64,000 nt of DNA. Origin: Nitrososphaerota archaeon. Its GTDB lineage: Archaea > Thermoproteota > Nitrososphaeria > Conexivisphaerales > DTJL01. The notes under the pieces are model-generated. The model was not told where the DNA came from and did no database searches. It was given only the letters and a program-made list of their open reading frames with translations. The translations under genes and the position numbers were made by a program. Positions 1 through 64,000 of this stretch are shown in pieces. Numbering within the stretch: the first letter of the stretch is position 1; each line of letters starts with the position of its first letter. The DNA is taken from the NCBI GenBank assembly GCA_021324115.1, contig JAJPJS010000016.1, positions 76,376 through 140,375 on the forward strand, written 5' to 3'.

Positions 1-847
1 AAAATCCATTTTCTCTCTGGAATCCAGCATCCTGAAGTGCCGACACGGCATCCTTCGTTTCCCCTACCATGGCGTAAACCCGGCCGCCACCTGTCCAGGA
101 CTTTGTAATTTCGGTGAGCATCCCGGAGGTGGTGGAAGGGCTCCCGCAAATGAATGACACCATCAATGACTTCTCCTTGCCAACTTGTCTGCTACCCACC
201 ACCACAGAGAAATTTTCGTACCTTTCATTATTCTTCACGTCCGGAAGGAAGACCAGCCCTTCTCTAAGCAATCTTCTGTACCCATATTTTGCAAATGACC
301 TCACCGTCCAACCTAGTGCAAAATTTCCCATCGTTGCTGCGTACTCCGGCGAATGCCTTACCCCACTCCTGAAAATTGCCAACTCAGTCGATCCAGCCAT
401 TCTTATGGGAATCCCCACACTTCGTTCGGCCTTTCCCTTTTCCCATTCGTACAAACCGAAGGAGCCTACCCTTTCCATCTTCATTCTTGCTATCTGCCTG
501 TGCGCGGTGTAGTTATCTTCAGCACTTAATAGGCCAGCCCACTTCATTCCGATTTTTCGAGCATAATTCAGAGCGTGCCGTCCAAGCAGTGTGGCCACGC
601 CCCTTCCCCTCATCTCAGGTTTCACCCGCACTCCCTCCAGCCACGCCATTCCTTCATCAAGAAACCTCACATGGTTCATCCCGACAGGTTCACCGTTACA
701 GGTTGCAACGAATATCCTTCCATTCGAATCGAGCAGCCATTCATCCCACACTCCTGGCACATAATCCCCCCAAGGCCAGGTCTTCGAAACAAAACGCATC
801 AATGGCTCCTTGTCCTCTTTACGGGCCAGGCGAATGCTGAACTTCAT
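1..847 (-). CDS. GNAT-family N-acetyltransferase (3' end runs off the window)
   Basis: Absent from the ORF track because it has no in-window stop. My reverse-strand translation from the ATG at 847 stays open to position 1: MKFSIRLARKEDKEPLMRFVSKTWPWGDYVPGVWDEWLL...WLEGVRVKPEMRGRGVATLLGRHALNYARKIG. This contains the acetyl-CoA motif A (R-x-x-G-x-G/A). Confidence 0.75.
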   Translation of the reverse strand, partial: MKFSIRLARKEDKEPLMRFVSKTWPWGDYVPGVWDEWLLDSNGRIFVATCNGEPVGMNHVRFLDEGMAWLEGVRVKPEMRGRGVATLLGRHALNYARKIGMKWAGLLSAEDNYTAHRQIARMKMERVGSFGLYEWEKGKAERSVGIPIRMAGSTELAIFRSGVRHSPEYAATMGNFALGWTVRSFAKYGYRRLLREGLVFLPDVKNNERYENFSVVVGSRQVGKEKSLMVSFICGSPSTTSGMLTEITKSWTGGGRVYAMVGETKDAVSALQDAGFQRENGF

Positions 848-909
848 ATCCGTACAACCGCTTGTGATGCGACTCTGTCCACTGTGCAACGCTTATAAGA
901 CTTGCACCG

Positions 910-1959
910 ATGTTCCAGAAGGGACGGGAGGATCCAGGGTTGAACCACTCAAAGAATAAGAAGCAAAGGCAAAAGGGGGACAAAGAACCTCTCAACATAT
1001 TCCCCGGCAACTGGGACGTTATGACACCCTCCCTGCTTAGATCCTATGAACTATGGTTTCCTCAGAGCTGGGACCCCGTGGCGCTCGACTGGTCTCAGCT
1101 CGACGGGGGAAATTTCGACAGAAAGGAGGCTATCAGCCAGGCATACTGGCTTGCGAAGCTAGCCCTCTTTGAAAAGTCAGGTATCGGAGCCTTCGGGCTT
1201 GCCGCACTCCAGGCCGGCAGGCACAACATGGAAGACCCCACCAAGAAATTCCTTGCCGCCGTTACATTCGATGAATGCAGACACGACGAGGTTTGCAGAC
1301 GCGCCTGCTCCAGACTATGCCCGGGATTCCCGTACACGTTCAGACCTTCGAACGACTTTGAGGAAAGGGCGGTTCGGAACATCAACGCCCTTTACGAGAA
1401 TGGAAGGAGATACTGGTCCGCGTTCGAAGAGGCATGGGAAAAATACCCCCTTGAACTCATCTTCTCCAGCTTTTTCTTCGCAGAAATAGGGGCCCAGCTG
1501 ATATTCGGTCAGGTGGCGGATGGGTCAGGGCTCAAAGTGTATCGCGATTCATTCAAGAATATTACGAGGGATGAATCCCGTCACCTCACCGGTACCCTTG
1601 CGATGCTTGAGAGGCTGGCTGCGTCGATGGATGATAAACAAAAAATGATGATCACGAGGCAGATGAAGCATGGCTTCATCTATCTTTCACCCCTTCTTTT
1701 CAAACCTGTAGGCGACTTCTGGGACCTTCCAAGGGATTTCTATGAATCGGATTCGAAGTTTGAGGAGCTTGCAAGTCGCTCGGGCCTCGGCGTGCCTTCG
1801 CTCGAGCAAAGGTCAAAGGCCTGGCTCAATGCAATCGAAAAGCACAGGAAAAGGCTCGAGTCCATGGGAATCGGCGTTCCCAGGATCGAGGAAATAGGTC
1901 TGGAGGGCGTCGATGTCTCGGTGAAAAAGGGTGACGCCATCATAACATCCCCCCTCTAG
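910..1959 (+). CDS. ferritin-like di-iron carboxylate protein (R2/AurF-like oxidase superfamily), substrate unknown
   Basis: 349-aa ORF with two E...ExxH ligand pairs (LFEKSG + FDECRHDE; FFAEIG + TRDESRHL), typical of four-helix-bundle di-iron enzymes. The basic low-complexity first 37 aa suggest the true start may be the ATG at 1021 (MTPSLLRSY). Confidence 0.6.
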   Translation: MFQKGREDPGLNHSKNKKQRQKGDKEPLNIFPGNWDVMTPSLLRSYELWFPQSWDPVALDWSQLDGGNFDRKEAISQAYWLAKLALFEKSGIGAFGLAALQAGRHNMEDPTKKFLAAVTFDECRHDEVCRRACSRLCPGFPYTFRPSNDFEERAVRNINALYENGRRYWSAFEEAWEKYPLELIFSSFFFAEIGAQLIFGQVADGSGLKVYRDSFKNITRDESRHLTGTLAMLERLAASMDDKQKMMITRQMKHGFIYLSPLLFKPVGDFWDLPRDFYESDSKFEELASRSGLGVPSLEQRSKAWLNAIEKHRKRLESMGIGVPRIEEIGLEGVDVSVKKGDAIITSPL

Positions 1960-1966
1960 CGCATCA

Positions 1967-3235
1967 TCATCCTTCCTGGGGCGCCAAACCCACTCCGTAG
2001 TGGGCGTCGAGCACGATGGAGGAAAGCATTACAAGCACACCCGAGAGGAAGAAGGTTATTGCATACCCCAGATAGAGCGAAATGAAACCCGAGGCCAGGG
2101 CCCCCGCAAGAAGCGCGGCACCGTTCAGGGCGCTCCATACGCCGAGCACCGACCCCTGCCTCCCTCCGGGCAGAGCCCTGAAGAGAAGCGTGTTCAGATT
2201 CACATTTATGAAAACGTATGCAGAACCCGTCAGCCCGAACACTATCAGCGATGCCGTGGCAACTTGGAAACCGAAAATGAATATGGATATCGTTGCAGCC
2301 ACGAGCATTCCAAGCGCCCTTACAAGAAGGGCGGCGCTTGCCGTCGAGTGGGATACCTTCCCGCCAACCCTTCTTATCAGCACCCTGGAAAAGACGGCGT
2401 TGACTGTTAGGTTGTAGAGTGACAGGGAGAATATCAGAGGGTCCGAAAGATGATTGGACTGCAGAAACGGGGTATAGGATGTGAAAAAGAGATTTGCGGA
2501 CGCTGAAAAAAGCACTGAAGCGGCGAATATCACAGGCAGCTCCCTTGTCAGACTCCTTCTGGCAGACCTCATCAGATTGGCAAAATCTGACCGGCTCGGT
2601 ACCCTTATGAAAAGAAGGGGTAGCTGGGTAAGCCTGCTCACGAATACCTGGGGAGTGAAGAACAGAGCCCTTCTCTCCATCGGCATCTTGGCATCCTTCA
2701 CGAGGGCGACCGCAAAAAGCACGGCGAACAGGGCCATCCCTGTTGCGGCTACGGTGAAGGTGGACAGTGGAAGCAGAGCCACCCAGGGTATGGCGGCACC
2801 TGTTCCTATAATCTGTCCGAGTGAAGTATACCAGCTCATCGAGGTGAACCCCTTGTCCCATTCATCTTTGGGCAACTTCTCCATGAGCAGAAGGTTGACC
2901 GGTGGGGACATCATTCCGGCCGAGTGGGCGATCAGTGCGTAGAATATCGTCACTCCTATGATTGTCGGGTATACGAACATCCCCGCGCAGGCGGCGAGCA
3001 TGAGCACGCAGGAACCTATGATGATCTTTCTCCTGGAACCCGTGGCATCCGTCACATGCCCCCAGATAAGCGGAGCAGGTATCACCGCTATGTTGTAGGC
3101 CACCAGCACCAGCCCCACCGTAACCACATTTCCGCCTGATGCAAGCACCTGGAGCGGCACGAATGTAGAGAGTGAGGAGAGGACGGCGTTGAAGGGTATA
3201 AGCATTACAAGCCAATTCCTGTCATTCCCGTACAT
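1967..3235 (-). CDS. MFS transporter
   Basis: Multi-TM protein with an MFS motif-A-like loop, WGHVTDATGSRRKIIIG. The ORF is open to 3451, but the first 72 aa are non-membrane filler that would overlap the divergent gene. The ATG at 3235 (MYGNDRNWLVMLIPF) is the more likely start. Confidence 0.75.
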   Translation of the reverse strand: MYGNDRNWLVMLIPFNAVLSSLSTFVPLQVLASGGNVVTVGLVLVAYNIAVIPAPLIWGHVTDATGSRRKIIIGSCVLMLAACAGMFVYPTIIGVTIFYALIAHSAGMMSPPVNLLLMEKLPKDEWDKGFTSMSWYTSLGQIIGTGAAIPWVALLPLSTFTVAATGMALFAVLFAVALVKDAKMPMERRALFFTPQVFVSRLTQLPLLFIRVPSRSDFANLMRSARRSLTRELPVIFAASVLFSASANLFFTSYTPFLQSNHLSDPLIFSLSLYNLTVNAVFSRVLIRRVGGKVSHSTASAALLVRALGMLVAATISIFIFGFQVATASLIVFGLTGSAYVFINVNLNTLLFRALPGGRQGSVLGVWSALNGAALLAGALASGFISLYLGYAITFFLSGVLVMLSSIVLDAHYGVGLAPQEG

Positions 3236-3440
3236 CCGTTCATTCTCCTCTCTGGTTTCAGACAACGAATTCAGTGCCCCGGTTGTTGAAGATTTAATTA
3301 TTCCCCTCTGGCCGCCCACTATGAAGAAGGAAAAATGAGAGATATCGAGTACAAGAGACGGCGTCGGTGCAAATGAGATCGAGGACGCCCGGTCGAGAAA
3401 CATACCAAAATAGGTATGCAAGAAGGGAGGAAGGTCTGGT

Positions 3441-5132
3441 TTGGCAGGCAAGTTGAACCTGTTCGACGTCAGGTATATGCTTACGATCGTTCTTACCGGA
3501 CTTGTTGTTGGCGCCCTCCTCAGTGCGTTCTACATTGCCTTCGACCTGGTCTGGGGTTCGATAATGCCCGTCATTTTGGAGCAGAAACGTCTCACGTTTC
3601 TGTTCACACTACTCGGCCTGAGCCTTTCCTTCGTTCTGGTTTACACATTCACACCTTTGCGCTCGACCATGAGCGGGACCCACGTCATTCTTGAGAAGTA
3701 CCATCTGGGTTCTGGTCAGATGAGCAACAGGGGAGCCATGGTCAATCCGCTTGCAGCATTTTTCACGATCGCGCTCGGAGGCGCGGCTGGGCTTGACGGG
3801 CCGGCGGTGACACTGGGTGGCGGTGTAGCTTCAATATTTTCCCGCGCATTCAGGTTCTCCCCCGACAGAAGGAAGAAAACATTTCTCGCAGGGGTGGCTG
3901 CAGGCATGGCTTCCATATTCAAGGCTCCACTTACCGCCATACTGTTTGCTCTGGAGATCCCATACAGGCGGGACCTCGAAAGGGAAGCATACGTCGAGGT
4001 CGCGATCGCCGCGGTATCTTCATATCTTATAACCGTCGCACTGCTCGGACCACAGTCAATATTCGGAATATTTGTGCAGATTCCGCCGATCACCCTCACT
4101 ACCATAGCCGCCACGCTGCTGCTTTCGTTGATATGCGGCCTTTACGCATTCCTCTTTGTCAGAACATACAATCTGGCAGATGCCGTTGGAAAGCGCTTCT
4201 TTGCCAGAGGGGGGTTCGGGCTTCTGCTCCTTGCAGGTGGTGTCGCGCTTGGGCTCATAGGTTACCTCGACTTCAATGCGATCGGACCCGGTTACAACCT
4301 GGTCACCGGTCTCGCGGACCAGACGGTCGCATACACACTCCTTGGCCTGGTGGCCCTTCTTGTTCTCAGGCTGCTTTCCACCACAATTACACTGACATTC
4401 GGGGGTTCAGGGGGACTCCTGATCCCATCCGTAGTTGAAGGTGCTGTCCTGGGTTATCTCTTTTCCGAGCTCCTTTTTGGAAGTGCGAATCCTCTTTTCG
4501 TGGCAGTAGGCATCGCAGCCATGGTTGCGGCTACGCATAAGGTCATCCTCACACCCATCGCATTCGTCGCAGAGACGCTCGGCCTGGGCGCCGTGGTTCC
4601 CGCCGTCCTTGGGGCGGTCTTTGCTAACTTCGTTTCTGGCGCACAGTCATTCTTCCCGACTCAGCCTTACAGCAAAGTCAAGGAGGAGGAACTGGCACTC
4701 GAAAGGATATTCACGAAGGTCTCAAAGACGTCGCCCTCCGTCCTGGCCAGCCTGACCGTTTCTGACGTAATGACCCATAATCCTGTTACAGTGAACGGCG
4801 GCCTCACGGTGGAGGAGGCACTCAAGGTGTTCGAGAAGGTTCCATACAGAGTATTGCCGATTGTGGATGAACAGAAGCGTCCGGTTGGCATGATTAAGCT
4901 TGAAGACGTCGCCACCGCCCCCCAGAGGATAATGAAGATTCCAATATCAGACCTCTTTTCGGAGGTTCCTTTCACGGTTGCGCCCACGACCCCCCTTCAA
5001 GAGGTTGCCTCAAACATGATAAACGCTGGCTTCGACCATGCCTTTGTGGTTGACGAGGATTACCGCCTGCTTGGTGTGGTTGCAGGTATTGACATAGCAA
5101 GAAAGCTTGTACATTACTACAGCGTATACTGA
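3441..5132 (+). CDS. ClC-family anion channel/transporter with C-terminal CBS pair
   Basis: 563 aa and multi-TM. ClC-like motifs GGAAGLDGPAV and GGSGGLLIPS are present. The C-terminal roughly 130 aa has two CBS-like repeats (VSDVMTHNPVTVN...; ISDLFSEVPFTVAP...VVDEDYRLLGVV). Confidence 0.8.
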   Translation: MAGKLNLFDVRYMLTIVLTGLVVGALLSAFYIAFDLVWGSIMPVILEQKRLTFLFTLLGLSLSFVLVYTFTPLRSTMSGTHVILEKYHLGSGQMSNRGAMVNPLAAFFTIALGGAAGLDGPAVTLGGGVASIFSRAFRFSPDRRKKTFLAGVAAGMASIFKAPLTAILFALEIPYRRDLEREAYVEVAIAAVSSYLITVALLGPQSIFGIFVQIPPITLTTIAATLLLSLICGLYAFLFVRTYNLADAVGKRFFARGGFGLLLLAGGVALGLIGYLDFNAIGPGYNLVTGLADQTVAYTLLGLVALLVLRLLSTTITLTFGGSGGLLIPSVVEGAVLGYLFSELLFGSANPLFVAVGIAAMVAATHKVILTPIAFVAETLGLGAVVPAVLGAVFANFVSGAQSFFPTQPYSKVKEEELALERIFTKVSKTSPSVLASLTVSDVMTHNPVTVNGGLTVEEALKVFEKVPYRVLPIVDEQKRPVGMIKLEDVATAPQRIMKIPISDLFSEVPFTVAPTTPLQEVASNMINAGFDHAFVVDEDYRLLGVVAGIDIARKLVHYYSVY

Positions 5133-5148
5133 GTTTTTTACGTTCATC

Positions 5149-5358
5149 TCATGTGTGCTTCGTGCCGCATTTTTCACACTGTATTATTGGGGGAACGTAA
5201 AGGTGACCACCAAAATATGGTGAGGGCGATTCGTATCCAGCTGTAGCCAGTTTATGCTTGGTCTCCTCTTGGCACTTTGGACACCACACCTCCTGACTGA
5301 AGAAAGGTGCCGGTTTGCCCTCCTCACCTTTCAACCAGGGCTTTTCGGTCATGGACAA
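5149..5358 (-). CDS. small zinc-ribbon protein
   Basis: 69 aa with CPKC...x30...CEKC, a four-Cys ribbon pattern. It is convergent with the ClC gene. Confidence 0.5.
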   Translation of the reverse strand: MSMTEKPWLKGEEGKPAPFFSQEVWCPKCQEETKHKLATAGYESPSPYFGGHLYVPPIIQCEKCGTKHT

Positions 5359-5611
5359 TCCAACTTCGCCGGTGCTAATAAATCTTGACTATACTTGGTC
5401 CGGTAACATCCAATCAGGGCAGTTCTATGATCAAATGCATGTTTCGCAAAGCGCAAACTACTCAAAAAAATCATCCTGTTTCAAAACGGGGGTTCATGAC
5501 CAGTCGCCGAGCAAGCCCGTCAATAGATCCATCTGGACTCTAAAATCTTTCATACCACAAAATATGAAAAGTCGGGCAAGATATTTTAAAAGGCCGGTAC
5601 AACTCCTTCAC

Positions 5612-6781
5612 ATGGAAATTTTTATTCTCTCTGCAGCACGTACCCCGGTTGGCAAGTATGGCAAATCTCTTACAAGCGTTCCAGCCAAAAAACTGGGGGC
5701 AATCGCTGTCAAGGAAGCTCTGATTCGAAGCAGGCTCGAATTCTCCGATATCGATCAAGTAATAGTAGGAAACGCGGTGCAGGCGGGATTAGGACAGAAT
5801 CCTGCCAGGCAGGTGGCGGTGGAATCCGGATTCGGATACAACATAGAAGCATTCACCGTGAACATGGTGTGTGGTTCTAGTCTGAAGGCAGCAATGCTGG
5901 CTTCACAATCCATCAAGTCTGGTGACTCAAACGCGATCGTAGCCGCGGGCATCGAAAGCATGAGTGGTGCCCCCTACTTTGTAAGGGGGGCAAGGTTCGG
6001 ACTGAAGTACAACAACACCACGATGTACGATGCCATGGTCAACGATGGCCTCTGGGATGTTTACTATAATGTCCACATGATCCAGACTGGTGAGGAGATA
6101 GCGAAGAAGTATAACCTAACCAGACAGGAAGTTGATGAATTCGCATACCAGAGTCATATGAAGGCGCACAAGGCTACGGTGGATGGAAGATTTCGTCGTG
6201 AAATTACACCCGTTGATACGAGCGAAGGCAGGCTAAGCGAGGATGAATGCATACGACCCGACACGACACTGGAAAAGCTCGCAAAACTGCCATCGGTTCT
6301 ATCGGGAGGAAAGTTCGTAACTGCCGGAAACGCCTCTCAGCTTAGCGACGGCGGCTCCGCCGTGGTGATTGCGGGGGAAGAAGTTGTAAGGAGGAAAAAG
6401 CTGGAGCCCATGGCAAAGATTCTTGCCTACAACACGGTGGGTGTGGACCCGCTCGCGGTAATGGAGGCCCCGATTCCGGGCGTCAGACAATTGCTCGAAA
6501 AGGCTGGATTCAGCATCTCCCGAGTGGGACTGTTCGAACACAACGAGGCTTACGCTTCTGCAAGCGTTGCTGTGAGAAAAGCGCTCGGCATAGATGAGGA
6601 CAGATTCAACATTCATGGTGGGGCTGTTGCCATCGGCCACCCCCTCGGGGCAAGCGGTACAAGAGTCCTCACCACGCTTCTCTACAACCTCGTGGAGAGG
6701 AAGGAAAGATACGGTGTGGCCACGCTCTGCCTCGGAGGTGGCAATGCGGTAAGCATGTTGGTAGAAAATGTGTTGCTTTAG
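5612..6781 (+). CDS. acetyl-CoA C-acetyltransferase (thiolase II type)
   Basis: Thiolase signatures are present: MEIFILSAARTPVGKYGKSL, NMVCGSSLKA (acyl-Cys), GNASQLSDGGSA, HNEAYAS, HGGAVAIGHPLGASG and CLGGGNAV. The ORF is open from 5315, but homology starts at the ATG at 5612. Confidence 0.9.
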   Translation: MEIFILSAARTPVGKYGKSLTSVPAKKLGAIAVKEALIRSRLEFSDIDQVIVGNAVQAGLGQNPARQVAVESGFGYNIEAFTVNMVCGSSLKAAMLASQSIKSGDSNAIVAAGIESMSGAPYFVRGARFGLKYNNTTMYDAMVNDGLWDVYYNVHMIQTGEEIAKKYNLTRQEVDEFAYQSHMKAHKATVDGRFRREITPVDTSEGRLSEDECIRPDTTLEKLAKLPSVLSGGKFVTAGNASQLSDGGSAVVIAGEEVVRRKKLEPMAKILAYNTVGVDPLAVMEAPIPGVRQLLEKAGFSISRVGLFEHNEAYASASVAVRKALGIDEDRFNIHGGAVAIGHPLGASGTRVLTTLLYNLVERKERYGVATLCLGGGNAVSMLVENVLL

Positions 6782-6871
6782 GAAAATTTTCCAAGTTCTG
6801 TAAGCATTTTCTTAATAAATTATGGGTCATAGTAATATTTATAAGCGCTCAACGTTTTTGTGCAGCTTCAC

Positions 6872-8533
6872 ATGAGTGAGAAGCCTACAGAAAACACTGT
6901 CTCTGATGCTTCTATACCTGCTTCTGCAACCATGGGACGACAAGGCAAACTCCGGAAAGTTCTGAGCATGCAGGATCTGTACTTCCTGTCACTGGGTGGC
7001 ATTATCGGTTCAGGATGGCTGTTCGGCTCACTGAGTGCCGCAGGTGTAGCAGGCCCTGCAGCCATATTTTCCTGGGTCATTGGTGGAATATTCGTACTCA
7101 TCATCGCCCTCACCTGGGCGGAACTTGGTGGAATGATGCCTTCTTCAGGTGCGCTCGCGAGGGTGCCTCAGGCCGCGCATGGGTACTTTGCAGGATTCTA
7201 CTTCGGCTGGGCGTATTTCGTCTCTGCTGTCACTGTACCGCCTGTCGAAGCCATAGCCATCATGACTTACGCAACCTACTACATACCGAGCTTAACCAAA
7301 GGCGGTGTCCTTACACCTGAAGGATACGCAGGGTCCATCCTAGTCATGGTGCTGCTTTTCCTGGCAAATTACTTCGGCATAAATATCTTCCGCAGATTCA
7401 ACACCGGTATTACCTGGTGGAAGCTGGTCATACCTTCTATCACCGTAATACTTGCGATCGCACTTTACTTTACCCTGAATAACTTCACGGGATACCAGGG
7501 TCTTGCACCATTCGGAGCTCCACCAGTGTTCTCGGCAATAGGTACAACCGGAATCGTCTTCTCTTACCTCGGATTCAGGCAGGCCATAGACTATTCTGGC
7601 GAAGCGAAGAACCCGGCCAGGGATGTACCAAGGGCAACGATTCTCTCTGTCGTGACTGGAATAGTTCTCTATACGCTTCTTCAGGTTGCCTTCATCGGCG
7701 GCATAAAGTGGAGTGCGTCCGGCGTTACGGCGGGAGATTGGGCGAGTCTATCAACCAGCGCGAGCAGTGTGTACACAACCGCCCCCTTCGCGGAAATATT
7801 CGCGGTCGGTGGACTTACCATATGGGCCGCAATCCTACTTCTGGATGCCGTCATTTCTCCGGCAGGAACGCTCGGAGTCTATACCGGAACATCCGCAAGA
7901 ATACTGTTCGCACTTTCAGAAGGTGGTCATCTCGGTACCAAAACAGGCGAAGTCCACGAAAGATACAGGATTCCATGGGTGGCTCTCATAGCCAGTCTTA
8001 TCATCGGAATCGTCTTCCTGTTTGCATTCCCCGCATGGGCGCCACTTGCGACAGTTGTCACTTCTACAACAGTCTTCACCTACCTTGCCGGAGCCACGGC
8101 CCTTATGTCGTTGAGGAAGACAGCTCCTGAAATGAGGAGACATTTCAGACTTCCTGCCGCAAGCATCATCGCTCCACTCGGATTCATAATGGCCAGCCTG
8201 ATTGTCTACTGGACCACCTATCCTTACACACTCTATGCATTCATAGCAATCATACTTGGACTGATACTGTTTGCAATCGCACGCTCCCGGGGCGCATACC
8301 CTGTCAACGATATAGCAAAAGGATCATGGATAGTCGTCTACTCAGCCGTGATGGTTGTTCTTTCCTACGTGGGCAGTTATGGACAGGGTTACATTCCATT
8401 CCCATACGATTTCGTCGTAGTGGTCGCGGTCGCACTGATATTCTACTTCTGGGGTACCAGGAGCGGATACGAGACCGAAGACCTCAAGGCGTTGAAGGCC
8501 GCTTCGGCGGCTCAGTCGCAGGCTCAACCTTAG
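6872..8533 (+). CDS. APC-superfamily amino acid permease
   Basis: About 12 TM protein with a typical APC N-terminus, LSMQDLYFLSLGGIIGSGWLFGS. The ORF opens at GTG 6860; the first ATG is at 6872. Confidence 0.8.
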   Translation: MSEKPTENTVSDASIPASATMGRQGKLRKVLSMQDLYFLSLGGIIGSGWLFGSLSAAGVAGPAAIFSWVIGGIFVLIIALTWAELGGMMPSSGALARVPQAAHGYFAGFYFGWAYFVSAVTVPPVEAIAIMTYATYYIPSLTKGGVLTPEGYAGSILVMVLLFLANYFGINIFRRFNTGITWWKLVIPSITVILAIALYFTLNNFTGYQGLAPFGAPPVFSAIGTTGIVFSYLGFRQAIDYSGEAKNPARDVPRATILSVVTGIVLYTLLQVAFIGGIKWSASGVTAGDWASLSTSASSVYTTAPFAEIFAVGGLTIWAAILLLDAVISPAGTLGVYTGTSARILFALSEGGHLGTKTGEVHERYRIPWVALIASLIIGIVFLFAFPAWAPLATVVTSTTVFTYLAGATALMSLRKTAPEMRRHFRLPAASIIAPLGFIMASLIVYWTTYPYTLYAFIAIILGLILFAIARSRGAYPVNDIAKGSWIVVYSAVMVVLSYVGSYGQGYIPFPYDFVVVVAVALIFYFWGTRSGYETEDLKALKAASAAQSQAQP

Positions 8534-9079
8534 GAAGCATCAGCCAAAGCAGATTTTATTTGATACATTCACCTACTGTAAGAGATACTATTAAGATAAA
8601 GATTTGAGTTTTGGCTCATTCTTCTTGGGACACAAATTGAACGAATTTTGGCTCTGATTCTACTGCAACACCGTTTCTGTTAAATAAAGAACCAAGATTA
8701 CCCTATACACCTATCGAGGCATGGGTATTCAAATCATTGAGGGGAGTTTGTTATTTCCCTCAGTGCCCAATCACTTGGCTGGTGCCCCCGCTGGAGGTAC
8801 CCCTGTGTCTTTTCCCTCACAATTCGATCTTTTCTCTTTGTTAGATCTATCTACGGTGTATCTTACATTGGGTCACTGTAGCATGAATGTTTCACCAATC
8901 CTCAAATCTGGTTCATACGATAAAGTTCTAGTTGCCCTGAGTTGCAGTAAAGGATGGTTTTTAGTGACGATATAGCCAATCCTATTCTGGCGAAGAGATA
9001 TGCCTCTCGGAAATTACCTTCATATGCTCGGTTTCTTTTATATTCATCAGGTGTCCCTTTCTTTCAAGGTTGTTCTCAG

Positions 9080-9850
9080 ACCTCAGGCGCTCTTAACTCA
9101 AGCCCTCCTTGAGTTGATTGTCTATCTGATTTCGCTCAATGAGAAACATTGACGGGACGCATCCAATCCCCCATGCTTGTACACAAAAGGAAAAGGACGT
9201 GCCCAGAGGCTGTACTGTACGACGGTCTTTATCTGTACTGTCTGGGCCTGAGTTTAAGGCATGTGGCAAACGCCTTCGAAAGACCCGTTTGTGAAAAGAA
9301 GTCATGTATCCGTATGGAAGTGGATACGGCTGTTCGGTAAGAACACAGTATTCCACAGGAGAAGAGTGACCGCATTCCTGGTTGATGAGACCTACATCAG
9401 CGTAGGTACAAACGAAGCGTGGGTGTGGGTTGCGATGGAACCAATCCACAAACACATCCTAGGAGTGTACCTGTCTATCAAGGCAGAGGAACATCATGGC
9501 TGCGGAGTTCTTTCTGGATGGCCTTGTCAGGATGTACGGAAGACATGTGGTATACACAGATGAAGGTGTATGGTATCCGGACGTATGCAATTCCCTAGGG
9601 GCAGAACACAGGATGCATTCTTACTACGCGAAGAGTCTCATAGAAAGTGTGAACCAATCAATATCTGAAGGTCATGACGGAAGGTTTCGACGATCACATC
9701 CCTGCAGAAGGCAGGGATATAGACTGTCCCATGTCAGGAGATGGTTGAATCTGTTCTGCTCTATGTACAACAAAGGGAGGAAGAAGATCAGGTTCAATCG
9801 ATTAGTGAACCTGATGGATGTGAGACCCTAGGTTAAAAGCGCTCTCTGGT
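9080..9850 (+). mobile_element. degraded IS6-family-like insertion sequence
   Basis: About 770 bp. Imperfect terminal inverted repeats: ACCTCAGGCGCTCTTAAC at about 9080-9097 versus the reverse complement of GTTAAAAGCGCTCTCTGGT at 9832-9850. It encloses a fragmented DDE transposase. I could not find a matching target-site duplication. Confidence 0.6.
9149..9831 (+). pseudogene. IS6-like DDE transposase, multiple frameshifts
   Basis: Pieces lie in three frames (9149-9340, 9261-9563, 9496-9831): LYLYCLGLSLRHVANAF / FVKRSHVSVWKWIRLF...FLVDETYISVGTNEAWVWVAMEP / VVYTDEGVWYPDVC...SLIESVNQ. The D(ETY)...(T)D...E spacing fits IS6. A further shift is needed to read QYLKVMTEGFDDHIP near 9650-9700. Confidence 0.7.
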
Positions 9851-10098
9851 TTATACGAAAATGTAATTTCATGTGTCATTCTTGGAATGAGAGATAGATA
9901 CTTCAATCGCAAAATCTTCGAAACCAAGTCTGTTCTAATATCAATTCCTTCCCTTTCCAAGCAGTAGGAAGAGAGTTTTCTCGGTATTAAGCTCTAGGCG
10001 AATCCTCGTAAGGTGAGTGTCGCCAGCGACCGGACCTAAGATAAGCGCGGACTGGGGTCCCGACGACGTAAATTGAAGGTTAGTGCTGAGTGTAGAGA

Positions 10099-11358
10099 TT
10101 AGACGAGCGTCTTCCGGATAAGGTCAGAAAATTCTTGCACGAAGGTCTCCCATTCGGCTAGGAGGTCGTAGTCAAATCTGACCTTTCCAGCAAACATCGG
10201 TATAGTGCTCTGCTTGTAGCCCGGAGGTGCCGTAAGGTCGAAGCGGAGAGCATCTTCTTTTCTTCCTGCTCCAAAGTTGGGGTATAAGAGTAGAATACCA
10301 TCTGCTCCATATTGGGAGGCGTAGGCGTACATCTGGTAGACGTCAGAGGATTGGATATCAATGGCTGTCTCAATTTCCTTGTACTTTGTATCAACTATGA
10401 AGCGTTTGCCATCGATGTCAACGCGTATATCCGGGATCATCTCGAAGTAGTTGCCGCCTGCTGAGGTGGAAGCGAGGTGACCAATGGACTGCTGGCTCAT
10501 TACTTTAGCTCCGGGCAGAATCCACTTCTCTTTGGAAAGGAGTGAAGCCACGAATTTCTGAAACAGTGACTCCATCGGAATTACGAAGGTGAATGTCTCG
10601 AAATTCGACTGCTGTGGTGATACTCCCGAATGATCCAGAAACAGCTTGCTGAGTTCGATGAATGGCTTGTACTGCTCGTTGAGACGAGAGAAGGTAATCC
10701 CTTCGATCTGTTGGATGTCTACCGGTGCCAGCGTAACGCCGTCCAGTTCTTCAACTATGTTGCGAAGCCTGGAGAAGGTGAAGTCTTGGGAGACTGTGCC
10801 AGAGAGAAGGTGGCAAACGTACCTTAGGGTTCGATTCAAGGTATTGTCTACAGTCCTCCCGTTGTAGATGCAGGGTATTCTGTGCATGGTCGCTGGGTTC
10901 GTGTAATGGCCGAAGTCGATACGGCCCTTTATGGAGCCTAAAACCTGCTCAACTACCTTGTATTCCCTGTATGGCTGGTCCTGGAGAGTCTCTTGCAAGC
11001 GCTTGGCGAAGATGTAGATGATTATCTCAAGGATGTTAAAATCCTTGATAGTTGAGAGATCCGCTGAACCTAACTCAGATACGTCAAAGTATTCTGAATA
11101 GTCGAGCATCTTTAGGAGATTTTTGGCAACAAGTTCTCGGTTCTGCTCGATGTCCTGTTCCTTGTAGATCTTGGGCAAGATTTCGATGTTTCTTTCACTC
11201 ACCTTAACAACCCCAACCCTGTTCTGCGGAATGATCTCTCCCGTGGCGTATTTTACCTCAATCAGTGGCGGCTCGCTTCGTAGAAGTGCCTCTACCTCGC
11301 GATGTGTCAGCCTGTCCTTCGGAACCCGTTTGTATTCAAAGAGCGAGATAGTATTCAA
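10099..11358 (-). CDS. mcrC: McrC-like PD-(D/E)xK nuclease subunit
   Basis: 419 aa. The C-terminal nuclease core, MIPDIRVDIDGKRFIVDTKYKE, fits D...D-x-K. The TTG start overlaps the stop of the upstream GTPase gene (TTGA), which suggests translational coupling. Confidence 0.7.
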   Translation of the reverse strand: MNTISLFEYKRVPKDRLTHREVEALLRSEPPLIEVKYATGEIIPQNRVGVVKVSERNIEILPKIYKEQDIEQNRELVAKNLLKMLDYSEYFDVSELGSADLSTIKDFNILEIIIYIFAKRLQETLQDQPYREYKVVEQVLGSIKGRIDFGHYTNPATMHRIPCIYNGRTVDNTLNRTLRYVCHLLSGTVSQDFTFSRLRNIVEELDGVTLAPVDIQQIEGITFSRLNEQYKPFIELSKLFLDHSGVSPQQSNFETFTFVIPMESLFQKFVASLLSKEKWILPGAKVMSQQSIGHLASTSAGGNYFEMIPDIRVDIDGKRFIVDTKYKEIETAIDIQSSDVYQMYAYASQYGADGILLLYPNFGAGRKEDALRFDLTAPPGYKQSTIPMFAGKVRFDYDLLAEWETFVQEFSDLIRKTLV

Positions 11359-13703
11359 GGAAGCGATGCAACCGCCTTAAGAAATTCGACAAAGTCGTCC
11401 TCGGAAACAGTGTCGGGATCCTTCAGTACGAAGGTGAAGTTGTTCCTTTCCGAGGGGGGCTCCTCGAATATCGTGGGGTTCTCCTTGAGGACCTCGTAGA
11501 ATTTCCGGCCGTTATTGTAGAAATATTCATCGAGAAGGGGAATTATCTCGTACCACCAGATTCGCTTCAGCGCCCGAATGGCGTCGGACCTCTGAGTATG
11601 GTCCCGAAGCTTAATGAAGTAAGCATGGCCTATCTGATGATTCCTATCATATTTCATACGCAGCCTATTGTTCAGACCTTTGAGACTTCCCGTTATCGCT
11701 TCTCTAATGTCTTGAGGGACGAGGCGAAGCTCTTGCTCAAGGATTTTATAGTCGGGCAGTAATTCCACGAACCTGAAGCGTCTGCGGAGAGCGACGTCAA
11801 TTAGAGCGATACTCCGGTCGGCCGTGTTCATGGTTCCTATAATGAATAGATTGGGAGGGATCCCGAACCCAGGCGACTTCGATGAATAGGTGAGGGGAAC
11901 TATGATCTGGTTTTCCCTGGTGAGTCGCTTATCGGCTTCTAGTAGGGTAATCAGTTCCCCGAAGATCTTGGAGATGTCGCCCCTGTTAATTTCGTCAATG
12001 ATCAGATAGAACTTGTTTTGGTCCTTCTTCGCTTCAGCCTGGACCCTCGACTTCTCTTCAGGCGAAAGAGCAAGGAGGGACTTGGAAGTGTCCCAGGTCT
12101 TATGGATTGCGGCGCTATCCAGCAGAGCGTTCAGCGCCTCCATGCAGAACGCCTTGAACTTCCCATCTTTGACCTCGAAGGCCAACCCACCGCTTGGATT
12201 GGGGTTGGGCCGTATGCCTTCAATGAATTCTTCGTAGCTGTAGGAGGGATGGAAGGTGATGAACATCTTCCTGTTGTCGTCGATTGTCTCAACGAACTTG
12301 AGAGCAGCGTAGGTCTTTCCTGTTCCTGGTGGGCCGTATAGAATTACCTGGGAGGCTGCCTCAAGCGCCTCTTTGATCTTCTCTGTTGTCGGATCAGGAG
12401 GAGTTGTGTTGGTGGGACCACCACTGAAGAACGGAAGATTCTGCTCAGATACCGACCTGTAATACTCATTAATGATTGCAACGAGCGGTTCAGGAGCTCG
12501 CGTAAGATAAGCTCCCTGGTTAAGATCAAGGTTCTTGTCAAAGAATATACTATCGTTCGACTTTGCGTAATAGTCTCTTAATTCGGTCTCTTTCGTACGC
12601 CGCAGATCAAACCATTTGATCGGAGGTGTGAGTTCAGTGTAGTCATAAAGCTCGACGTGATATCCATCCGTAGGACCGTTCGAAGTCCAATCCGTTCCTT
12701 GAGGTATCGTGAAGGTCGTGTGTTCCGCCTTTACTTTGGAAACTCCAAGGAAGGTATTTGAGTCCTGACTCAAGTGAAGAACGATATCCCCCGGTTTGAC
12801 CTTCGTCATGTTCTCCCACCTACGTTGATTTCCCGACTTCTGAGGCGACCAGAGACTCTTTCCAAAAGCGGTTTCTGGAAGGCCTGGTTGCTCCAGCTTA
12901 TGTTTCGACTGAGTGGCCTTTTCGATCCACCAGTTTGGTCCAATCTGACCTGCACCTTCAGATGAACCGGCTCCTCTATTGGCATCTCCCTTGCGTTTCT
13001 TCTTCCATCCAGGTTTCATTGATTCGTCGTATAGGAATTTGGAATATTCCCAAGTGGTCACGCCTGGGCGGAGTTTCTCTTTGAATTCGAGAAGTCTCTC
13101 TCGTGTTTCTATTACCTGTTCCCCAGGGGTTTTGTTGGTCAGATCGTCCCTTGGAATTCCGAGGTAATCCATTATCATATACCGATCCCGCAATGACAAT
13201 ACGGCTAAATTCTTGTCAGGCGCATATAGGTAAAGAAGGCCATTTAGGATTACGGCTCTATTTCCCGTGATATAGTTCCGCTTTCCCTTGTTTAGGTTAT
13301 AGATCTGATTGATGAGCTCGACCTGCTTCGCCTTGTCCTGGGCCCTGAAGAGTTCATCAATCTTGGACCTAATCTCGACATTAGCATGAATACTTTCAAG
13401 CGCCTTCAGAATGTTGTCCTTCACCATCCCTGTTCTTGCAACCGGAATTATCTCCATTCCTGGGACCTTCTCTGCACTACTTTCTAGAAGCCTCAGAATT
13501 GGGGCCATTTCGCTTTGAGGAATTGTCTGAAGTTGTTCATTCATCATTTTGGACTGCCAAAATTTCTTGAAGTAAACACTCTGATCCATCAATAGGTTAA
13601 TGGTTCTTTGTTCACGGGCTGAAAATTGATCATGGAACTGCTCGAAGACAGCTTTGATCTTTGCAAGATCGCCCGAATCTTTTTCTTCGCCAGCAGTTTT
13701 CAC
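11355..13703 (-). CDS. mcrB: McrB-like AAA+ GTPase with long N-terminal extension
   Basis: 782 aa. The McrB-type core is present: ILYGPPGTGKTYA (Walker A), FYLIIDEINRGDISKIFGEL (Walker B), NLFIIGTMNTADRSIALIDVALRRRF. It is preceded by about 430 aa with no NTPase motifs. Confidence 0.8.
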   Translation of the reverse strand: MKTAGEEKDSGDLAKIKAVFEQFHDQFSAREQRTINLLMDQSVYFKKFWQSKMMNEQLQTIPQSEMAPILRLLESSAEKVPGMEIIPVARTGMVKDNILKALESIHANVEIRSKIDELFRAQDKAKQVELINQIYNLNKGKRNYITGNRAVILNGLLYLYAPDKNLAVLSLRDRYMIMDYLGIPRDDLTNKTPGEQVIETRERLLEFKEKLRPGVTTWEYSKFLYDESMKPGWKKKRKGDANRGAGSSEGAGQIGPNWWIEKATQSKHKLEQPGLPETAFGKSLWSPQKSGNQRRWENMTKVKPGDIVLHLSQDSNTFLGVSKVKAEHTTFTIPQGTDWTSNGPTDGYHVELYDYTELTPPIKWFDLRRTKETELRDYYAKSNDSIFFDKNLDLNQGAYLTRAPEPLVAIINEYYRSVSEQNLPFFSGGPTNTTPPDPTTEKIKEALEAASQVILYGPPGTGKTYAALKFVETIDDNRKMFITFHPSYSYEEFIEGIRPNPNPSGGLAFEVKDGKFKAFCMEALNALLDSAAIHKTWDTSKSLLALSPEEKSRVQAEAKKDQNKFYLIIDEINRGDISKIFGELITLLEADKRLTRENQIIVPLTYSSKSPGFGIPPNLFIIGTMNTADRSIALIDVALRRRFRFVELLPDYKILEQELRLVPQDIREAITGSLKGLNNRLRMKYDRNHQIGHAYFIKLRDHTQRSDAIRALKRIWWYEIIPLLDEYFYNNGRKFYEVLKENPTIFEEPPSERNNFTFVLKDPDTVSEDDFVEFLKAVASLP

Positions 13704-14093
13704 GCTGAAGGATGTGAGCCAGATACTTATATCTCAAACCTGCGAATCTCAGCAGAGCACGCCAAGACCCAAATGCCTTTAACCGGCCCGCAGGTGTAAC
13801 TTAGGGGCAATATTCTGGAATGATTGGTTTCGATGCGAGTCAGGCGATGCTCGAGGTAGATTTGGTTCATTCAGGTAAGGCCATATTCCCCTATCTATCT
13901 TGTTCACGCTTCTCTAATTCTGTTTTCCATTTAGGGAACGGTCCATCATCAAATGATGGTAGGTACGTTTTGCTCCACTCTAAGCTTTCTCGCAAGATGA
14001 AATCGAGTTCTAGAACTGTTCTAGACAGTTCCGGTCCTTTGTTCAAAAGTGTTGGGTTATGAATCTGGCAATTCTAACCCTGTCTGACAGAAG

Positions 14094-14381
14094 ATGATAT
14101 CAATCGCGGCAATTGCGGCACTTGGAGGGGCCTCTGCCCTGGCAGCGACCGCGGTGGCTACGGGGGACGCATCCATGCTTGCGCATGCTGCGGGCTTCGT
14201 GCCGCCCGGTCTTCACGTAGCTCTATCGCACGTGCCCCAGAGCAGCCATGCATACCAGGTCCTTTCGCAACATCTTTCCGACTACGCGCAGAACGGTGGC
14301 GTGGGCGCCGCTGGTTCGGCTGGCGCCGCCGCCGTAGCAAAGAAGGGAATCGCCCACGGCCTGGTATCCAAGCTGAAGTAA
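14094..14381 (+). CDS. hypothetical small Ala/Gly-rich protein with hydrophobic N-terminus
   Basis: 95-aa ORF (MISIAAIAALGGASALAATAVATG...) followed by an oligo-T tract. An antisense ORF overlaps it, so coding status is uncertain. Confidence 0.3.
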   Translation: MISIAAIAALGGASALAATAVATGDASMLAHAAGFVPPGLHVALSHVPQSSHAYQVLSQHLSDYAQNGGVGAAGSAGAAAVAKKGIAHGLVSKLK

Positions 14382-14398
14382 GCATTCGAAAACACCTC

Positions 14399-14411
14399 TT
14401 ATTTTTTATTT
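14399..14411 (+). terminator. oligo-T tract (archaeal-type terminator candidate)
   Basis: TTATTTTTTATTT lies 18 nt after the stop at 14381. Confidence 0.3.
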
Positions 14412-14500
14412 AACAGACGATTTCCTCACTGTGAAGGATGCGATTTTTGCCATCAGTCTGGACCTTATCCAGAATCACTTTGCATGTCAGCTACAAATGC

Positions 14501-14507
14501 TTTTAAG
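14501..14507 (+). promoter_or_regulatory. TATA-box-like element upstream of EF-2
   Basis: TTTTAAG lies about 55 nt upstream of the TTG start. A GGTAGGTG Shine-Dalgarno-like motif sits at 14545-14552. Confidence 0.3.
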
Positions 14508-14560
14508 CAGCCCGAAAAAGGCTCTTTCCGCAAAGGCTTCTGTGGTAGGTGTGTTGAATT

Positions 14561-17500
14561 TTGCCCAGATACAAGTCGACCGGCGAGGCGCTCAGGATAA
14601 TTTCGAATAAGGAGCAGATCAGGAATTTCGGTGTCATAGCTCACGTTGACCATGGGAAATGCATAGACGGGGATTCACTCGTTACCCTCACCACCGGTGA
14701 AATGTGCCCCATAAAGGAGCTATATGCAAATCAGAGAAGCAAACAGGAAAGGGTGCCAATCGAAGGCGGCCTGATGGTCGACTCGATGAATCCAGGTACA
14801 ACAAGGATAGAAGACAGACCCGCAACTGCCGTCTGGAATCTCGGTTCTGAGAGTCTGGTCGAGGTTTTGCTGGAGGACGGAAGATGCGTCAGGGTGACCC
14901 CGGAGCATCCCTTCTATTCTCTGTCCTCGTCAGGCTTCCTGGTGGCCAAGGAAGCGCGGAACCTGCGGAAGGGAGATTCGGTTGCAGTCGCAGGGGTTTT
15001 GAAGAGTGTGGGCTCGGACATTGACGACCTCAAAGGAGAAATCCTTTCGAAACTCGCCAAAAACAGGAACTGGACCGCGCACCCTGGTAATGTGTTCTAT
15101 GGCGCATTTTCGCAGGCTCTACCGGCCTCTCACTCGTCAGAGAAGGTTGTTGGCCAGCTTGTGGGCGAAGACAACGGGAAATCCGGTGATGAAAAACACG
15201 AAGTCGGGTTCAAACTTTCCGAACTGGTCGACATTGCCGCTCGAACTGGGATATCCGCGGGCAAGCTGTACGACATGATAGATTCAATAGAATATGATTC
15301 ACCGGTCGGCGGCAATCACGCCGGTTCGGGCGATCTCAGGCTGCCGAAGACTATCGAGGAATTTCGGGAACTTTTCTACCTTGCAGGACGATATTGTGCA
15401 CGGTATAGTACTCGGGACCTCGCATCTGGAAGGCACATCGAACTCGGCAGGTCAGGTGACCTATCCGATGACTTTCTCCGGATTCCATCGGCGGCAAACG
15501 GGAATATTTCCAAGTCGGACGGCCATCTGAAGCATACTTTGTTTAGATTTTTCAATGATATATTCGGATTCTCTGGCGCACGAACGGAAGCTTTAACCAG
15601 GATACCCAGGGTGATATCGATATCCCGTAACGAACTTCTAGCCTGGTTCCTCAGGGGCCTGTTTGATATGCATGCCAGAGTCGATCCGGAAAAAGGCCGC
15701 ATTTCATTTGTCACAAAGTCAAAAATACTCGCCGAAGAGGTGTCACTTTTACTGTTGCGGTTTGGTGTCTCAGCCATCAGGTCGTACAGGGGTTCTCGTT
15801 ACACGCTCCTTATTTCTGGAAAAGAAGCCTTCCTTTTTGTCGAAAGGATAGGCTCCGGGGTGGCTACCAGGCGCCCACAGCTGGAAAGTTTGACCAAAGG
15901 ATCCGCCAAGAACAGGCAGGACCCCATACCGATAGGCGTGGCAGAGCTGAAGACCGTAAGGGTCGTTGTCGGACTTGACAGCACTATAAGTGAGATGCCT
16001 GATTACCGATTCCTGGAAAAGGGCCAACGACGGATAACGCCGTCAGAACTGAAAAGTATGATTACCGTATTCGAGCGACAGCTGACCCAGAAGGAAAAGA
16101 TTCGGGAGAAGGCTTTGGTGCTCGAATTTGTGTCCAGAAGCACCGGAAAGAAACATTCACCACTCAGACCCCCACTCGAAAAGCATCTCTCTGAAGCCTT
16201 GCTTGATCAGCTCAAGGCCGACGGCCTTGTAAAGCGCTCGAAAAACACTGTTCATATCACCCCCTTTGGTAAGGATGTTTTGAACGCCTGGAGATCTATC
16301 ATCTCCGGGGACGATTCCGTGGTAGCAAGGATACAGACCATCCTCATGCAATGGAAGGCCCTGTCAGAGGGCGAAGTGAAATTCAGGAAGGTCAGGTCTG
16401 TGGAAGCCAGGTCAGGCGTTTTCTCTGTTTACGACCTGACCGTTCCGGAGACCCACACCTATATTGCAAACGGAATAATCGTCCACAACACCACCACAAG
16501 CGACAGCCTTCTCGCTGCCTGCGGCATGCTGTCCCCGAGCGTAGCCGGTCAGGCCCTCGCCCTTGACTATATGCCTCTGGAACAGCAGCGTCAGATGACC
16601 ATAAAGGCTGCCAACGTGACACTGTACTACGAGCATGACGGAACTCCTTATGTTTTCAACATGATAGACACGCCGGGGCACATCGACTTCACGGGCAAGG
16701 TCACGAGAAGCTTGAGGGCTATCGATGGAGCCGTAGTCGTTGTAGACTCGGTAGAAGGTGTGATGACCCAGACGGAAACCGTGACCAGGCAGGCCCTTGA
16801 AGAGAGGGTGCGGCCGGTGCTCTACATCAACAAGATAGACAGGCTGGTGAAGGAGCTCCGTCTGACCCCAGACAAGATGCTCTCCTGGCTTGCTAACATA
16901 ATAGGCGAATTCAACAACCTGGTGAATCTGTATGCCGAGCCGGAGTTCAGGGACAAATGGAAGGTGAGCATCCAGGACAACAGCGTCGCGTTCGGCAGTT
17001 CGAAGGACAAGTGGGGTTTCAATCAGACGATGGCCGCCAGGTCCGGCATCAAATTCAAGGATGTCTACGACGCCTACACAACTGGTGACCCGAAGACCCT
17101 GGCTGAAAGGTCTCCCCTTCACGAGGCGATACTCACGATGGTGATCAAACACCATCCCCCTCCTCACGTTGCACAGGGGTACAGAATCCCCAAGATATGG
17201 AAGGGTGACCTGAACAGCGATGTAGGCAAGGCTCTCCTTTCCTGCGACGAAAATGGTCCCACCGTGATGATGGTTACAAACGTTGTCGTTGACCCGCAGG
17301 CAGGAATCGTGGCCACCGGAAGGCTGTTCTCCGGCACGGTAAGGGATGGAGATTCTGTGTACCTTCTTGACGCCAAGAGGGAGGGCAGGATACAGAGTGT
17401 GAACATGTACATGGGGAACGTAAGGGAGATGGTGGGGGCGCTACCCGCCGGTAACATCCCAGCATTGCTGGGGTTAGAATACGCCCGTTCTGGCGAAACA

Positions 17501-18583
17501 CTCAGCTCGGTCAAGGGAATAGTACCATTCGAGGGAATAAAGTACGTCTCCGAACCGGTTGTCACGGTGGCGATCGAGGCAAAGAACCCGAGGGACCTGC
17601 CCAAGCTTGTCGACGCACTGCAGAAGATGCACATAGAAGACCCCAACCTGATTGTAAAGATAAATGAAGAATCGGGCGAAACACTTCTGTCTGGAATGGG
17701 TGTCCTGCATCTCGAGATAGCCACCACCCTGCTTCAGGACCAGGGACTGGACATTGTTACAAGTCAGCCGCTCATCAACTACAGGGAGACCATTCAGACC
17801 AAGGCCGGTCCCATAATGTCAAAGAGTCCGAACAGACACAACAAGATATACATTAGGGTGGAACCCCTGCCCGAAGAAATCATAGCCAAGATAAGAAGCG
17901 GCGAGATAAGCGAAACCGCTGACAGAAAGGGGATCGCAAAAATGCTCAGGGATATGGGGTGGGACTCGGACGAGGCGAGAAGTGTGGCTGGCGTCGACGA
18001 CAAGGGGAACATGCTGCTCGACCAGACAAAGGGAGTACAGTTCATGCAGGAGTCGATGGACTCCATCCGCGCTGGCTTCGATGATGTGATGAACAACGGT
18101 CCACTCGCATATGAATACTGCAGGGGCGTCAAAGTTGTCATTCATCACTTCGTCCCGCATGAAGACCCTGCCCACAGGACCTACGCGCAGCTGATGCCTG
18201 CGGCGAGGAGGGCGATACTTGGTGCGATGCTGCTCGCCCAGCCAGTACTGCTGGAACCCATACAGGGTATTGAGGTCAAATGCGGGGTGGACCAGATTGG
18301 GGACGTCACGAGGGTACTTTCCAGCAAGAGAGGAAAGCTTCTGAACATAGATCAGAAGGAGGTTCTTGCGATAGTTGAAGGAGAAATTCCAGCGGCTGAA
18401 ACGTTTGACCTCAGCGAGGTGATGAGAGGTGCTACGGCAGGCAAGGCGGTCTGGAATATTCATTTCAAGTCCTGGAATCCACTACCTGTCTCACTGCAAA
18501 AATCGGTCGTCACACAAGTAAGAAAACGGAAGGGGCTGCCAGAGGAAGTACCACCGCCAACCGACTTCATAGATACGGAATAA
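14561..18583 (+). CDS. fusA: translation elongation factor 2 (aEF-2) precursor containing an intein
   Basis: The exteins read ...IRNFGVIAHVDHGK|TTTSDSLLAACGMLS...MIDTPGHIDF...YINKIDRL...HEDPAHR... and total about 730 aa, as expected for aEF-2. The apparent start is TTG, with an in-frame TGA two codons upstream. Confidence 0.92.
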   Translation: MPRYKSTGEALRIISNKEQIRNFGVIAHVDHGKCIDGDSLVTLTTGEMCPIKELYANQRSKQERVPIEGGLMVDSMNPGTTRIEDRPATAVWNLGSESLVEVLLEDGRCVRVTPEHPFYSLSSSGFLVAKEARNLRKGDSVAVAGVLKSVGSDIDDLKGEILSKLAKNRNWTAHPGNVFYGAFSQALPASHSSEKVVGQLVGEDNGKSGDEKHEVGFKLSELVDIAARTGISAGKLYDMIDSIEYDSPVGGNHAGSGDLRLPKTIEEFRELFYLAGRYCARYSTRDLASGRHIELGRSGDLSDDFLRIPSAANGNISKSDGHLKHTLFRFFNDIFGFSGARTEALTRIPRVISISRNELLAWFLRGLFDMHARVDPEKGRISFVTKSKILAEEVSLLLLRFGVSAIRSYRGSRYTLLISGKEAFLFVERIGSGVATRRPQLESLTKGSAKNRQDPIPIGVAELKTVRVVVGLDSTISEMPDYRFLEKGQRRITPSELKSMITVFERQLTQKEKIREKALVLEFVSRSTGKKHSPLRPPLEKHLSEALLDQLKADGLVKRSKNTVHITPFGKDVLNAWRSIISGDDSVVARIQTILMQWKALSEGEVKFRKVRSVEARSGVFSVYDLTVPETHTYIANGIIVHNTTTSDSLLAACGMLSPSVAGQALALDYMPLEQQRQMTIKAANVTLYYEHDGTPYVFNMIDTPGHIDFTGKVTRSLRAIDGAVVVVDSVEGVMTQTETVTRQALEERVRPVLYINKIDRLVKELRLTPDKMLSWLANIIGEFNNLVNLYAEPEFRDKWKVSIQDNSVAFGSSKDKWGFNQTMAARSGIKFKDVYDAYTTGDPKTLAERSPLHEAILTMVIKHHPPPHVAQGYRIPKIWKGDLNSDVGKALLSCDENGPTVMMVTNVVVDPQAGIVATGRLFSGTVRDGDSVYLLDAKREGRIQSVNMYMGNVREMVGALPAGNIPALLGLEYARSGETLSSVKGIVPFEGIKYVSEPVVTVAIEAKNPRDLPKLVDALQKMHIEDPNLIVKINEESGETLLSGMGVLHLEIATTLLQDQGLDIVTSQPLINYRETIQTKAGPIMSKSPNRHNKIYIRVEPLPEEIIAKIRSGEISETADRKGIAKMLRDMGWDSDEARSVAGVDDKGNMLLDQTKGVQFMQESMDSIRAGFDDVMNNGPLAYEYCRGVKVVIHHFVPHEDPAHRTYAQLMPAARRAILGAMLLAQPVLLEPIQGIEVKCGVDQIGDVTRVLSSKRGKLLNIDQKEVLAIVEGEIPAAETFDLSEVMRGATAGKAVWNIHFKSWNPLPVSLQKSVVTQVRKRKGLPEEVPPPTDFIDTE
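14660..16489 (+). mobile_element. intein (610 aa) with LAGLIDADG-like endonuclease region, inserted in the EF-2 P-loop
   Basis: It starts CIDGDSLVTL (block A), contains RVTPEHPFY (block B, TxxH) and ends THTYIANGIIVHN, followed by Thr+1. The internal segments FYLAGRYCARY and LAWFLRGLFDMHARV resemble LAGLIDADG blocks. Confidence 0.9.
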
Positions 18584-18635
18584 GCTGGTTGACTCTTTTC
18601 ACTAAAAAAAGCAATATATCATGTATCAAGCACTA

Positions 18636-19127
18636 TCAGCCTTGGAACCAGGACGTGCAGTGCTGTGGGGTTGCCCACTGCCCCCATCCATAAGCCCAGT
18701 ACCAGGTTTGGGTGCAGGCTTGTAGAAGGTCACCAGGTTGAATCTCTTCGGGAAAACAGCCCCAAATCGTACAAACTTTGTAGAATCGAGTAGTCGAACC
18801 CGTAGCCATGGTAAACACGAGGCTAGCCCATTCAGTCGTTTTTGTCAGGTCGCGGAAAGTTAGAACGATTCTGCTGAAGTTGGATTGATAGCAGAAAAAT
18901 CCAGGAATACCATTGTAGTTATTAGAACTGGCGAACCACGATATGGATAATTCATTGCCCACCGACTCGGGAACATAAATCAAAGCATTCGAAACCCTAG
19001 AGTAACCAAAGCAATCCTGCCAGAAGTACTTAATTTGAGCGTTTGATTGAGCGAAGACAACAACCTGGGGAACCACGAACAGTGTAGCCAGTACCACTAT
19101 TCCAATAATTATGCTAGTTTTTTGCAT
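18636..19127 (-). CDS. secreted Trp/Cys-rich hypothetical protein
   Basis: A signal-peptide-like N-terminus, MQKTSIIIGIVVLATLFVVPQVVVFAQS, starts at the ATG at 19127 (the ORF is open to 19151). I recognise no motif. Confidence 0.5.
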   Translation of the reverse strand: MQKTSIIIGIVVLATLFVVPQVVVFAQSNAQIKYFWQDCFGYSRVSNALIYVPESVGNELSISWFASSNNYNGIPGFFCYQSNFSRIVLTFRDLTKTTEWASLVFTMATGSTTRFYKVCTIWGCFPEEIQPGDLLQACTQTWYWAYGWGQWATPQHCTSWFQG

Positions 19128-20163
19128 GTAAATATTAATTACAATAATCATATAAATAAACTTTTTAGTTATTTGCAGGAATTATCTACTCAAACACTTT
19201 TGGCTACTTACGCCGGTCTGCTCCATGACCTTGAGTCTGTTTACAATATCACCAACTGAGGAACCTAACCAAGTCATTCCTCTCCGAAAACCTATCCCTC
19301 CTCCTCAATAAACGGCTGGTCTTAAAGGAGGGAAACAGGCTCTCCGCAGATACATCTTTACAGCCGAAGGGATGACAGAAGCGATCCTTATTATTGAGCC
19401 TGGAGGGATGAGGAGTGAAGGAGATCTTCACCTTGCTGAAGAGTCCGTTGACACCTGCGAGGCCCTCGGGAGGGATCTGAAGGGGGAGGGTCGCCTTCTC
19501 ACATAATCCGTTCGCAATGTCCTTCTTCACGCTCTTCCGAGCCGACCGGCACCCTCGAAAATCCTCCTAAAGGGTGAGCGCAAAGGCGGTCTTTTTCGAC
19601 CTAAAAGCTGGGCCCCGAAGGAAGAGATCGTCATCCCTCAAGAGAGCAGAGAGTGCCATGTCTTTCTGGTCTCCATCTACGTCGGCGGCGTGTTCCCCGA
19701 AGAGGAGGAACCGCTTGAAATGTTAAGGGTGAGGATAGAGTCGATCCTAGATTCCAAGCTCACAGAAAAGATCTGCTTGCCCAAACCTGCTCCCTCCTCT
19801 ATTGCTGCTGACATACTAAAGTCTGCTTGTCAGGGCCGGCAAGTCTGGGCTTTAAACCCGTCGGGAAAGGAGCCTACGATAGTAGTGGAGCATAAATACT
19901 CAGCCGGCGTTCAAAGTGGTTGTCTTGATGTAAACTGCGAACGAAAGAAACAGGTTCCATACGGATATAGGTGTGGGCTGGAGGACGACTCGACTATAAT
20001 AATTGCGGCAGTAGTCCAGAAACCATAAGATTGGGTGGGATTAAGGCAAGCGGCTGATGACCATAGAAGCTTGAGGCCATAGATCAAGTGTTTCTCGGAA
20101 GAGAATCGGGATTTGACCGTGTTCCGCAGACTGCTTGAGAATATGACGCCAAAAGGTTAAAGT

Positions 20164-22374
20164 GTGAATTTCAGATTCACTTACATGAGCTTCGACTTCA
20201 AAACATTTAAGTGGCAAATCTCTCCTTTTCAGAATTATCCAGGTGAGGGAGAAGTGAACCGGCTCTGCCGCATATGGGGAGCGACCGTCTTACTATTGTT
20301 GCTGCCTTTATCTGGTGTTGTAGTTCCACACGCCACGTCTGCCTCGCCTATTGTCGTGGGAACAAACATTAATCAATGCGGTTCTGGTCTCTCTTCCTGT
20401 GCGGTCACAGTTCCTAGCGGTGGAACAACATACATGTATGGAGCAACAGAAGGGGGCTCGTACAACATCGCGGCAATCAACTTTAACCAGGACGTGGCTG
20501 AGACGAACCAACAAAACCTACAGAGCGTAGTGATCGGTCACTCCTCAAGCAATACCGGAACATTCAACCCGGGAGGAGCACTGTATCCAATCATTGGCGG
20601 AATAGGGGTCACTTCCAGCCCAATTCAGACCTTCACATTCGCAAACAAGGGCGCTGGAAGCATATCAGGGACGTTCACTCTCAATCAGGATTCGCTTGTG
20701 GTCCTCGTAGCAGCATCCTCACAAAACAATGCTCCAGCTACAATTTCGAGCCCATTCACGGTTGACCAGCAGATGACCAATACAAATTGCAACTACGGTG
20801 TGGGTTGCGGCAGTGTGGTGTTGGCGCACGGTTCATTTTCATCAGGGCTTCAATCTTTCAGTTTGACACTAGTGTCAAGCTATGGTCTGTACGACCCGAC
20901 ATCTGCGGCGATTGGGGTGGTGCTCTACGTCTTCTCTACTACGCCTAATCTGCCGCCCACCGCCACATTGTCTTTTCCAAGCGGCGAGCCATTACTGGGT
21001 CAACAGTACAATGTCGAGGTCACCATTACGAATCCCAATCCTGTTCCTGAAACCTATAGTATCTCTGTGACTCAGGATTGTGGAGCATGCACGCTGCAGG
21101 GATCCCTAAATTGGCCATCGTGGGAAGACTTTCTTGGGCTCCCGAGTCAATGGCCCACCAACCCTGGATGTTCGGGAAGTTCTAGTTCCACTACGCCGGG
21201 GGCACTCTCTGTTCCTCTATGCTCCGACTCTCCCCAAAGTGTTACGGTCGCAGCTGGAGGCACGAGCACTCTGACCTTTTCCTTCACAAACACTTGGGCT
21301 TGGATTGCTCCCTTCAAAGCCACCACCATAATAGGTGAGGTTCTCAGTGCACTCATCGAGAATGGCGCTCCTGATTGGGCAACAATTGGGAACGTTCTGC
21401 TCGGGGGCACCGCGACTGTATTCACAGAGCAGTTCCATTTCAACGTACTGTCAAGTGGGAATAGCATCGGATGCTATGAGGGCCTGTCCAGCACCTGCTA
21501 TGAAACGGTGACAGTCCCGTATACTAAATTGGCGGCTTTTGGAGTAAGTCTTGCTGCCGGTGCAAGTGACGGAGACATGACCTTGGCTGGCATTTATCTT
21601 TGTGTGACCGGCCTTGGCTGCTCCGTGGGAGGTCCGGCGATATTGGTCCAGGCAGGACTGATAGCAACTCAAAGCATATCATATGCTGCTGCCGCAGACC
21701 CTAGCCAGGACTACACAACTGTGGTTGTGCCTGCACCAATGACTTTGGCCAATGGGACAAAGTTCGTCGACCTTCCTTCTGTGTTGTCAGCGCCCCCTCA
21801 ATGGAGGAGCGCGCTGGATACATTCGCACAATTCTATTCGTATAACAATGCTACAGCCATTTCTGAGGAACGGTATTATGGAGCGCTCGCTGTCGGAGCT
21901 GATACTTATGCGAATATTCAGCTTCAAGCTATCTTGAGCTATTCTTCGACCAGGAATAGCTACATGTCCTCTTTTTCAAATCAGCTTGGACCACTGTTGT
22001 CGGAGCTGCCGACGCTGAACTCATCAGAGCTCCAATCTGTAGACAACTACCTGAACACCAACGGTCTTCCCCCTGAGGAGGTCCAAGTTTTGGACGGTTT
22101 GGGCTTGGGAAGTTCGGTGCCAGGAGTACTAAAGGGCGATTTGGGGTACAATGTCACGACTCTTAATAGCGTACCTGAGAGTACCGAGCTGAGTTTGATG
22201 CTGCAATCACTTGTCAATGAAGCAAATGCTTGGAACTCGTTGGTGACTCAACCCACCGGAGTGCCAGAGTTCCCTACAGGACTCTTCGCCCTGCCCGTGG
22301 TTGCGGTACCGCTCATAGTGGCATTTAAATCGAGGCGGGCTAAGCGCCATAGGTTCTCTGGGTCTGCTAATTGA
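20164..22374 (+). CDS. large secreted surface protein with PEF-CTERM-like anchor
   Basis: 736 aa. A signal-like segment (RIWGATVLLLLLPLSGVVVPHATSA) is followed by a Ser/Thr/Gly/Asn-rich body with many N-x-S/T sequons. The C-terminus is GVPEFPTGLFALPVVAVPLIVAFKSRRAKRH. The start is uncertain (GTG 20164 or ATG 20185). Confidence 0.7.
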   Translation: MNFRFTYMSFDFKTFKWQISPFQNYPGEGEVNRLCRIWGATVLLLLLPLSGVVVPHATSASPIVVGTNINQCGSGLSSCAVTVPSGGTTYMYGATEGGSYNIAAINFNQDVAETNQQNLQSVVIGHSSSNTGTFNPGGALYPIIGGIGVTSSPIQTFTFANKGAGSISGTFTLNQDSLVVLVAASSQNNAPATISSPFTVDQQMTNTNCNYGVGCGSVVLAHGSFSSGLQSFSLTLVSSYGLYDPTSAAIGVVLYVFSTTPNLPPTATLSFPSGEPLLGQQYNVEVTITNPNPVPETYSISVTQDCGACTLQGSLNWPSWEDFLGLPSQWPTNPGCSGSSSSTTPGALSVPLCSDSPQSVTVAAGGTSTLTFSFTNTWAWIAPFKATTIIGEVLSALIENGAPDWATIGNVLLGGTATVFTEQFHFNVLSSGNSIGCYEGLSSTCYETVTVPYTKLAAFGVSLAAGASDGDMTLAGIYLCVTGLGCSVGGPAILVQAGLIATQSISYAAAADPSQDYTTVVVPAPMTLANGTKFVDLPSVLSAPPQWRSALDTFAQFYSYNNATAISEERYYGALAVGADTYANIQLQAILSYSSTRNSYMSSFSNQLGPLLSELPTLNSSELQSVDNYLNTNGLPPEEVQVLDGLGLGSSVPGVLKGDLGYNVTTLNSVPESTELSLMLQSLVNEANAWNSLVTQPTGVPEFPTGLFALPVVAVPLIVAFKSRRAKRHRFSGSAN

Positions 22375-22487
22375 ACTACTCACCGCTTCGGCGCTGAGAA
22401 GCCGTTGCGCCCAGCTTGAGTTCTTTTTGAATTGTCCACAAGTTCCCAATAATGATATCTTTATTTCATCTAGGACAGATCTCCATA

Positions 22488-22715
22488 TTATCTTCTCAAA
22501 GTCGAGTATATCGTCCCCTTCTCTTTCTCCAGCATCTCAAGATACAGGAACGCCCTCTTCTTCGCAACATCTCTTGGCAGAGTGTCGGGCTCGGAAAGGA
22601 CTAACCTCCTGACAAGCGAGTTCTCGGGTAGTTCGGAGTAAATCTCGTTCATTCTTGCGAAGCTGACGAGCTCCCTACCCGCAGAAGCCCGCCCTTCTTG
22701 CTGTGCGACAACCAC
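22488..22715 (-). CDS. hypothetical small protein
   Basis: 75-aa ORF with a GTG start; the internal ATG would give the 54-aa product MNEIYSELPENSLVRRL.... It is the last of three same-strand small ORFs. Confidence 0.35.
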   Translation of the reverse strand: MVVAQQEGRASAGRELVSFARMNEIYSELPENSLVRRLVLSEPDTLPRDVAKKRAFLYLEMLEKEKGTIYSTLRR

Positions 22716-22719
22716 TTAG

Positions 22720-23151
22720 TCACCTGAAGCCCGTGAACCTTGAGAGATTCATTTCCTTGTTCCTCTGTATCGTGATTATCTGCTGCTCCGAGCCTATCTG
22801 TCTTGGGATCTCCCTGAGCACGACCGAGCCGGGATTCAGAGTTGTGCCATGCACTCCCAGCTCGTCTCCAATTATTTGTTTGGCCAATGTTACTCTCACC
22901 CTGATGATACCTGCTACTATCTCCTCTTCGTGATCGTCATCCAAGTCCGGAGCGGGACCATTCTCAGGACTAGAAGGGTTCGAAGGACTGGCGTTCGGCT
23001 TCCTTGCACATCTTGCTCTGGCCTTTGAGGTTAGCTCATCGAGCTTTGCTCTCGCCTGATCAAAGTTCATATTGTCTATTTCGCTATCTGGAATCTTGAA
23101 GTGCTTTAGCGCCCCTATCATTCTCCCTGTTGGTTTTCTTGTTGCATCCAT
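22720..23151 (-). CDS. hypothetical protein with acidic/Pro-rich linker
   Basis: 143 aa; no motif recognised. It is co-directional with the flanking small ORFs. Confidence 0.45.
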   Translation of the reverse strand: MDATRKPTGRMIGALKHFKIPDSEIDNMNFDQARAKLDELTSKARARCARKPNASPSNPSSPENGPAPDLDDDHEEEIVAGIIRVRVTLAKQIIGDELGVHGTTLNPGSVVLREIPRQIGSEQQIITIQRNKEMNLSRFTGFR

Positions 23152-23182
23152 TTATTCACCGAATATGATACACAGACTTAGT

Positions 23183-23404
23183 TTAAGAATAAAGTAGTTT
23201 GTCGTCATCAGGCGAATCCAAGACCTTCCGAAATACGATTCTCCATTGGTCTCCTTTCTCGTCCAACCTATGGAATAGTTTTGTTACCGTTCGACCTCCT
23301 GTGAAGTTCGCACCCCTCGACAGATCACCATAATCAACTCCGAGTTCATTCCAGAATTCTACGCGCGAAAAGGTCATAACGTTCGGGTCAAGACCGAAAT
23401 TCAT
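23183..23404 (-). CDS. hypothetical small protein
   Basis: 73 aa. Its ATG lies immediately downstream of the structured non-coding segment. Confidence 0.4.
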   Translation of the reverse strand: MNFGLDPNVMTFSRVEFWNELGVDYGDLSRGANFTGGRTVTKLFHRLDEKGDQWRIVFRKVLDSPDDDKLLYS

Positions 23405-23430
23405 AAGTTTGATGCTTTAGTGGTGTCCAG

Positions 23431-23706
23431 CAGACGAAAACCCAGTCTACTCTTGACCACCCCAATGCCCCTTCCACGCATGGGCACCTCTTTAGGGTTA
23501 GCCTCCTCGTTTAGATGGAACGCATTTCGGTCCCCCTTCGGACCAACCTAACCAATGTAGTGGTTGAGCACCCGTAGCCTACAGCATGTAGGTCTGGAGC
23601 ATCAGGGGGAAATCCTTGTTTAAGAAGCAAGGATCATCTTGCATTTCTCCGAGGAAGAATCCGGCTTCTCGCCAGGGACCCGGACCAGCGTCCCCATCGT
23701 CTAGTC
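23431..23706 (-). ncRNA. candidate structured RNA (unassigned family) or long structured 5' leader
   Basis: Read on the minus strand, there are closing pairs AGACGA/UCGUCU, a long-range helix CUUCCUCG/CGAGGAGG, and several hairpins: GGUCCGG-N15-CCGGAUU, GAUCCUUG-N9-CAAGGAUU, CCUACA-UGC-UGUAGG, AACCA-N6-UGGUU, GGUCC-GAAGGG-GGACC, UGCCC-N10-GGGCA. Several G-U pairs exist only on the minus strand. It lies in a 550-bp ORF-free gap. Confidence 0.45.
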
Positions 23707-23953
23707 TTACCCTTCTAGAAATTTGCGACGTTTCCCTGCTCTTGCTCGTGCGTTTTGTCTAGTGTAGCGTCTACCATCCACTACGTCGTACCTGAATTCT
23801 GTAAATGTTCCATTCAATCTGGTACAACTAAATATTCTTGACGGTTATATGATTTTACAATGGAATCGCATTGTTTGGGGATTTTTGTTTGCCTTGTCGG
23901 TCGTGCTAGCGATTTTGAGTGTTATGAATATCGGGCTATAGAGTGATTGTCCA

Positions 23954-24589
23954 TCACATAAGAGTGTCGGTAATGACTAGTGCTCTATGACATCTTTGTG
24001 TAACTATTCCTTTTTTGGGCCCAAAAAGCGTAATCGTCAGGTCCGCTTCGACTGCACATTCTCCGCCTTTCCCCGTATCGGGATCCAAGCCGGATGGTAT
24101 ATCTATGGAAACTTTGAGTGCACTGCTTTTATTCATTAATTCAATAGCCGTAGAAAACGGCTCCCGTATTGGATGACGTACCCCGGTCCCAAAAATTCCG
24201 TCCAATATTATGTCAGCATTTTCAAATTTGTGTTTGAGGTCATTTAACTCCTCTTTGGTGCGCACTGTGATATGGTGAAGTTTCATACGCTTGGCGATTT
24301 CCCACTGTTGACGTGCTTCATCAGTTTTGATTTCTTCAGGCTGACCTAATAATAAAACGGTGACTTTTGAGAATTTTTCCAGATGCCGGGCAGCTACGAG
24401 TGCATCCCCCCCATTGTTTCCGAGACCGCAAACGACAAGGATGTCCGGCCGAAAAGCTGGATCGTAAATCCTTTTCACCAAGTCGGACACCGCCTTGCCA
24501 GCATTTTCCATGAGAAGTAATCGCGTAACACCGTACTTTTCAGCCTGGCTCTCCAGTTCCCTTATTTGGGTGGAGGTGTAGACCTTCAT
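23954..24589 (-). CDS. NAD(P)H-hydrate epimerase (stand-alone YjeF N-terminal domain)
   Basis: 211 aa: MKVYTSTQIRELESQAEKYGVTRLLLMENAGKAV...ILVVCGLGNNGGDALVAARHL...DGIFGTG. Confidence 0.8.
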   Translation of the reverse strand: MKVYTSTQIRELESQAEKYGVTRLLLMENAGKAVSDLVKRIYDPAFRPDILVVCGLGNNGGDALVAARHLEKFSKVTVLLLGQPEEIKTDEARQQWEIAKRMKLHHITVRTKEELNDLKHKFENADIILDGIFGTGVRHPIREPFSTAIELMNKSSALKVSIDIPSGLDPDTGKGGECAVEADLTITLFGPKKGIVTQRCHRALVITDTLM

Positions 24590-24705
24590 ATTGATTATTA
24601 CGATACCCGTAAAGACATTTATTAAGAGTTATTTCACTGTAAATTGAAATCCAACTGGGATTGAGTTCTTCGAGCTGATTGACACATGGCGCACTGGGAT
24701 GCGAA

Positions 24706-25371
24706 TCAGAGCGAAAGCGGCCCGTTTCTGAAGACCTTTTCTGCCAGTGAAGTTAGTTTTTCTAGCAGACGCATAACATATTTTTCCAAGATGAATATCC
24801 CGATGGAAGCAATCCCTACTCCTAGAAAGATGCCAGAAATAACATCTGTCGGATAGTGGGCGCCTACGTATACCCTTGAGTAGCATACTAGAGCTGCCTC
24901 AATAATAAATATCAAGGATGTTGCCTTATTCTTGAATTTGAAATAAGTAAAAGCCGCGCCTACTGCCACTATTAGAGCATGGCCGGATGGAAAAGAAGAA
25001 TCAGTGTCTGTTGGAACCCTCAGGATAATGTTATCCAGCGTTACAAACGGTCTCGGCCTGTATACCAGGACCTTGAGTATCTCGCCAAAGACGATTCCAG
25101 CCAAAAAGAGCCCAGCTAGTTCGAAAGCAAGGAGCTTCGTGTTTCTATTACCCAGTAAAAGCATCAGAGCTACTACGGGTATCCAAAAGTACTCTCTTCC
25201 ATAATTTGAGAAGATCACCATAATGGTAGTGAAGGTAGCGATGGGGGTAGAATGGTTGATTAGAATTGCAACCTGTGCGTCATACTGCTGGATCACACCT
25301 GAGAAAATCAGGAGCCCGACTATAACAAAGAAAAGTATCGATAGAGCTCCTGCAATCAACCTGAAATTCAT
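24706..25371 (-). CDS. PAP2-family membrane phosphatase
   Basis: The tripartite PAP2 motif is present: KVLVYRPRP ... FPSGHA ... SRVYVGAHYPTDV. The ORF is open to 25479; the ATG at 25371 (MNFRLIAGALS) precedes the first TM. Confidence 0.8.
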   Translation of the reverse strand: MNFRLIAGALSILFFVIVGLLIFSGVIQQYDAQVAILINHSTPIATFTTIMVIFSNYGREYFWIPVVALMLLLGNRNTKLLAFELAGLFLAGIVFGEILKVLVYRPRPFVTLDNIILRVPTDTDSSFPSGHALIVAVGAAFTYFKFKNKATSLIFIIEAALVCYSRVYVGAHYPTDVISGIFLGVGIASIGIFILEKYVMRLLEKLTSLAEKVFRNGPLSL

Positions 25372-25515
25372 TTCAATATCTTGCCGATCACATCGGCCGC
25401 CATACTTCGCTGTAATATTGCTTTCGACCATCAGAAAATGGATAACGTCATGCGAAGTCATCCAAAGAGCTACCTTCACTTCTTCGTTGGCTCTTGAAGA
25501 TTTGAACTTCCAACT

Positions 25516-26544
25516 CTACTGTGAATAGTAATCTGCAAGCGCCCAGAAAGATTCTTTCGGTTCCCAAGGCATGGCAGGGTAGGTCCTGCCGATGCCCGTC
25601 GCATAGCTTTTGACCAGGCTGTAGCTGGACATGTCTAGGTCAAACCTGGGATTGTCATCGTATGTGTATATGGGGGAAACAAATGTATTTACAAAGGTCC
25701 CCTCAACACCGGCACGGTCCAGTTCTGTCAGCTGATCGACAAGCAGTCTGGCCTGCATCGCCTCATCTCGTTCATGATTTCCAACAGTTACGGGACGGAA
25801 AAATTTCCGGAGAATTGGTTTTGTGTGCAACACGAGTGATCTGTTATTCACTATGTCGTCATCTCCGGTAATACCTGATGAATCATCATCTTTGTAAGTC
25901 CTGAACCCGAACTCAGTTATCACTACCGGCTTTCCTGAAGAGATATGTGGGCGAAGAAGTTCGATGTATCTGTCTCTGATTTCTTTCACCATATAGTGGT
26001 CGACACCTACAAAATCAAATCTGCTCCAGTCTACAGATTCCCAAATGAGAGAGGCATAAGTGATCTTGCCACTGAACACCTTTCTTACAGATTGTGCGAG
26101 CCGCGTGAGGTATTCATTGAGCAGTTCATTGTGCCGACCACTTTTTACGGCCTCCCAGTTTTTGGGGTTCTTCATCCTCTGTGCAAAATTCCTGCCCTCA
26201 AGAATCCCCCTCATAAGCAGTGTAAGCTCTGACCCCAAGCTAAGCACCACTTTGCCTCCGAGCGACTGGGCCATCTTCGCCGCTTCGAGGATATACCGCG
26301 AAGTTATGGAGGGAGGTTTGTCCCACATCTCTGGTGATAACCAGACTTCGAGGCCATTTTTCAGAGCCTCATTGGAGGCGGCCAGAAGCCTCCCCAAATC
26401 GAGCCCACAAATTCGAATCGCATTACAGTGAAGATCATTCTTTATGATACTAAGCTCATTCTTTACCACACTTATGTCAAAGTTCGGGCGCATGTTTATC
26501 CCCATCACCCTTCCTACATCATAGCAAACACCCTTTATGTTCAA
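25516..26544 (-). CDS. (beta/alpha)8 glycoside-hydrolase-like protein (clan GH-A type)
   Basis: 342 aa. VVITEFGF resembles the clan-A nucleophile strand and LSLGSELT is a possible acid/base strand. There is no signal peptide. Confidence 0.5.
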   Translation of the reverse strand: MNIKGVCYDVGRVMGINMRPNFDISVVKNELSIIKNDLHCNAIRICGLDLGRLLAASNEALKNGLEVWLSPEMWDKPPSITSRYILEAAKMAQSLGGKVVLSLGSELTLLMRGILEGRNFAQRMKNPKNWEAVKSGRHNELLNEYLTRLAQSVRKVFSGKITYASLIWESVDWSRFDFVGVDHYMVKEIRDRYIELLRPHISSGKPVVITEFGFRTYKDDDSSGITGDDDIVNNRSLVLHTKPILRKFFRPVTVGNHERDEAMQARLLVDQLTELDRAGVEGTFVNTFVSPIYTYDDNPRFDLDMSSYSLVKSYATGIGRTYPAMPWEPKESFWALADYYSQ

Positions 26545-26756
26545 ATCAGCACCCCTCTGCTTCCATCAACAACACCACCGTGAAACTCGGTTCTATCTCT
26601 ATCCTCCAGCGATGCTTGAGCGAGTGTAAGTGGGTGAAATATAATCTGGTCCAGGGAGATAGGCTCATCACCTTCCCCTTTCCAGAATTTTGACATAGTT
26701 GTTCCTTTGAACAAGGTGTCTTCACAATCCTGATTGACACTTACCATTGCCTGCAC
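26541..26756 (-). CDS. hypothetical small protein
   Basis: 71 aa. Its stop overlaps the start of the downstream GH-like gene by 4 nt. A competing ORF exists in another frame. Confidence 0.3.
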   Translation of the reverse strand: MQAMVSVNQDCEDTLFKGTTMSKFWKGEGDEPISLDQIIFHPLTLAQASLEDRDRTEFHGGVVDGSRGVLI

Positions 26757-26798
26757 TAGATGACAGTGGAAACAAGGTTATATGCTTGTAACTAATTC

Positions 26799-27275
26799 AT
26801 GACCCGGAGGACATTGGCAAATATGAGTTCCAACGAAGGGGAGGAAAGGCCTAGGGTCGAGGCTGAGCTTATGGAAAATTACCGCTTCAAGATTTCCTTT
26901 CCAGGTACCGAAAGCGGGTCCATCACAATGGATGAGCCACCCCCGCTCGGTAAACTTGCAGGTCCGAACGCATCCAGAATCCTTGTGGCTGCCGTTGTCA
27001 ACTGTCTCAGCGCAAGCTTGCTTTTCTGTCTAAGGAAATCCAAGGTCGATGTCATGGGTCTTAAGGCAGAAGCAGAACCGTTCGTCGAACGTAACAAGGA
27101 CGGATACTGGAGGGTGACAAGGATAGACGTAAAGATTACCCCGGAGCTTCCCTCCACGGCAGACCAATCACGCATAACAAGATGTCTGGATATTTTTGAG
27201 AACTACTGCGTCGTAACCGGTGCCATAAGGCAGGGAGTCAAGGTGAATGTGACGGTCAATACAAAGAGCATCTGA
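26799..27275 (+). CDS. OsmC/Ohr-family peroxiredoxin-like protein
   Basis: 158 aa with an OsmC-like pattern (AAVVNCLSASLLFCLRK ... FENYCVVTGAIRQGV), including the two conserved Cys regions. Confidence 0.7.
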   Translation: MTRRTLANMSSNEGEERPRVEAELMENYRFKISFPGTESGSITMDEPPPLGKLAGPNASRILVAAVVNCLSASLLFCLRKSKVDVMGLKAEAEPFVERNKDGYWRVTRIDVKITPELPSTADQSRITRCLDIFENYCVVTGAIRQGVKVNVTVNTKSI

Positions 27276-27412
27276 GATACTGCTCAGCGCATATGTCTGT
27301 ATGCCGACGAAAACCAAGCTATTATCAACGAATACATACTATGTACATTTGTACACGCTTTCCAACTTGTGTACAGCGGCCCCTATATATCTCCGGTCCA
27401 GAGAATTCGGTC

Positions 27413-28054
27413 ATGAATACCGAAAATATCGCTATCATTCTGATGATCGTCCTCATTTCCACCTTTGCCGGAGTTATGACCCAAACAGCATTGAATGCAG
27501 ATATTGGCAAGTCTCCATCGAATGGTTCTGCATCAACTTCTGGCGCTGCTGCAAATGGCGCTTCTTCCCCGTACCAGCTGACGCTGGTAATTGCCAACAA
27601 TGTGCCGTACGGCAGCAGCAGCAATGACACGCAGCCCAGGTATTATGTCATGACAGCAAATGGCCTTGCCTCATCCGCGAGTATCACAGTTCCGGCGCAC
27701 AGACTCATCAAACTCACCATAATCAACTATGACGATGGCACAGACAACATACCCGATCAGTTCCTCAATGTCACAGGTGTCCTAAATGAAACAGTCACCC
27801 CTACCGTGGGTAACACCTCAACCTACCAGCTGCGGTCGATTCCTCAGGGCGATGATTCGCACACCTTCACCATCACCAGCCTGGGGGTGAACATAATCGT
27901 GCCACCCACTTCGATTGTCACCACATACCTTGAGTTTAATCAAACTGGCACCTTCTCCTGGCAATGTTACAACCCCTGCGGCCTCGGCCAAACAGGGTGG
28001 GGAGGAGCCATGTCCACCGCAGGCTGGATGAGCGGGCACATCACAGTTGTCTGA
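27413..28054 (+). CDS. membrane-anchored cupredoxin-fold protein (COX2/CuA-like, atypical ligands)
   Basis: An N-terminal TM (MNTENIAIILMIVLISTFAGV) is followed by a C-terminal DDSHTFTITSLGVNIIVPP...GTFSWQCYNPCGLGQTGWGGAMSTAGWMSGHITVV, which resembles the COX2 DxxHSF...C-x3-C...M layout. Confidence 0.55.
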   Translation: MNTENIAIILMIVLISTFAGVMTQTALNADIGKSPSNGSASTSGAAANGASSPYQLTLVIANNVPYGSSSNDTQPRYYVMTANGLASSASITVPAHRLIKLTIINYDDGTDNIPDQFLNVTGVLNETVTPTVGNTSTYQLRSIPQGDDSHTFTITSLGVNIIVPPTSIVTTYLEFNQTGTFSWQCYNPCGLGQTGWGGAMSTAGWMSGHITVV

Positions 28055-28205
28055 AGCACTCGTTTAACCCGATTTCTTCTGCAAGCGCTCAGTTTTACTT
28101 GTTACATAACCAACACACGACCAGACGGCGTATGGAAGCGAAACATCTATGTAATCGGCCGAATCATATTATTAAATTCCTTATGCAGAGATAGGAAGTG
28201 AAGTA

Positions 28206-28970
28206 ATGACGGTGCGTTTGCAATCGGGGTACTACTTAAAGATCTTTCTCATCGCCATAGGCAGCTTCCTCTTCGCACTCGGGTTGATGCTGACCGATGA
28301 GCTGTTTCTCAGCATGAGTCTTTCATTCGGTAACTCCATACTCAAGACGCAGTACGATTATCCATTTCTCGGTTACGTGGGTGTGTGGCAGGCCTGGGAG
28401 ATAGATTTCAGTGTACTCACTGTGGCATTTCTAATGATGCTTTTAGCTTCGCTTCTGCATCCCACAACACAAGGTGCAGTAGTCGAATCGGACAAGGCAA
28501 CGGAGATACCTGGTATGAGGAGGAAGAGAACATTGGTTTTAGCCGCAGTCGTAGTGGTAGCCATTGTAGTTACGGGAACATTGGTGTACGTATATTCTGA
28601 CGTAAATGTTACTTCTGTCGAAGTGTATATTGCAACTCGTACGGTTTCTCAAAGCGGGTCCCTTCTGAATTCCACTGTGTTTCTCGCAGGCAGCGATACA
28701 AACGACAGGCTCCTCCCCCAAGGAGCTGGATTCAGCTATGTATGGATACAGCAGCCGATACCTGTAAGCGGATGTTCGAACTATATTCTCACAATCTCTT
28801 CCGCGAACATCAGAACTCCAGGCTTTTCAATTCTATACATGAGTCCTGTTCTTCCTTCTCCCATAGATAATACGAGGTCGAACTCGCTGGACTTTCAGAT
28901 CCAAACTCCGTCCCACTCATACAGCGGCGTCCTCGCAATATATCTGAATGAAACTGCGACGTGCCAGTGA
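28206..28970 (+). CDS. hypothetical membrane protein with extracellular beta-rich domain
   Basis: 254 aa with three predicted TM segments followed by a Ser/Thr-rich soluble part. No motif recognised. Confidence 0.5.
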   Translation: MTVRLQSGYYLKIFLIAIGSFLFALGLMLTDELFLSMSLSFGNSILKTQYDYPFLGYVGVWQAWEIDFSVLTVAFLMMLLASLLHPTTQGAVVESDKATEIPGMRRKRTLVLAAVVVVAIVVTGTLVYVYSDVNVTSVEVYIATRTVSQSGSLLNSTVFLAGSDTNDRLLPQGAGFSYVWIQQPIPVSGCSNYILTISSANIRTPGFSILYMSPVLPSPIDNTRSNSLDFQIQTPSHSYSGVLAIYLNETATCQ

Positions 28971-29064
28971 ACATTCTATTCACATTAATTGAACACGGTT
29001 TGAGCTCGACGACTCCGCCATTGTATCTTCAATTTAATCCTCGATAACCAAGCTGGTCGCTCGC

Positions 29065-29934
29065 TCAATCAAGTATGTATCTAAGAAGTTCGGGTTTTCC
29101 TCTTGTCGATACGTACAATCCCGATACGCCAGAATCCTCTATTCTTGATGCTACTTTCCGGGCTTCCCTTAGAAGTTCCGCCTCCCCTTTCATCGCCAAC
29201 CTTTCCAGTCTGGTCGAAATCTTCCAGCCAAATCTTTCCCGGCAGAATTTTATGTCTTGCGAATCACGAAATGGGAACACATTCAACATGACATTTTTGA
29301 TGAATCCAGTGGACTTCAGTAATCTCAGGTGCGCGCCAAGTGTTTCTTCGTCCGCCGTAGGCGGCTGGGCCAGGAGGGAATCTGCTCCAGCCTTCAGTCT
29401 GTGGCTTGCAAGACTCCTTCCCTTGGATCCGGAAAAACTGTCCAGATTAATAGGGGCAAGCACGACAGACTTATCATAAACTCTGCTAGCCAGCATCTTT
29501 GCATCGACTATAAGCTCAGCAAGTGATCCGTAATCGTACACGTTCTTGAATGCGTGGTTTCCTGCATATCTGTCCCCCCAGACCACCATGATGGACCTTA
29601 TGTTCTCCGAGAGTGCTGTCAGAATATGAGACCTGCACGCTACCTTATTCAAGTCCCTGGCCGTTATAACCGGGATAGCCTCCACGCCAAGTTCCTCCCT
29701 CAACCTGGCTGCAGCATGGATCGTCGACAACTTCACCCGGTCTTCCATTTTCAGGTCAGCAATAAGAAAGGCGTCAGCCAGGCCCTGTATTCGGCTCACC
29801 CTCTTTACAAAATCATTCATCTTCTGTTCTAGTCCGAAGATGGGCTCTTTTTCAGGGTCAACATCGTAGCTTGGCGGGAACACTTCTGCAATTCTCACGA
29901 ATGTCCCTTCGGACAGCTTTTCGGACAGATTCAT
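29065..29934 (-). CDS. methylenetetrahydrofolate-reductase-like (MetF/MTHFR family) protein
   Basis: 289 aa. The layout is MTHFR-like: VRIAEVFPPS..., IPVITARDLN..., IMVVWGDRY..., LLAQPPTADEE. The similarity is distant and judged from motif memory only. Confidence 0.55.
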   Translation of the reverse strand: MNLSEKLSEGTFVRIAEVFPPSYDVDPEKEPIFGLEQKMNDFVKRVSRIQGLADAFLIADLKMEDRVKLSTIHAAARLREELGVEAIPVITARDLNKVACRSHILTALSENIRSIMVVWGDRYAGNHAFKNVYDYGSLAELIVDAKMLASRVYDKSVVLAPINLDSFSGSKGRSLASHRLKAGADSLLAQPPTADEETLGAHLRLLKSTGFIKNVMLNVFPFRDSQDIKFCRERFGWKISTRLERLAMKGEAELLREARKVASRIEDSGVSGLYVSTRGKPELLRYILD

Positions 29935-29996
29935 CTAATTCCTGCCTTCCCTTTCCATTTGGCTATTATCCATTCATCAATCTGGTACAAATTGGT

Positions 29997-31229
29997 CTAC
30001 CCGCTGCGCGAGTGCTGCTCTCTTCCAAGAGCTGCTTCGGCTCTGCCCAATTCCAGAGCCAGGTATGAAAGTCGCCCCCTGTCTATCCCCAGCCTTCTAG
30101 CATCCTCGTTGAACGACTGAAGTATAGCCTCGGCTTTGACCGACCTGTATCTTCTGAGCACGCTGTGATCCATGCTGTAGTATGTGGCGATTATCTCCTT
30201 TGTTTCCCATTTTGTCTGCACAAGAAAATAGCCCGATTCCACGCCTACCGTCGGAGTCCGCGATAGGGATGCCTGTCTTGCTTCGCCGAAGAAAACATCG
30301 TTTCTGGCGATCGTCAGTACCGAATTCTTCTCTCGGGCCACCCATCTGTCCAAACTTCTCTGTCCACAATGAGGATGTACGAACTTCACCCTGTCTCCAA
30401 CAAGTCTTCTGGCTCTTTCCAGCACGCGCGATACTTCAGCCACGGATTCCACACGTGGACTCTGTGCGTCGAGTGCCCCGATTCCCAGAGACTGGTCGAA
30501 GCTTCTTCTGCCAACTTCATCCATGAGTTTAGGGTAGTGATAGAAATCCAGGGACAGCACATCTACCCCCGTTTTGGCCAGCATCCCGAACACTCTTACG
30601 GTATCACCGCAAGCATGTAGTACGACTGGCACCTTCGCGACCGACATTATATTTTCATAGAGTTCCACGAAATAATCTGCGGGGCTGCTTTCTGCGGATA
30701 TCTGAGGCGAATCTAGCTGGATATAAGATACCAGCCCTTCCTTCTGCAGGTCCTCAATTTCGGGTATCACTATTCGCCTGTTCACATCGATCGCAAGTTC
30801 ACGAACATTCCGATAAGTCGAAGTAGTCAGCTTTAGGAACTTTGCAAGGGTGTAGGCATCCGTGATTGGTTCCTTGATCTCGAACTGTTTTGGCAATGCA
30901 TCACGTGCCACCCTGACATCCGCAGCTCTCGCACTCGACAACCTCTCGATTCTCTTCTTCACATAGGCTTCGGAACCTTCCCAAACCACTCCCTTGACAA
31001 ATGCAGGGTCCAGAAAAAGCGAGTAAAGGTCCCCCCTGGTCTGGCCTGAGGATACGACCTCGATCCCCGATGAGAAGAAATCCCTGACCGCCTCCTCAGT
31101 ACTCCATACGAAGGGATCAAGCACATCATCCACACCTCTACTCTTCATCCTTTCGTAGTATTCGATATCTTCATGCCTTGGGAATACAGGATAGCTGCCT
31201 ATCGTCGTCGTGAGGGGGTGTCGTTTCAC
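29997..31229 (-). CDS. MetE-like (cobalamin-independent methionine synthase catalytic-domain family) protein with extra C-terminal module
   Basis: TTTIGSYPVFPR start, Zn-ligand-like VVLHACGDT (H-x-C) and VHPHCGQRS (Cys). The last roughly 95 aa (GYFLVQTKWETKEIIATYYS...LSYLALELGRAEAAL) form an added domain. Confidence 0.7.
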   Translation of the reverse strand: MKRHPLTTTIGSYPVFPRHEDIEYYERMKSRGVDDVLDPFVWSTEEAVRDFFSSGIEVVSSGQTRGDLYSLFLDPAFVKGVVWEGSEAYVKKRIERLSSARAADVRVARDALPKQFEIKEPITDAYTLAKFLKLTTSTYRNVRELAIDVNRRIVIPEIEDLQKEGLVSYIQLDSPQISAESSPADYFVELYENIMSVAKVPVVLHACGDTVRVFGMLAKTGVDVLSLDFYHYPKLMDEVGRRSFDQSLGIGALDAQSPRVESVAEVSRVLERARRLVGDRVKFVHPHCGQRSLDRWVAREKNSVLTIARNDVFFGEARQASLSRTPTVGVESGYFLVQTKWETKEIIATYYSMDHSVLRRYRSVKAEAILQSFNEDARRLGIDRGRLSYLALELGRAEAALGREQHSRSG

Positions 31230-31301
31230 CTTTTCTTCTCACTTCCTGGTTTTCCCCTTCCTTGCTGTCCCAGACGTGATCCTTCTGATGGTCCGGTCAT
31301 T

Positions 31302-32528
31302 TCACTTTAATGCCCTCCTGGCCATTTCGGCGCCATCGGCCACCAGCCCGAGCATTGAGTAGGCCACCTCGGGACTCCTGGTCCTCAACCCACAGTCTGG
31401 ATTTACATACAAATTCTTCGGAGAGATATCTGTTACCTTGGCGGCATATAGCACTCTGTCCCTCACTACGGCCAGAGCAGGAAGCCTGTCCGTGTGAACG
31501 TGTATGACGCCTATTCCAAGCTCCTTGTTGAACCCATATTCTCTGAAAAGTTTCAGGTCTTGGAAGCCGGGTCTGGAATCATCTGTCACGCCCCTGTTGA
31601 AGCTATCCCTGTTTGCGTATTCGAAGGAGAACCTGATGCAATTTTTCATATCCAGTATGTAAGGGAAAAGAAGTCCGTAGCCGTAGCGTGGCGGGTAACA
31701 ACTATGCACGCTGAATTTTGCATCGATCCCCTTCGTTGTCTCGTTGAATGCTTCAGTGACAAGCTTAGAGTCTTCCACCGTCTGATACTGGGTAGCTGCA
31801 GGGATGTCCATCTGAATTTCCTGAGCCCCGGCCACAACGAGTTCCCTAATGACCCTCCGGATGACCTTCGCTAGGTCCAGAACAAAGTCCCTTCTTGCGC
31901 CAAAACTGATGCTCGAGGGCGACAGCCCCGCGCCATGAGAAGAGGACCTCCGGCCTTCCCAGACCTTGACGTAGTGACTGTTATCAGACCATGCCATTAT
32001 TGTGATTGCATCAGTGACGGGAACCTTCAACTTCCTTTTAGCATGCTTCTTTGAAAGAAGAAACTCTTCCATATGATAGTTACCGGAAAAACGGGGTGGC
32101 CGAACGATGGAGGCTATGCGCCAGTACTTGTTATCGAAGCTCCTCACCCTACCAATGAACTCAAAGCCGTCTATACTGGAAACAGGAGTCTGATACATTT
32201 CGGTTCTTGCCTGCTCCCCACTCCAAATGAGGTCAAGACCCCTTTCAACTGAGATTCCGCTTCCGGCGGTTTCCTGCATTCTTATTGCGTAAAGAAGCGA
32301 AAATTCAACTATTCTCTTTTTTTCTTCATTTGAATATCCTTCACGCTTTGAAAGCAATCCCTTCAATTCATTCAGTGGTTTTTCATCAACTCCAAGCCTT
32401 CTCCCCCAGGAAATCGCAGACTTCACATCGTTATCATCCAGCCGAATCTTCATGAACGGCTTGGTCCTCCAACCGAATTTAGGAAGGCTACCGATCTCCT
32501 GTGTCGGAAACGGCTTTGACTGTCTCAT
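31302..32528 (-). CDS. metE: MetE C-terminal (catalytic, Zn-binding) domain-like protein
   Basis: 408 aa: PTQEIGSLPKF, FSVHSCYPP (H-x-C), VNPDCGLRTR (Cys ligand). There is a 4-nt overlap with the upstream gene. Confidence 0.7.
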   Translation of the reverse strand: MRQSKPFPTQEIGSLPKFGWRTKPFMKIRLDDNDVKSAISWGRRLGVDEKPLNELKGLLSKREGYSNEEKKRIVEFSLLYAIRMQETAGSGISVERGLDLIWSGEQARTEMYQTPVSSIDGFEFIGRVRSFDNKYWRIASIVRPPRFSGNYHMEEFLLSKKHAKRKLKVPVTDAITIMAWSDNSHYVKVWEGRRSSSHGAGLSPSSISFGARRDFVLDLAKVIRRVIRELVVAGAQEIQMDIPAATQYQTVEDSKLVTEAFNETTKGIDAKFSVHSCYPPRYGYGLLFPYILDMKNCIRFSFEYANRDSFNRGVTDDSRPGFQDLKLFREYGFNKELGIGVIHVHTDRLPALAVVRDRVLYAAKVTDISPKNLYVNPDCGLRTRSPEVAYSMLGLVADGAEMARRALK

Positions 32529-33550
32529 TTTGATCCATCTTCCTCTTCGAGAACGCTCCTGGTCTCAGCGAGTCGTCTCATTTTCTCGTCCGCCACCGTC
32601 CTCGGAACGTACCGAAGATCGCATGAAGGAGTTATCAGCACCCTGTGGTATTTCTCCAACGAGGGGATCTCGCGCAGCCTTCTCGACAGGACATCTACGG
32701 GTTCAACATAACCACTTCGTCCGTTGGCTACGCCTGCGATCAGCCCCTTCTTTGATTTGGGCAGCTTTCTCGCGTCTGTCTCGGTGAGATCTACACCAAC
32801 GTCATCTACAGGAATCTCGAACAGTTCAGGAAAGTATGGAGCTGCATCCCCGAAAAAGGGCAGGTAACCTGATTCCAAACCCGTTTTTTTCAGCGACTCC
32901 CTCACCGCAAGCGAAACCTGCGCAAAATCTTCCCGGGATAGGCGGCCCTCTCGGAATCTCGCGACCAGGCTCGGGGCCGAATATTGTACATAGGAAACAC
33001 CATGTTTTCCAAGGTGGTTCAGCTCTTCCCGTATCGCGCCGGCATATGCAAACATCAGCCTTTCCTTGCTCCCATAGTATTCATCTTCCGAGAGTTCTGC
33101 AAAGGTAAGCGGGTCCGGGATGACCACCTTCAAGGGGTTGGAATCAGAAATCAGGCTTGTTTCGATACTCCTCCAGACCGCATCGCCTGGTGCCACAATT
33201 TCACTCTGCACAACGGGTGCGTAAAAGAATGTGTTTGTATTGAACCATCTGATGAGTGGACCCTTCTTTACCCCCTTGAAGAAGCTTGTGAACGGCGTGA
33301 AGATATCCTGCCAGGCCATGGTCAGCTGTCCATCGGACAGAAAATCAAATGAAAGCTCCTTCTGAAGTTTCACAAGTTGCCCAACGTCTCTATCAAACAT
33401 TTCTCTGAGGAGGTGTGCTCCTATCCTTCCCCTCTCCCAGTCCTGCGTGGCCTGCACCGTCTCTTCCATCCTAGGATGACATCCTGTAAGGCTCAGCAAA
33501 AATCTAGTCAGTTTGTTCCAACTCCATGTATAACAGCCTGTAGCGAGCAA
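32525..33550 (-). CDS. MetE N-terminal-domain-like protein (no Zn H-x-C motif)
   Basis: 341 aa. LTGCHPRMEETVQATQDWERG resembles the MetE N-terminal GFPRxG...YW segment. The H-x-C motif is absent. LITPSCDLRY is present. Confidence 0.6.
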   Translation of the reverse strand: MLATGCYTWSWNKLTRFLLSLTGCHPRMEETVQATQDWERGRIGAHLLREMFDRDVGQLVKLQKELSFDFLSDGQLTMAWQDIFTPFTSFFKGVKKGPLIRWFNTNTFFYAPVVQSEIVAPGDAVWRSIETSLISDSNPLKVVIPDPLTFAELSEDEYYGSKERLMFAYAGAIREELNHLGKHGVSYVQYSAPSLVARFREGRLSREDFAQVSLAVRESLKKTGLESGYLPFFGDAAPYFPELFEIPVDDVGVDLTETDARKLPKSKKGLIAGVANGRSGYVEPVDVLSRRLREIPSLEKYHRVLITPSCDLRYVPRTVADEKMRRLAETRSVLEEEDGSK

Positions 33551-33647
33551 GTCGAGTGTTAATTAATCTGTTGCTTCGTATGCGGTTATTGCGTTTAGCA
33601 CCTGCATCCAGTCAAAGGACTGCAAGAGATCAACTTGGCTAACGGCA

Positions 33648-34091
33648 TCACTTTGAAAAATACAGGCCGATAAAGTAAAACGCATATGCCGCGATAAAGC
33701 TCCCTCCCATCTGCATCGAGCTGCCACCCGAGCTGAAGCCCGACAGGACAAAGAGATACCCCCCAATTCCTGCGGAAAGTACGAAGAACAAACCGAGCAA
33801 GGAGGCTAACTTGACGTTTCTTCTATCGTGTCTCAGCGATACCACAAGAACACCCACCCCGGACAGGACGATCAGCATTCCTTCGATGGCGTGCCACACC
33901 AGGAATGGTCCCTGCATCCCAACGGTCTGGAAAAAGCCTGTCAGCGACTGAATTACACCGCTTTTGGGTGATGTCGTAACGAAAACATTAACGAAGTCTC
34001 CAGTCCATGCCTGCAGTGAAAGCAGCACAAGTGTAGCTACAACGGACAGCCTGTAAGGTCTCCACGACACGGATTCAGGTGTATTCCTCAT
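33648..34091 (-). CDS. hypothetical 4-TM membrane protein
   Basis: 147 aa with four hydrophobic segments. Confidence 0.5.
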   Translation of the reverse strand: MRNTPESVSWRPYRLSVVATLVLLSLQAWTGDFVNVFVTTSPKSGVIQSLTGFFQTVGMQGPFLVWHAIEGMLIVLSGVGVLVVSLRHDRRNVKLASLLGLFFVLSAGIGGYLFVLSGFSSGGSSMQMGGSFIAAYAFYFIGLYFSK

Positions 34092-34187
34092 GCTTCATGT
34101 CGTCCTTTTTACCATTATTTATTTAATCTATCGGGCCTGAGCCTGCACCAGCACTGCGGGATTTGGTGCCGGAATCGTCTTAAGACA

Positions 34188-34703
34188 GTGGTACTCCGAG
34201 TTTGCCCAATGACAGCATGTCCGCGCTGCGGCCTGACGGTGGCCGACAGCGACGTGTACTGCCAGTACTGTGGAGAGAGGATAGTCCTCGCCGCAGCTAC
34301 GTCAGGAACACCGGCCAAGGCCACCGACAGCCAAGTCCCCAGCACCTCAGGATCAGCAAGGCCAGCTTCAGTCCAGAAAAAGAGAGCTCCAAGGAAGAAG
34401 AAGCAGACACAGGCGGAAAAACAGGTCCAGACCACATCCTGTCCTGCTTGCGGGTACCCCGTTCCTCCGACCGCATTTTTCTGTCCTCACTGCAACGCAC
34501 CTGTGGTGGAGGGTAGCAGACCACCCTCTCAGAATTTACCTCCTTCTCAACAAAAGACCGTCAAAGAAGCGCCAAGCGATCTTCTGGGGAGAGTAAACTT
34601 CTGGCTGTCCACGAGGAATGACAAGATGGTGAGGAACCTGATCTTTGTACTCGCAGCCATGATACTTCTTCTAATAATTGCTCTCGTCTTTGTTTATTTA
34701 TGA
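34188..34703 (+). CDS. double zinc-ribbon protein with C-terminal TM anchor
   Basis: Two ribbons, CPRCG...CQYCG and CPACG...CPHCN, separated by a basic/Ser-rich linker. The C-terminal TM is LIFVLAAMILLLIIALVFVYL. Confidence 0.6.
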   Translation: MVLRVCPMTACPRCGLTVADSDVYCQYCGERIVLAAATSGTPAKATDSQVPSTSGSARPASVQKKRAPRKKKQTQAEKQVQTTSCPACGYPVPPTAFFCPHCNAPVVEGSRPPSQNLPPSQQKTVKEAPSDLLGRVNFWLSTRNDKMVRNLIFVLAAMILLLIIALVFVYL

Positions 34704-34759
34704 TGATTCGCCTGCTCAACCTTTTCCGAAACAACCCTTAAAGGTCGCCTGTTTACTGT

Positions 34760-35137
34760 TTGCATAGGATGAACTATAAGCCCAAAGGAAGTGTGGAGCC
34801 AAAAAAGGTGGACAGGGCAAGTGGCACTCAGATTGAATGGCTTGTCGACCGGAATGATGGCGCACCAAACTTCGAGATGAGGAAGTTTACAATAAAATCC
34901 GGCGGAAGAATCCCAAGGCATTACCATCCCGATATAGAGCATGAACAGTACGTAATAAAAGGCAGGTACAAGGTTGGGATCGATGAGCAGACCTTCGAAG
35001 TTGCGGAAGGTGACTCTCTCTTCATCCCGGCAGGTTCTGTTCACTGGTATGAAAACACCGGAAGTTCGGATGCGGAATTCCTCTGCATAGTTCCGAAGAA
35101 AGAAGACTACAAATCCATCTACTTGGAAAAAGAATGA
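34760..35137 (+). CDS. cupin-domain protein
   Basis: 125 aa: GGRIPRHYHPDIEHEQYVIKG ... GDSLFIPAGSVHWYEN, which fits the cupin motifs. Confidence 0.75.
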   Translation: MHRMNYKPKGSVEPKKVDRASGTQIEWLVDRNDGAPNFEMRKFTIKSGGRIPRHYHPDIEHEQYVIKGRYKVGIDEQTFEVAEGDSLFIPAGSVHWYENTGSSDAEFLCIVPKKEDYKSIYLEKE

Positions 35138-35206
35138 TATTTGTGCTCAGATCAGGCGCGTTCTGGTTTCATACAAAAATGTTTGAATTATAAACCGACA
35201 CATCTA

Positions 35207-36181
35207 TCACGGAAGAGAGATCATCATCTTGGTTCCGTCTCTGGTAGATTGCACCCTGTTCTGATATATCAGGTCATAAAGTACAGAATTGAATAGAGGA
35301 AGAAGCTTCTTTGGAAACTGGTCTTCAAAAGAAGATTCCAGTTTTTGTTTTGGCATCTTCCCTCCGATCGAGAGTGAAAGTATTATCCACTCACTGACAT
35401 TCTTTTTTATCTGGAGAAAGTCGCGGTCAGCCTCGCCTATCGCGGGGCTACCGTGGGCGGTCAGTGCTTCCACGTCCTTCTGTGCCATGATGGTTCCCAC
35501 ACGCCTTATGTCTTCAAGCGTAATGGAAGAAGAATCCATAATCAGCCTTATCGGTGGACCGGGTACCGATGGCTGTGGCTGGACGGATTGCTGCGTGGGG
35601 GCGGGCGGAGCAATCACTGGGTCTGATGCAGGCAGTTCCGTAACTGCCGGCTCTTTTGGATTCAATCCATTGGCGAAGGTGATGTTTCGCAATTGGTGAC
35701 GCAGAAGGATGCTGCCCAGGACAATAAGCCAAACCGCGGATGTAACACCCGTAAGGGCCAGGGGCACCTCTCCTGCCAGAATACCGCTCTCTATTGCCAC
35801 AAAATAGGGAGTCCCAAGCTGCAGGTAGAGAATAACAGCCAATCCAGCCACCAATACGACCGCACCAGCTCTAGCCTTGGTGAATCCCAATTTTGCCATT
35901 TCATCCTGTCTTTTCTCGACCGCGAAGTCGAACAGGACATATCCAAGCACAAAAATAGATAATGCGAAGGCAACCCATGTGACGAGAGCCACCCCGAAGT
36001 TTGCCGGCACACCCGACTCGAGAGTACCCATGGGTGTCGTGACGAACAGAAGGAACAAAAGCAGAACGGCACCCACGATAGACGGGACAAAGTAGTACCT
36101 TGCCAAGCCGGCACTCCACCCTTCCAAGGTCAGCACTTTACACAACGTGACATGGTGTCGGTTTAATAAACGAATTCGCAA
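35207..36181 (-). CDS. membrane protein with conserved unknown C-terminal domain (paralog of 51112-51963)
   Basis: It has N-terminal TM helices, a Pro/Gln-rich linker and a C-terminal RDFLQIKKNVSEWIILSLSIGGKMPKQKLESSFEDQFPKKLLPLFNSVLYDLIYQNRV. This aligns by eye with the tail of the 51112-51963 product. Confidence 0.6.
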   Translation of the reverse strand: MRIRLLNRHHVTLCKVLTLEGWSAGLARYYFVPSIVGAVLLLFLLFVTTPMGTLESGVPANFGVALVTWVAFALSIFVLGYVLFDFAVEKRQDEMAKLGFTKARAGAVVLVAGLAVILYLQLGTPYFVAIESGILAGEVPLALTGVTSAVWLIVLGSILLRHQLRNITFANGLNPKEPAVTELPASDPVIAPPAPTQQSVQPQPSVPGPPIRLIMDSSSITLEDIRRVGTIMAQKDVEALTAHGSPAIGEADRDFLQIKKNVSEWIILSLSIGGKMPKQKLESSFEDQFPKKLLPLFNSVLYDLIYQNRVQSTRDGTKMMISLP

Positions 36182-36224
36182 AGAACGGTCTATAAGCTGT
36201 GCAAATGCCGGTTTACAAGGGAAT

Positions 36225-37364
36225 TCATATGATTCTTCTCTTTATGCTCGTTCTGCTCGACCTGATCCCGCTTTTCGAATCGTCCAATCCGAGGGAGTGA
36301 AGTACATCTTTCGTATCCCTCCCGAGTTCCGGAGCGCGTTTTCTGAGGGCCTTCGCACGCTCGCCGTTGAATTTAAGCGGAGAGAATAGTATCCCGGCAC
36401 CCTTCTCAAAAACCGAGCCACCAAAGGCAGAGTTCAGTGCTTCACTTATGTCCAGGACAGGGGTAGCGCACGTTTCACTTTTCAGAAGAATGCTGCTCCA
36501 TTCGTCTCTTGTTTTCTGCCTGAATATTTTTGCGAGTGCGAACCTAGCCCGTTTCCTGTCCTTCACGCTTCCAAACATCAACCTTTCGAGTTCTGGCGCC
36601 CCCAAGATCTTCAGTAAATTATTGCGGAACTCCTTCTCGATGGCTGCTACCGCGATGTACCTGTTATCTTTGGTTCTGTAAATATTGTAGTATGCTTCCT
36701 GACCGTAGAGCAGGCCGCTGAGCTCCGAGGGACTGTTCTCAAGATACGATGCTGTGTGCAGAATAAGAAGTGAAGTTAGTGACTGGACGATGGGCACATC
36801 AATATGGACCGCCTTTCTGGGCATTCTCGTGAGTGCTGCAAGTATGCCTATTGCAGCGTACAGTCCTGCTACAAAATCTGCATATTGAACTCCAGGGAAT
36901 GACGGTTTCTCAGAGTAGCTGAACACGCCGCTCATTGCCTGAAAATTGATATCGTGTCCGGGGATACGGCTCATCGGGTCGCCCGCCCCGAAGGCTGTTA
37001 TGGAACAGTATACGATGCCGGGGTTGTATCGCTTTACTTCGGAAAAAGAGAATCCGAGTCTCTCCATGACGCCCGGCCTGAATCCCTCGATGAATACATC
37101 GGCCCACTTCACAAGCCTCCGCATCGCTTCTCTCCCTCGTTCTTTCTTCAGGTCAAGGGCCACGCTTCTTTTGTTTCTGTTGACTATCGTATGAAACGGG
37201 CTGACACCGTCGACAAGCGGGGGTGCCATCCTCATGTAATCCCCGACTCCTGGCTCCTCAACTTTGATCACATCCGCTCCCAGGTCTGCCAGAATCATGG
37301 AGCAGAAGCCGCCAGGCAGAAGACGCGAAGCATCCAGAACCTTTATCCCAGATACAGGCTCCAT
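36225..37364 (-). CDS. family III CoA-transferase (CaiB/BaiF / acyl-CoA racemase type)
   Basis: MEPVSGIKVLDASRLLPGGFCSMILADLGADVIKVEEPGVGDYMR ... IPGHDINFQAMSG. Confidence 0.85.
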   Translation of the reverse strand: MEPVSGIKVLDASRLLPGGFCSMILADLGADVIKVEEPGVGDYMRMAPPLVDGVSPFHTIVNRNKRSVALDLKKERGREAMRRLVKWADVFIEGFRPGVMERLGFSFSEVKRYNPGIVYCSITAFGAGDPMSRIPGHDINFQAMSGVFSYSEKPSFPGVQYADFVAGLYAAIGILAALTRMPRKAVHIDVPIVQSLTSLLILHTASYLENSPSELSGLLYGQEAYYNIYRTKDNRYIAVAAIEKEFRNNLLKILGAPELERLMFGSVKDRKRARFALAKIFRQKTRDEWSSILLKSETCATPVLDISEALNSAFGGSVFEKGAGILFSPLKFNGERAKALRKRAPELGRDTKDVLHSLGLDDSKSGIRSSRTSIKRRII

Positions 37365-37615
37365 GCATCACACCATGTCGGAGGGGTCAATATATCTTGG
37401 CTTTTGATGCGTGCATTGAGGTCCTTGTCTTCACTGTACTATCGGTACTACTCTCGTGTCCAGATAGGTGAAGATCTAGATCGCTACCGAAACGCATCTG
37501 TCCATCTTGCTTCGCTGGTCCCTTCATCCCCGTTTGAACAGGGCGTTAGCTGTTATCGTAAGAAGATAATTCATTGATACATATATTTTTAAGCCAATTG
37601 AACTCTACACGGCTT

Positions 37616-40084
37616 ATGAGACGTTCATTCCTGATAGGCGTTTTCATTGTAATCACGCTACTCATATCCTATTTTTCCCAAAGCGTAAGTGTCCTTGGTC
37701 CGGTCAACGGAGCCTGGGTTTCGATACGTGGTTCTGAAGTAGGGAACCGAAACTTTTCTCTGCCGGGACTTGAGCACAACGTTACAATTGAAATAGACTC
37801 ATCTGGAACAGCCCACATATACGCGGTTACCGACCACGACCTGTTCTATGCCCAGGGATTCTATTCAGCCTATATGAGGCTGGATCAGATGGAACTCCAG
37901 GCAATACTGGCCTCGGGCAATCTCACGAAGTTCATTGGTTCTGCAGGGATCTCCTCCGACAGAACTGTCATGGAGATCGGGCTCCCATGGAACGCCTACA
38001 ATCAGGAGAAGAACATCAGTAGAAACTTTCCCAGTTTCTACACGCTGCTTGAATCATACAGCGCGGGAGTAAACGCATACATTCACAGCAGCTACTACGT
38101 TTCCCCTCTCTTGTTCAAGCTCGCCAATATACATCCTTTTGACTGGTCCCCCTACTACAGCCTGGTGTGGCAGGAATACATGAGCTGGACTCTCACCACA
38201 GGGGCAAGCGACCCGCTCGAATACTCACTCTTCTACCAGGCGTTCGGGTCCAACGAAACGTCGCTTCTCTGGCCCTACTATCCTTACTATACCCAGAATG
38301 CCACGGTTGTCCCCGGTGACGGAACGGTGAACGGGTACAACCTTGCGAGCCAGAAGATAAACCCGCATTACCTCTGGTCCCTTGACTGGGTGCAGCAGTG
38401 GGCAACAGGAGTGAACACTTCCCTTCTCGGTCAGCTGAAGCCCCTCATACGGGATGCCCTTGGCAATATCTCTGACCCATACCTTTCGTCATTTGAAGGT
38501 TCCTTCATCGGAAGTAACAGCTGGGTTGTAGGGGGAAATGACAGCTTCTCGGGTTCGCCCATGCTCGCGAACGACCCTCACCTTCCTCTCTATGCCCCAT
38601 CCCTCTGGATCCCAATGCAGCTCGTTGACACGAATTATAACGTGACGGGCTGGTCCTTAGCTGGAGAACCGGGTATTCTCATTGGACACACGGCCGACAC
38701 GGCATGGGGGCTCACGACTCCCGAAGGAAACTCGGCAAACGATTATCTTGAGGTTCTCAACGGAAATCAGTATCTTTACTCGGGTTCTTGGCACAACATG
38801 ACCTACGTGACGTATTCCCTTGGAGGTACTCCCTTCCGCGTGTATTACACAAATAACGGTCCTCTGATCGCCCGGAACTCGCAGTATGGAATTTCACTGA
38901 ACTGGGCAGCCTCCTATGGAAACTCGTACGACCTTCTCGCCGAGCTCATGCTTGACAACTCCACTAGCTACCAGCAGATGCTGAATGCGCTCAAGTACTG
39001 GGGATCCCCTCCCCAGAACTTCGCACTCGTGTCCAGGAATCACGAAGGATACATAACGGCCGGAATATATCCCACCATATCAGAAAGGCTTCCTGATGGG
39101 AGGTCCGTGCTGGTTGTCGGCTCCAGGTCGCTTCTCAATGGCACCATGTCAAGCTGGGAGCCGACGGGACAGGTGCCCTTCCACTATCTTCCTCAGGCTG
39201 AAGACCCCCAAAGGGGGTACATGTTCGCGCCCAACCAGCCAACCGTGGGCGAGAACTATCCCTATCCTTTCGTGGGCGGGTACTGGGACTCGGGAGGCAG
39301 GGCCCTATCCATCCTGAGTTACCTGAACTCCCACCAGCCCATGAAAATGCAGAACATGATGGATTTACAGTCCAACCTCACCGATTACTGGGCATTCCTG
39401 CTGACTCCACTTTTCCTCAACGCCCTCAAGGGGTCTCAGACCAGCGGTACAGAGTCGACAGCCCTTATGTATCTGAGCAGCTGGAACCATGAAGCACAGA
39501 ATGATTCTGTGGGCATGACCATCTACTGGTATCTGCTCTCCGAATTTGACAACATGACGTACGCCCGCCTCTATCAGGAGGCAGGCCTGTCTGGTTTGCC
39601 ACTTCCATTCCCTTCCACGACGGTATACGTGCATTCCATACAACCTGACTCACCCGTCTTTGGGGGCAGTCTCAACCGGACCGTGGAACAGGCGTTTGCT
39701 TCTGCGGTAAACCTTCTTTCCCAGAAGCTTGGAGGCAACGTCAGTGATTGGACGTGGGGGAGGGTTCACCTGCTTGAGATCAGAAGCGAAAGTGGGATCG
39801 CTTCGCTATCACTGGGCCCATTCCCTGTCTGGGGTGACACGTACACCGTGAGCGTTGGAGGGGTGCCGGAGGATCTAGTGGTTCCCGAACCCTATGTCAC
39901 GGTAGGCTCTTCACTCAGATTCATCGCCTCTCCTGCCCTTGGACTCTTCTACGGCGTATTCCCAGGTGGACCAAGTGGGAACGTGGTGAGCAGCTTCTAT
40001 TCCACGCAGTTGGAAGCATGGATTTCTCATGAATACTACAACATGAATAACCAGACGATTGTTGCAAGGTGGGACATGGGATGA
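37616..40084 (+). CDS. secreted penicillin-acylase-family Ntn hydrolase (peptidase S45)
   Basis: A signal/anchor (MRRSFLIGVFIVITLLISYF) is followed by the Ntn-Ser context FIGSNSWVVGG, then ANDPHLPLYAPSLW. There are many N-x-S/T sequons. The ORF is open from 37574. Confidence 0.8.
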   Translation: MRRSFLIGVFIVITLLISYFSQSVSVLGPVNGAWVSIRGSEVGNRNFSLPGLEHNVTIEIDSSGTAHIYAVTDHDLFYAQGFYSAYMRLDQMELQAILASGNLTKFIGSAGISSDRTVMEIGLPWNAYNQEKNISRNFPSFYTLLESYSAGVNAYIHSSYYVSPLLFKLANIHPFDWSPYYSLVWQEYMSWTLTTGASDPLEYSLFYQAFGSNETSLLWPYYPYYTQNATVVPGDGTVNGYNLASQKINPHYLWSLDWVQQWATGVNTSLLGQLKPLIRDALGNISDPYLSSFEGSFIGSNSWVVGGNDSFSGSPMLANDPHLPLYAPSLWIPMQLVDTNYNVTGWSLAGEPGILIGHTADTAWGLTTPEGNSANDYLEVLNGNQYLYSGSWHNMTYVTYSLGGTPFRVYYTNNGPLIARNSQYGISLNWAASYGNSYDLLAELMLDNSTSYQQMLNALKYWGSPPQNFALVSRNHEGYITAGIYPTISERLPDGRSVLVVGSRSLLNGTMSSWEPTGQVPFHYLPQAEDPQRGYMFAPNQPTVGENYPYPFVGGYWDSGGRALSILSYLNSHQPMKMQNMMDLQSNLTDYWAFLLTPLFLNALKGSQTSGTESTALMYLSSWNHEAQNDSVGMTIYWYLLSEFDNMTYARLYQEAGLSGLPLPFPSTTVYVHSIQPDSPVFGGSLNRTVEQAFASAVNLLSQKLGGNVSDWTWGRVHLLEIRSESGIASLSLGPFPVWGDTYTVSVGGVPEDLVVPEPYVTVGSSLRFIASPALGLFYGVFPGGPSGNVVSSFYSTQLEAWISHEYYNMNNQTIVARWDMG

Positions 40085-40458
40085 GAATCCAACTTTTCGC
40101 TATTCCGGCATCTGTTGTTATCGCATACACCGCGGTGATACTGACCTCCTACGCTTGGCTAGGCGTAGTCGTCTCGCTCCCCCTCCTGTTTCTGAGGCCC
40201 TGGAAGTCGTTCATGGCCGGTCTTTTGATAGGCCTTGTGTCCTCATTTTCGATGTATGTCATCTATCCTGCTTCATCACTGATTGCAATGTCAGATGTAC
40301 TTGGAGGTGTCGCAGGGCTTCCTCCTATTCTTGCACTTTCGATATATCCTGTAATGTTTTCACTGATAACCGCGTTTTCTGCTTCAATGTGGTCAGAATT
40401 ATATGCCAAATACACGCACAGAGATACGAAACCTGGACCCGTAGTTGCAAATCCATAG
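40081..40458 (+). CDS. small multi-TM membrane protein
   Basis: Its ATG overlaps the acylase stop (ATGA). There are four hydrophobic segments. Confidence 0.5.
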   Translation: MRIQLFAIPASVVIAYTAVILTSYAWLGVVVSLPLLFLRPWKSFMAGLLIGLVSSFSMYVIYPASSLIAMSDVLGGVAGLPPILALSIYPVMFSLITAFSASMWSELYAKYTHRDTKPGPVVANP

Positions 40459-40519
40459 TATGAGGAGTCATAGATCAGGCTAATCCACACGAAGTCATTT
40501 CTGTATCGCCTACGAGAAG

Positions 40520-41437
40520 TTATCCTGTGGTTTTATCTCTTGTTGATAGCGCATCATACACCTTCTTCAGTGCTTGGGTTCCCTTTTCCCCATACCCCAT
40601 TTCTGTAAGGGCCGTGTACAGTTGAAGCACCGTGGAAGTTCCAAGCACGGGAACTCCGACTTCCTTTGCCAGGTCTGCGGCGTATGATAGATCCTTCTTC
40701 AGGTGAGCAACCTTGAAACCTGGTTCCAGGTCATTCTTCATGATCTTTGGAAGCAGGTTTTGGACAGTGAAAGAATTGGCGGCCCCGTTCGAGAGCACTT
40801 CGAACAACTTCGTGTCAGAGACCCCCGCCTTTCTGGCAATCATGAATGCTTCCGTGCAGGCAAGCATGTCAAGCGCTACTACGACCTGATTGCAAAGCTT
40901 CAGAAGTTGTCCTGAACCGGTTGGACCCGCATAAACTACCTTCTTTCCCATGTGCTCGAACAAAGCTCTGGCCCTTTCAAAATCAGTCTCCTTCCCCCCG
41001 ACCATTATCGTAAGCGTTCCATCCTGGGCTCCCCTTTGTCCTCCCGTAACAGGTGCATCAAGAAATCCAACACCCTTGGCTGCAAGGATAGACTCCAGCC
41101 TTTTTGCTCCTCTGGGAGAGTTGGTGCCCATATCAACAAATATTTCACCTTCCTTGCAGCCCGATAGGTAGCCGTCCTTTTCCGTCAGCACCTGTTCGAC
41201 ATCTACTGCATCGGTAAGCACTGATATGGTGATCCCACATTCTTTCGCGACCTCCCTGGGAGATTCAACAACCTTCGCACCCAGTGCCTGAAGAGAGGCT
41301 GCTTTCGACCTGGTGCGATTATATATCACCAAGGAATGCCCATTCTTTATGAGATTCAGTGCCATCGGGAGGCCCATTATCCCAAGCCCGATGAAGCCTA
41401 CCCTGTCTGATGAGCTTTGCATGGCTTCAGTGAACAA
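40520..41437 (-). CDS. 3-hydroxyisobutyrate / 2-hydroxy-3-oxopropionate dehydrogenase-family NAD(P) oxidoreductase
   Basis: Rossmann GFIGLGIMGLPMALNL, FLDAPVTGG and a conserved Lys region (KLCNQ). Confidence 0.8.
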   Translation of the reverse strand: MFTEAMQSSSDRVGFIGLGIMGLPMALNLIKNGHSLVIYNRTRSKAASLQALGAKVVESPREVAKECGITISVLTDAVDVEQVLTEKDGYLSGCKEGEIFVDMGTNSPRGAKRLESILAAKGVGFLDAPVTGGQRGAQDGTLTIMVGGKETDFERARALFEHMGKKVVYAGPTGSGQLLKLCNQVVVALDMLACTEAFMIARKAGVSDTKLFEVLSNGAANSFTVQNLLPKIMKNDLEPGFKVAHLKKDLSYAADLAKEVGVPVLGTSTVLQLYTALTEMGYGEKGTQALKKVYDALSTRDKTTG

Positions 41438-41624
41438 GAGGCCGGATTTTTAGCGTTGCCCTATTCGATCGACCCTAATCGCTCAAACATACAGCTTCCG
41501 AATGACCGTTCAAAATGGAGCAGTTCGCTTTCGCGAACAAAAACGATGATAACCGATCGTTCATATAATTTTCCATCCTTAAGACTTATTACAAGAACAG
41601 TTCCATCATCAGGAACTGTGTAAA

Positions 41625-42581
41625 ATGCCTGATATAATCACGCTTGGAGAACCTCTTATTCAGCTGAATGCGGTGACGCCCGGCCCATTGAGATACGTGA
41701 CCTACTTCGAAAAGCATGTCGCGGGGGCAGAGGCGAACTTCGCAGTAGCAGCAACACGAATGGGTTTTTCCACAGGCCTAATCACGAAGGTAGGTGACGA
41801 CGAATTTGGAAGGGACATCATCGAGACGCTCAGGGCACGTGGGGTGGACGTTTCCCACATAGCCGTAGAAAAGGATGGTTACACAGGGATATATTTCATT
41901 CAGCGGGGCTACCCTGTTCCGGGGAAGAGCACTTCTGTCTATTACAGAAAAGGTTCTGCAGCCAGCCATTTGTCCCCCCTGGATGTCGACCCAGCATATC
42001 TGAGGGGAGCGAAGCATCTGCATATAACGGGCATCACCCCCGCGCTGAGCGAGTCCTGCAGAGAAACCTGCATGGCAGCAGCCAAGCTGGCAAAACAGCT
42101 TGGAATGAAGGTGTCGCTGGATACGAACATAAGGCCGAAGCTCTGGGGAAGCACCGACGCGAGAAGCGCGCTACTTCCTCTCGTTTCTTACGCAGATATT
42201 CTGTTCACAGACAATGATGACACAAGGACACTCGTTGGGTCTCAGGGATCATCAGCCGCTTACGCACTCATATCCAAGGGTCCGCAGATAGTCGTGCTGA
42301 AGGGTGGAGCCAGAGGAGCAGCAGCTTATACAAAGGCAGGACCGATAGAGGAACCCGGTTTCAAGGTCGGCGTGGTTGATCCCACCGGTGCTGGTGATGC
42401 GTTTGCCGGCATATTTGTTTCAGGTATCCTCAAGGGGTGGAAGCTTCAGGACTGCCTCCGTGCAGGCAACGTGGCAGGCTCCCTCGTGGTCACGGTCAGG
42501 GGCGACCAGGAGAACATACCGACAGAAGAGGATATCAAATCGTTTCTGGAGAAATATTCAGGAGAGGGTACAGGAAAGTGA
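41625..42581 (+). CDS. kdgK: 2-keto-3-deoxygluconate kinase (PfkB family)
   Basis: ITLGEPLIQL ... GAEANFAVA ... DPTGAGDAFAG (PfkB signature). It is directly coupled to the aldolase gene. Confidence 0.75.
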   Translation: MPDIITLGEPLIQLNAVTPGPLRYVTYFEKHVAGAEANFAVAATRMGFSTGLITKVGDDEFGRDIIETLRARGVDVSHIAVEKDGYTGIYFIQRGYPVPGKSTSVYYRKGSAASHLSPLDVDPAYLRGAKHLHITGITPALSESCRETCMAAAKLAKQLGMKVSLDTNIRPKLWGSTDARSALLPLVSYADILFTDNDDTRTLVGSQGSSAAYALISKGPQIVVLKGGARGAAAYTKAGPIEEPGFKVGVVDPTGAGDAFAGIFVSGILKGWKLQDCLRAGNVAGSLVVTVRGDQENIPTEEDIKSFLEKYSGEGTGK

Positions 42582-43465
42582 AGAAACATTTACCCATATC
42601 GGGTGTTATCACCGCTCTGATCACCCCTTTCGATTCGGGGAACAGGCCCAGCCTGAAAGCGTTGAAAAGTATCGTTTCCTTTCAGCTCGAGAAAGGTATC
42701 CATGGCGTCTTCCCACTCGGAACAACAGGTATGGGCCTTCTGATGAATCCTAGGGAAAGGATGGAGGTCGCGGAAGCGGTGATTGCCGAGACGGCTGGAA
42801 AGGTTCCTGTCATAGTACACACCGGTGCGATGGACACTGCCACCACGGTGGAGCTGTCAAGACACGCAGAAAAGGCGGGTGCTGACGCGATCTCCTGCAT
42901 CGCCCCCTTCTTCTTCAGGTCGGACGATGCCACAATCGTCAGACACTTTGAACAGGTTTCAAAGGCCGTCACAATACCGGTGTTCGCGTACAACAACCCC
43001 AAGGCGAGCGGCGTCAACATCAGCCTGCCTGCGCTTCAAAAATTGAGTGGATCAGGAACGATATACGGCCTAAAGGATTCGAGCCGTGACTTTCTCAGAC
43101 TTGTGGAATGCGTGGAGAAACTGCCAGATGATTTTGTCGTACTCAACGGGACGGAAAACTATGCGCTGCCTTCTCTTGTCATGGGGGTCAGGGGAATGAT
43201 TTCGGCCGTCGCGAACATAATCCCGGAGTACATGATCGAACTGTACGACTCTTACAAGTCCGGTGATTTCAAACGGGCGATTAAGTCACAGAGAAGAGTA
43301 AACGAGGTGAAAAGGCTGACGGAAGAGTATGGCCTCGGCGCACTGTTCACAATCCTGCAGGAAAGAGGTGTGGAATGTGGAGCGCCTCGTGCCCCTGTGC
43401 TTCAGCTGGGACGGCAGGAATGCAGGGCCGTGCTGAATGCGTGGAAGAAACTCGCACCTGAATAA
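42578..43465 (+). CDS. kdgA: KD(P)G aldolase / DHDPS-NAL family lyase
   Basis: The GTG start overlaps the kdgK stop (GTGA). Motifs: GVITALITPF, PLGTTGMG, FAYNNP and the Schiff-base Lys in IYGLKDSS. The ORF is open from 42437, but that part overlaps kdgK. Confidence 0.7.
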   Translation: MKKHLPISGVITALITPFDSGNRPSLKALKSIVSFQLEKGIHGVFPLGTTGMGLLMNPRERMEVAEAVIAETAGKVPVIVHTGAMDTATTVELSRHAEKAGADAISCIAPFFFRSDDATIVRHFEQVSKAVTIPVFAYNNPKASGVNISLPALQKLSGSGTIYGLKDSSRDFLRLVECVEKLPDDFVVLNGTENYALPSLVMGVRGMISAVANIIPEYMIELYDSYKSGDFKRAIKSQRRVNEVKRLTEEYGLGALFTILQERGVECGAPRAPVLQLGRQECRAVLNAWKKLAPE

Positions 43466-43518
43466 TACAATGGTTACGCTATTCGCCATTTTGCGTCAGG
43501 CTTTGATGCAAGCAAATC

Positions 43519-43701
43519 TCAACGCGAAAGGCGCATCAGAAAGAAGTTCGCGAATCTGTAGGAGTGCAGCCTGAGCTTCATCACCCCGAACAGGACAACG
43601 AAGGCGAATGCAGGAATCGCAAAGTTCAGAGACACCAGCGATGCCGCCAGAAAGAACAGAATAGCTCCTCTAGCCGAGCCATGAAGCGCTAAAGATAGCA
43701 T
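43519..43701 (-). CDS. hypothetical small membrane protein
   Basis: The internal ATG gives MLSLALHGSARGAILFFLAASLVSLNFAIPAFAFVVLFGV.... The longer ORF (to 43794) would overlap the upstream kinase gene. Confidence 0.3.
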   Translation of the reverse strand: MLSLALHGSARGAILFFLAASLVSLNFAIPAFAFVVLFGVMKLRLHSYRFANFFLMRLSR

Positions 43702-43756
43702 CTTGATAGAGTGCCTGGTGTTCTCGTACCTTCCGTAAAGGCTGAACCTCCATCTG

Positions 43757-44323
43757 TCAACTGCCTTCAGCGCCGCCGAAGTCTTTATTCTCATACGGTT
43801 TGAAATTTCTTTGAACAGTTATATTAACAGTTTGCTTCTCCATTTCGCGTTTGACCAGCAGGGCAGCTTCCTCCGGTCGCATGGCTGTAGTATCTATTTT
43901 CAAGCAATCCAACGGGACCTCATATCTGGAAATCAGGTGTGCGAATCTTGATCTCGGGACCTGTGCCTCCCTGGATCGATTACGCCCATAAGCAACTTCC
44001 GGGTCGCATACAAGACACACCGTAATCTGGCTCTCGCAGAGAGGGCGAAGCGCCTCCAGTGCCCTTCGTCTGTAATCGTTCCTCAGGAATGTTGCATCCA
44101 GCACCACGTGGTAACCAGAGTCCAGAGCCTTTCTTGCGATGTCTGTGCAGACATCGTACACAAACGCAGATTCCTTGTGGGTGTATCTCGGCCGGGCCAT
44201 CATGAATCGGATGGCGTCTGATTGAATGTGAATCGAATTCCCCAGCATTCTGGATAGTATCTTTGCAATTGTTGTCTTCCCGCTCCCCGGCACGCCACAG
44301 ATGAGAACCAAAGTGGGCGCCAA
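43757..44323 (-). CDS. P-loop kinase (AAA_33 / PSTK-KTI12-like)
   Basis: LVLICGVPGSGKTTIAKIL (Walker A), VVLDATF (Walker B-like). Confidence 0.65.
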   Translation of the reverse strand: MAPTLVLICGVPGSGKTTIAKILSRMLGNSIHIQSDAIRFMMARPRYTHKESAFVYDVCTDIARKALDSGYHVVLDATFLRNDYRRRALEALRPLCESQITVCLVCDPEVAYGRNRSREAQVPRSRFAHLISRYEVPLDCLKIDTTAMRPEEAALLVKREMEKQTVNITVQRNFKPYENKDFGGAEGS

Positions 44324-44524
44324 ATATCGCTCTCAGCTTCCAACAACAGAACTGGGATATATATGATTCAAGTATTTGGGTTTCGATAAGCGTGTTCGCA
44401 TTATATCTGCTGCCGTTGGATACGTTTTGCTCTATCTTCATTAAAGAGTTGGCAACTATGTCCATACTTATGTATAATCCGCAGCCAGCCTCGCCCCCGC
44501 CTATTTCCGTGCTTTGAGTGGGCC

Positions 44525-44800
44525 CTACTCCTTCCCATAGGAGCCAAATTTGTGAAATTCGACATCCTCTCTCCTAACAGCAACGAGAGTTTCCGAAGAA
44601 ACCACATTCGTCCGTCCCATCAGGAGTTCCAGTACAGGCTTTTCGCTCGATGCTTCGAATATGATCACTTCATCATATCTACCCAGTGTAATGTAATGCG
44701 ATAGTATCCTGATATTCCTCTTTTTTGCCTCAGTTTTCAATACATTCACGTCGGATTTAGCCGGCTCCCCCTTGAACTTGGCCATACTAATCAATATCAT
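44525..44800 (-). CDS. GYD-domain protein
   Basis: 91 aa with ITLGRYDEVIIFEASSEKP, typical of the GYD family. Confidence 0.65.
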   Translation of the reverse strand: MILISMAKFKGEPAKSDVNVLKTEAKKRNIRILSHYITLGRYDEVIIFEASSEKPVLELLMGRTNVVSSETLVAVRREDVEFHKFGSYGKE

Positions 44801-44944
44801 GACTTATCATAATAACTTCCGGCTATTTAGGTTTTGAATCTGCAGTCGTGCAAAGAGCACGGGACAGTCGCACAGCATGGGCGGATAGAATTCCGGCAGA
44901 ATTTATGTCAGGCATTCTACTGCCTCATGAAGCTGCTTTCCCTG

Positions 44945-45781
44945 CTATTCGCCAAATATGTTTGGAGGAAGCTCAGCCCTTTCCAGTCTACAGGCAGGCT
45001 CCTTTTCACTCAAAAATACAGCGGAAAAACCAGCATTGAAATACTTTGTATAAACTTCGCGTGTGGCTTCCCTCCATCTGTTCGCCTCCTCCCTGCTCCT
45101 TTCTTTAACCTTCAGAATGTCACGTGGAATGTCCACCAAAACAGTTCTGACATCCAGGTCAATGCTCCAGTCAGCGCATCTCTCGATTCCGTCCTTATGT
45201 GTTTTTTTGACTGGTCTGAATGGCTCTTCCGCCTTCGATACATCCATACTCCAGCTGGGCGGTCTGTTAAATCCCAGAAACCATTCCGCAAGCACTCTAT
45301 CTGTTGGCCAACCGTAGTTGATGGTATCCTCCATTGGCCCGTAGTAATCTACATAATAGTTCCTGAAGATGACTCCAAGCTTGTTCAGATTGAAGTGTAG
45401 ATTCCTTGTTATCAGCGGGTCGAATGTCCAGGCTATCAGGTCAAACCCGGAGTCTCTAGCATACTTTTTCTGCTCCAGCTTGAGCATGTAGCCTACCCCC
45501 CTGGACTGGTAATCTTTGACCACCCCGGTTTGATGGGAATACATGTAGAGCTTACCAGCCTTCGAACCCAAGAACGAGAGGGCCATTCCCACCATCCTTT
45601 CTCCGTCGAACGCCCCAAGCACCAGCCCACCGTTTGACAGTATAGCCTTCATGATATCCTTCGGGGTGACCATGCGTTCTGTCATCCCCCAGGCTTCCAG
45701 CTGCACCTTCTCCGCCTGTAACAGCTCCTTGGGGGAGTTCAGGGGCCTGATGGAAATGTTCACGCATATTACTGGAGTCAT
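44945..45781 (-). CDS. GNAT-superfamily acyltransferase
   Basis: 278 aa. HQTGVVKDYQSRGVGYMLKLEQKKYA fits motif A. It is divergent from the enolase-superfamily racemase gene. Confidence 0.7.
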   Translation of the reverse strand: MTPVICVNISIRPLNSPKELLQAEKVQLEAWGMTERMVTPKDIMKAILSNGGLVLGAFDGERMVGMALSFLGSKAGKLYMYSHQTGVVKDYQSRGVGYMLKLEQKKYARDSGFDLIAWTFDPLITRNLHFNLNKLGVIFRNYYVDYYGPMEDTINYGWPTDRVLAEWFLGFNRPPSWSMDVSKAEEPFRPVKKTHKDGIERCADWSIDLDVRTVLVDIPRDILKVKERSREEANRWREATREVYTKYFNAGFSAVFLSEKEPACRLERAELPPNIFGE

Positions 45782-46060
45782 CTGGGATATTAAATCTCAT
45801 TCTTCTTATCTCATTCTTGCATGGCTGGTAAGATGGAGCTGTTCGCCTTCGAATCTAAAGCGGCTTATTTTGAAACTTGCACAACGACTCGAGTTGAAGC
45901 TGTAACCCGCAGGCCCCCGGCTGCCTAGCTGGACGAATAGAGGCTTTCATCTGCTTCGTGGTGAAGTTCTTTATCCTAATTATTCTGAAACCGTTTCCCA
46001 CGAGAAATTTCGAAATATACGATTGTCTCGGCATCGATAAACCGATGGTATTTCTCGCAT

Positions 46061-47227
46061 TTGCAAAACGGCCGCACGGCTGGCCGTTTATGGATTTTAA
46101 ACTTAAAGTATGGCGATGCAATCATCGGACAGCGCTTGAAGTCACACCTACAGATTGATCTGGTCAGGCTCCCATTCCTTACTCCATTCACAACGAGCTT
46201 TGGAACGGAGACGGAACGCAACGCTTTGATCCTGAGGTACACAAAAGGTGACGTAGTCGCATATTCGGAGTGTGTTACTTCGAAAGACCCCTTGTACAGC
46301 TATGAGGACAACTCAACCGCGCTTCACATAATCAGAAGATATCTTGTCAAGATGATGAAGGATGAACCATCGCCCGCGGAATTTACCGAAAAGGCCCGGC
46401 GTATCAGGGGGCACAATATGGCAAAGAGTGCGGTTGAAATGCTTCTTTGGGACCTTCAATCCAAGTTAAGCGGGATTCCCCTTTACAAGGCACTGGGAGG
46501 AAGCAAGGGGTTTGCCGAAGTGGGGATTTCAATCGGTATGTCCTCCCCCGAACGTATGGCATCTCTCGTCCAGGATGCATTGGCCAGGGGGTATAGGAGG
46601 ATAAAGGTCAAGATTGAGAAGGGACGAGAATACGAGATAATAAGAACGATACGGGATCGTTTTCCCTCTATCCCTCTCAGCGCGGACGCGAACTCTTGCT
46701 ACAGGCTGGGCGACCTTCAGATTCTGAAGAAGCTCGACAATTTCAATCTCGTCTACCTTGAGCAGCCACTTCAGGAGGATGACATTCTCGATCATTCTAG
46801 GCTGGCCAAGGAACTGTCCACGCCGATCTGCCTCGATGAATCGATAACTTCTGTGGAGAGGGCGAGGCAGGCATTTGAAATTGGAGCGGCAGCCGTGGTC
46901 AACATCAAGCCAGGAAGGCTGGGGGGACTTACAGAGTCCCTCAGGGTTGCCCGTTTAGCCATGGAAAATGGTATCCATACCTGGGTGGGAGGAATGCTTG
47001 AAACCGGAATAGGAAGATCCTTTAATGTCAGTCTCGCGTCAAGTTCGCTGGTCGATTACCCGGGTGACACTTCGCCCAATGACAAGTACTTTGCAAGGGA
47101 CATCGTAACAAACCCATTCAAAATGACAGACGGCATGATAAAACCGAACGATGGGCCCGGAATCGGAGTGCAGGTTGATGAGCCGTACCTTAAAACCTGT
47201 ACAAGAAGGAGTTGGCTGCTCTTCTAG
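46061..47227 (+). CDS. enolase-superfamily MLE-subgroup enzyme (o-succinylbenzoate synthase / N-acylamino-acid racemase type)
   Basis: RIKVKIEKG (K-x-K), LSADANSCY (Asp), VYLEQPL (Glu), CLDES (Asp), NIKPGRLGG (Lys). The start is uncertain. Confidence 0.8.
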   Translation: MQNGRTAGRLWILNLKYGDAIIGQRLKSHLQIDLVRLPFLTPFTTSFGTETERNALILRYTKGDVVAYSECVTSKDPLYSYEDNSTALHIIRRYLVKMMKDEPSPAEFTEKARRIRGHNMAKSAVEMLLWDLQSKLSGIPLYKALGGSKGFAEVGISIGMSSPERMASLVQDALARGYRRIKVKIEKGREYEIIRTIRDRFPSIPLSADANSCYRLGDLQILKKLDNFNLVYLEQPLQEDDILDHSRLAKELSTPICLDESITSVERARQAFEIGAAAVVNIKPGRLGGLTESLRVARLAMENGIHTWVGGMLETGIGRSFNVSLASSSLVDYPGDTSPNDKYFARDIVTNPFKMTDGMIKPNDGPGIGVQVDEPYLKTCTRRSWLLF

Positions 47228-47640
47228 GATTGAAGTATTCCCTTTACACTCACCACGAAGTCGGATATCCTTGCTACGGGAAAGTCCGGCTCTACCGAAG
47301 CAGCCACGTAAACTCTTTCAGAAACTGCAAAGAAAATGAGCTGTAGCTTCTCTCTGTGCACAAGTATATAGTTTGTCTGTCCGAAGTATTCATCGAATTC
47401 TTCGGCTAGGCACACGGTTAGTACGCTGTGGACCTGTTGCTTCATAGTCAGCTCGGGTGGTTCAAGTGATGCAATGCCTTTCCGGATAGCGCTGGCAAGG
47501 GGAATACCCATATCATTTACGACTGAGATGAACCTTACACGGTTGTCGAACTCCAAAGCCTGTTGAAGCATTTCAACCGTCGCCTTTGCGTCGCTAAGCA
47601 TATCGCTCTGCCTCGTGTTTTGGAACACCTGACGCTGCAT
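47224..47640 (-). CDS. hypothetical protein
   Basis: 138 aa; no motif recognised. It is convergent with the racemase gene, with a 4-nt overlap. Confidence 0.45.
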   Translation of the reverse strand: MQRQVFQNTRQSDMLSDAKATVEMLQQALEFDNRVRFISVVNDMGIPLASAIRKGIASLEPPELTMKQQVHSVLTVCLAEEFDEYFGQTNYILVHREKLQLIFFAVSERVYVAASVEPDFPVARISDFVVSVKGILQS

Positions 47641-47736
47641 GTTTATGTTGTTTAATAAGGGATTACGACATGCGATGCATATTCATGGCGGTCTCCTCCC
47701 ACAAACGCACAATCTCCCCGCACGCCCCCGCCCGAA

Positions 47737-49245
47737 GTGGACTCATCAGCGCCCTTTTGCTCGGACTGCTTTTCACATAATCAACTGAAGAACCGCAAAA
47801 TTAAGAAGCCTTCCAAGTTACCCTCAACATTCTTGTCGGCAAGATACACAGTCCTATCCGTCACCACGCTTGGCGCTCTCATGGCGGCCATAGATTCCAC
47901 GGTGGTTTATCTGGCGATTCCAGCCATGGAGCGCTACTTTGGCTCGGGCATAGCGTACCTGTCCCTTGTCATCGTAGCCTACCTGATAGCCTCCACTGCG
48001 ATGATGATACCCGTTGGCAGCATCGCCACAAGATTCGGAAGACGCAAGATATACCTTCTGGGTTTCCTCATCTATACCGTTGCTTCAGGACTAATCGCGG
48101 CGTCCCCGAGCATAATACTTGTTGTCATACTTAGGGCGGCCCAAGGGACGGGCGCCGGAATAATGGGGACCCAGGGGATTCCCATTCTTCTGTCCGCATT
48201 CCCACCAAATGAAAGAGGACGGGCCGTCGGTATAAACTCTACTTCCTGGGCGATCGGAACGCTCGTAGGACCCATACTCGGTGGGTTACTCGTCATTTTT
48301 GACTGGCGGTATGTGTTTCTGATAAACATACCGATCGGTGTTGTCGCGCTGGTGCTGGGCTTTTTCAGGGTTCCCAAGGATGAAGGTCTGCCCACTGCAA
48401 AAGTAAGCTATTCCAACGTGCTCGGCTTCATACTGTTTCTGGTTCCTCTGACTGCGGGCATATCATTTTACAGCCTGCCCCTCATCTTTGCAGGCGTCGC
48501 ACTCATCCCCCTGTTCCTCGCTCTGGAAAGGCGAAACAACCTGGTTCCTCATGAACTTCTGAAAAACAGCAGGTACTACCCGATTCTGGGAGCATCCACC
48601 CTCCAGGCGCTCGCCTTCTTCGGCCTCATCTATGCACTTAGCCTGTACCTTCAATATGACCTCGGCTTTTCGCCTGTTTCGGCTGCGTTGGTCCTTGTGG
48701 CATATCCACTCACTTCGATCGTTTCGACTCCCCTTGGCGGCTATCTGCTGGACAGGACCCACAGAGGCGGGCTTCTGATGGCAACGGGTCTTGCCTTGCA
48801 GGGTGTCTCGACCCTGTTTCTGTCGACACAGTTGGGAACCCCCTCGGGATTCGTTACATCACTTCTTCTTGCCATATCCGGAGTAGGAGGCTCGATTTAC
48901 TGGGCAACTTCGACGACTCTTGCGGTCGACTCTGCCGGGTCAGCCTTCAGATCGATCGCCAGCAGCGCACTCTTCACGATCAGAAACATGATGCTGATTA
49001 TTGGCATTGCGTCCTTTCCTCTTTTCGTCGCCGGAACCAGCTCTGGAACTGTCAGCTCAATACTTTTTCTGCCCAACACCAGTCTGGACATACTGCACGC
49101 CACGGTTTACTATGTGACGATGATTGGTACACTATCCCTCGCCGCGATACCGTTTATCGTTCTGTACATATTTAGACGACGGGGAGACGAAAGAAACGTC
49201 AGGGACGAAAGCAACATGGGTTCAAACGGTTCTGGTCTGTTGTAG
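47737..49245 (+). CDS. MFS transporter (14-TMS DHA2/EmrB-like)
   Basis: LGALMAAIDSTVVYLAIPAM, SIATRFGRRKIYLLG (motif A) and about 14 hydrophobic segments. GTG start; exact start uncertain. Confidence 0.8.
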   Translation: MDSSAPFCSDCFSHNQLKNRKIKKPSKLPSTFLSARYTVLSVTTLGALMAAIDSTVVYLAIPAMERYFGSGIAYLSLVIVAYLIASTAMMIPVGSIATRFGRRKIYLLGFLIYTVASGLIAASPSIILVVILRAAQGTGAGIMGTQGIPILLSAFPPNERGRAVGINSTSWAIGTLVGPILGGLLVIFDWRYVFLINIPIGVVALVLGFFRVPKDEGLPTAKVSYSNVLGFILFLVPLTAGISFYSLPLIFAGVALIPLFLALERRNNLVPHELLKNSRYYPILGASTLQALAFFGLIYALSLYLQYDLGFSPVSAALVLVAYPLTSIVSTPLGGYLLDRTHRGGLLMATGLALQGVSTLFLSTQLGTPSGFVTSLLLAISGVGGSIYWATSTTLAVDSAGSAFRSIASSALFTIRNMMLIIGIASFPLFVAGTSSGTVSSILFLPNTSLDILHATVYYVTMIGTLSLAAIPFIVLYIFRRRGDERNVRDESNMGSNGSGLL

Positions 49246-49647
49246 CGTCATCTTAGGACCAGAAAATATTGCCAGAAGCCCGGTTACGAAACCAAGCAGA
49301 GCACCTACGAAGAATCCACCCATCGCTACGAAACTCGTGACCGATGCAACGAGAAGGATTGCTCCCCACAGAGCAGCCTGGCGCGGAGACCTGTACAGCA
49401 AGATCGAACTTATTATTACCACTGCTCCAGATATAATTCCAACAACAACGAAGCCGTAGTATGCCCCGATGGTAGCCATGTGGTAGCTGAAGCCGTATCC
49501 CCATCCATACATCATTCTGCCCATCCACTGGTAGCCCAGACCCATGGGGTAACTCCACCAGATCATCGAAAACAGCGCCCCCACGATTATGAGAAACCCT
49601 GAGGCAATTCCGAGCGAAAAGTATGTCGTCAGCTTCTCATCGTTCAT
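49222..49647 (-). CDS. small membrane protein rich in Gly/Tyr/Trp
   Basis: 141 aa with 4 TM segments. It is convergent with the MFS gene and overlaps its end. Confidence 0.5.
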   Translation of the reverse strand: MNDEKLTTYFSLGIASGFLIIVGALFSMIWWSYPMGLGYQWMGRMMYGWGYGFSYHMATIGAYYGFVVVGIISGAVVIISSILLYRSPRQAALWGAILLVASVTSFVAMGGFFVGALLGFVTGLLAIFSGPKMTLQQTRTV

Positions 49648-49895
49648 AAAATGTTCGACACCGCCAGTATATTTAGCGGTGCCTGTTCAAGTGTGCACAG
49701 ATGTATGCAGCACTTCGAGATGGAAGCTCCTTTTCAGAAAGGTATCGTCAATGAGTCATCAGGACTCTGGTCCTTTCATTTCAAAAGCATTGCCCGTAAG
49801 AAGGAATTTCAACGCAGATCGGCGATGGGAGGTCCCACACAATCATCTTCTGCGAGGGGCTTTCTTTTAAATACATCCGAATCGCCATCGAGGTC

Positions 49896-51098
49896 ATGAA
49901 ACTTCATACAGATGAAGGACTGAGAAACCAGTTTCCTGCCCTTTCTACGATGACGTACCTGGACAGTGCGGGTGCCGGCCTTCCATCAAGGCGAGTATCA
50001 AATGTAATGCAGAGACTCACTTTGGACTGGGCCTCCAAGGGGGAGAACTGGGAAGAATGGCTAATGGATGTGGTCAATACGAGGCGCGCATTCGCAAAGA
50101 TGATTGGCGGAAAGGCAGAAGAGGTGGGGGTGGTTCCGAGTGTCAGTGTGGGGCTCGCCTCGTTGGCATCGGCATTAAAGCTCAAGACAAGAAGAAAGGT
50201 TGTTACCAGCTCCCTAAACTTTCCCACAAACGTTGTTCTCTGGCAGAGAATGAAGGAAGCGGGACTTCTTCAGAATGTTACAGTTCTCAAGCACAGAAGA
50301 GGTCAGGTGCCTCTGGATGCCTGGGAGAAGTCAATCGATGACAAAACCGCAGTGGTGGCGGTTGACTACGTTTCCTGGTTTTCGGGGGCACGCGAGAACA
50401 TCCGAGAGATCACGGAAATAGCCCACAGGCATGGCGCGCTTGTTGTGGTGGATGCATTTCATGCCCTCTCGGTAATACCCCTTGACGTGGAGAGGGACGG
50501 GGTGGACATGTTGGCCTGTGGATTCTACAAATGGTTGTGCGGGCCACATGGCGCTGCGTGTGTATACGTCAGGCGGGACCTGCTTCAGGATTTCATGCCT
50601 TCATACATCGGTTGGCATGGAATCAGAGACAATGTGATCGAAAGGTTGATGCAGTCCCGGGACCCTTTTGATGTGCCGTTCGCCCTAGACAGAGGAACCC
50701 CTTCTGCCACAGCTGCAAGATTCGAATGGGGAACCTGGGCGCCTGGTGTGGTGGCCGGCGCCATGGAGGCGATGAAGTTTGCACTCGAGTTGGGGCTGGG
50801 GCCGAGGTTCGGTGAGATAAAAAAGAGGATGAATGAATTACGAGGCGGCCTTGAAAAGATAGGTCTGCGTAAGGCGATGCTGACGCCTTCGCCGGACGAA
50901 AATCAAGGGGCTGGAATTCTTACATTTGGCGTACGGGAGCACTCGGCATTCGTATCAGACCTGAGAAAGGAGGGAATCGTCGTGTCGGGAAGGTTCGATC
51001 ACGTCAGGATATCCCCGCACTTCTACAACACAGCAGAAGACGTAGAAAAATTGATTCAGGCAGTCAGAAGAATAATCAAGAAGAGAAAGACGCGGTGA
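49896..51098 (+). CDS. class V aminotransferase-fold PLP enzyme (cysteine desulfurase / selenocysteine lyase-like)
   Basis: YLDSAGAGLP, VVDAFHAL and the PLP-Lys context CGFYKWLCGPHG. Confidence 0.75.
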   Translation: MKLHTDEGLRNQFPALSTMTYLDSAGAGLPSRRVSNVMQRLTLDWASKGENWEEWLMDVVNTRRAFAKMIGGKAEEVGVVPSVSVGLASLASALKLKTRRKVVTSSLNFPTNVVLWQRMKEAGLLQNVTVLKHRRGQVPLDAWEKSIDDKTAVVAVDYVSWFSGARENIREITEIAHRHGALVVVDAFHALSVIPLDVERDGVDMLACGFYKWLCGPHGAACVYVRRDLLQDFMPSYIGWHGIRDNVIERLMQSRDPFDVPFALDRGTPSATAARFEWGTWAPGVVAGAMEAMKFALELGLGPRFGEIKKRMNELRGGLEKIGLRKAMLTPSPDENQGAGILTFGVREHSAFVSDLRKEGIVVSGRFDHVRISPHFYNTAEDVEKLIQAVRRIIKKRKTR

Positions 51099-51111
51099 AA
51101 GGATGGCACGG

Positions 51112-51963
51112 TCATAGAGATGGGGTTGGTGTTTCTCTTCCGGCGGGGAGACCGATAACAACAGTCTGCCCTTCATTGCCCATGAGCAACTTTTCACGGT
51201 AAAGCATATCGTACAGCACCGAATCGAAAAGGCTGGTAAACTGTTCTGAGAAGACCTTTCCGAATTCTCGTTCCAGCCTGCTCTTTGTCACTGGACCGAG
51301 CGTTTCGAGTCTGAAAATAATCCACTGTTCGATGTTGTTCCTAGCTTGAAGGAAATCCTTGTCGAACCTTATCGGTCCTCTTTTTCCTATTTGTACTCGA
51401 GCAACGACATGGTTCCCTTCTATTGAATCAAGTACAACCCTCATCTCCTTTGATTCGTCCGCGGGTTTCTGAGAAGCCCAGTCAATTTCGCCAATTCTTC
51501 TGGCGCCTGAAAAATCAGCTCGAATACCAGCCCGCGTGTCCGGATATGATTCACCTGAGTGGTTTTGGCCAGTCATCCTGTAACTCCACCCCTCCCACAA
51601 TCTGACATCCGCAAAAATCAGGACTCCGATCAAAGCCGTAATAATTGAAGAGAATGCGAGCAAAGAAAGCGGTGCTTCTCCTGCCTCGACTCCGCCAACT
51701 ATGTAGGAAACACCATGAAATTCGGCCTGCACCACCACCAGGCTGACTGCGCATATTACAAGAGCCGGTACTCCAACCAGTAATGGCGCCGGCCCCTTGC
51801 CCTGCCGGTTTCTTCCGGCGGCTCTTACCAGAATTATCAGTATTTCATAGGCTGCAAAGACTAGGGTGGCGATGAAAGTGAGCCAGATAAAAACGGAATT
51901 ATACACTCCGACATGTGTGCCAGATGAAAGTTGCCCGATCAATCCCGCAAGCGTCAGCAACAA
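51112..51963 (-). CDS. membrane protein with conserved unknown C-terminal domain (paralog of 35207-36181)
   Basis: Four or five TM helices, then KDFLQARNNIEQWIIFRLETLGPVTKSRLEREFGKVFSEQFTSLFDSVLYDMLYREKL. Confidence 0.6.
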   Translation of the reverse strand: MLLTLAGLIGQLSSGTHVGVYNSVFIWLTFIATLVFAAYEILIILVRAAGRNRQGKGPAPLLVGVPALVICAVSLVVVQAEFHGVSYIVGGVEAGEAPLSLLAFSSIITALIGVLIFADVRLWEGWSYRMTGQNHSGESYPDTRAGIRADFSGARRIGEIDWASQKPADESKEMRVVLDSIEGNHVVARVQIGKRGPIRFDKDFLQARNNIEQWIIFRLETLGPVTKSRLEREFGKVFSEQFTSLFDSVLYDMLYREKLLMGNEGQTVVIGLPAGRETPTPSL

Positions 51964-52221
51964 TTGAAATCAACACCTCTTATGACCATCAACAGTACTG
52001 GATTGATAGAAGGCATAAGTAGACTGGCTGGCTTCTCCAATTTAGGACTGCATTGGCCTATAACAAACTCTGTCTTAAACCTTAAAAATCTGGGCTAATG
52101 ATACACATTCTGGTTGCCTGTATCATGTATCATACACTGCATAATTTCCTGTCACACAATAAGTAAAAAAAACTAACAGTCTTTGCTGGCCAGTTCGGGC
52201 TGGGCTTATAATTCAACTTAA

Positions 52222-52617
52222 TTACATGAGCCAGAATTCGTTGCCATCGGGGTCGGCGATCATGGCATACTTGCCCCATCCATCATCCCGGAGGGACTTC
52301 GTGAGCCTCACCCCTGCCTTTTCAAGCTGCTTTGCGGTGCTTTCCAGATCGTCAGCTATGAATAGTATTCCAGTATTTCCGCTCTCTGCATTCTTGCTTT
52401 CACAGAGATGGAGCTCAAAATCCGAACCTTTCGGACCGACGGTGACCCAGTGACCTTCCGAGGATTTGATTTCAAATCCCAGGTTCTTGCTATACCACTC
52501 GGCACTTTTCTTGCCGTCAGAGACGACAACTGCTACAGACGAAATCTTGTTTATCATGCTGTTGGAAGCATGGATTCCGTTTTCTATATAGCCATTTCTT
52601 CGATATTCTTCCATCAC
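52222..52617 (-). CDS. glyoxalase/VOC-family protein
   Basis: VAVVVSDGKKSAEWYSKNLGFE ... IADPDGNEFWL. Confidence 0.75.
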   Translation of the reverse strand: MMEEYRRNGYIENGIHASNSMINKISSVAVVVSDGKKSAEWYSKNLGFEIKSSEGHWVTVGPKGSDFELHLCESKNAESGNTGILFIADDLESTAKQLEKAGVRLTKSLRDDGWGKYAMIADPDGNEFWLM

Positions 52618-52659
52618 GATTGGTGGAGCCCGCCCCTCAAACCATCCAGAACTTCCTCT

Positions 52660-53040
52660 TCAGAACAGTACATAGTGGCTTACAAGGTGCGCCCTGTATT
52701 CGGCTTCAAAGGTTGACACTTTCCCACAATGGGGACAAATCAGGACCCCCGGCAACTGCCCCGTTTTTCCCGTGGGCGACATTGCCCAAACCTTAGAACC
52801 CTCCGAAGTCGCTACAACGAAGATCCTCCCCGAATCGGTCTTTAATTCAAAGTTGTTTTGTCTCTCATTCGATAGGTACTGGGTGATGCAGCTCATCACC
52901 CTGGATACGTCATCTTCCTCTGCGTCATCGAGTATGACGCTTCTTGTCTTTACGATTGGAACCATTCCAGCACAGTCCCCCAGTGCATAGGCAAACTCAA
53001 GAAGTCTGTCTTGGGATGACGGAAATACCACCTCGAGCAT
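52660..53040 (-). CDS. hypothetical protein with C-terminal C2H2 zinc finger
   Basis: CPHCGKVSTFEAEYRAHLVSH fits C-x2-C-x12-H-x3-H. The ORF is open to 53100; the ATG at 53040 (MLEVVFPSS) is the likelier start. Confidence 0.5.
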   Translation of the reverse strand: MLEVVFPSSQDRLLEFAYALGDCAGMVPIVKTRSVILDDAEEDDVSRVMSCITQYLSNERQNNFELKTDSGRIFVVATSEGSKVWAMSPTGKTGQLPGVLICPHCGKVSTFEAEYRAHLVSHYVLF

Positions 53041-53261
53041 GATCACCCTATTAGAAACCCCGGTTATACGCATAGCCTTGCGGCAGCGTGCCCACCGCAT
53101 TCCCCTCTGGTTTTTTTACCACCAGATTGACTCTCCGTGCCGGCAACATCCACGGATCGCATGTTAATCTCCAACCAGCAGAATGAATAACAGCTCCTTG
53201 GGCTTTCCATCATCACCATAACCAATAAAACGGACATCGGGCAGAGCCAACCTCGACAGAT

Positions 53262-55103
53262 TTGGAACCGGATTCGCCGGATGCTCAAGTCGTGCAGCTA
53301 CAAAAGGTAGCCTCAAGGATAGGCGCTTCCCTCGATGGCATCGAGCGCGACGTGCTGAGGGAAGTGTCGGAAAGACTACAGCTTTGTGACTGCGATGGAA
53401 TTTCGGAGCTGACAGGCTGGGGTAGGCGGCAATCCGCCCGGATCGTAAAATTCTACTTTGAACTTCAAGCTGGGTCCTCCGAGAGACGAATACTGAAAAG
53501 TCCGGATGCAAGACGACTTGCGAAAGAAATACTTGAGCTCTTCTCGAGAAGAGCTTCGTCTCCGCTCGGCCGGAATCTTTTCCTGTTTTTGGCCCCATCC
53601 ATTGATGGCAGAATCATACAGGAAAGGCAGAATACAATCCGGTCCGTTCAGAAAGATCTCGGGCTACTGTCGGCTGACGCGATAAGGAAACTCAGGGTAG
53701 AGCTGGCTTCCCTCTCAATCGAGGGCCGTTCTAGGAAGAGGCAGGCTGCTATAGACGCCCCGATAATAGAGCACTACCTTGTCAGAAGGAAAATAATCGA
53801 CACAGCACTGCATCTTATGGATTCAACTCCTGAGCTATCACGACTCTTTTCAGATTCGGAAAGGAAGCTACTTGATGAAATAAGCAGGACCCTCGAAGAG
53901 TACTCAGGTTCAAAGATTGAGGATGCGGAGGCAATAATTTCAGATGCGGAACTTTCGATAAACGAAGAGTTCAGAAAAGCAAGACCGGACCCTGAAAGGG
54001 CGCGCAGTATCGTCCAGTCCCAGATTGATATCGTAACGAACTCGTTGAACCTGACCCAGGAAGAGGAATCCGCATTGAGGCGGGCGGCACTCGAAGGAAT
54101 GTCGGTGCCCTTTGAATTCGACAGGATAACCGTGAACCGTATTGTAGATCAATGGCAGGAGCGCATGGCTAGGGAAAGAGAACGGCGAATCTCTCTTGTT
54201 GAACAGAAGCTAATGAAATTCAGAAATGAATTGGAGAAGATCATACGAAGGTTAGTTTACGTTGATTTTTCCCTTGCAGTAGCCGAGCTCTCACAAAAAC
54301 ACAAGCTCAAATATGCCAGACTGGGCAGGAATGGCATTTCGTTTCTCAAGGGAAAGAATCTATTTCTTCTCGAGACGCTGGAAGGAAAGAGCGAAGTTGA
54401 ACCGGTCGACTACTCCATAGGTAGGACCAATTTACCTGTGGGAGCTAAACCGAGGAATGTGGTGATGCTGACAGGTGCAAACAGCGGGGGAAAGACCACT
54501 CTGCTGACAACAACGGCTTCCATCCATATTCTGACACTTTTTGGTCTCCCGGTCCCAGCCGAGGATGCCGAGGTGACCCCGATGCCAGTATACCTGTACA
54601 GGCGCAGGGTCACAAAAAAGATCGGAAGCCTGGAACAGGCACTGGGCTCTCTGATCCTGATATTCGGGGATAGGAGAAGAAAGCTGGTTCTTATGGATGA
54701 ATTCGAAGCCCTGACCGAGCCGGGTGCGGCCGGAAGAATACTGGCCGGAATCATAAACAAGGTAGCTGCGACCAGCAGCCTGCTTCTCCTGGTAACCCAT
54801 CTATCAAGAGAAACGCTCCCCCATGTAAAGTTGCCAATCAGGGTGGACGGAATCGAGGCCAAGGGACTGGATACAAATGGTGAACTGATAGTAAAGCGGC
54901 AGCCTGTCTTTGACCACATCGGTTCCAGCACGCCAAAATTGATAATCATGAAACTGGCGAACAGCTCGAAGGGAAAGGGAGGGGAATTGTATAGAAGCCT
55001 GCTTTCTTCCCTCGAAGATGAAGGGTCGACCCCCGTTCAGACCCCGATTGCGCTGCCCTGGCTCTCCGAAGGCGCACCTTCTTCTGGAGAAAATGGTATG
55101 TGA
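53262..55103 (+). CDS. MutS-related ATPase (MutS domain V only; no recognisable mismatch-binding or Smr domain)
   Basis: VVMLTGANSGGKTTLLTT (Walker A), LVLMDEFEALTEPGAAG (Walker B), LLLVTHL. It has a long coiled N-terminal half. TTG start; start uncertain. Confidence 0.7.
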   Translation: MEPDSPDAQVVQLQKVASRIGASLDGIERDVLREVSERLQLCDCDGISELTGWGRRQSARIVKFYFELQAGSSERRILKSPDARRLAKEILELFSRRASSPLGRNLFLFLAPSIDGRIIQERQNTIRSVQKDLGLLSADAIRKLRVELASLSIEGRSRKRQAAIDAPIIEHYLVRRKIIDTALHLMDSTPELSRLFSDSERKLLDEISRTLEEYSGSKIEDAEAIISDAELSINEEFRKARPDPERARSIVQSQIDIVTNSLNLTQEEESALRRAALEGMSVPFEFDRITVNRIVDQWQERMARERERRISLVEQKLMKFRNELEKIIRRLVYVDFSLAVAELSQKHKLKYARLGRNGISFLKGKNLFLLETLEGKSEVEPVDYSIGRTNLPVGAKPRNVVMLTGANSGGKTTLLTTTASIHILTLFGLPVPAEDAEVTPMPVYLYRRRVTKKIGSLEQALGSLILIFGDRRRKLVLMDEFEALTEPGAAGRILAGIINKVAATSSLLLLVTHLSRETLPHVKLPIRVDGIEAKGLDTNGELIVKRQPVFDHIGSSTPKLIIMKLANSSKGKGGELYRSLLSSLEDEGSTPVQTPIALPWLSEGAPSSGENGM

Positions 55104-55284
55104 CCTTCTGCGATGCCCAGACCAGATAGATTCATGTAAATCGGACTCAAAGAGAGGACGGAACGAATAGTATTCATCGCATTACAGAAAAAGTCACAGC
55201 GAAGTCATGAGACGGAAGACACTGCGACTGAACATGTTCGACCCAAACCAGAGTCCTAAAATCTGTTTCTTGGCATAATCATAA

Positions 55285-56112
55285 ATGAGCGAAGAGGGAA
55301 GTCCGGGGAGTCAAGGTTTGCAGGGAAGAAGCGGCTGGGCGATACTGGAAAAGAAGTGGGTGGAACTTGCTTTCGTACTATTCATACTCGAAATCATACT
55401 CTTTTACGTGATCGCTTCAATTCCGATATCGAACTCCGAGGCGCAGTCCCTTTCCGCCTCTTACAATTCGGTGCAGGATTCCCTCCAGTCATCAAGCCTG
55501 TTCGGTCGGGCCGTTTTGATATTCGTGAACAACGTCAGAATAGCTTTGATGGAGATCATTCCTGTGTGGGGGGCGATACTATTCTCAATATCGACATACG
55601 CCACGTCAAGGACGGTAGAGGCGGTGGCTATCGTGCAGCCTGCGTCGGTGGCGCACCTGCCTGCCCAGGTCCTGATTACACTGCTCTTTTTGTTTCCTCA
55701 TAGCTGGCTTGAACTTCCGGCCTACGCGATCGCCCTCACTGAAAGCATCTTCCTGATCTACTCGGGTGTCACACACAACCTCGCTAACGAGTCAAAGAGA
55801 GCCTTCGCGGTCGTGGTGTTCGTGGTCATTCTTCTTTTCGTCGCTGCACTTTTCGAGTCGACGGAAATAACCTATCCCTCCTACGCCCTTGCACTGTGGG
55901 CTCCGGCTCTTGCGATTATCATCTGTGCTTACTTCTTCCTGAAGCGGTACTATGTGAGGGGCAGGAGTTCTGAACTGTCGCATGGCACCTATCAACAGGG
56001 AGACTTCCCCGGTCAGGCCGGGGGCTCCGATCAATCATCTGGTTTCATGTTGGAAGGTCAGGCTTCAGCAGTTCACAACTCAGCAGAACCGAAAGAGGAA
56101 ATACCAAGCTAA
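55285..56112 (+). CDS. SpoIIM/DUF95-like membrane protein
   Basis: FVNNVRIALMEIIPVWGAILFSI ... LFPHSWLELPAYAIALTES, with 5-6 TM segments. Confidence 0.6.
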   Translation: MSEEGSPGSQGLQGRSGWAILEKKWVELAFVLFILEIILFYVIASIPISNSEAQSLSASYNSVQDSLQSSSLFGRAVLIFVNNVRIALMEIIPVWGAILFSISTYATSRTVEAVAIVQPASVAHLPAQVLITLLFLFPHSWLELPAYAIALTESIFLIYSGVTHNLANESKRAFAVVVFVVILLFVAALFESTEITYPSYALALWAPALAIIICAYFFLKRYYVRGRSSELSHGTYQQGDFPGQAGGSDQSSGFMLEGQASAVHNSAEPKEEIPS

Positions 56113-56299
56113 CTAGGCATGAAGAGCAGCACGCTCGAGTTCTAGAAGACTGGAACTTATAAAATCCGACAATGAAACGTAAGGCATATTCAGCCAACTT
56201 GGACCAGTTCTAACTTCGAACGGTTATATCTTCTACCGGGCATGACCCTGTTGCATTGAGCGCGACGTTGGTCGTGAAAGGTGCAAGGTTGGGGTACCT

Positions 56300-56584
56300 G
56301 TGAAGCACGCAGCCGCAAATGAGACGGAAATCAGAGAGTTTCATAAAGCACTCGATGAGATCTCACAAAGGCTGAGGTCGGGAGAACTTTCCACGCCGCC
56401 GAAGTACTCGGAAGTGTTCGAGCGCGGCCTCATTCTCGTAAGACGTGTTTCTTCCATCGACCTGCAGCTGGCGAAGGAAATACTGCGAAACATGGTTGAG
56501 AGCAGCGTGGTACTGCTCCTTTCTTCAAGCCCAGAGCGGGGCGTGGTTACCGTAAAGATAGATGCAAGTACCAGTATACCCTGA
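56300..56584 (+). CDS. hypothetical small protein
   Basis: 94 aa with a GTG start; no motif. Confidence 0.35.
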   Translation: MKHAAANETEIREFHKALDEISQRLRSGELSTPPKYSEVFERGLILVRRVSSIDLQLAKEILRNMVESSVVLLLSSSPERGVVTVKIDASTSIP

Positions 56585-56960
56585 TAATGATAGCGCAGTG
56601 AACAGCTAAATTAGTAACCGTGGCGGTACACCACATTCTGGAATCCCACCTCAATGGTACCATATCTGGGTGGATAATGGATTCATGCGCCTGGTGACCC
56701 GCCATTATATGACCAGTTTTCGCTGCAGAGGTCACCGATATCTTGCCCCATCCGCGCAATGAAACCATGCCGGTTGGGGTCGTGGGATACCATACTGTTA
56801 TAAAGCAAGACTTTACATCTCATAGGCGCCCTTGTCAAAACACCAGGGGTCGTCATCAAAAGCAATTGTTCCAAAGAAGAGGGTTCCTGAGGGAGCACAC
56901 GCACCCTCGAAGCAGCCAGGGACAACAATTCAGACCAAGCAGTTGAATAAGCTTAACAGC

Positions 56961-57779
56961 ATGATAAAGATATTGCAGTTGAAGGCTTCAAAGCTGAATT
57001 CTGAGCTCAAAGACGCCGAGCGTAAGAGAAGGACGGCTACATTCGAACTTCAGAGAGCCATGAAACAGAGAGACTCTTTGAAGCGTTCCCTCATCGACCT
57101 TGAGAAGATCAAAAAGCGCAAGGAAGCCGAACTGAAGTCTGTTTCAGGTGAACTGGGAAAGGCAAAACACTCACTGGATACCATCAAGCAGATGACCAAG
57201 CAGACTGTCAAGGAAAGGAATGAAGCCTCAGCCGCCATTGCCAAGGCATCCAAAGAGCTAGAATCGGTCCAGAAGCAGCTCGTCGAGCTGAAAAGGAATT
57301 CGGAAGAGCTTTCCAGCAGTAATGCTGCACTTCAAATGAGGATGGATGAAACAACTTCGAAGATAAGGGATCTCCAGCTAACGGCCGCACTCTCTGATTT
57401 CTTCCTGGCAGCCGATATTGACGGCCTTGAAAAATGGATAGTCCAGGACACCCCCCTTGTCCTTGAATACATGAAGCAGGTGCGTGACAAACCTTACTTT
57501 GATGTGTATAGAGAATACCTCTACAGTAGATTGCTGAAGAAGGCTTATCGCCTCTATGAGTGCGCCAACTGCAAGAAGAGATTCAGAGCGGAATCTGGGG
57601 AGCCCAAGAGCTGCCCCTTCTGCGGACATACTGTGCTGAAATTGATCGATGTAGCAAGGGAGATCGTGCAGGAGCCGCCAAGTAGCAGGCTCATACTTCC
57701 GAAACCCGAAGAAAGACCGGAAGCAACAAAGCCAGCTGTCTCGGGCACCGACTATGAAGAATCGCCTGATATCCGGTGA
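56961..57779 (+). CDS. coiled-coil protein with C-terminal zinc ribbon
   Basis: About 170 aa of heptad-like Lys/Glu/Leu-rich sequence, then YECANCKKRF...CPFCGHTV. The ORF is open from TTG 56832; the first ATG is at 56961. Confidence 0.55.
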   Translation: MIKILQLKASKLNSELKDAERKRRTATFELQRAMKQRDSLKRSLIDLEKIKKRKEAELKSVSGELGKAKHSLDTIKQMTKQTVKERNEASAAIAKASKELESVQKQLVELKRNSEELSSSNAALQMRMDETTSKIRDLQLTAALSDFFLAADIDGLEKWIVQDTPLVLEYMKQVRDKPYFDVYREYLYSRLLKKAYRLYECANCKKRFRAESGEPKSCPFCGHTVLKLIDVAREIVQEPPSSRLILPKPEERPEATKPAVSGTDYEESPDIR

Positions 57780-57953
57780 GCTGGTCGGGCGCCCCGCTGG
57801 TTGTGCTGTCGGGGGAGCTCTGTGGCTGGGATAAAAGTACGGACTTTTATGGGTGTTTGCGTGTAGGCATCAGCCTTCAGCATGCGGGACGGTTCAATAT
57901 CACCCGCATTAGTGGTAGTCCTTGAAACATCAATACCAATAAGTTGGTAATTT

Positions 57954-59186
57954 TTGACTCAAGGTGTATTTTTGGTACCCCCTTCAGCAAGTTCCGTGCC
58001 CAGGGGACAAGTAATGGTTAATAGTCTGTCGAATCGGACCGGTCCCGACGACGGCAAGCGTGTTACAAGATTGCCAAGAATCGATAGCGTTTCTGTCATC
58101 ATTCCTGTATATAGGGGGTCGGCTACCCTCGACGAAACTTTGGGCCTTCTGACGAGCGACCCCTATGAGAAGAAGGAAATCATAGTATCAATAGACAGAC
58201 CCGACCCGTCTTCCCTGGTTCTCGCTTCGAAATATGAAGGAGCCGTGATATTTGACATAAGCAACGAAAGGAGAGGAAAGGTGAGGGCGCTGAAAAGTGC
58301 GCTTTCAAGATCAAAGGGGTCGGCATACCTTTTTCTCGATTCCGATGTCAGGCTGACTTCCACCGGAATCTTGGGGCGGGTTGCCAAGGAGCTTGAAGAA
58401 CATGAAATGGTGGAGATGAAAAAGACTGTCCATAGAAGCGGGGTGATTTCAAACCTCGTCTACTTTGAATATGTGGGGATAGGTGCTGCGGACTGGCTCG
58501 TTTCCAGAAAAACCAAAAGGACGTTCGGGATCAACGGTGCGGCCTTCGCAATAACACGTGAGGCGTTCGAAAGGGTGGGAGGGTTCACCAACGTAATTTC
58601 TGAAGACCTCGATTTCGGCCTCAGGAGCTTTATGGCGGGAGTTTCGTTCAAGTACTGCACGGACCTGGAGGTTGTTACTTTTTCGCCCCCTGACCTGAAG
58701 TCCTGGTTCACCCAGAGAAAAAGGTGGGCTTACGGCACGGCCCTCTGGGCGAGAGACAACTGGAGCACACTCATTTCCCTTGTAAGACACAAACCTTCTG
58801 TCACACTGCCGGCGTTGATGATGATATTTCCTGCGATCCTCGGCCTTCTTGCATCTCTAGCTTTCAGGGGCTTCCTTGTTTACGACCTGGTCGCACTGCT
58901 TCTCCTGTCGCTTCCCACAAGGGGTCTTCCGATTCTTTTATTCCCCTTCATAACATTCCAGGAAGCCACCAATTTCATCGGCTTCTCCCTTGCCTTTTCG
59001 ATAGGTCTGGTGGCGTATGGATGCGTTTACTATTACTACAGCAGAAAGCTCGGTTTCCGGTTCTCACCAGTCTGGTTCATACCATACTATGTGATCTATT
59101 CTCCTGTCTGGTTCGCGGCTATGGTCTGGGGGATCGCTCAGGTTTTTATCAGAAAGGAACCGGTTGCGCTTGACTGGAAGACGTAA
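57954..59186 (+). CDS. membrane-embedded family 2 glycosyltransferase (processive, QxxRW type)
   Basis: VSVIIPVYRG, FLDSDV, SEDLDFG, QRKRWAYG, followed by C-terminal TM helices. Confidence 0.8.
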   Translation: MTQGVFLVPPSASSVPRGQVMVNSLSNRTGPDDGKRVTRLPRIDSVSVIIPVYRGSATLDETLGLLTSDPYEKKEIIVSIDRPDPSSLVLASKYEGAVIFDISNERRGKVRALKSALSRSKGSAYLFLDSDVRLTSTGILGRVAKELEEHEMVEMKKTVHRSGVISNLVYFEYVGIGAADWLVSRKTKRTFGINGAAFAITREAFERVGGFTNVISEDLDFGLRSFMAGVSFKYCTDLEVVTFSPPDLKSWFTQRKRWAYGTALWARDNWSTLISLVRHKPSVTLPALMMIFPAILGLLASLAFRGFLVYDLVALLLLSLPTRGLPILLFPFITFQEATNFIGFSLAFSIGLVAYGCVYYYYSRKLGFRFSPVWFIPYYVIYSPVWFAAMVWGIAQVFIRKEPVALDWKT

Positions 59187-59285
59187 TCCTCTGCCGAGTT
59201 CTCTAATCATTGTATTCTCGCCCGCTTGCTCTTGAAGGAAAAGCTGCGAAAGTGTTAAATTCGCGCTTTAAGGAAAGACGCAAGC

Positions 59286-60245
59286 ATGCCCTACAGCCTG
59301 CTCGGTTTGAGGCTTACAATGCTTGCTACGCTGGCATTGGTGATCGGTGCGTCCACGCTGTTCATATCTCTTCTGCTCTACGTGGTTGGCGGTCTGAGCA
59401 TTGTTTCGATTCTGATACTCGTGGTGCTTTTCAACGTGGTGCAGTGGCTCGTCTCACCATACATGATACAGGGTTTGTACAGGTGCAAGGAAGTACCCGA
59501 GAATCAGTCTCCGAAGCTGCACCAGCTCGTTGAGAGGGTGGCCGCCTCGGCTGGTGTGCCAAAGCCTAGGGTGATGTACTCACCAATGCAGGCCCCCAAC
59601 GCATTTGCGTATGGGTCACCTCTGGGTGGGAACAGAGTATGCATAACCCAAGGTCTGCTTGACAACCTGAAGGATGATGAAATAGAGGCTGTGCTGGGAC
59701 ATGAACTGGGTCACCTGAAGCACAGGGACGTACAGATAATGATGTTCGTTTCCGTGCTTCCGACACTCTTCTACTGGATTGGCCTTTCCCTCCTTTGGGG
59801 CGGCGGGTATGGCAACAACAGGAATGGAGGGAATGCCGCCGCTATCGGGGCCCTGGCAATGGTAGCTTATTTCATCCTCAACCTGCTTATTCTGGGGTTG
59901 GGCAGGCAGAGGGAACTTTACGCAGACAGGCATGGTGCCGAAGTCGTGCCCGGAGGGGCGGAAAAGCTGGCAGTGGCCCTTGCAAAGCTTGATGCCTACT
60001 CAAAGGGGGTCCGCCGAACCGGCTCATCCTCATTCAGGTCGCCCGGGTTCAACGCCTTACTCATCATAGACCCTAACAACACCTCTGGCCTGAATCTTTC
60101 CCAGCTCAGCGATGAGGAGCTCGTAAATTACGTCGCAAGCAGAAGGGAAACTGGAGCAGAAAGATTGATGGAGCTGTTCTCCACCCACCCCAATACGGTG
60201 AAAAGAATAAGGATCCTGAGGTCACTTTCTACAACCGGTTCCTGA
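59286..60245 (+). CDS. htpX: HtpX-type M48 zinc metalloprotease
   Basis: N-terminal TM helices, HELGHLKHRD (HExxH) and a downstream ELYADRHGA. Confidence 0.85.
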   Translation: MPYSLLGLRLTMLATLALVIGASTLFISLLLYVVGGLSIVSILILVVLFNVVQWLVSPYMIQGLYRCKEVPENQSPKLHQLVERVAASAGVPKPRVMYSPMQAPNAFAYGSPLGGNRVCITQGLLDNLKDDEIEAVLGHELGHLKHRDVQIMMFVSVLPTLFYWIGLSLLWGGGYGNNRNGGNAAAIGALAMVAYFILNLLILGLGRQRELYADRHGAEVVPGGAEKLAVALAKLDAYSKGVRRTGSSSFRSPGFNALLIIDPNNTSGLNLSQLSDEELVNYVASRRETGAERLMELFSTHPNTVKRIRILRSLSTTGS

Positions 60246-60374
60246 GAAACTTCGACACTCCCGACATGAGCGATTCACGTGACTCCGTCGCAAACCATAT
60301 CTCCCGAATTCAGCATAAAACTTATAACGTCATGTTCTAAGCATTGCCTTACCGTTCTAAGGTGAATTAGTAAA

Positions 60375-62051
<1,677 letters not shown>

Positions 62052-62194
62052 CGAAAAGCTCTTTCTTTAATTTCGAACATCCGTCTTGTTTTAATTCAGC
62101 ACGCTTTTATTTTGACTGAACAAGCTTCTGCGGGTAGCCGAAGCAATGCATATCAATACCCACTCATCCACGTTTGTTGGTAATGAAATAGGCA

Positions 62195-62587
62195 ATGGCT
62201 CAGGTCAAGGTCACAAAATCCATCGTCGAAGGCATCCTCAGCTACTCCAAGGAAAAGTATCCTGATGAGATGCTTGTGCTGCTAAGAGGAAAGAAGAAGG
62301 GAGATTCTTACATTCTCTACCAGGCCGTATTTCCACCCTTCATGTTTTCCAACTGGCACTCAGCAACATACAATCCATGGCACCTTCCGGTTGATTTTTC
62401 GGTCGTCGCCACGGCTCACTCCCACCCTTCCGGTGTCAAGATACCTTCCAGGGAGGACCTTTTGCACCCCTACGGCAAATTCATGCTGATATCGGGGTAT
62501 CCCTACGAAACAGAGGCGGACATCGCCGCATTCGATGGCAAGGGAAGAAGAATCGACTGGGAGGTCGTGGAAGACGAGCCGGCTTGA
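62195..62587 (+). CDS. JAMM/MPN+ metalloprotease (desampylase-like)
   Basis: 130 aa with the JAMM motif: E in YPDEMLVLL, then AHSHPSGVKIPSREDL (H-x-H-x7-S-x2-D). Confidence 0.8.
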   Translation: MAQVKVTKSIVEGILSYSKEKYPDEMLVLLRGKKKGDSYILYQAVFPPFMFSNWHSATYNPWHLPVDFSVVATAHSHPSGVKIPSREDLLHPYGKFMLISGYPYETEADIAAFDGKGRRIDWEVVEDEPA

Positions 62588-63134
62588 TGCCCTGCGCAGC
62601 GAGATAAACTCATGCAGGCTGTGCGGCCTATGCAATGGAAGGACCAATGCGGTTGCAGGTGAGGGACCCGAGGACGCCAGAATATTCCTCCTGGGCGAAG
62701 CGCCAGGTGCAGAGGAGGACAGAACCGGCAGGCCCTTCGTAGGAAGGGCGGGCAGGATTCTTGAGGATTGTCTTTCATCTGCAGGGCTTGAGAGGGGGCA
62801 GGTGTTCATTACGAACACTGTAAAATGCAGACCTGCGAAAAACAGACCCCCCTCCTCCGAAGAAGTGAAGCTTTGCCGGAAGTACCTAGATGCACAACTT
62901 GGAATTGTCAAGCCATCGGTAATTGTCACGCTTGGCAGGGTGCCGCTCGGCCTGTTCATCAGGAGCAAGAGGCTGGGCAGGGAACCCTTCAGATGGGATG
63001 GTTATATGGTGGTACCGGCCTACCATCCCGCCGCAGCACTCCATGGCATTCCAAACGTGCGTTCCAGCCTGACCGAGTCCCTGAAACTGGCGCGAAGCCT
63101 CTCAGAAAATGGAAGCTCAGCTATCACAGAATGA
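62535..63134 (+). CDS. udg: family 4 uracil-DNA glycosylase (Fe-S type)
   Basis: CRLCGLC, FLLGEAPGAEEDRTGRPFVGRAGRIL, ITNTVKCRP, PAYHPAAAL. The annotated ATG overlaps the JAMM gene by 53 nt, so the true start is uncertain. Confidence 0.85.
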   Translation: MAREEESTGRSWKTSRLDALRSEINSCRLCGLCNGRTNAVAGEGPEDARIFLLGEAPGAEEDRTGRPFVGRAGRILEDCLSSAGLERGQVFITNTVKCRPAKNRPPSSEEVKLCRKYLDAQLGIVKPSVIVTLGRVPLGLFIRSKRLGREPFRWDGYMVVPAYHPAAALHGIPNVRSSLTESLKLARSLSENGSSAITE

Positions 63135-63210
63135 ATCTTGCCACGCTTTTCAGCGCCTATACCTGGAGACGGCTAGATCTTCATACTGCAAGACTCCCTA
63201 CCCGTAAGGT

Positions 63211-64000
63211 TCAGCCGGCGTATGTTCCGAACCTGTAGAAGAAGATGAAGAGGGCCGAAAAGAGAAGGAGGACGAACGATACGTAAAACGGAAGGCCGTA
63301 ACCTCCAGCGAAACCTGTTTTGAGACTCACAAGCAGTCCGCCGATCGTAGGTGCGGGGATCGCTGCCAATGTAGTTAATCCGCCGAATCCACCCATTACA
63401 GACGACCTGGTGCTCTTGTCCGACAGGTCGGCCAGAAGCGCGCCCTGTGCAGGGGTGTCCATCTGTCCCACGGCCACCCATACGCCATATACAATAATCA
63501 GAAACAGCAGACTTCTGACCAGCACCAGACTTCCTATTGCGAATGCCTCGACCAAAAAGCTGACTTCTATAACCCTTGTTCTTTTCCACCTGTCTGCCAG
63601 TCTGCCGAAAAGCGTCTGGAGTATCAGGTTCATCAGGTAATTGAGTGCCAACATTGCGGCAAGAACGACAGAACTGGCATTCAGGTAAAGGACAGCGTAA
63701 ATCGGTATGAGATACAAAACAACGCTGAGGCCGGCGTCGTGCAGCATGTAAGCCACCGTTAGCGGTTTCAGCTTCTGCTCTGTCAGAGGTTTGAATATAC
63801 CCCGAATCGCAGCCCTCAGCGGATACGGAGGGCGCTGTACATGCGTCTCCACCAGCAAAGCCTGCCGGGCTGCACTTACCACCATGATTACCACAGATGA
63901 GAATAGAAGCAAAAATGGGAGCCTCGAAGCATAATCGGCAACCCCCGCGCCGTTAATGAATACTCCAGAAATGAAAACAGCGACGGCTCCCAGCCCCACC
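63211..64000 (-). CDS. MFS transporter (5' end beyond window)
   Basis: Continuous multi-TM ORF to the window edge. LFGRLADRWKRTRVIE is an MFS loop motif. Confidence 0.7.
   Translation of the reverse strand, partial: VGLGAVAVFISGVFINGAGVADYASRLPFLLLFSSVVIMVVSAARQALLVETHVQRPPYPLRAAIRGIFKPLTEQKLKPLTVAYMLHDAGLSVVLYLIPIYAVLYLNASSVVLAAMLALNYLMNLILQTLFGRLADRWKRTRVIEVSFLVEAFAIGSLVLVRSLLFLIIVYGVWVAVGQMDTPAQGALLADLSDKSTRSSVMGGFGGLTTLAAIPAPTIGGLLVSLKTGFAGGYGLPFYVSFVLLLFSALFIFFYRFGTYAG

Follow-up and report, generated by a model that had tools for sequence, protein, structure and literature searches.

A predicted self-splicing intein in the P-loop of an archaeal elongation factor 2, with a LAGLIDADG endonuclease that is most likely dead

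The window, which is the whole 64-kb stretch of DNA analysed here, contains an open reading frame that an earlier note had described as similar to archaeal elongation factor 2 (aEF-2) but about 610 residues too long. This raises the question of whether the additional sequence is an intein that removes itself from the protein, and if so, what state its homing endonuclease is in and why the intein has been kept.

An insert in the P-loop of EF-2

The 1340-residue reading frame matches the aEF-2 profile TIGR00490 with its insert in place (834.6 bits; cut-off 738.45), and the Pfam domains GTP_EFTU, GTP_EFTU_D2, EFG_III, EFG_IV and EFG_C are all found in the precursor. Translation of the reading frame places a 610-residue insert, in accordance with the earlier note, between ...FGVIAHVDHGK and TTTSDSLLAACG. 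The insert sits between HGK and TTTSDSLL, that is, at GK/T of the G1 motif (slashes mark intein borders throughout). The segments RVTPEHPFY, FYLAGRYCARY, FLRGLFDMHARV and LLDQLKADGLVKRSKNTVHITPFGKDVL were all confirmed in the translated insert. The N-extein starts with MPRYK..., an N terminus common to its relatives. The gene and the parts of it that are concerned with splicing are as follows.

14561..18583, + strand: EF-2 precursor reading frame, 1340 residues plus stop, TTG start
14561..14659, + strand: N-extein, 33 residues, ending in AHVDHGK, the first part of the G1/P-loop
14660..16489, + strand: intein, Cys1 to Asn610, 610 codons, from CIDGDSLVTL to YIANGIIVHN
14660..15019, + strand: Hint N-terminal splicing region, intein residues 1-120, with Cys1 of block A, and block B
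14897-14908, + strand: block B, T80-P-E-H83 (VTPEHPF), the TxxH motif
16304..16489, + strand: connecting helix and Hint C-terminal splicing region, intein residues 549-610, with block F VYDLTVPETH and block G IIVHN
16490..18583, + strand: C-extein, 697 residues plus stop, beginning with Thr+1 of TTTSDSLL and containing the remaining G domain and domains II-V

The matches of the insert to intein profiles are far above chance. Pfam Intein_splicing scores 79.4 bits (E 3.4e-22; cut-off 35.8), TIGR01445 (intein_Nterm) scores 48.9 bits over intein residues 1-86 (cut-off 24.5), and TIGR01443 (intein_Cterm) scores 38.2 bits over residues 590-610 (cut-off 15.6). The C-terminal junction reads ...VYDLTVPETHTYIANGIIVHN/T, so that His609-Asn610 is followed by Thr+1. 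Among 21 EF-2 inteins, Cys-1, Thr-80, Pro-81, Glu-82, His-83 and Asn-610 are invariant, whereas Asp-592, His-599 and His-609 are nearly so; block B is invariant in the DPANN inteins as well. The AlphaFold2 model of the intein has a pLDDT of 81.8 and a pTM of 0.82, with pLDDT above 90 across both Hint halves, and Foldseek matches it to many mini-intein and Hint structures at an rmsd of 2.0-2.6 Å.

Removal of 14660-16489 in silico leaves an EF-2 of 730 residues. This predicted product scores 855.6 bits against TIGR00490 (cut-off 738.45), and its residues 13-718 align in one stretch with positions 12-719 of the 720-position profile. Twelve intein-free relatives (P0179-185, P0187, P0192, P0201, P0242 and P0287), which share 73-88% identity with it, are all 730 residues long, and in each the C-extein resumes at TT[TM]SDSLL at the same residue. 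Both comparisons agree with the earlier expectation that excision would restore AHVDHGK/TTTSDSLL and an EF-2 of about 730 residues. The insert thus combines Cys1, TxxH, His-Asn and Thr+1 with a predicted Hint fold and a host protein that is colinear after removal, as in a class 1 intein. The splicing residues were those named in the earlier note, and the Hint profile searches passed the curated cut-offs. The 610-residue insert in the EF-2 P-loop is a real intein that, judged by sequence, is predicted to be self-splicing.

We infer that splicing actually takes place, along the following lines. The 1340-residue precursor would be translated from the only EF-2 gene of the window with its P-loop, AHVDHGK/TTT, split by the class 1 intein, and EF-2 should gain activity only once the intein has removed itself. 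Cys1 would form a thioester, which would be attacked by Thr+1, the threonine of the P-loop itself. Cyclization of Asn610, assisted by His609, and an O-to-N shift would then restore GK-T and yield the 730-residue EF-2 together with a free intein of 610 residues. Thr+1 is rarer as a nucleophile than Cys or Ser. Because EF-2 is essential and highly expressed, the organism must splice the insert from each EF-2 molecule that it makes.

Rates of substitution were compared for two pairs, the window with P0007, the closest pair, and P0010 with P0012. In these pairs, respectively, dN/dS is 0.011 and 0.01 for the C-extein and 0.10 and 0.03 for Hint-N; the exteins and the Hint blocks are under strong purifying selection. 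The extein value of 0.01 indicates that the interrupted gene itself is strongly selected, which argues against an insert that is never spliced, in a disrupted pseudogene or an assembly chimera, with a working EF-2 encoded elsewhere. Furthermore, the reading frame is intact across 4 kb, all the splicing residues are conserved, and the architecture is repeated in ten independent relatives from different samples, while a protein identical to the window's precursor (P0006) occurs on 5 contigs in public collections, the longest of them 931 kb. The earlier note had seen no second EF-2 copy, and tblastn likewise found neither a second EF-2 nor a second intein within the 64-kb window. A second copy could lie outside this part of the genome, but an unspliced insert is extremely improbable.

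The endonuclease and the accessory segments

Between the two Hint regions the intein contains the following segments, whose secondary structure outside the endonuclease core is taken from the AlphaFold2 model.

15020..15349, + strand: helical/beta insert between Hint-N and the endonuclease, intein residues 121-230
15350..15859, + strand: LAGLIDADG endonuclease core, catalytically degenerate, intein residues 231-400
15380..15406, + strand: LAGLIDADG motif 1, LAGRYCARY, with Arg rather than Asp/Glu at position 8 by column census
15650..15676, + strand: LAGLIDADG motif 2, LRGLFDMHA, with His rather than Asp/Glu at position 8 by column census
15860..16099, + strand: helical region after the endonuclease core, intein residues 401-480
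16100..16303, + strand: winged-helix-like segment, intein residues 481-548, consisting of a helix, a disordered loop, helix 512-520, beta hairpin 524-533 and helix 535-548

The endonuclease core matches Pfam LAGLIDADG_3 at 43.5 bits over intein residues 326-398 (cut-off 22.5). Two LAGLIDADG helices are present in the model, at 232-250 and 324-338, each followed by a sheet as in a double-motif alpha-beta-beta-alpha-beta-beta-alpha core. In such enzymes, an Asp or Glu at position 8 of each motif binds the catalytic metal. The earlier note had reported that both blocks lack this acid and had proposed a decayed endonuclease; the column census finds Arg and His. Position 8 is non-acidic in both motifs of the window's intein and of P0007-P0015, which therefore lack the residues expected of an active enzyme. 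The replacements across the relatives are R, Q, A, N, I, K, T and L in motif 1 and H, Q, S, K, N, R and L in motif 2. Such variation between relatives points to relaxed selection on the catalytic residues and not to a new active site. Both acids are kept in 64 of the 82 large inteins at the EF-2 site among the matches listed, including those of the sister-type genome loci L027, L098, L099 and L108; P0016, a relative of these loci, has one acid only.

Given this loss in the window and in P0007-P0015, against 64 of 82 with both acids, we infer that the endonuclease is most likely dead, with no DNA cutting or homing. The loss of the canonical acids is no strict proof that all nuclease or DNA-binding activity is gone. 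The core has evolved more rapidly than the Hint regions: between the window and P0007 its dN/dS is 0.75, not different from 1 (p=0.22), as compared with 0.10. In P0010 and P0012, where dS is near saturation, dN/dS of the core is 0.21, so its evolution is not neutral everywhere. Strictly neutral decay of the core is therefore only partially supported, by one pair and not by the other.

By its position, the insert at 121-230 may correspond to the "stirrup" domain of PI-PfuI-type inteins, an assignment based on the Foldseek matches of the whole model. It contains a motif, LYD.I..I.Y...LP, that is also present in EF-2 and aIF5B inteins, and its dN/dS is 0.31 for the window and P0007 and 0.49 for P0010 and P0012. 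For the helical region 401-480, the corresponding values are 0.48 and 0.14.

The winged-helix-like stretch that the earlier note had placed after the endonuclease is present and forms a putative winged-helix module. When modelled as a sub-domain, with a pLDDT of 74.5, it folds as helix, hairpin and helix. Its Pfam matches stay below the cut-offs (SelB-wing_2, 17.7 bits against 22.3; HTH_45, 15.1 against 25.5; further sub-threshold matches to HVO_A0261_N and CggR_N). The Foldseek matches are weak (best E 0.04, TM ~0.45), and nearly all are winged helix-turn-helix (wHTH) regulators of the MarR, PadR and CggR types. In the family alignment, the segment of ~55-70 residues is carried by the window's clade and is absent from P0016. 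Its dN/dS is 0.26 for the window and P0007 and 0.34 for P0010 and P0012. A clade-specific gain of this segment tied to domestication was considered and is largely rejected, since P-loop inteins of SRP54 with intact endonucleases also have it. The earlier note needs correcting here, as the segment is not peculiar to a decayed state; shared with inteins whose motifs are intact, the module looks like an inherited accessory of the endonuclease and not a new acquisition. The constraint on the accessory segments (dN/dS 0.26-0.49) could reflect a retained function, rather than folding constraint alone.

Inheritance, distribution and known relatives

When the full precursor and the spliced product were used as queries in protein searches, the same intein was recovered from ten relatives, which are Conexivisphaerales-type MAGs and metagenome contigs. 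Contigs carrying P0011 and P0017 were looked for without success. The neighbor-joining trees of extein and intein are largely congruent, with a Spearman correlation of distances of 0.77. This agreement suggests that the intein was inherited vertically with its host gene in the Conexivisphaerales-type clade, as it appears from the sequences. The intein-free P0179 lies inside a 100%-supported clade that holds all the intein-bearing members, and it pairs with P0015 at a bootstrap of 65%. This placement indicates that the history of the clade includes a loss or a later gain of the intein.

The trees also bear on the alternative that non-canonical residues keep the endonuclease cutting or nicking DNA, and that intein-free EF-2 alleles are still invaded by homing. 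Such target alleles exist in related lineages, and the LAGLIDADG fold is predicted at high confidence. An Asp at position 6 of motif 2 (FD) and nearby acids (RVDPE) remain, and the core dN/dS of 0.21 in P0010 and P0012 would fit as well. However, the congruent trees show no sign of recent transfer, both position-8 acids have been replaced, differently among relatives, and the closest pair has a core dN/dS of 0.75. Continued homing is thus highly improbable. Taken as a whole, the best explanation, which we hold with considerable confidence, is that a P-loop intein splices from EF-2, that its endonuclease is most likely dead, and that it has been inherited vertically.

The site itself is not new. 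In species-representative genomes, a Cys directly follows GK at the same place in at least about 100 archaeal EF-2 genes; of these ~100 genes, at least 83 yielded both ends of the intein, from DPANN, Halobacteriales, Thermoplasmata and others. The novelty that the earlier note had left open for the insertion site is thus lost, and the intein is a clean case of a type already known. InBase presumably lists one such case, the "Mka EF2" intein of Methanopyrus kandleri; a paper describing an EF-2 intein was not found in our literature search. The inteins at this site among the matches listed are 472-551 residues long, or 172-204 residues for 18 mini-inteins.

These other EF-2 inteins share the identical insertion point, AH[VI][DH]HGK/C...HN/T[TA]..D, with Cys1, HN and Thr or Ser at +1. 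At 23-32% identity, they also have in common Hint-N, the LYD.I..I.Y insert and a LAGLIDADG architecture. Their hosts are Woese-, Pace-, Nano-, Iain-, Aenigm- and Micrarchaeota, Halobacteriales, Thermoplasmata, Methanomassiliicoccales, Hadesarchaea and soil "Bathyarchaeota BA_x" MAGs. They are shorter (539 residues in the sister-type loci L027, L098, L099 and L108) and mostly keep both acids, whereas the window's clade lacks the acids and carries the winged-helix-like segment that is missing from P0016. Together the alleles form what looks like a dated series of homing-cycle states at one site. Inteins with active endonucleases occur in sister lineages and DPANN, full-size inteins with endonucleases that are most likely dead in the window's clade, and mini-inteins and empty 730-residue alleles elsewhere.

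Outside EF-2, the nearest relatives by sequence comparison are the P-loop inteins of aIF5B/IF2. They occupy the homologous G1 position of a paralogous translational GTPase (GHVDHGK/C...HN/T[ST]LLD). The window's intein aligns with positions 28-474 of NF011418 (PRK14845, intein-containing IF-2) at 128.5 bits. An exhaustive phmmer search ranks aIF5B/IF2 inteins among the top matches for the N-terminal two thirds, with identities of 25-31%. Against the window's intein they score as high as EF-2 inteins from outside the clade. They differ in their host protein and in that most keep the canonical acids, although P0031 is also degenerate. "aIF2" is among the intein hosts listed previously (PMC4760082).

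P-loop inteins of SRP54 (P0036, P0037, P0038, P0043 and P0058) lie at GK/C...HN/TT in the P-loop of another GTPase. Their C-terminal half aligns with residues ~292-610 of the window's intein at ~31% identity and has in common with it the endonuclease core, the winged-helix-like motif L..L...G[LI]...T..G and Hint-C. In contrast to the window's intein, they have intact acids (GDGH, FDCDG), another host and a different N-terminal insert domain. The site shared with aIF5B and the analogous site in SRP54 point to an intein family that exploits the conserved GK/T codons of GTPases.

The top Foldseek matches of the intein model are PI-TkoII (2cw7, E 2.4e-16), PI-PfuI (1dq3, E 2e-15) and TliVMA (7qss). 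PI-PfuI and PI-TkoII, whose hosts we take to be ribonucleotide reductase and DNA polymerase, are the best whole-model matches, with a target-normalised TM of 0.57 at a sequence identity of ~15%. They are likewise multi-domain proteins with a Hint domain, an extra domain and a LAGLIDADG core. Both are active endonucleases, whereas in the window's intein the catalytic acids are missing and a C-terminal winged-helix-like module is added. Among solved structures, the best sequence match is to the RadA intein of Pyrococcus horikoshii (2LQM/4E2T), in the C-terminal splicing region (E 9.5e-10). This intein also splits an NTPase P-loop, and host activity reportedly needs its splicing (PMC4513877); it differs in being a mini-intein without an endonuclease and in that its conditional splicing is reported to be documented by experiment.

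The comparisons leave the current understanding unchanged. As a natural instance of an intein in the P-loop of a translational GTPase the locus is useful; its value lies in being a well-characterised example, and it could supply a splicing domain with Thr+1.

Persistence of the intein

A benefit to the host could retain the intein, either through conditional splicing that gates EF-2 as a throttle on translation, or through the excised intein, present in equal number to an abundant protein, acting as a DNA-binding protein by way of its stirrup-like and winged-helix-like modules. Despite the missing acids, purifying selection acts on the accessory segments, as seen from dN/dS in the winged-helix-like segment (0.26, 0.34) and in the stirrup-like insert (0.31, 0.49). 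The intein has not shrunk either: at 610 residues it is longer than all 83 complete inteins among the matches listed (maximum 551 residues), despite the mini-inteins there. P-loop inteins may be selectively retained according to Novikova et al. (PMC4760082), and conditional splicing of a P-loop RadA intein is reported (PMC4513877, PMC5790916).

Several observations speak against a benefit. Cys-1 is the only invariant cysteine among the 21 EF-2 inteins and has no conserved cysteine partner, and thus there is no obvious redox switch. The winged-helix-like module is also present in SRP54 inteins whose endonuclease motifs are intact. Any inserted domain should in any case be constrained, since an essential protein could not mature if the insert misfolded. 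Finally, close relatives carry intein-free alleles of 730 residues, which indicates that the intein is dispensable. Retention through host benefit is therefore unlikely. For the Conexivisphaerales-type clade this would amount to domestication, with the intein either controlling translation elongation through conditional splicing or serving, once freed in equal number to EF-2, as an abundant DNA-binding protein; we regard this as improbable. The intein probably persists because nothing short of a precise in-frame deletion, at a P-loop codon that is essential, could remove it.

An intein in the P-loop of EF-2

The precursor is a 1340-aa ORF at 14561-18583 (+). Translation confirmed all motifs that an earlier note had quoted for it, and the coordinates proved exact: positions 14660-16489 comprise 610 codons, running from CIDGDSLVTL to YIANGIIVHN, with ...FGVIAHVDHGK as the N-terminal flank and TTTSDSLLAACG as the C-terminal flank. 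When the insert alone was searched with Hint-domain and LAGLIDADG profile HMMs, one of the checks proposed in that note, it scored above the curated cut-offs of four models.

Profile matches of the insert alone (score; cut-off)
Pfam Intein_splicing: 79.4 bits; 35.8
Pfam LAGLIDADG_3: 43.5 bits; 22.5
NCBIfam intein_Nterm: 48.9 bits; 24.5
NCBIfam intein_Cterm: 38.2 bits; 15.6

Across 21 aligned EF-2 inteins, residues C1, T80, P81, E82, H83 and N610 are invariant, and D592, H599 and H609 are nearly so. A confident AlphaFold2 model built from this alignment (pLDDT 81.8, pTM 0.82) has as its top PDB matches PI-TkoII, PI-PfuI and TliVMA, all of them archaeal intein endonucleases, followed by many mini-inteins. 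The precursor matches the aEF-2 profile TIGR00490 with 834.6 bits, split in two stretches. The product spliced in silico is 730 aa long and colinear with the profile in a single stretch (residues 13-718 against 12-719 of 720, 855.6 bits), which bears out the claim that excision restores EF-2. Taken together, the profile scores, the alignment of the spliced product, the invariant residues and the structural matches therefore identify the insert as a class-1 intein on all features testable in silico; the finding of the earlier note is real and its interpretation right. The predicted mechanism is ordinary class-1 protein splicing in which the threonine of the P-loop serves as +1 nucleophile.

A search with the spliced product yielded twelve intein-free relatives (P0179-185, P0187, P0192, P0201, P0242 and P0287; 73-88% identity). 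All are exactly 730 aa long, and the point where the C-extein resumes is identical in each, TT[TM]SDSLL. Purifying selection on the exteins is very strong: dN/dS is 0.011 between the window's gene and L001, the P0007 gene with 89% identity, and 0.01 between P0010 and P0012. This marks the interrupted gene as a working EF-2 gene rather than a pseudogene. As the first reading had it, no second EF-2 was found by tblastn within the 64-kb window, nor was a further intein. The named relatives are annotated as MAGs of Conexivisphaerales (an order within Nitrososphaerota), Nitrososphaerota or Nitrososphaeria.

At third codon positions the intein is less GC-rich (GC3 0.577) than the exteins (0.665), compatible with a foreign origin or with weaker selection on codon usage. 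Long antisense ORFs lie within the gene at 15376-15777, 16412-17167, 17164-17727, 17794-18141 and 17819-18463 (all -). Rather than genes, they are probably a mechanical side effect of a sense frame with high GC3 (0.58-0.66).

Inheritance of the intein and state of its endonuclease

An intein occupies the same site in ten further proteins, P0007-P0016 (1256-1353 aa), each of which aligns along the whole of the window's precursor. Within this clade the mean pairwise identity is 89% for exteins and 40% for inteins; by region, intein identity is 56% in Hint-N, 69% in Hint-C and 28-34% in the middle. Extein and intein neighbor-joining trees are largely congruent (Spearman correlation of pairwise distances, 0.77). 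This fits co-inheritance with the host gene rather than recent homing, and vertical inheritance of the intein is the reading that the trees suggest. The extein tree places intein-free P0179 together with every intein-bearing member but P0016 in a clade of 100% support, where it groups tentatively with P0015 (65%). Precise intein loss is possible in P0179. P0180-P0183 are intein-free sister lineages.

The metal-binding column of the LAGLIDADG motifs, position 8, was read in an alignment of 82 large inteins at the EF-2 site. Both window motifs lack the acid, as previously noted: LAGRYCARY has Arg and LRGLFDMHA has His. P0007-P0015 also have no acid at either position, with substitutes that differ among relatives, and P0016 has N and D. 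Asp or Glu occupies both positions in 64 of the 82, including four sister-type soil MAG loci (L027, L098, L099 and L108) and nearly all DPANN inteins. This distribution points to a single loss of the catalytic acids at the base of the window's clade, and the homing endonuclease is most likely dead. Both acids were independently lost in L117 and L118 (Natronomonas and Halobacteriaceae MAGs) and in L034 (Micrarchaeales); endonuclease decay at the EF-2 site is therefore repeated.

dN/dS per model-defined intein domain in two independent pairs, window vs P0007; P0010 vs P0012 (the more divergent pair, with dS near saturation)
Hint-N (1-120): 0.10; 0.03
Stirrup-like insert (121-230): 0.31; 0.49
Endonuclease core (231-400): 0.75 (p=0.22 against 1); 0.21
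Post-core helices (401-480): 0.48; 0.14
Winged-helix-like (481-548): 0.26; 0.34
Hint-C (573-610): 0.29, window vs P0007
Connecting helix and Hint-C (549-610): 0.07, P0010 vs P0012

On both pairs together, we read the constraint on the endonuclease core as relaxed, not absent. Residual constraint would be expected if splicing still depends on the folding of this domain. The single reading with real novelty, domestication of an intein whose endonuclease is dead, is weakly supported.

The earlier note had also described a winged-helix-like stretch after the LAGLIDADG blocks. Its structural elements are present in the predicted structure (helix 512-520, hairpin 524-533, helix 535-548), but its identity as a winged helix is tentative: all winged-helix profile matches are sub-threshold, and a Foldseek search with a separate sub-domain model returned almost only MarR, PadR and CggR wHTH regulators, at E 0.04 or worse. 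We lean towards a winged helix. The segment is missing from P0016. It also occurs in SRP54 P-loop inteins with intact LAGLIDADG acids and is most plausibly an accessory module that an ancestral endonuclease already had, not a by-product of decay.

Occurrence of the site and related P-loop inteins

Scanning the GTDB set, with a single genome for each species, for DNA that codes for AH[VI][DH]HGKC gave at least 120 loci, at least 104 of them in an EF-2-like 'IRN....AH..HGK' context. Three of the latter (L028, L032 and L037) resemble bacterial LepA, with GKCT and no intein. These putative LepA loci read AHIDHGKCTLADRL, with Cys directly after GK, in ORFs of normal length or short. With them set aside, at least about 100 archaeal EF-2 genes have Cys right after GK. 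The hosts are Woese-, Pace-, Nano-, Iain-, Aenigm- and Micrarchaeota, Halobacteriales, Thermoplasmata, Methanomassiliicoccales, Hadesarchaea and others. At least 83 archaeal EF-2 loci include both ends of the intein in the retrieved DNA, with intein sizes of 172-204 aa (18), 270-320 aa (4) and 472-551 aa (61); the window's 610-aa intein is larger than all others among the matches listed. In L091 (Micrarchaeota contig CAYMAH010000017.1) the junction of N-extein and intein start is present twice, in a full 1239-aa ORF and in a 60-aa fragment of near-identical sequence, which may be a duplicated remnant.

A literature search found no paper describing an EF-2 intein. InBase reportedly lists an EF2 intein of Methanopyrus kandleri. 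P-loop inteins are a recognised theme, and 'aIF2' is among their hosts (PMC4760082), in line with the earlier note's mention of such inteins in aIF5B/IF2; EF-2 is not among the top 15 archaeal intein hosts given there. The window intein is one of a known kind, and its insertion site is widely occupied across public genomes.

Once its own clade and the sister type are set aside, other EF-2 inteins and the P-loop inteins of aIF5B/IF2 resemble the window intein to about the same degree. The window intein can also be aligned with the NCBIfam model for intein-containing IF-2, over that model's intein part. Five SRP54 proteins (P0036, P0037, P0038, P0043 and P0058) carry an intein in their own G1 motif (G.GK|C...HN|TT) and have in common with the window intein the half made up of the endonuclease, the winged-helix-like segment and Hint-C. 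The P-loop inteins of EF-2, aIF5B and SRP54 appear to form a single modular family. The P-loop intein of P0031, an aIF5B protein of 1119 aa, is among the sequences that best match the window intein in its N-terminal part, and this intein too has degenerate LAGLIDADG motifs (YYIAGVLHANVV and FLRGLFDAKGCV). Should P0031 belong to the same lineage, that lineage would have related inteins with dead endonucleases in two of its translational GTPases.

Neighbouring genes

A 736-aa ORF at 20164-22374 (+) has no Pfam match whatever, and a 613-aa ORF at 53262-55103 (+) has a sub-threshold Pfam MutS_V match alone (24.3 bits; cut-off 30.2). Before EF-2 the window contains:

6860-8533: amino-acid permease
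10099-13703 (-): McrBC-type restriction pair, just upstream of EF-2
McrC: 419 aa (Pfam McrBC, 208.7 bits)
McrB-like AAA_5 ATPase, partner of McrC: 782 aa

Over its N-terminal ~430 residues the ATPase matched no Pfam family. At the relative's locus L001, CLC channel and thiolase genes are followed by only small ORFs up to EF-2, which suggests that the McrBC pair and the permease were inserted in the lineage of the window.

What the first reader, a model, noticed from the sequence alone, without database searches (positions are those of the whole stretch)
23431..23706. Helix-rich roughly 275-nt non-coding segment of unassigned family upstream of an orphan three-gene cluster
A 550-bp ORF-free gap contains, on the minus strand, a nested set of complementary segments. 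Closing pairs AGACGA/UCGUCU enclose hairpin GGUCCGG-N15-CCGGAUU. Next comes a long-range helix CUUCCUCG/CGAGGAGG, extended by AAUGC/GCGUU, that encloses four hairpins: GAUCCUUG-N9-CAAGGAUU, CCUACA-UGC-UGUAGG, AACCA-N6-UGGUU and GGUCC-GAAGGG-GGACC. A 3' hairpin UGCCC-N10-GGGCA follows. Several pairs are G-U on the minus strand and would be C-A mismatches on the plus strand, which supports a minus-strand transcript. An upstream copy of the 5' closing sequence (GUAGACG near 23770) could pair with the same 3' segment, suggesting alternative conformers. The 3' end abuts the ATG of the 73-aa ORF at 23404. So this is either an independent structured RNA or a roughly 300-400-nt structured leader or riboregulator. 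I could not fit it to archaeal RNase P RNA or SRP RNA.
Basis: seen in the sequence. Interest (0 to 1): 0.6.

Follow-up and report, generated by a model that had tools for sequence, protein, structure and literature searches.

The report
Decayed copy of archaeal hammerhead-like RNA
This non-coding stretch is a worn-out copy of a strongly conserved folded RNA, absent from Rfam, that is carried by mobile elements of Nitrososphaeria archaea; its centre has every hallmark of a self-cutting hammerhead ribozyme, but with an unprecedented two-hairpin insertion in the catalytic core.

Summary
The segment is real, non-coding and on the minus strand. Its single-sequence fold is no better than shuffles (z -0.70). 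The window copy is one of three paralogs in this genome. It is a 580-bp fragment flanked by truncated genes.

A covariance model and a motif scan recovered 94 full-length homologs (75 distinct) from Nitrososphaerota MAGs and from peat and hot-spring metagenomes. 94.9% of pair cells are paired, against 36-51% in slid controls. 31 of 49 pairs show compensatory changes.

The long-range helix and the 3' hairpin are not supported.

Rfam 15 gives no hit. RNase P and SRP RNAs lie elsewhere in the genome.

The core carries every hammerhead signature:
- CUGANGA with N7 free
- G10.1-C11.1
- GAAA
- A15.1-U16.1
- position 17 never G
- stem I covarying in the hammerhead register

Two conserved hairpins (about 60-110 nt) sit between A9 and G10.1. 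Published hammerhead alignments show no such insertion. Stem III holds a textbook k-turn.

The RNA always follows a conserved orphan operon in elements that encode TraG (conjugative-element-like), and it precedes variable defence cargo.

The window copy has A9→C, a broken k-turn and 9 unpaired model pairs, so it is probably inactive.

Self-cleavage is inferred, not shown.

The parts
23715..23780 (-). Remnant of the C-terminus of the small helical protein gene (the c3 family, 74 aa in the intact copy). It reads ...WMVDATLDKTHEQEQGNVANF*, with the stop codon at 23717-23715. Homology to the intact C6 paralog begins at 23780.
23614..23714 (-). 5' domain of the RNA. It holds a G-run motif GAUGGGGAC (23698-23690), hairpin Pa (23686-23658), a degraded hairpin Pb (23654-23638; the intact copies read CCUGCA-GAAA-UGCAGG) and hairpin Pc (23632-23614).
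   Evidence: The same hairpin positions hold entirely different sequences in the different subgroups.
23460..23609 (-). Hammerhead-like core, matched over its full length by models R1 and R2. In order: stem I 5' strand CCCC at 23609-23606; C3 U4 G5 A6 U7 G8 at 23605-23600; position 9 at 23599, which is C here and A in 73 of 75 family members; inserted hairpin H2/H3 at 23597-23571; inserted hairpin H4 at 23569-23546; stem II (H5) at 23544-23529; G12 A13 A14 at 23528-23526; stem III at 23525-23465.
23465..23525 (-). Stem III arm (H6-H8) with a k-turn-type internal loop. The bulged strand is 23518-23509 and reads CC-AUC-UAA-AC here, against the family consensus CC-GUU-GAA-GC. The first G of the tandem G.A pairs is U at 23513. 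The opposite strand, GGA, is at 23475-23473. H7 has three mismatches in this copy.
23463..23464 (-). Predicted hammerhead cleavage site, between U17 (23464) and G1.1 (23463). The stem I 3' strand GGGG is 23463-23460.
   Evidence: Inferred from the alignment to family columns 286-292. No experimental evidence.
23405..23459 (-). Spacer between the RNA core and the next start codon.
23183..23404 (-). 73-aa ORF, the truncated N-terminal fragment of a 396-aa orphan protein that is intact beside the C6 paralog. DNA homology ends at 23200.

Best explanation
Window 23460-23714 (minus strand) is a decaying copy of a conserved, roughly 250-300-nt structured RNA family that is absent from Rfam. Integrated, conjugative-element-like mobile elements of Nitrososphaeria archaea carry this RNA.

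The RNA lies directly after the stop codon of the last gene of a conserved orphan operon. That operon encodes a GHKL/HSP90-like ATPase of about 730 aa, several orphans, and a 67-74-aa helical protein. Downstream lies a variable region that often holds defence genes.

The core is a type I hammerhead-type self-cleaving ribozyme built as a five-way junction. [quoted passage not shown] Two extra conserved hairpins (H2/H3 and H4) are inserted between A9 and G10.1. Stem III usually carries a k-turn, the motif that archaeal L7Ae binds.

Proposed mechanism:
- The RNA is co-transcribed with the upstream operon.
- It cleaves after position 17, most often at a GUC triplet.
- The operon mRNA is left with a highly structured 3' end bearing a 2',3'-cyclic phosphate.
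- Whatever lies downstream is released with a 5'-OH.
- This uncouples the conserved module from the variable cargo.

Shown here: the family exists, the helices covary, the hammerhead core nucleotides are in place, the synteny holds, and the window copy is degraded.

Inferred: catalysis, co-transcription, L7Ae binding and the biological role.

The window copy (A9→C, k-turn G→U, 9 unpaired model pairs, truncated flanking genes) is most likely an inactive relic.
For: Paralogs. There are two other copies in the genome, 79% and 75% identical. The window copy is a 580-bp block (23200-23780).

Family.
- Model R1 found homologs in two other genera at 65-69 bits.
- A motif scan gave 12 Nitrososphaerota MAG loci and 82 metagenome loci.
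- 94 are full-length model matches at 25-184 bits.

Covariation in the hammerhead register.
- 94.9% of cells are paired, against 36-51% when the partners are slid.
- 31 of 49 pairs have changes on both sides (617 cells).
- The covariation score is 0.477, against 0.045-0.10 for the slid controls.

Hammerhead signature.
- N7 is free (U34/A22/C16/G3) between invariant neighbours.
- A9 is present in 73/75.
- C11.1 is present in 75/75.
- G12 is present in 73, A13 in 74 and A14 in 72.
- A15.1-U16.1 is present in 72.
- Position 17 is C50/A17/U6 and never G.
- The stem I pair col2-292 reads CG34/UA25/UG5 only when C3 is left unpaired.

Homologs found independently of the motif scan keep CUGANGA and change stem I compensatorily. 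Examples are CCUC.../...GAGG-type stems: CCCUCU/AGAGGG in L116 and CUCC/GGAG in L118.

A published statement says no known hammerhead has more than 1-2 nt between CUGAnGA and its stems (PMC10085705). Prokaryotic hammerheads are typically intergenic in prophage or mobile-element operons (PMC3088659).

Synteny and context.

Not coding: core and loop lengths fall in all classes mod 3.

Decay of the window copy.
Against: - No Rfham-style confirmation: no Rfam hammerhead model matches, even with permissive filters, on the window or on 14 intact loci. The insertion could explain this, but it also means membership rests on my manual reading.
- An insertion at A9/G10.1 interrupts a site that is important for metal binding and stacking in solved hammerheads (established knowledge). 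It has no precedent.
- Columns C3-A6 and G8, and G10.1, were fixed by the search pattern I used. Their invariance in the 89 pattern-derived rows is by construction. Only 7 model-derived homologs test them independently.
- Many further nucleotides are invariant: H2 CCC/GGG, the base of H4, U13, U61 and U113. A minimal hammerhead would not need them.
- One subgroup (the L009 type) aligns poorly in the GAAA region.
- There are no transcript or cleavage data.
Confidence: 0.62

Rival explanations
1. The family is a real structured RNA but is not catalytic. It would be an RNP scaffold or a cis-regulatory element of the mobile element. Examples are a 3'-end stabiliser, a read-through or antitermination signal into the cargo region, or a partner of the adjacent 67-74-aa protein and L7Ae. 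On this reading the hammerhead-like junction nucleotides serve another tertiary fold.
For: - Covariation proves structure, not catalysis.
- Many conserved positions lie outside the hammerhead core, and there is a large insertion at A9/G10.1.
- No Rfam hammerhead model matches.
- A small helical protein gene is constantly adjacent upstream.
- A k-turn suggests protein binding.
Against: - Six independent hammerhead features fall in the correct positions relative to three covarying stems.
- N7 is free, position 17 is never G, A15.1-U16.1 is invariant and GUC is the commonest triplet. My rough estimate for this coincidence in an unrelated junction is of order 1e-7.
Confidence: 0.25
2. One reading: the window segment is a functional structured leader or riboregulator, with alternative conformers, that controls the orphan three-gene cluster downstream.
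For: - The segment ends 55 nt before the ATG at 23404.
- In 8 of 13 long loci the next gene is on the same strand, 65-380 nt downstream.
- G-runs upstream could pair with the stem I 5' strand as an alternative conformer.
Against: - The 73-aa ORF is a truncated gene fragment, and the other two ORFs are unrelated to any paralogous locus.
- Downstream genes differ from locus to locus and are on the opposite strand in several.
- The window copy has lost conserved nucleotides and 9 model pairs.
Confidence: 0.05
3. The conservation reflects something other than RNA: a small protein gene on either strand, or a DNA-level site such as an attachment or recombination site, oriT, or a single-strand promoter.
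For: - Same-sense ORFs of 55 and 83 aa cross the 3' half in the C6 and C14 copies.
- An antisense frame is open across the core in 48 of 74 sequences.
- The element sits at a boundary between conserved and variable DNA.
Against: - Indels fall in all length classes mod 3.
- Sense-strand open frames occur at the chance rate, 24/74.
- Eight helices are kept by double substitutions.
- G-U pairs are invariant and would be A-C mismatches on the other strand.
- Loop sequences vary freely while the stems are kept.
Confidence: 0.03

Closest known systems
Type I hammerhead ribozyme (Rfam Hammerhead_1 RF00163; type III RF00008)
   Same: - All core nucleotides are in order and in place: stem I - C3UGANGA9 - ... 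G10.1-C11.1 stem II - G12AA14 - A15.1-U16.1 stem III - H17 - stem I.
- N7 is free and position 17 is never G.
- GUC is the commonest cleavage triplet.
- The 5' and 3' ends enter through stem I.
   Different: - About 60-110 nt forming two conserved hairpins (H2/H3 and H4, flanked by invariant U13, U61 and U113) lie between A9 and G10.1. This makes a five-way rather than a three-way junction.
- There is a long stem III with a k-turn.
- There is a 5' domain of 2-4 further hairpins.
- Total length is about 250-300 nt, against 50-80 nt.
- No Rfam hammerhead model scores it.
- Activity is untested.
Prophage- and virus-borne prokaryotic hammerheads, for example HHphage of haloviruses HF1/HF2 (Perreault et al. 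2011, PMC3088659)
   Same: - The position is intergenic within a polycistronic mobile-element transcript.
- It lies close upstream of the next gene.
- The elements carrying these ribozymes infect or reside in archaea.
- Core insertions are tolerated in natural variants.
   Different: Those insertions are 1-2 nt (2a/2b, A6a, U13a). The RNAs are otherwise minimal three-stem hammerheads.
Non-circularly permuted hammerheads (type-SGC / HRIMA-1; Eckert et al. 2023, PMC10085705)
   Same: These are recently recognised hammerhead architectures that standard models missed. They were identified from conserved core blocks plus covariation.
   Different: In those RNAs the three blocks are re-ordered but each stays contiguous with its stems. 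Here the order is canonical, but block C is separated from stem II by a large structured insert. That paper says this is not seen in any known alignment.
Large ornate non-coding RNAs of mobile elements (GOLLD, ROOL, HEARO/omega RNA); comparison from my own knowledge
   Same: - They are large multi-helix RNAs.
- They have a patchy, mobile-element-linked distribution.
- Their function is unknown or only recently found.
   Different: Those are bacterial and unrelated in sequence and structure. None matched in Rfam. No IscB, TnpB or RT gene lies beside this RNA.
Thaumarchaeal integrative-conjugative elements (Krupovic et al. 2019, PMC6563490)
   Same: - The host elements encode a TraG/VirD4-type coupling protein 8-10 kb from the RNA in both lineages examined.
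- They carry defence-type cargo.
   Different: That paper mentions no non-coding RNA. I did not see VirB4 or an integrase within the 20-kb stretches inspected around the C6 and L120 copies.

Membership tests
Hammerhead ribozyme | Conserved C3-U4-G5-A6-N7-G8-A9 strand immediately 3' of the stem I 5' strand, with N7 unconstrained | tested here: met
   - columns 6-12 read C, U, G, A, N (U34/A22/C16/G3), G, A (73/75).
- C3-A6 and G8 were fixed by my search pattern, so they count only in the 7 model-derived homologs. All 7 keep them.
- N7 and A9 were free in the pattern.
Hammerhead ribozyme | G12-A13-A14 between stem II (closed by G10.1-C11.1) and stem III (opened by A15.1-U16.1) | tested here: met
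   - C11.1 75/75; G12 73; A13 74; A14 72.
- A15.1-U16.1 reads AU:72, GU:2.
- One divergent homolog has the known U15.1-A16.1 variant.
- Apart from G10.1, these columns were not in the search pattern.
Hammerhead ribozyme | One unpaired nucleotide H17 (not G) between stem III and the stem I 3' strand; an NUH cleavage triplet | tested here: met
   - column 287 reads C50/A17/U6 with no G.
- Column 286 is U in 74.
- Stem I covaries only in the register that leaves C3 and H17 unpaired.
Hammerhead ribozyme | Three-stem junction with CUGANGA contiguous with stem II (at most 1-2 inserted nt in all published alignments) | tested here: not met
   In all 94 members, two hairpin domains (alignment columns 13-113) lie between A9 and G10.1. 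The published rule is quoted (PMC10085705).
Hammerhead ribozyme | Match to a curated Rfam hammerhead covariance model | tested here: not met
   There is no hammerhead hit at gathering or at E <= 10, on the window or on 14 intact loci.
Hammerhead ribozyme | Site-specific self-cleavage giving 2',3'-cyclic phosphate and 5'-OH ends | not testable with these tools
   This needs an in vitro cleavage assay or end-specific RNA-seq.
Kink-turn (L7Ae-binding motif) | Canonical stem, 3-nt bulge, tandem sheared G.A/A.G pairs, then the non-canonical stem | tested here: met
   - C217-G279, then bulge G218 N219 U220.
- G221.A278, A222.G277 and A223.G276 are each conserved in at least 72/75.
- The pattern is read from sequence only.
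- It is absent from some divergent homologs and broken in the window copy.
Kink-turn (L7Ae-binding motif) | Binding by L7Ae | not testable with these tools
   Inference from established archaeal k-turn biology.
Archaeal RNase P RNA / SRP RNA | Match to RF00373 / RF01857 | tested here: not met
   Both RNAs are found elsewhere in the genome: C20:38079-38365 at 216 bits and C19:115229-115545 at 142 bits. Neither model hits the window.
Thaumarchaeal integrative-conjugative element (host element) | VirD4/TraG and VirB4/TrbE ATPase pair, an integrase, and defined att sites | tested here: inconclusive
   - TraG-type proteins (869 and 836 aa) lie within 10 kb of the RNA in C6 and L120.
- No VirB4 Pfam hit was seen in the stretches inspected.
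- An rve integrase lies near the C14 copy.
- Element boundaries were not mapped.

The most novel reading that the evidence does not exclude
This would be a new architectural class of hammerhead ribozyme. It is a roughly 250-300-nt five-way-junction RNA in which two conserved hairpins interrupt the catalytic core at A9/G10.1, and a k-turn in stem III recruits L7Ae. Its cleavage could be protein- or conformation-gated: upstream G-runs can sequester the stem I strand. It would act as an RNA-level insulator or 3'-end former between the conserved module and the defence cargo of archaeal conjugative elements.
Probability: 0.45. Interest if true: 0.85.

Novelty: new variant of a known kind. Interest (0 to 1): 0.78.

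Why it matters
- If the core cleaves, it breaks a rule drawn from thousands of hammerheads: that CUGANGA must abut stem II. It would show that the fold tolerates, or exploits, a structured insertion at its metal-binding corner.
- It would add a large, possibly protein-assisted ribozyme to the very few known in archaea.
- It would give thaumarchaeal conjugative elements, whose genes are almost all orphans, their first conserved RNA landmark. That landmark would help in finding such elements and their defence-cargo hotspot.
- If it does not cleave, it is still a well-supported new structured RNA family, with 75 distinct members and eight helices (six with compensatory changes), absent from Rfam 15.
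- For annotation of this window, the segment and the 73-aa ORF should be read as relics of a mobile element, not as a functional riboregulator plus gene cluster.

Tried and rejected
- **RNase P or SRP RNA:** both are found elsewhere.
- **Any Rfam family:** nothing at gathering. Permissive scans gave only chance-level miRNA and snoRNA hits.
- **tRNA or tRNA-like:** ARAGORN finds none in the window. It calls a 91-nt 'tRNA-Val' inside the RNA in 2 of 22 loci, which I judged a false positive.
- **Protein-coding:** rejected from indel lengths and covariation.
- **Retron, DRT, IscB or TnpB guide-RNA ideas:** no RT, HNH, RuvC or OrfB domain appears in any neighbour.
- **A k-turn formed by CUGAUGA itself (box C-like):** there is no GA on the opposing strand.
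- **The covariance model's own P1 register (C3 paired):** worse than the hammerhead register, 46 against 64 of 75 paired at the outer pair.
- **DNA-level search in 40 relatives:** no hit. A covariance model was needed.
- **Viral contigs (IMG/VR) motif scan:** 0 hits.
- **Phylum-level model search outside the class:** 0 of 150.
- **RNAalifold on a MAFFT alignment of the 5' domain across subgroups:** I relied instead on per-sequence folds and direct reading.
- **RNAalifold on the Nitrososphaerales subgroup:** it proposed CAGGGA pairing with UCCCCUG. This sequesters stem I and C3-G5. I kept it only as a possible alternative conformer.
- **Search for the adjacent 67-aa protein in 400 class genomes, to find loci with a canonical hammerhead:** only one real hit, already known.
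Full report
**What is in the window**

Window 23405-23953 has no convincing ORF. Taken alone the sequence is unremarkable. Its minimum free energy is -127.9 kcal/mol, against -123.6 +/- 6.1 for dinucleotide shuffles (z = -0.70; plus strand z = -1.79).

Rfam 15 gives no match at gathering thresholds anywhere in the 64-kb window. A permissive scan of 23200-24000 returns only chance-level hits. ARAGORN finds no tRNA. The genome is archaeal. Its RNase P RNA (216 bits) and SRP RNA (142 bits) are on other contigs, so the segment is neither of those.

**It is a repeated element, and this copy is a fragment**

A DNA search of the window's own assembly found two paralogs: contig C6 (79% identity over 400 nt) and contig C14 (75% over about 210 nt).

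Self-comparison shows that the window shares only a 580-bp block with C6, at window 23200-23780.

- In C6 the RNA region lies between an intact 74-aa gene and an intact 396-aa gene.
- In the window, only the last ~22 codons of the 74-aa gene survive (stop codon at 23717-23715).
- The '73-aa ORF' at 23183-23404 is the N-terminal 68 residues of the 396-aa protein, at 78% identity. After that, homology stops.

**A conserved RNA family**

A covariance model of the 155-nt core, built from the three copies (R1), found full-length homologs in two other genera of the same family at 65-69 bits. BLASTN had found nothing there.

A motif taken from conserved single-stranded stretches gave:

- 0 hits in IMG/VR viral contigs;
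- 13 loci in one-genome-per-species contigs, of which 12 are Nitrososphaerales/Nitrososphaerota MAGs and one is a Micromonospora chance hit;
- 82 metagenome loci.

R1 matched 89 of these 95 pattern loci over its full length. With the five earlier loci, that makes 94 matches and 75 distinct sequences.

On this alignment the model structure has 92.8% of cells paired, against 37-48% when the 3' partners are slid by 1-3 columns. 31 of 51 pairs have changes on both sides, and the covariation score is 0.445 against 0.04-0.10. The alignment is model-fitted, which favours the structure, but the gap to the slid controls is very large.

The region is not coding:

- Core lengths (152-220 nt) and all four variable loops fall in every length class mod 3.
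- Sense-strand open frames occur at about the chance rate, 24/74.
- Several G-U pairs are invariant and would be A-C mismatches on the other strand.

Distribution is patchy. A second model (R2, built from the 94 matches) hit 6 of 151 sampled genomes of the class and none of 150 sampled from the rest of the phylum. Several genomes carry 2-3 copies.

Supported by compensatory change:

- Pa (GGUCCGG/CCGGAUU)
- Pc (GAUCCUUG/CAAGGAUU)
- H3 (CCUACA/UGUAGG)
- H4 (AACCA/UGGUU)
- H5 (GGUCC/GGACC)

These rest.

Not supported:

- The long-range helix CUUCCUCG/CGAGGAGG (+AAUGC/GCGUU) and the 3' hairpin UGCCC/GGGCA draw on nucleotides that, in the family, form the strongly covarying helices H6 and H7. For example, H7 pairs 226-272, 227-271 and 230-268 each show 37-42 double changes.
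- They look plausible in the window only because H7 has three mismatches there, and because the local hairpin CCUGCA-GAAA-UGCAGG of the intact copies is degraded to CCUCGGAGAAAUGCAAG.
- The closing pair AGACGA/UCGUCU is confined to the close paralogs.

**The core reads as a hammerhead**

Column frequencies over the 75 distinct sequences:

| Position | Observed |
|---|---|
| Stem I 5' strand | (C/U)CCC |
| C3 U4 G5 A6 | all 75 |
| N7 | free (U34/A22/C16/G3) |
| G8 | 75 |
| A9 | 73 |
| G10.1 - C11.1, closing a covarying stem (H5) | 74 and 75 |
| G12 A13 A14 | 73, 74, 72 |
| A15.1-U16.1, opening the long covarying arm | 72 |
| Position 17 (one nucleotide) | C50/A17/U6, never G |
| Stem I 3' strand | GGG(G/A) |

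The commonest triplet is GUC.

If C3 and position 17 are left unpaired, as in a hammerhead, the outer stem I pair reads CG34/UA25/UG5. In the model's original register it reads CG46 with 29 mismatches. The whole structure rises to 94.9% paired, with a covariation score of 0.477.

*Caveat.* My search motif fixed C3-A6, G8 and G10.1. For those positions only the seven model-derived homologs are independent.

- All seven keep CUGANGA.
- Several change stem I compensatorily in the hammerhead register. L116 reads CCCUCU|CUGACGA ... CGU-A-AGAGGG. L118 reads CUCC|CUGAUGA ... A-GGAG and has the known U15.1-A16.1 variant.

A9, C11.1, G12-A14, A15.1-U16.1 and position 17 were not constrained by the motif.

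**What is not hammerhead-like**

Between A9 and G10.1 lie invariant U13, hairpin H2/H3, invariant U61, hairpin H4 (whose base, G.U / C-G / U.G, is invariant) and invariant U113. Depending on loop sizes this is about 60-110 nt, and it is present in all 94 members. H2 and H4 are retained in the divergent homologs, with H4 reduced to about 7 nt in the weakest hit, L119.

Eckert et al. state that no known hammerhead alignment has more than one or two inserted nucleotides between CUGAnGA and its adjacent stems (PMC10085705). Perreault et al. describe only 1-2-nt core insertions (PMC3088659).

No Rfam hammerhead model scores the window or 14 intact loci, even at E <= 10.

I therefore file it as a hammerhead-type core in a new architecture, not as a member of an existing Rfam family. 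Catalysis remains an inference.

**Other features**

- **K-turn.** Stem III carries an internal loop with the k-turn pattern: C217-G279, bulge G218-N219-U220, then G221.A278, A222.G277 and A223.G276, each conserved in at least 72/75. In archaea such motifs bind L7Ae (established knowledge; not tested here). The arm is shortened in some divergent homologs.
- **5' domain.** Upstream of stem I, 2-4 further hairpins occupy the space down to the stop codon of the preceding gene. Their sequences differ completely between subgroups while the hairpins persist. For Pb, compare CCUGCA/UGCAGG, CACGAC/GUCGUG, UUCCUUC/GAAGGAA and CCUCC/GGAGG.
- **Possible off-state.** A G-run upstream (GGGGA or CAGGGA) can pair with the stem I 5' strand plus C3-G5. 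This may be an off-state, but I could not test it.

**Genomic context**

In about 60 loci with enough flank, the RNA follows a conserved orphan operon directly and on the same strand. The operon encodes:

- a ~730-aa protein whose N-terminus resembles GHKL/HSP90-type ATPases (NCBIfam HSP90 family E 1.5e-4; PHROG RIIA 6e-4);
- several proteins with no Pfam, NCBIfam, PADLOC or PHROG match;
- a 67-74-aa helical protein immediately before the RNA.

A TraG/VirD4-type coupling protein lies 8-10 kb away in both the Conexivisphaerales-like and the Nitrososphaerales versions. This fits the integrative-conjugative elements described in Thaumarchaeota, a description that mentions no RNA (PMC6563490).

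Downstream genes vary:

- an OLD-family AAA_15+TOPRIM nuclease, GmrSD and a type I R-M specificity subunit;
- an N6/N4 methyltransferase plus a ResIII helicase;
- an orphan 288-aa ORF followed by SLFN_AlbA_2, HEPN and Piwi genes near the C14 copy.

In at least three of 13 long loci the next gene is on the opposite strand. That fits a 3'-end or insulator role better than a leader for one particular gene.

**State of the window copy**

Against the family model the three copies in this genome score 153 (C6), 127.7 (C14) and 102.6 bits (window).

| Copy | Deviations at columns ≥95% conserved | Unpaired model pairs |
|---|---|---|
| C6 | none | 0 |
| C14 | A9→G, k-turn A→G | 5 |
| Window | A9→C (23599), k-turn first G→U (23513), one more | 9 |

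Together with the truncated genes on both sides, the window copy is best read as a relic. By alignment, its nominal cleavage site would lie between 23464 and 23463.

**Verdict**

- The interpretation 'structured RNA of unassigned family' is right.
- The interpretation 'leader of an orphan cluster' is not right.
- The family is real (confidence about 0.97).
- Its core is hammerhead-type (about 0.75).
- Self-cleavage and the insulator role are inferred.
- I found no prior description in Rfam 15 or in the paper library searched.

Noticed in passing
window 23183-23404 (-); L004:1878-3068: The 73-aa ORF is the truncated N-terminus of a 396-aa orphan protein that is intact next to the C6 paralog. 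DNA homology to C6 stops at window 23200. The neighbouring 143-aa and 75-aa ORFs are unrelated to that locus.
   Followed up: yes
L023:367-2565; L100:839-3100; L011:4656-6824: The ~730-aa first protein of the conserved operon has an N-terminal GHKL/HSP90-like ATPase signature (motifs like E..NA..A, D.G.GM, GxFGLG). HMM support is weak (NCBIfam HSP90 family E 1.5e-4; PHROG RIIA 6e-4) and there is no Pfam hit.
   Followed up: partly
L076:3829-5841; L022:4337-6016; L090:5251-6249; L120:16659-21153; L015:10001-19292: The variable region just after the RNA often holds defence-type genes: an OLD-family AAA_15+TOPRIM nuclease, GmrSD, a type I R-M S subunit, N6_N4 methylase plus ResIII helicase, and SLFN_AlbA_2, HEPN and Piwi genes. 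This looks like a cargo hotspot in these elements.
   Followed up: partly
L073:272-373 (+): A group II intron domain V/VI match (RF00029, 56.9 bits, E 6e-9) lies about 200 nt upstream of the RNA in one metagenome locus.
   Followed up: no
L122:6078-6207 and 7726-7855 (-) (G147:C1): Two divergent copies of the RNA (39.5 bits each) lie 1648 nt apart inside a region with 300-nt direct repeats (three copies, 86-100% identical to the reference copy). This is a tandem arrangement that could yield a unit-length RNA if both copies cleave.
   Followed up: partly
L021:5065-5155 (-); L029:1197-1287 (-): ARAGORN calls a 91-nt 'tRNA-Val(aac)' inside the RNA core in two loci. It is almost certainly a false positive caused by the multi-hairpin junction, and it could mislead automatic annotation.
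   Followed up: partly
L010:3-791 (+) and 831-1469 (-); L009:837-1316 (-): In two other genera the RNA is followed by homologous Zn-ribbon/winged-helix-like proteins of 212 and 159 aa. In G001 it also lies next to the C-terminal part of a Piwi/Argonaute-like gene and an IS-type transposase.
   Followed up: no
L011:14786-21191 (C6 island): The C6 island, a few kb downstream of the RNA, also carries genes with weak TGT-like and PCNA_N-like hits and a DEAD helicase. This may be a DNA-modification or replication module of the element.
   Followed up: no
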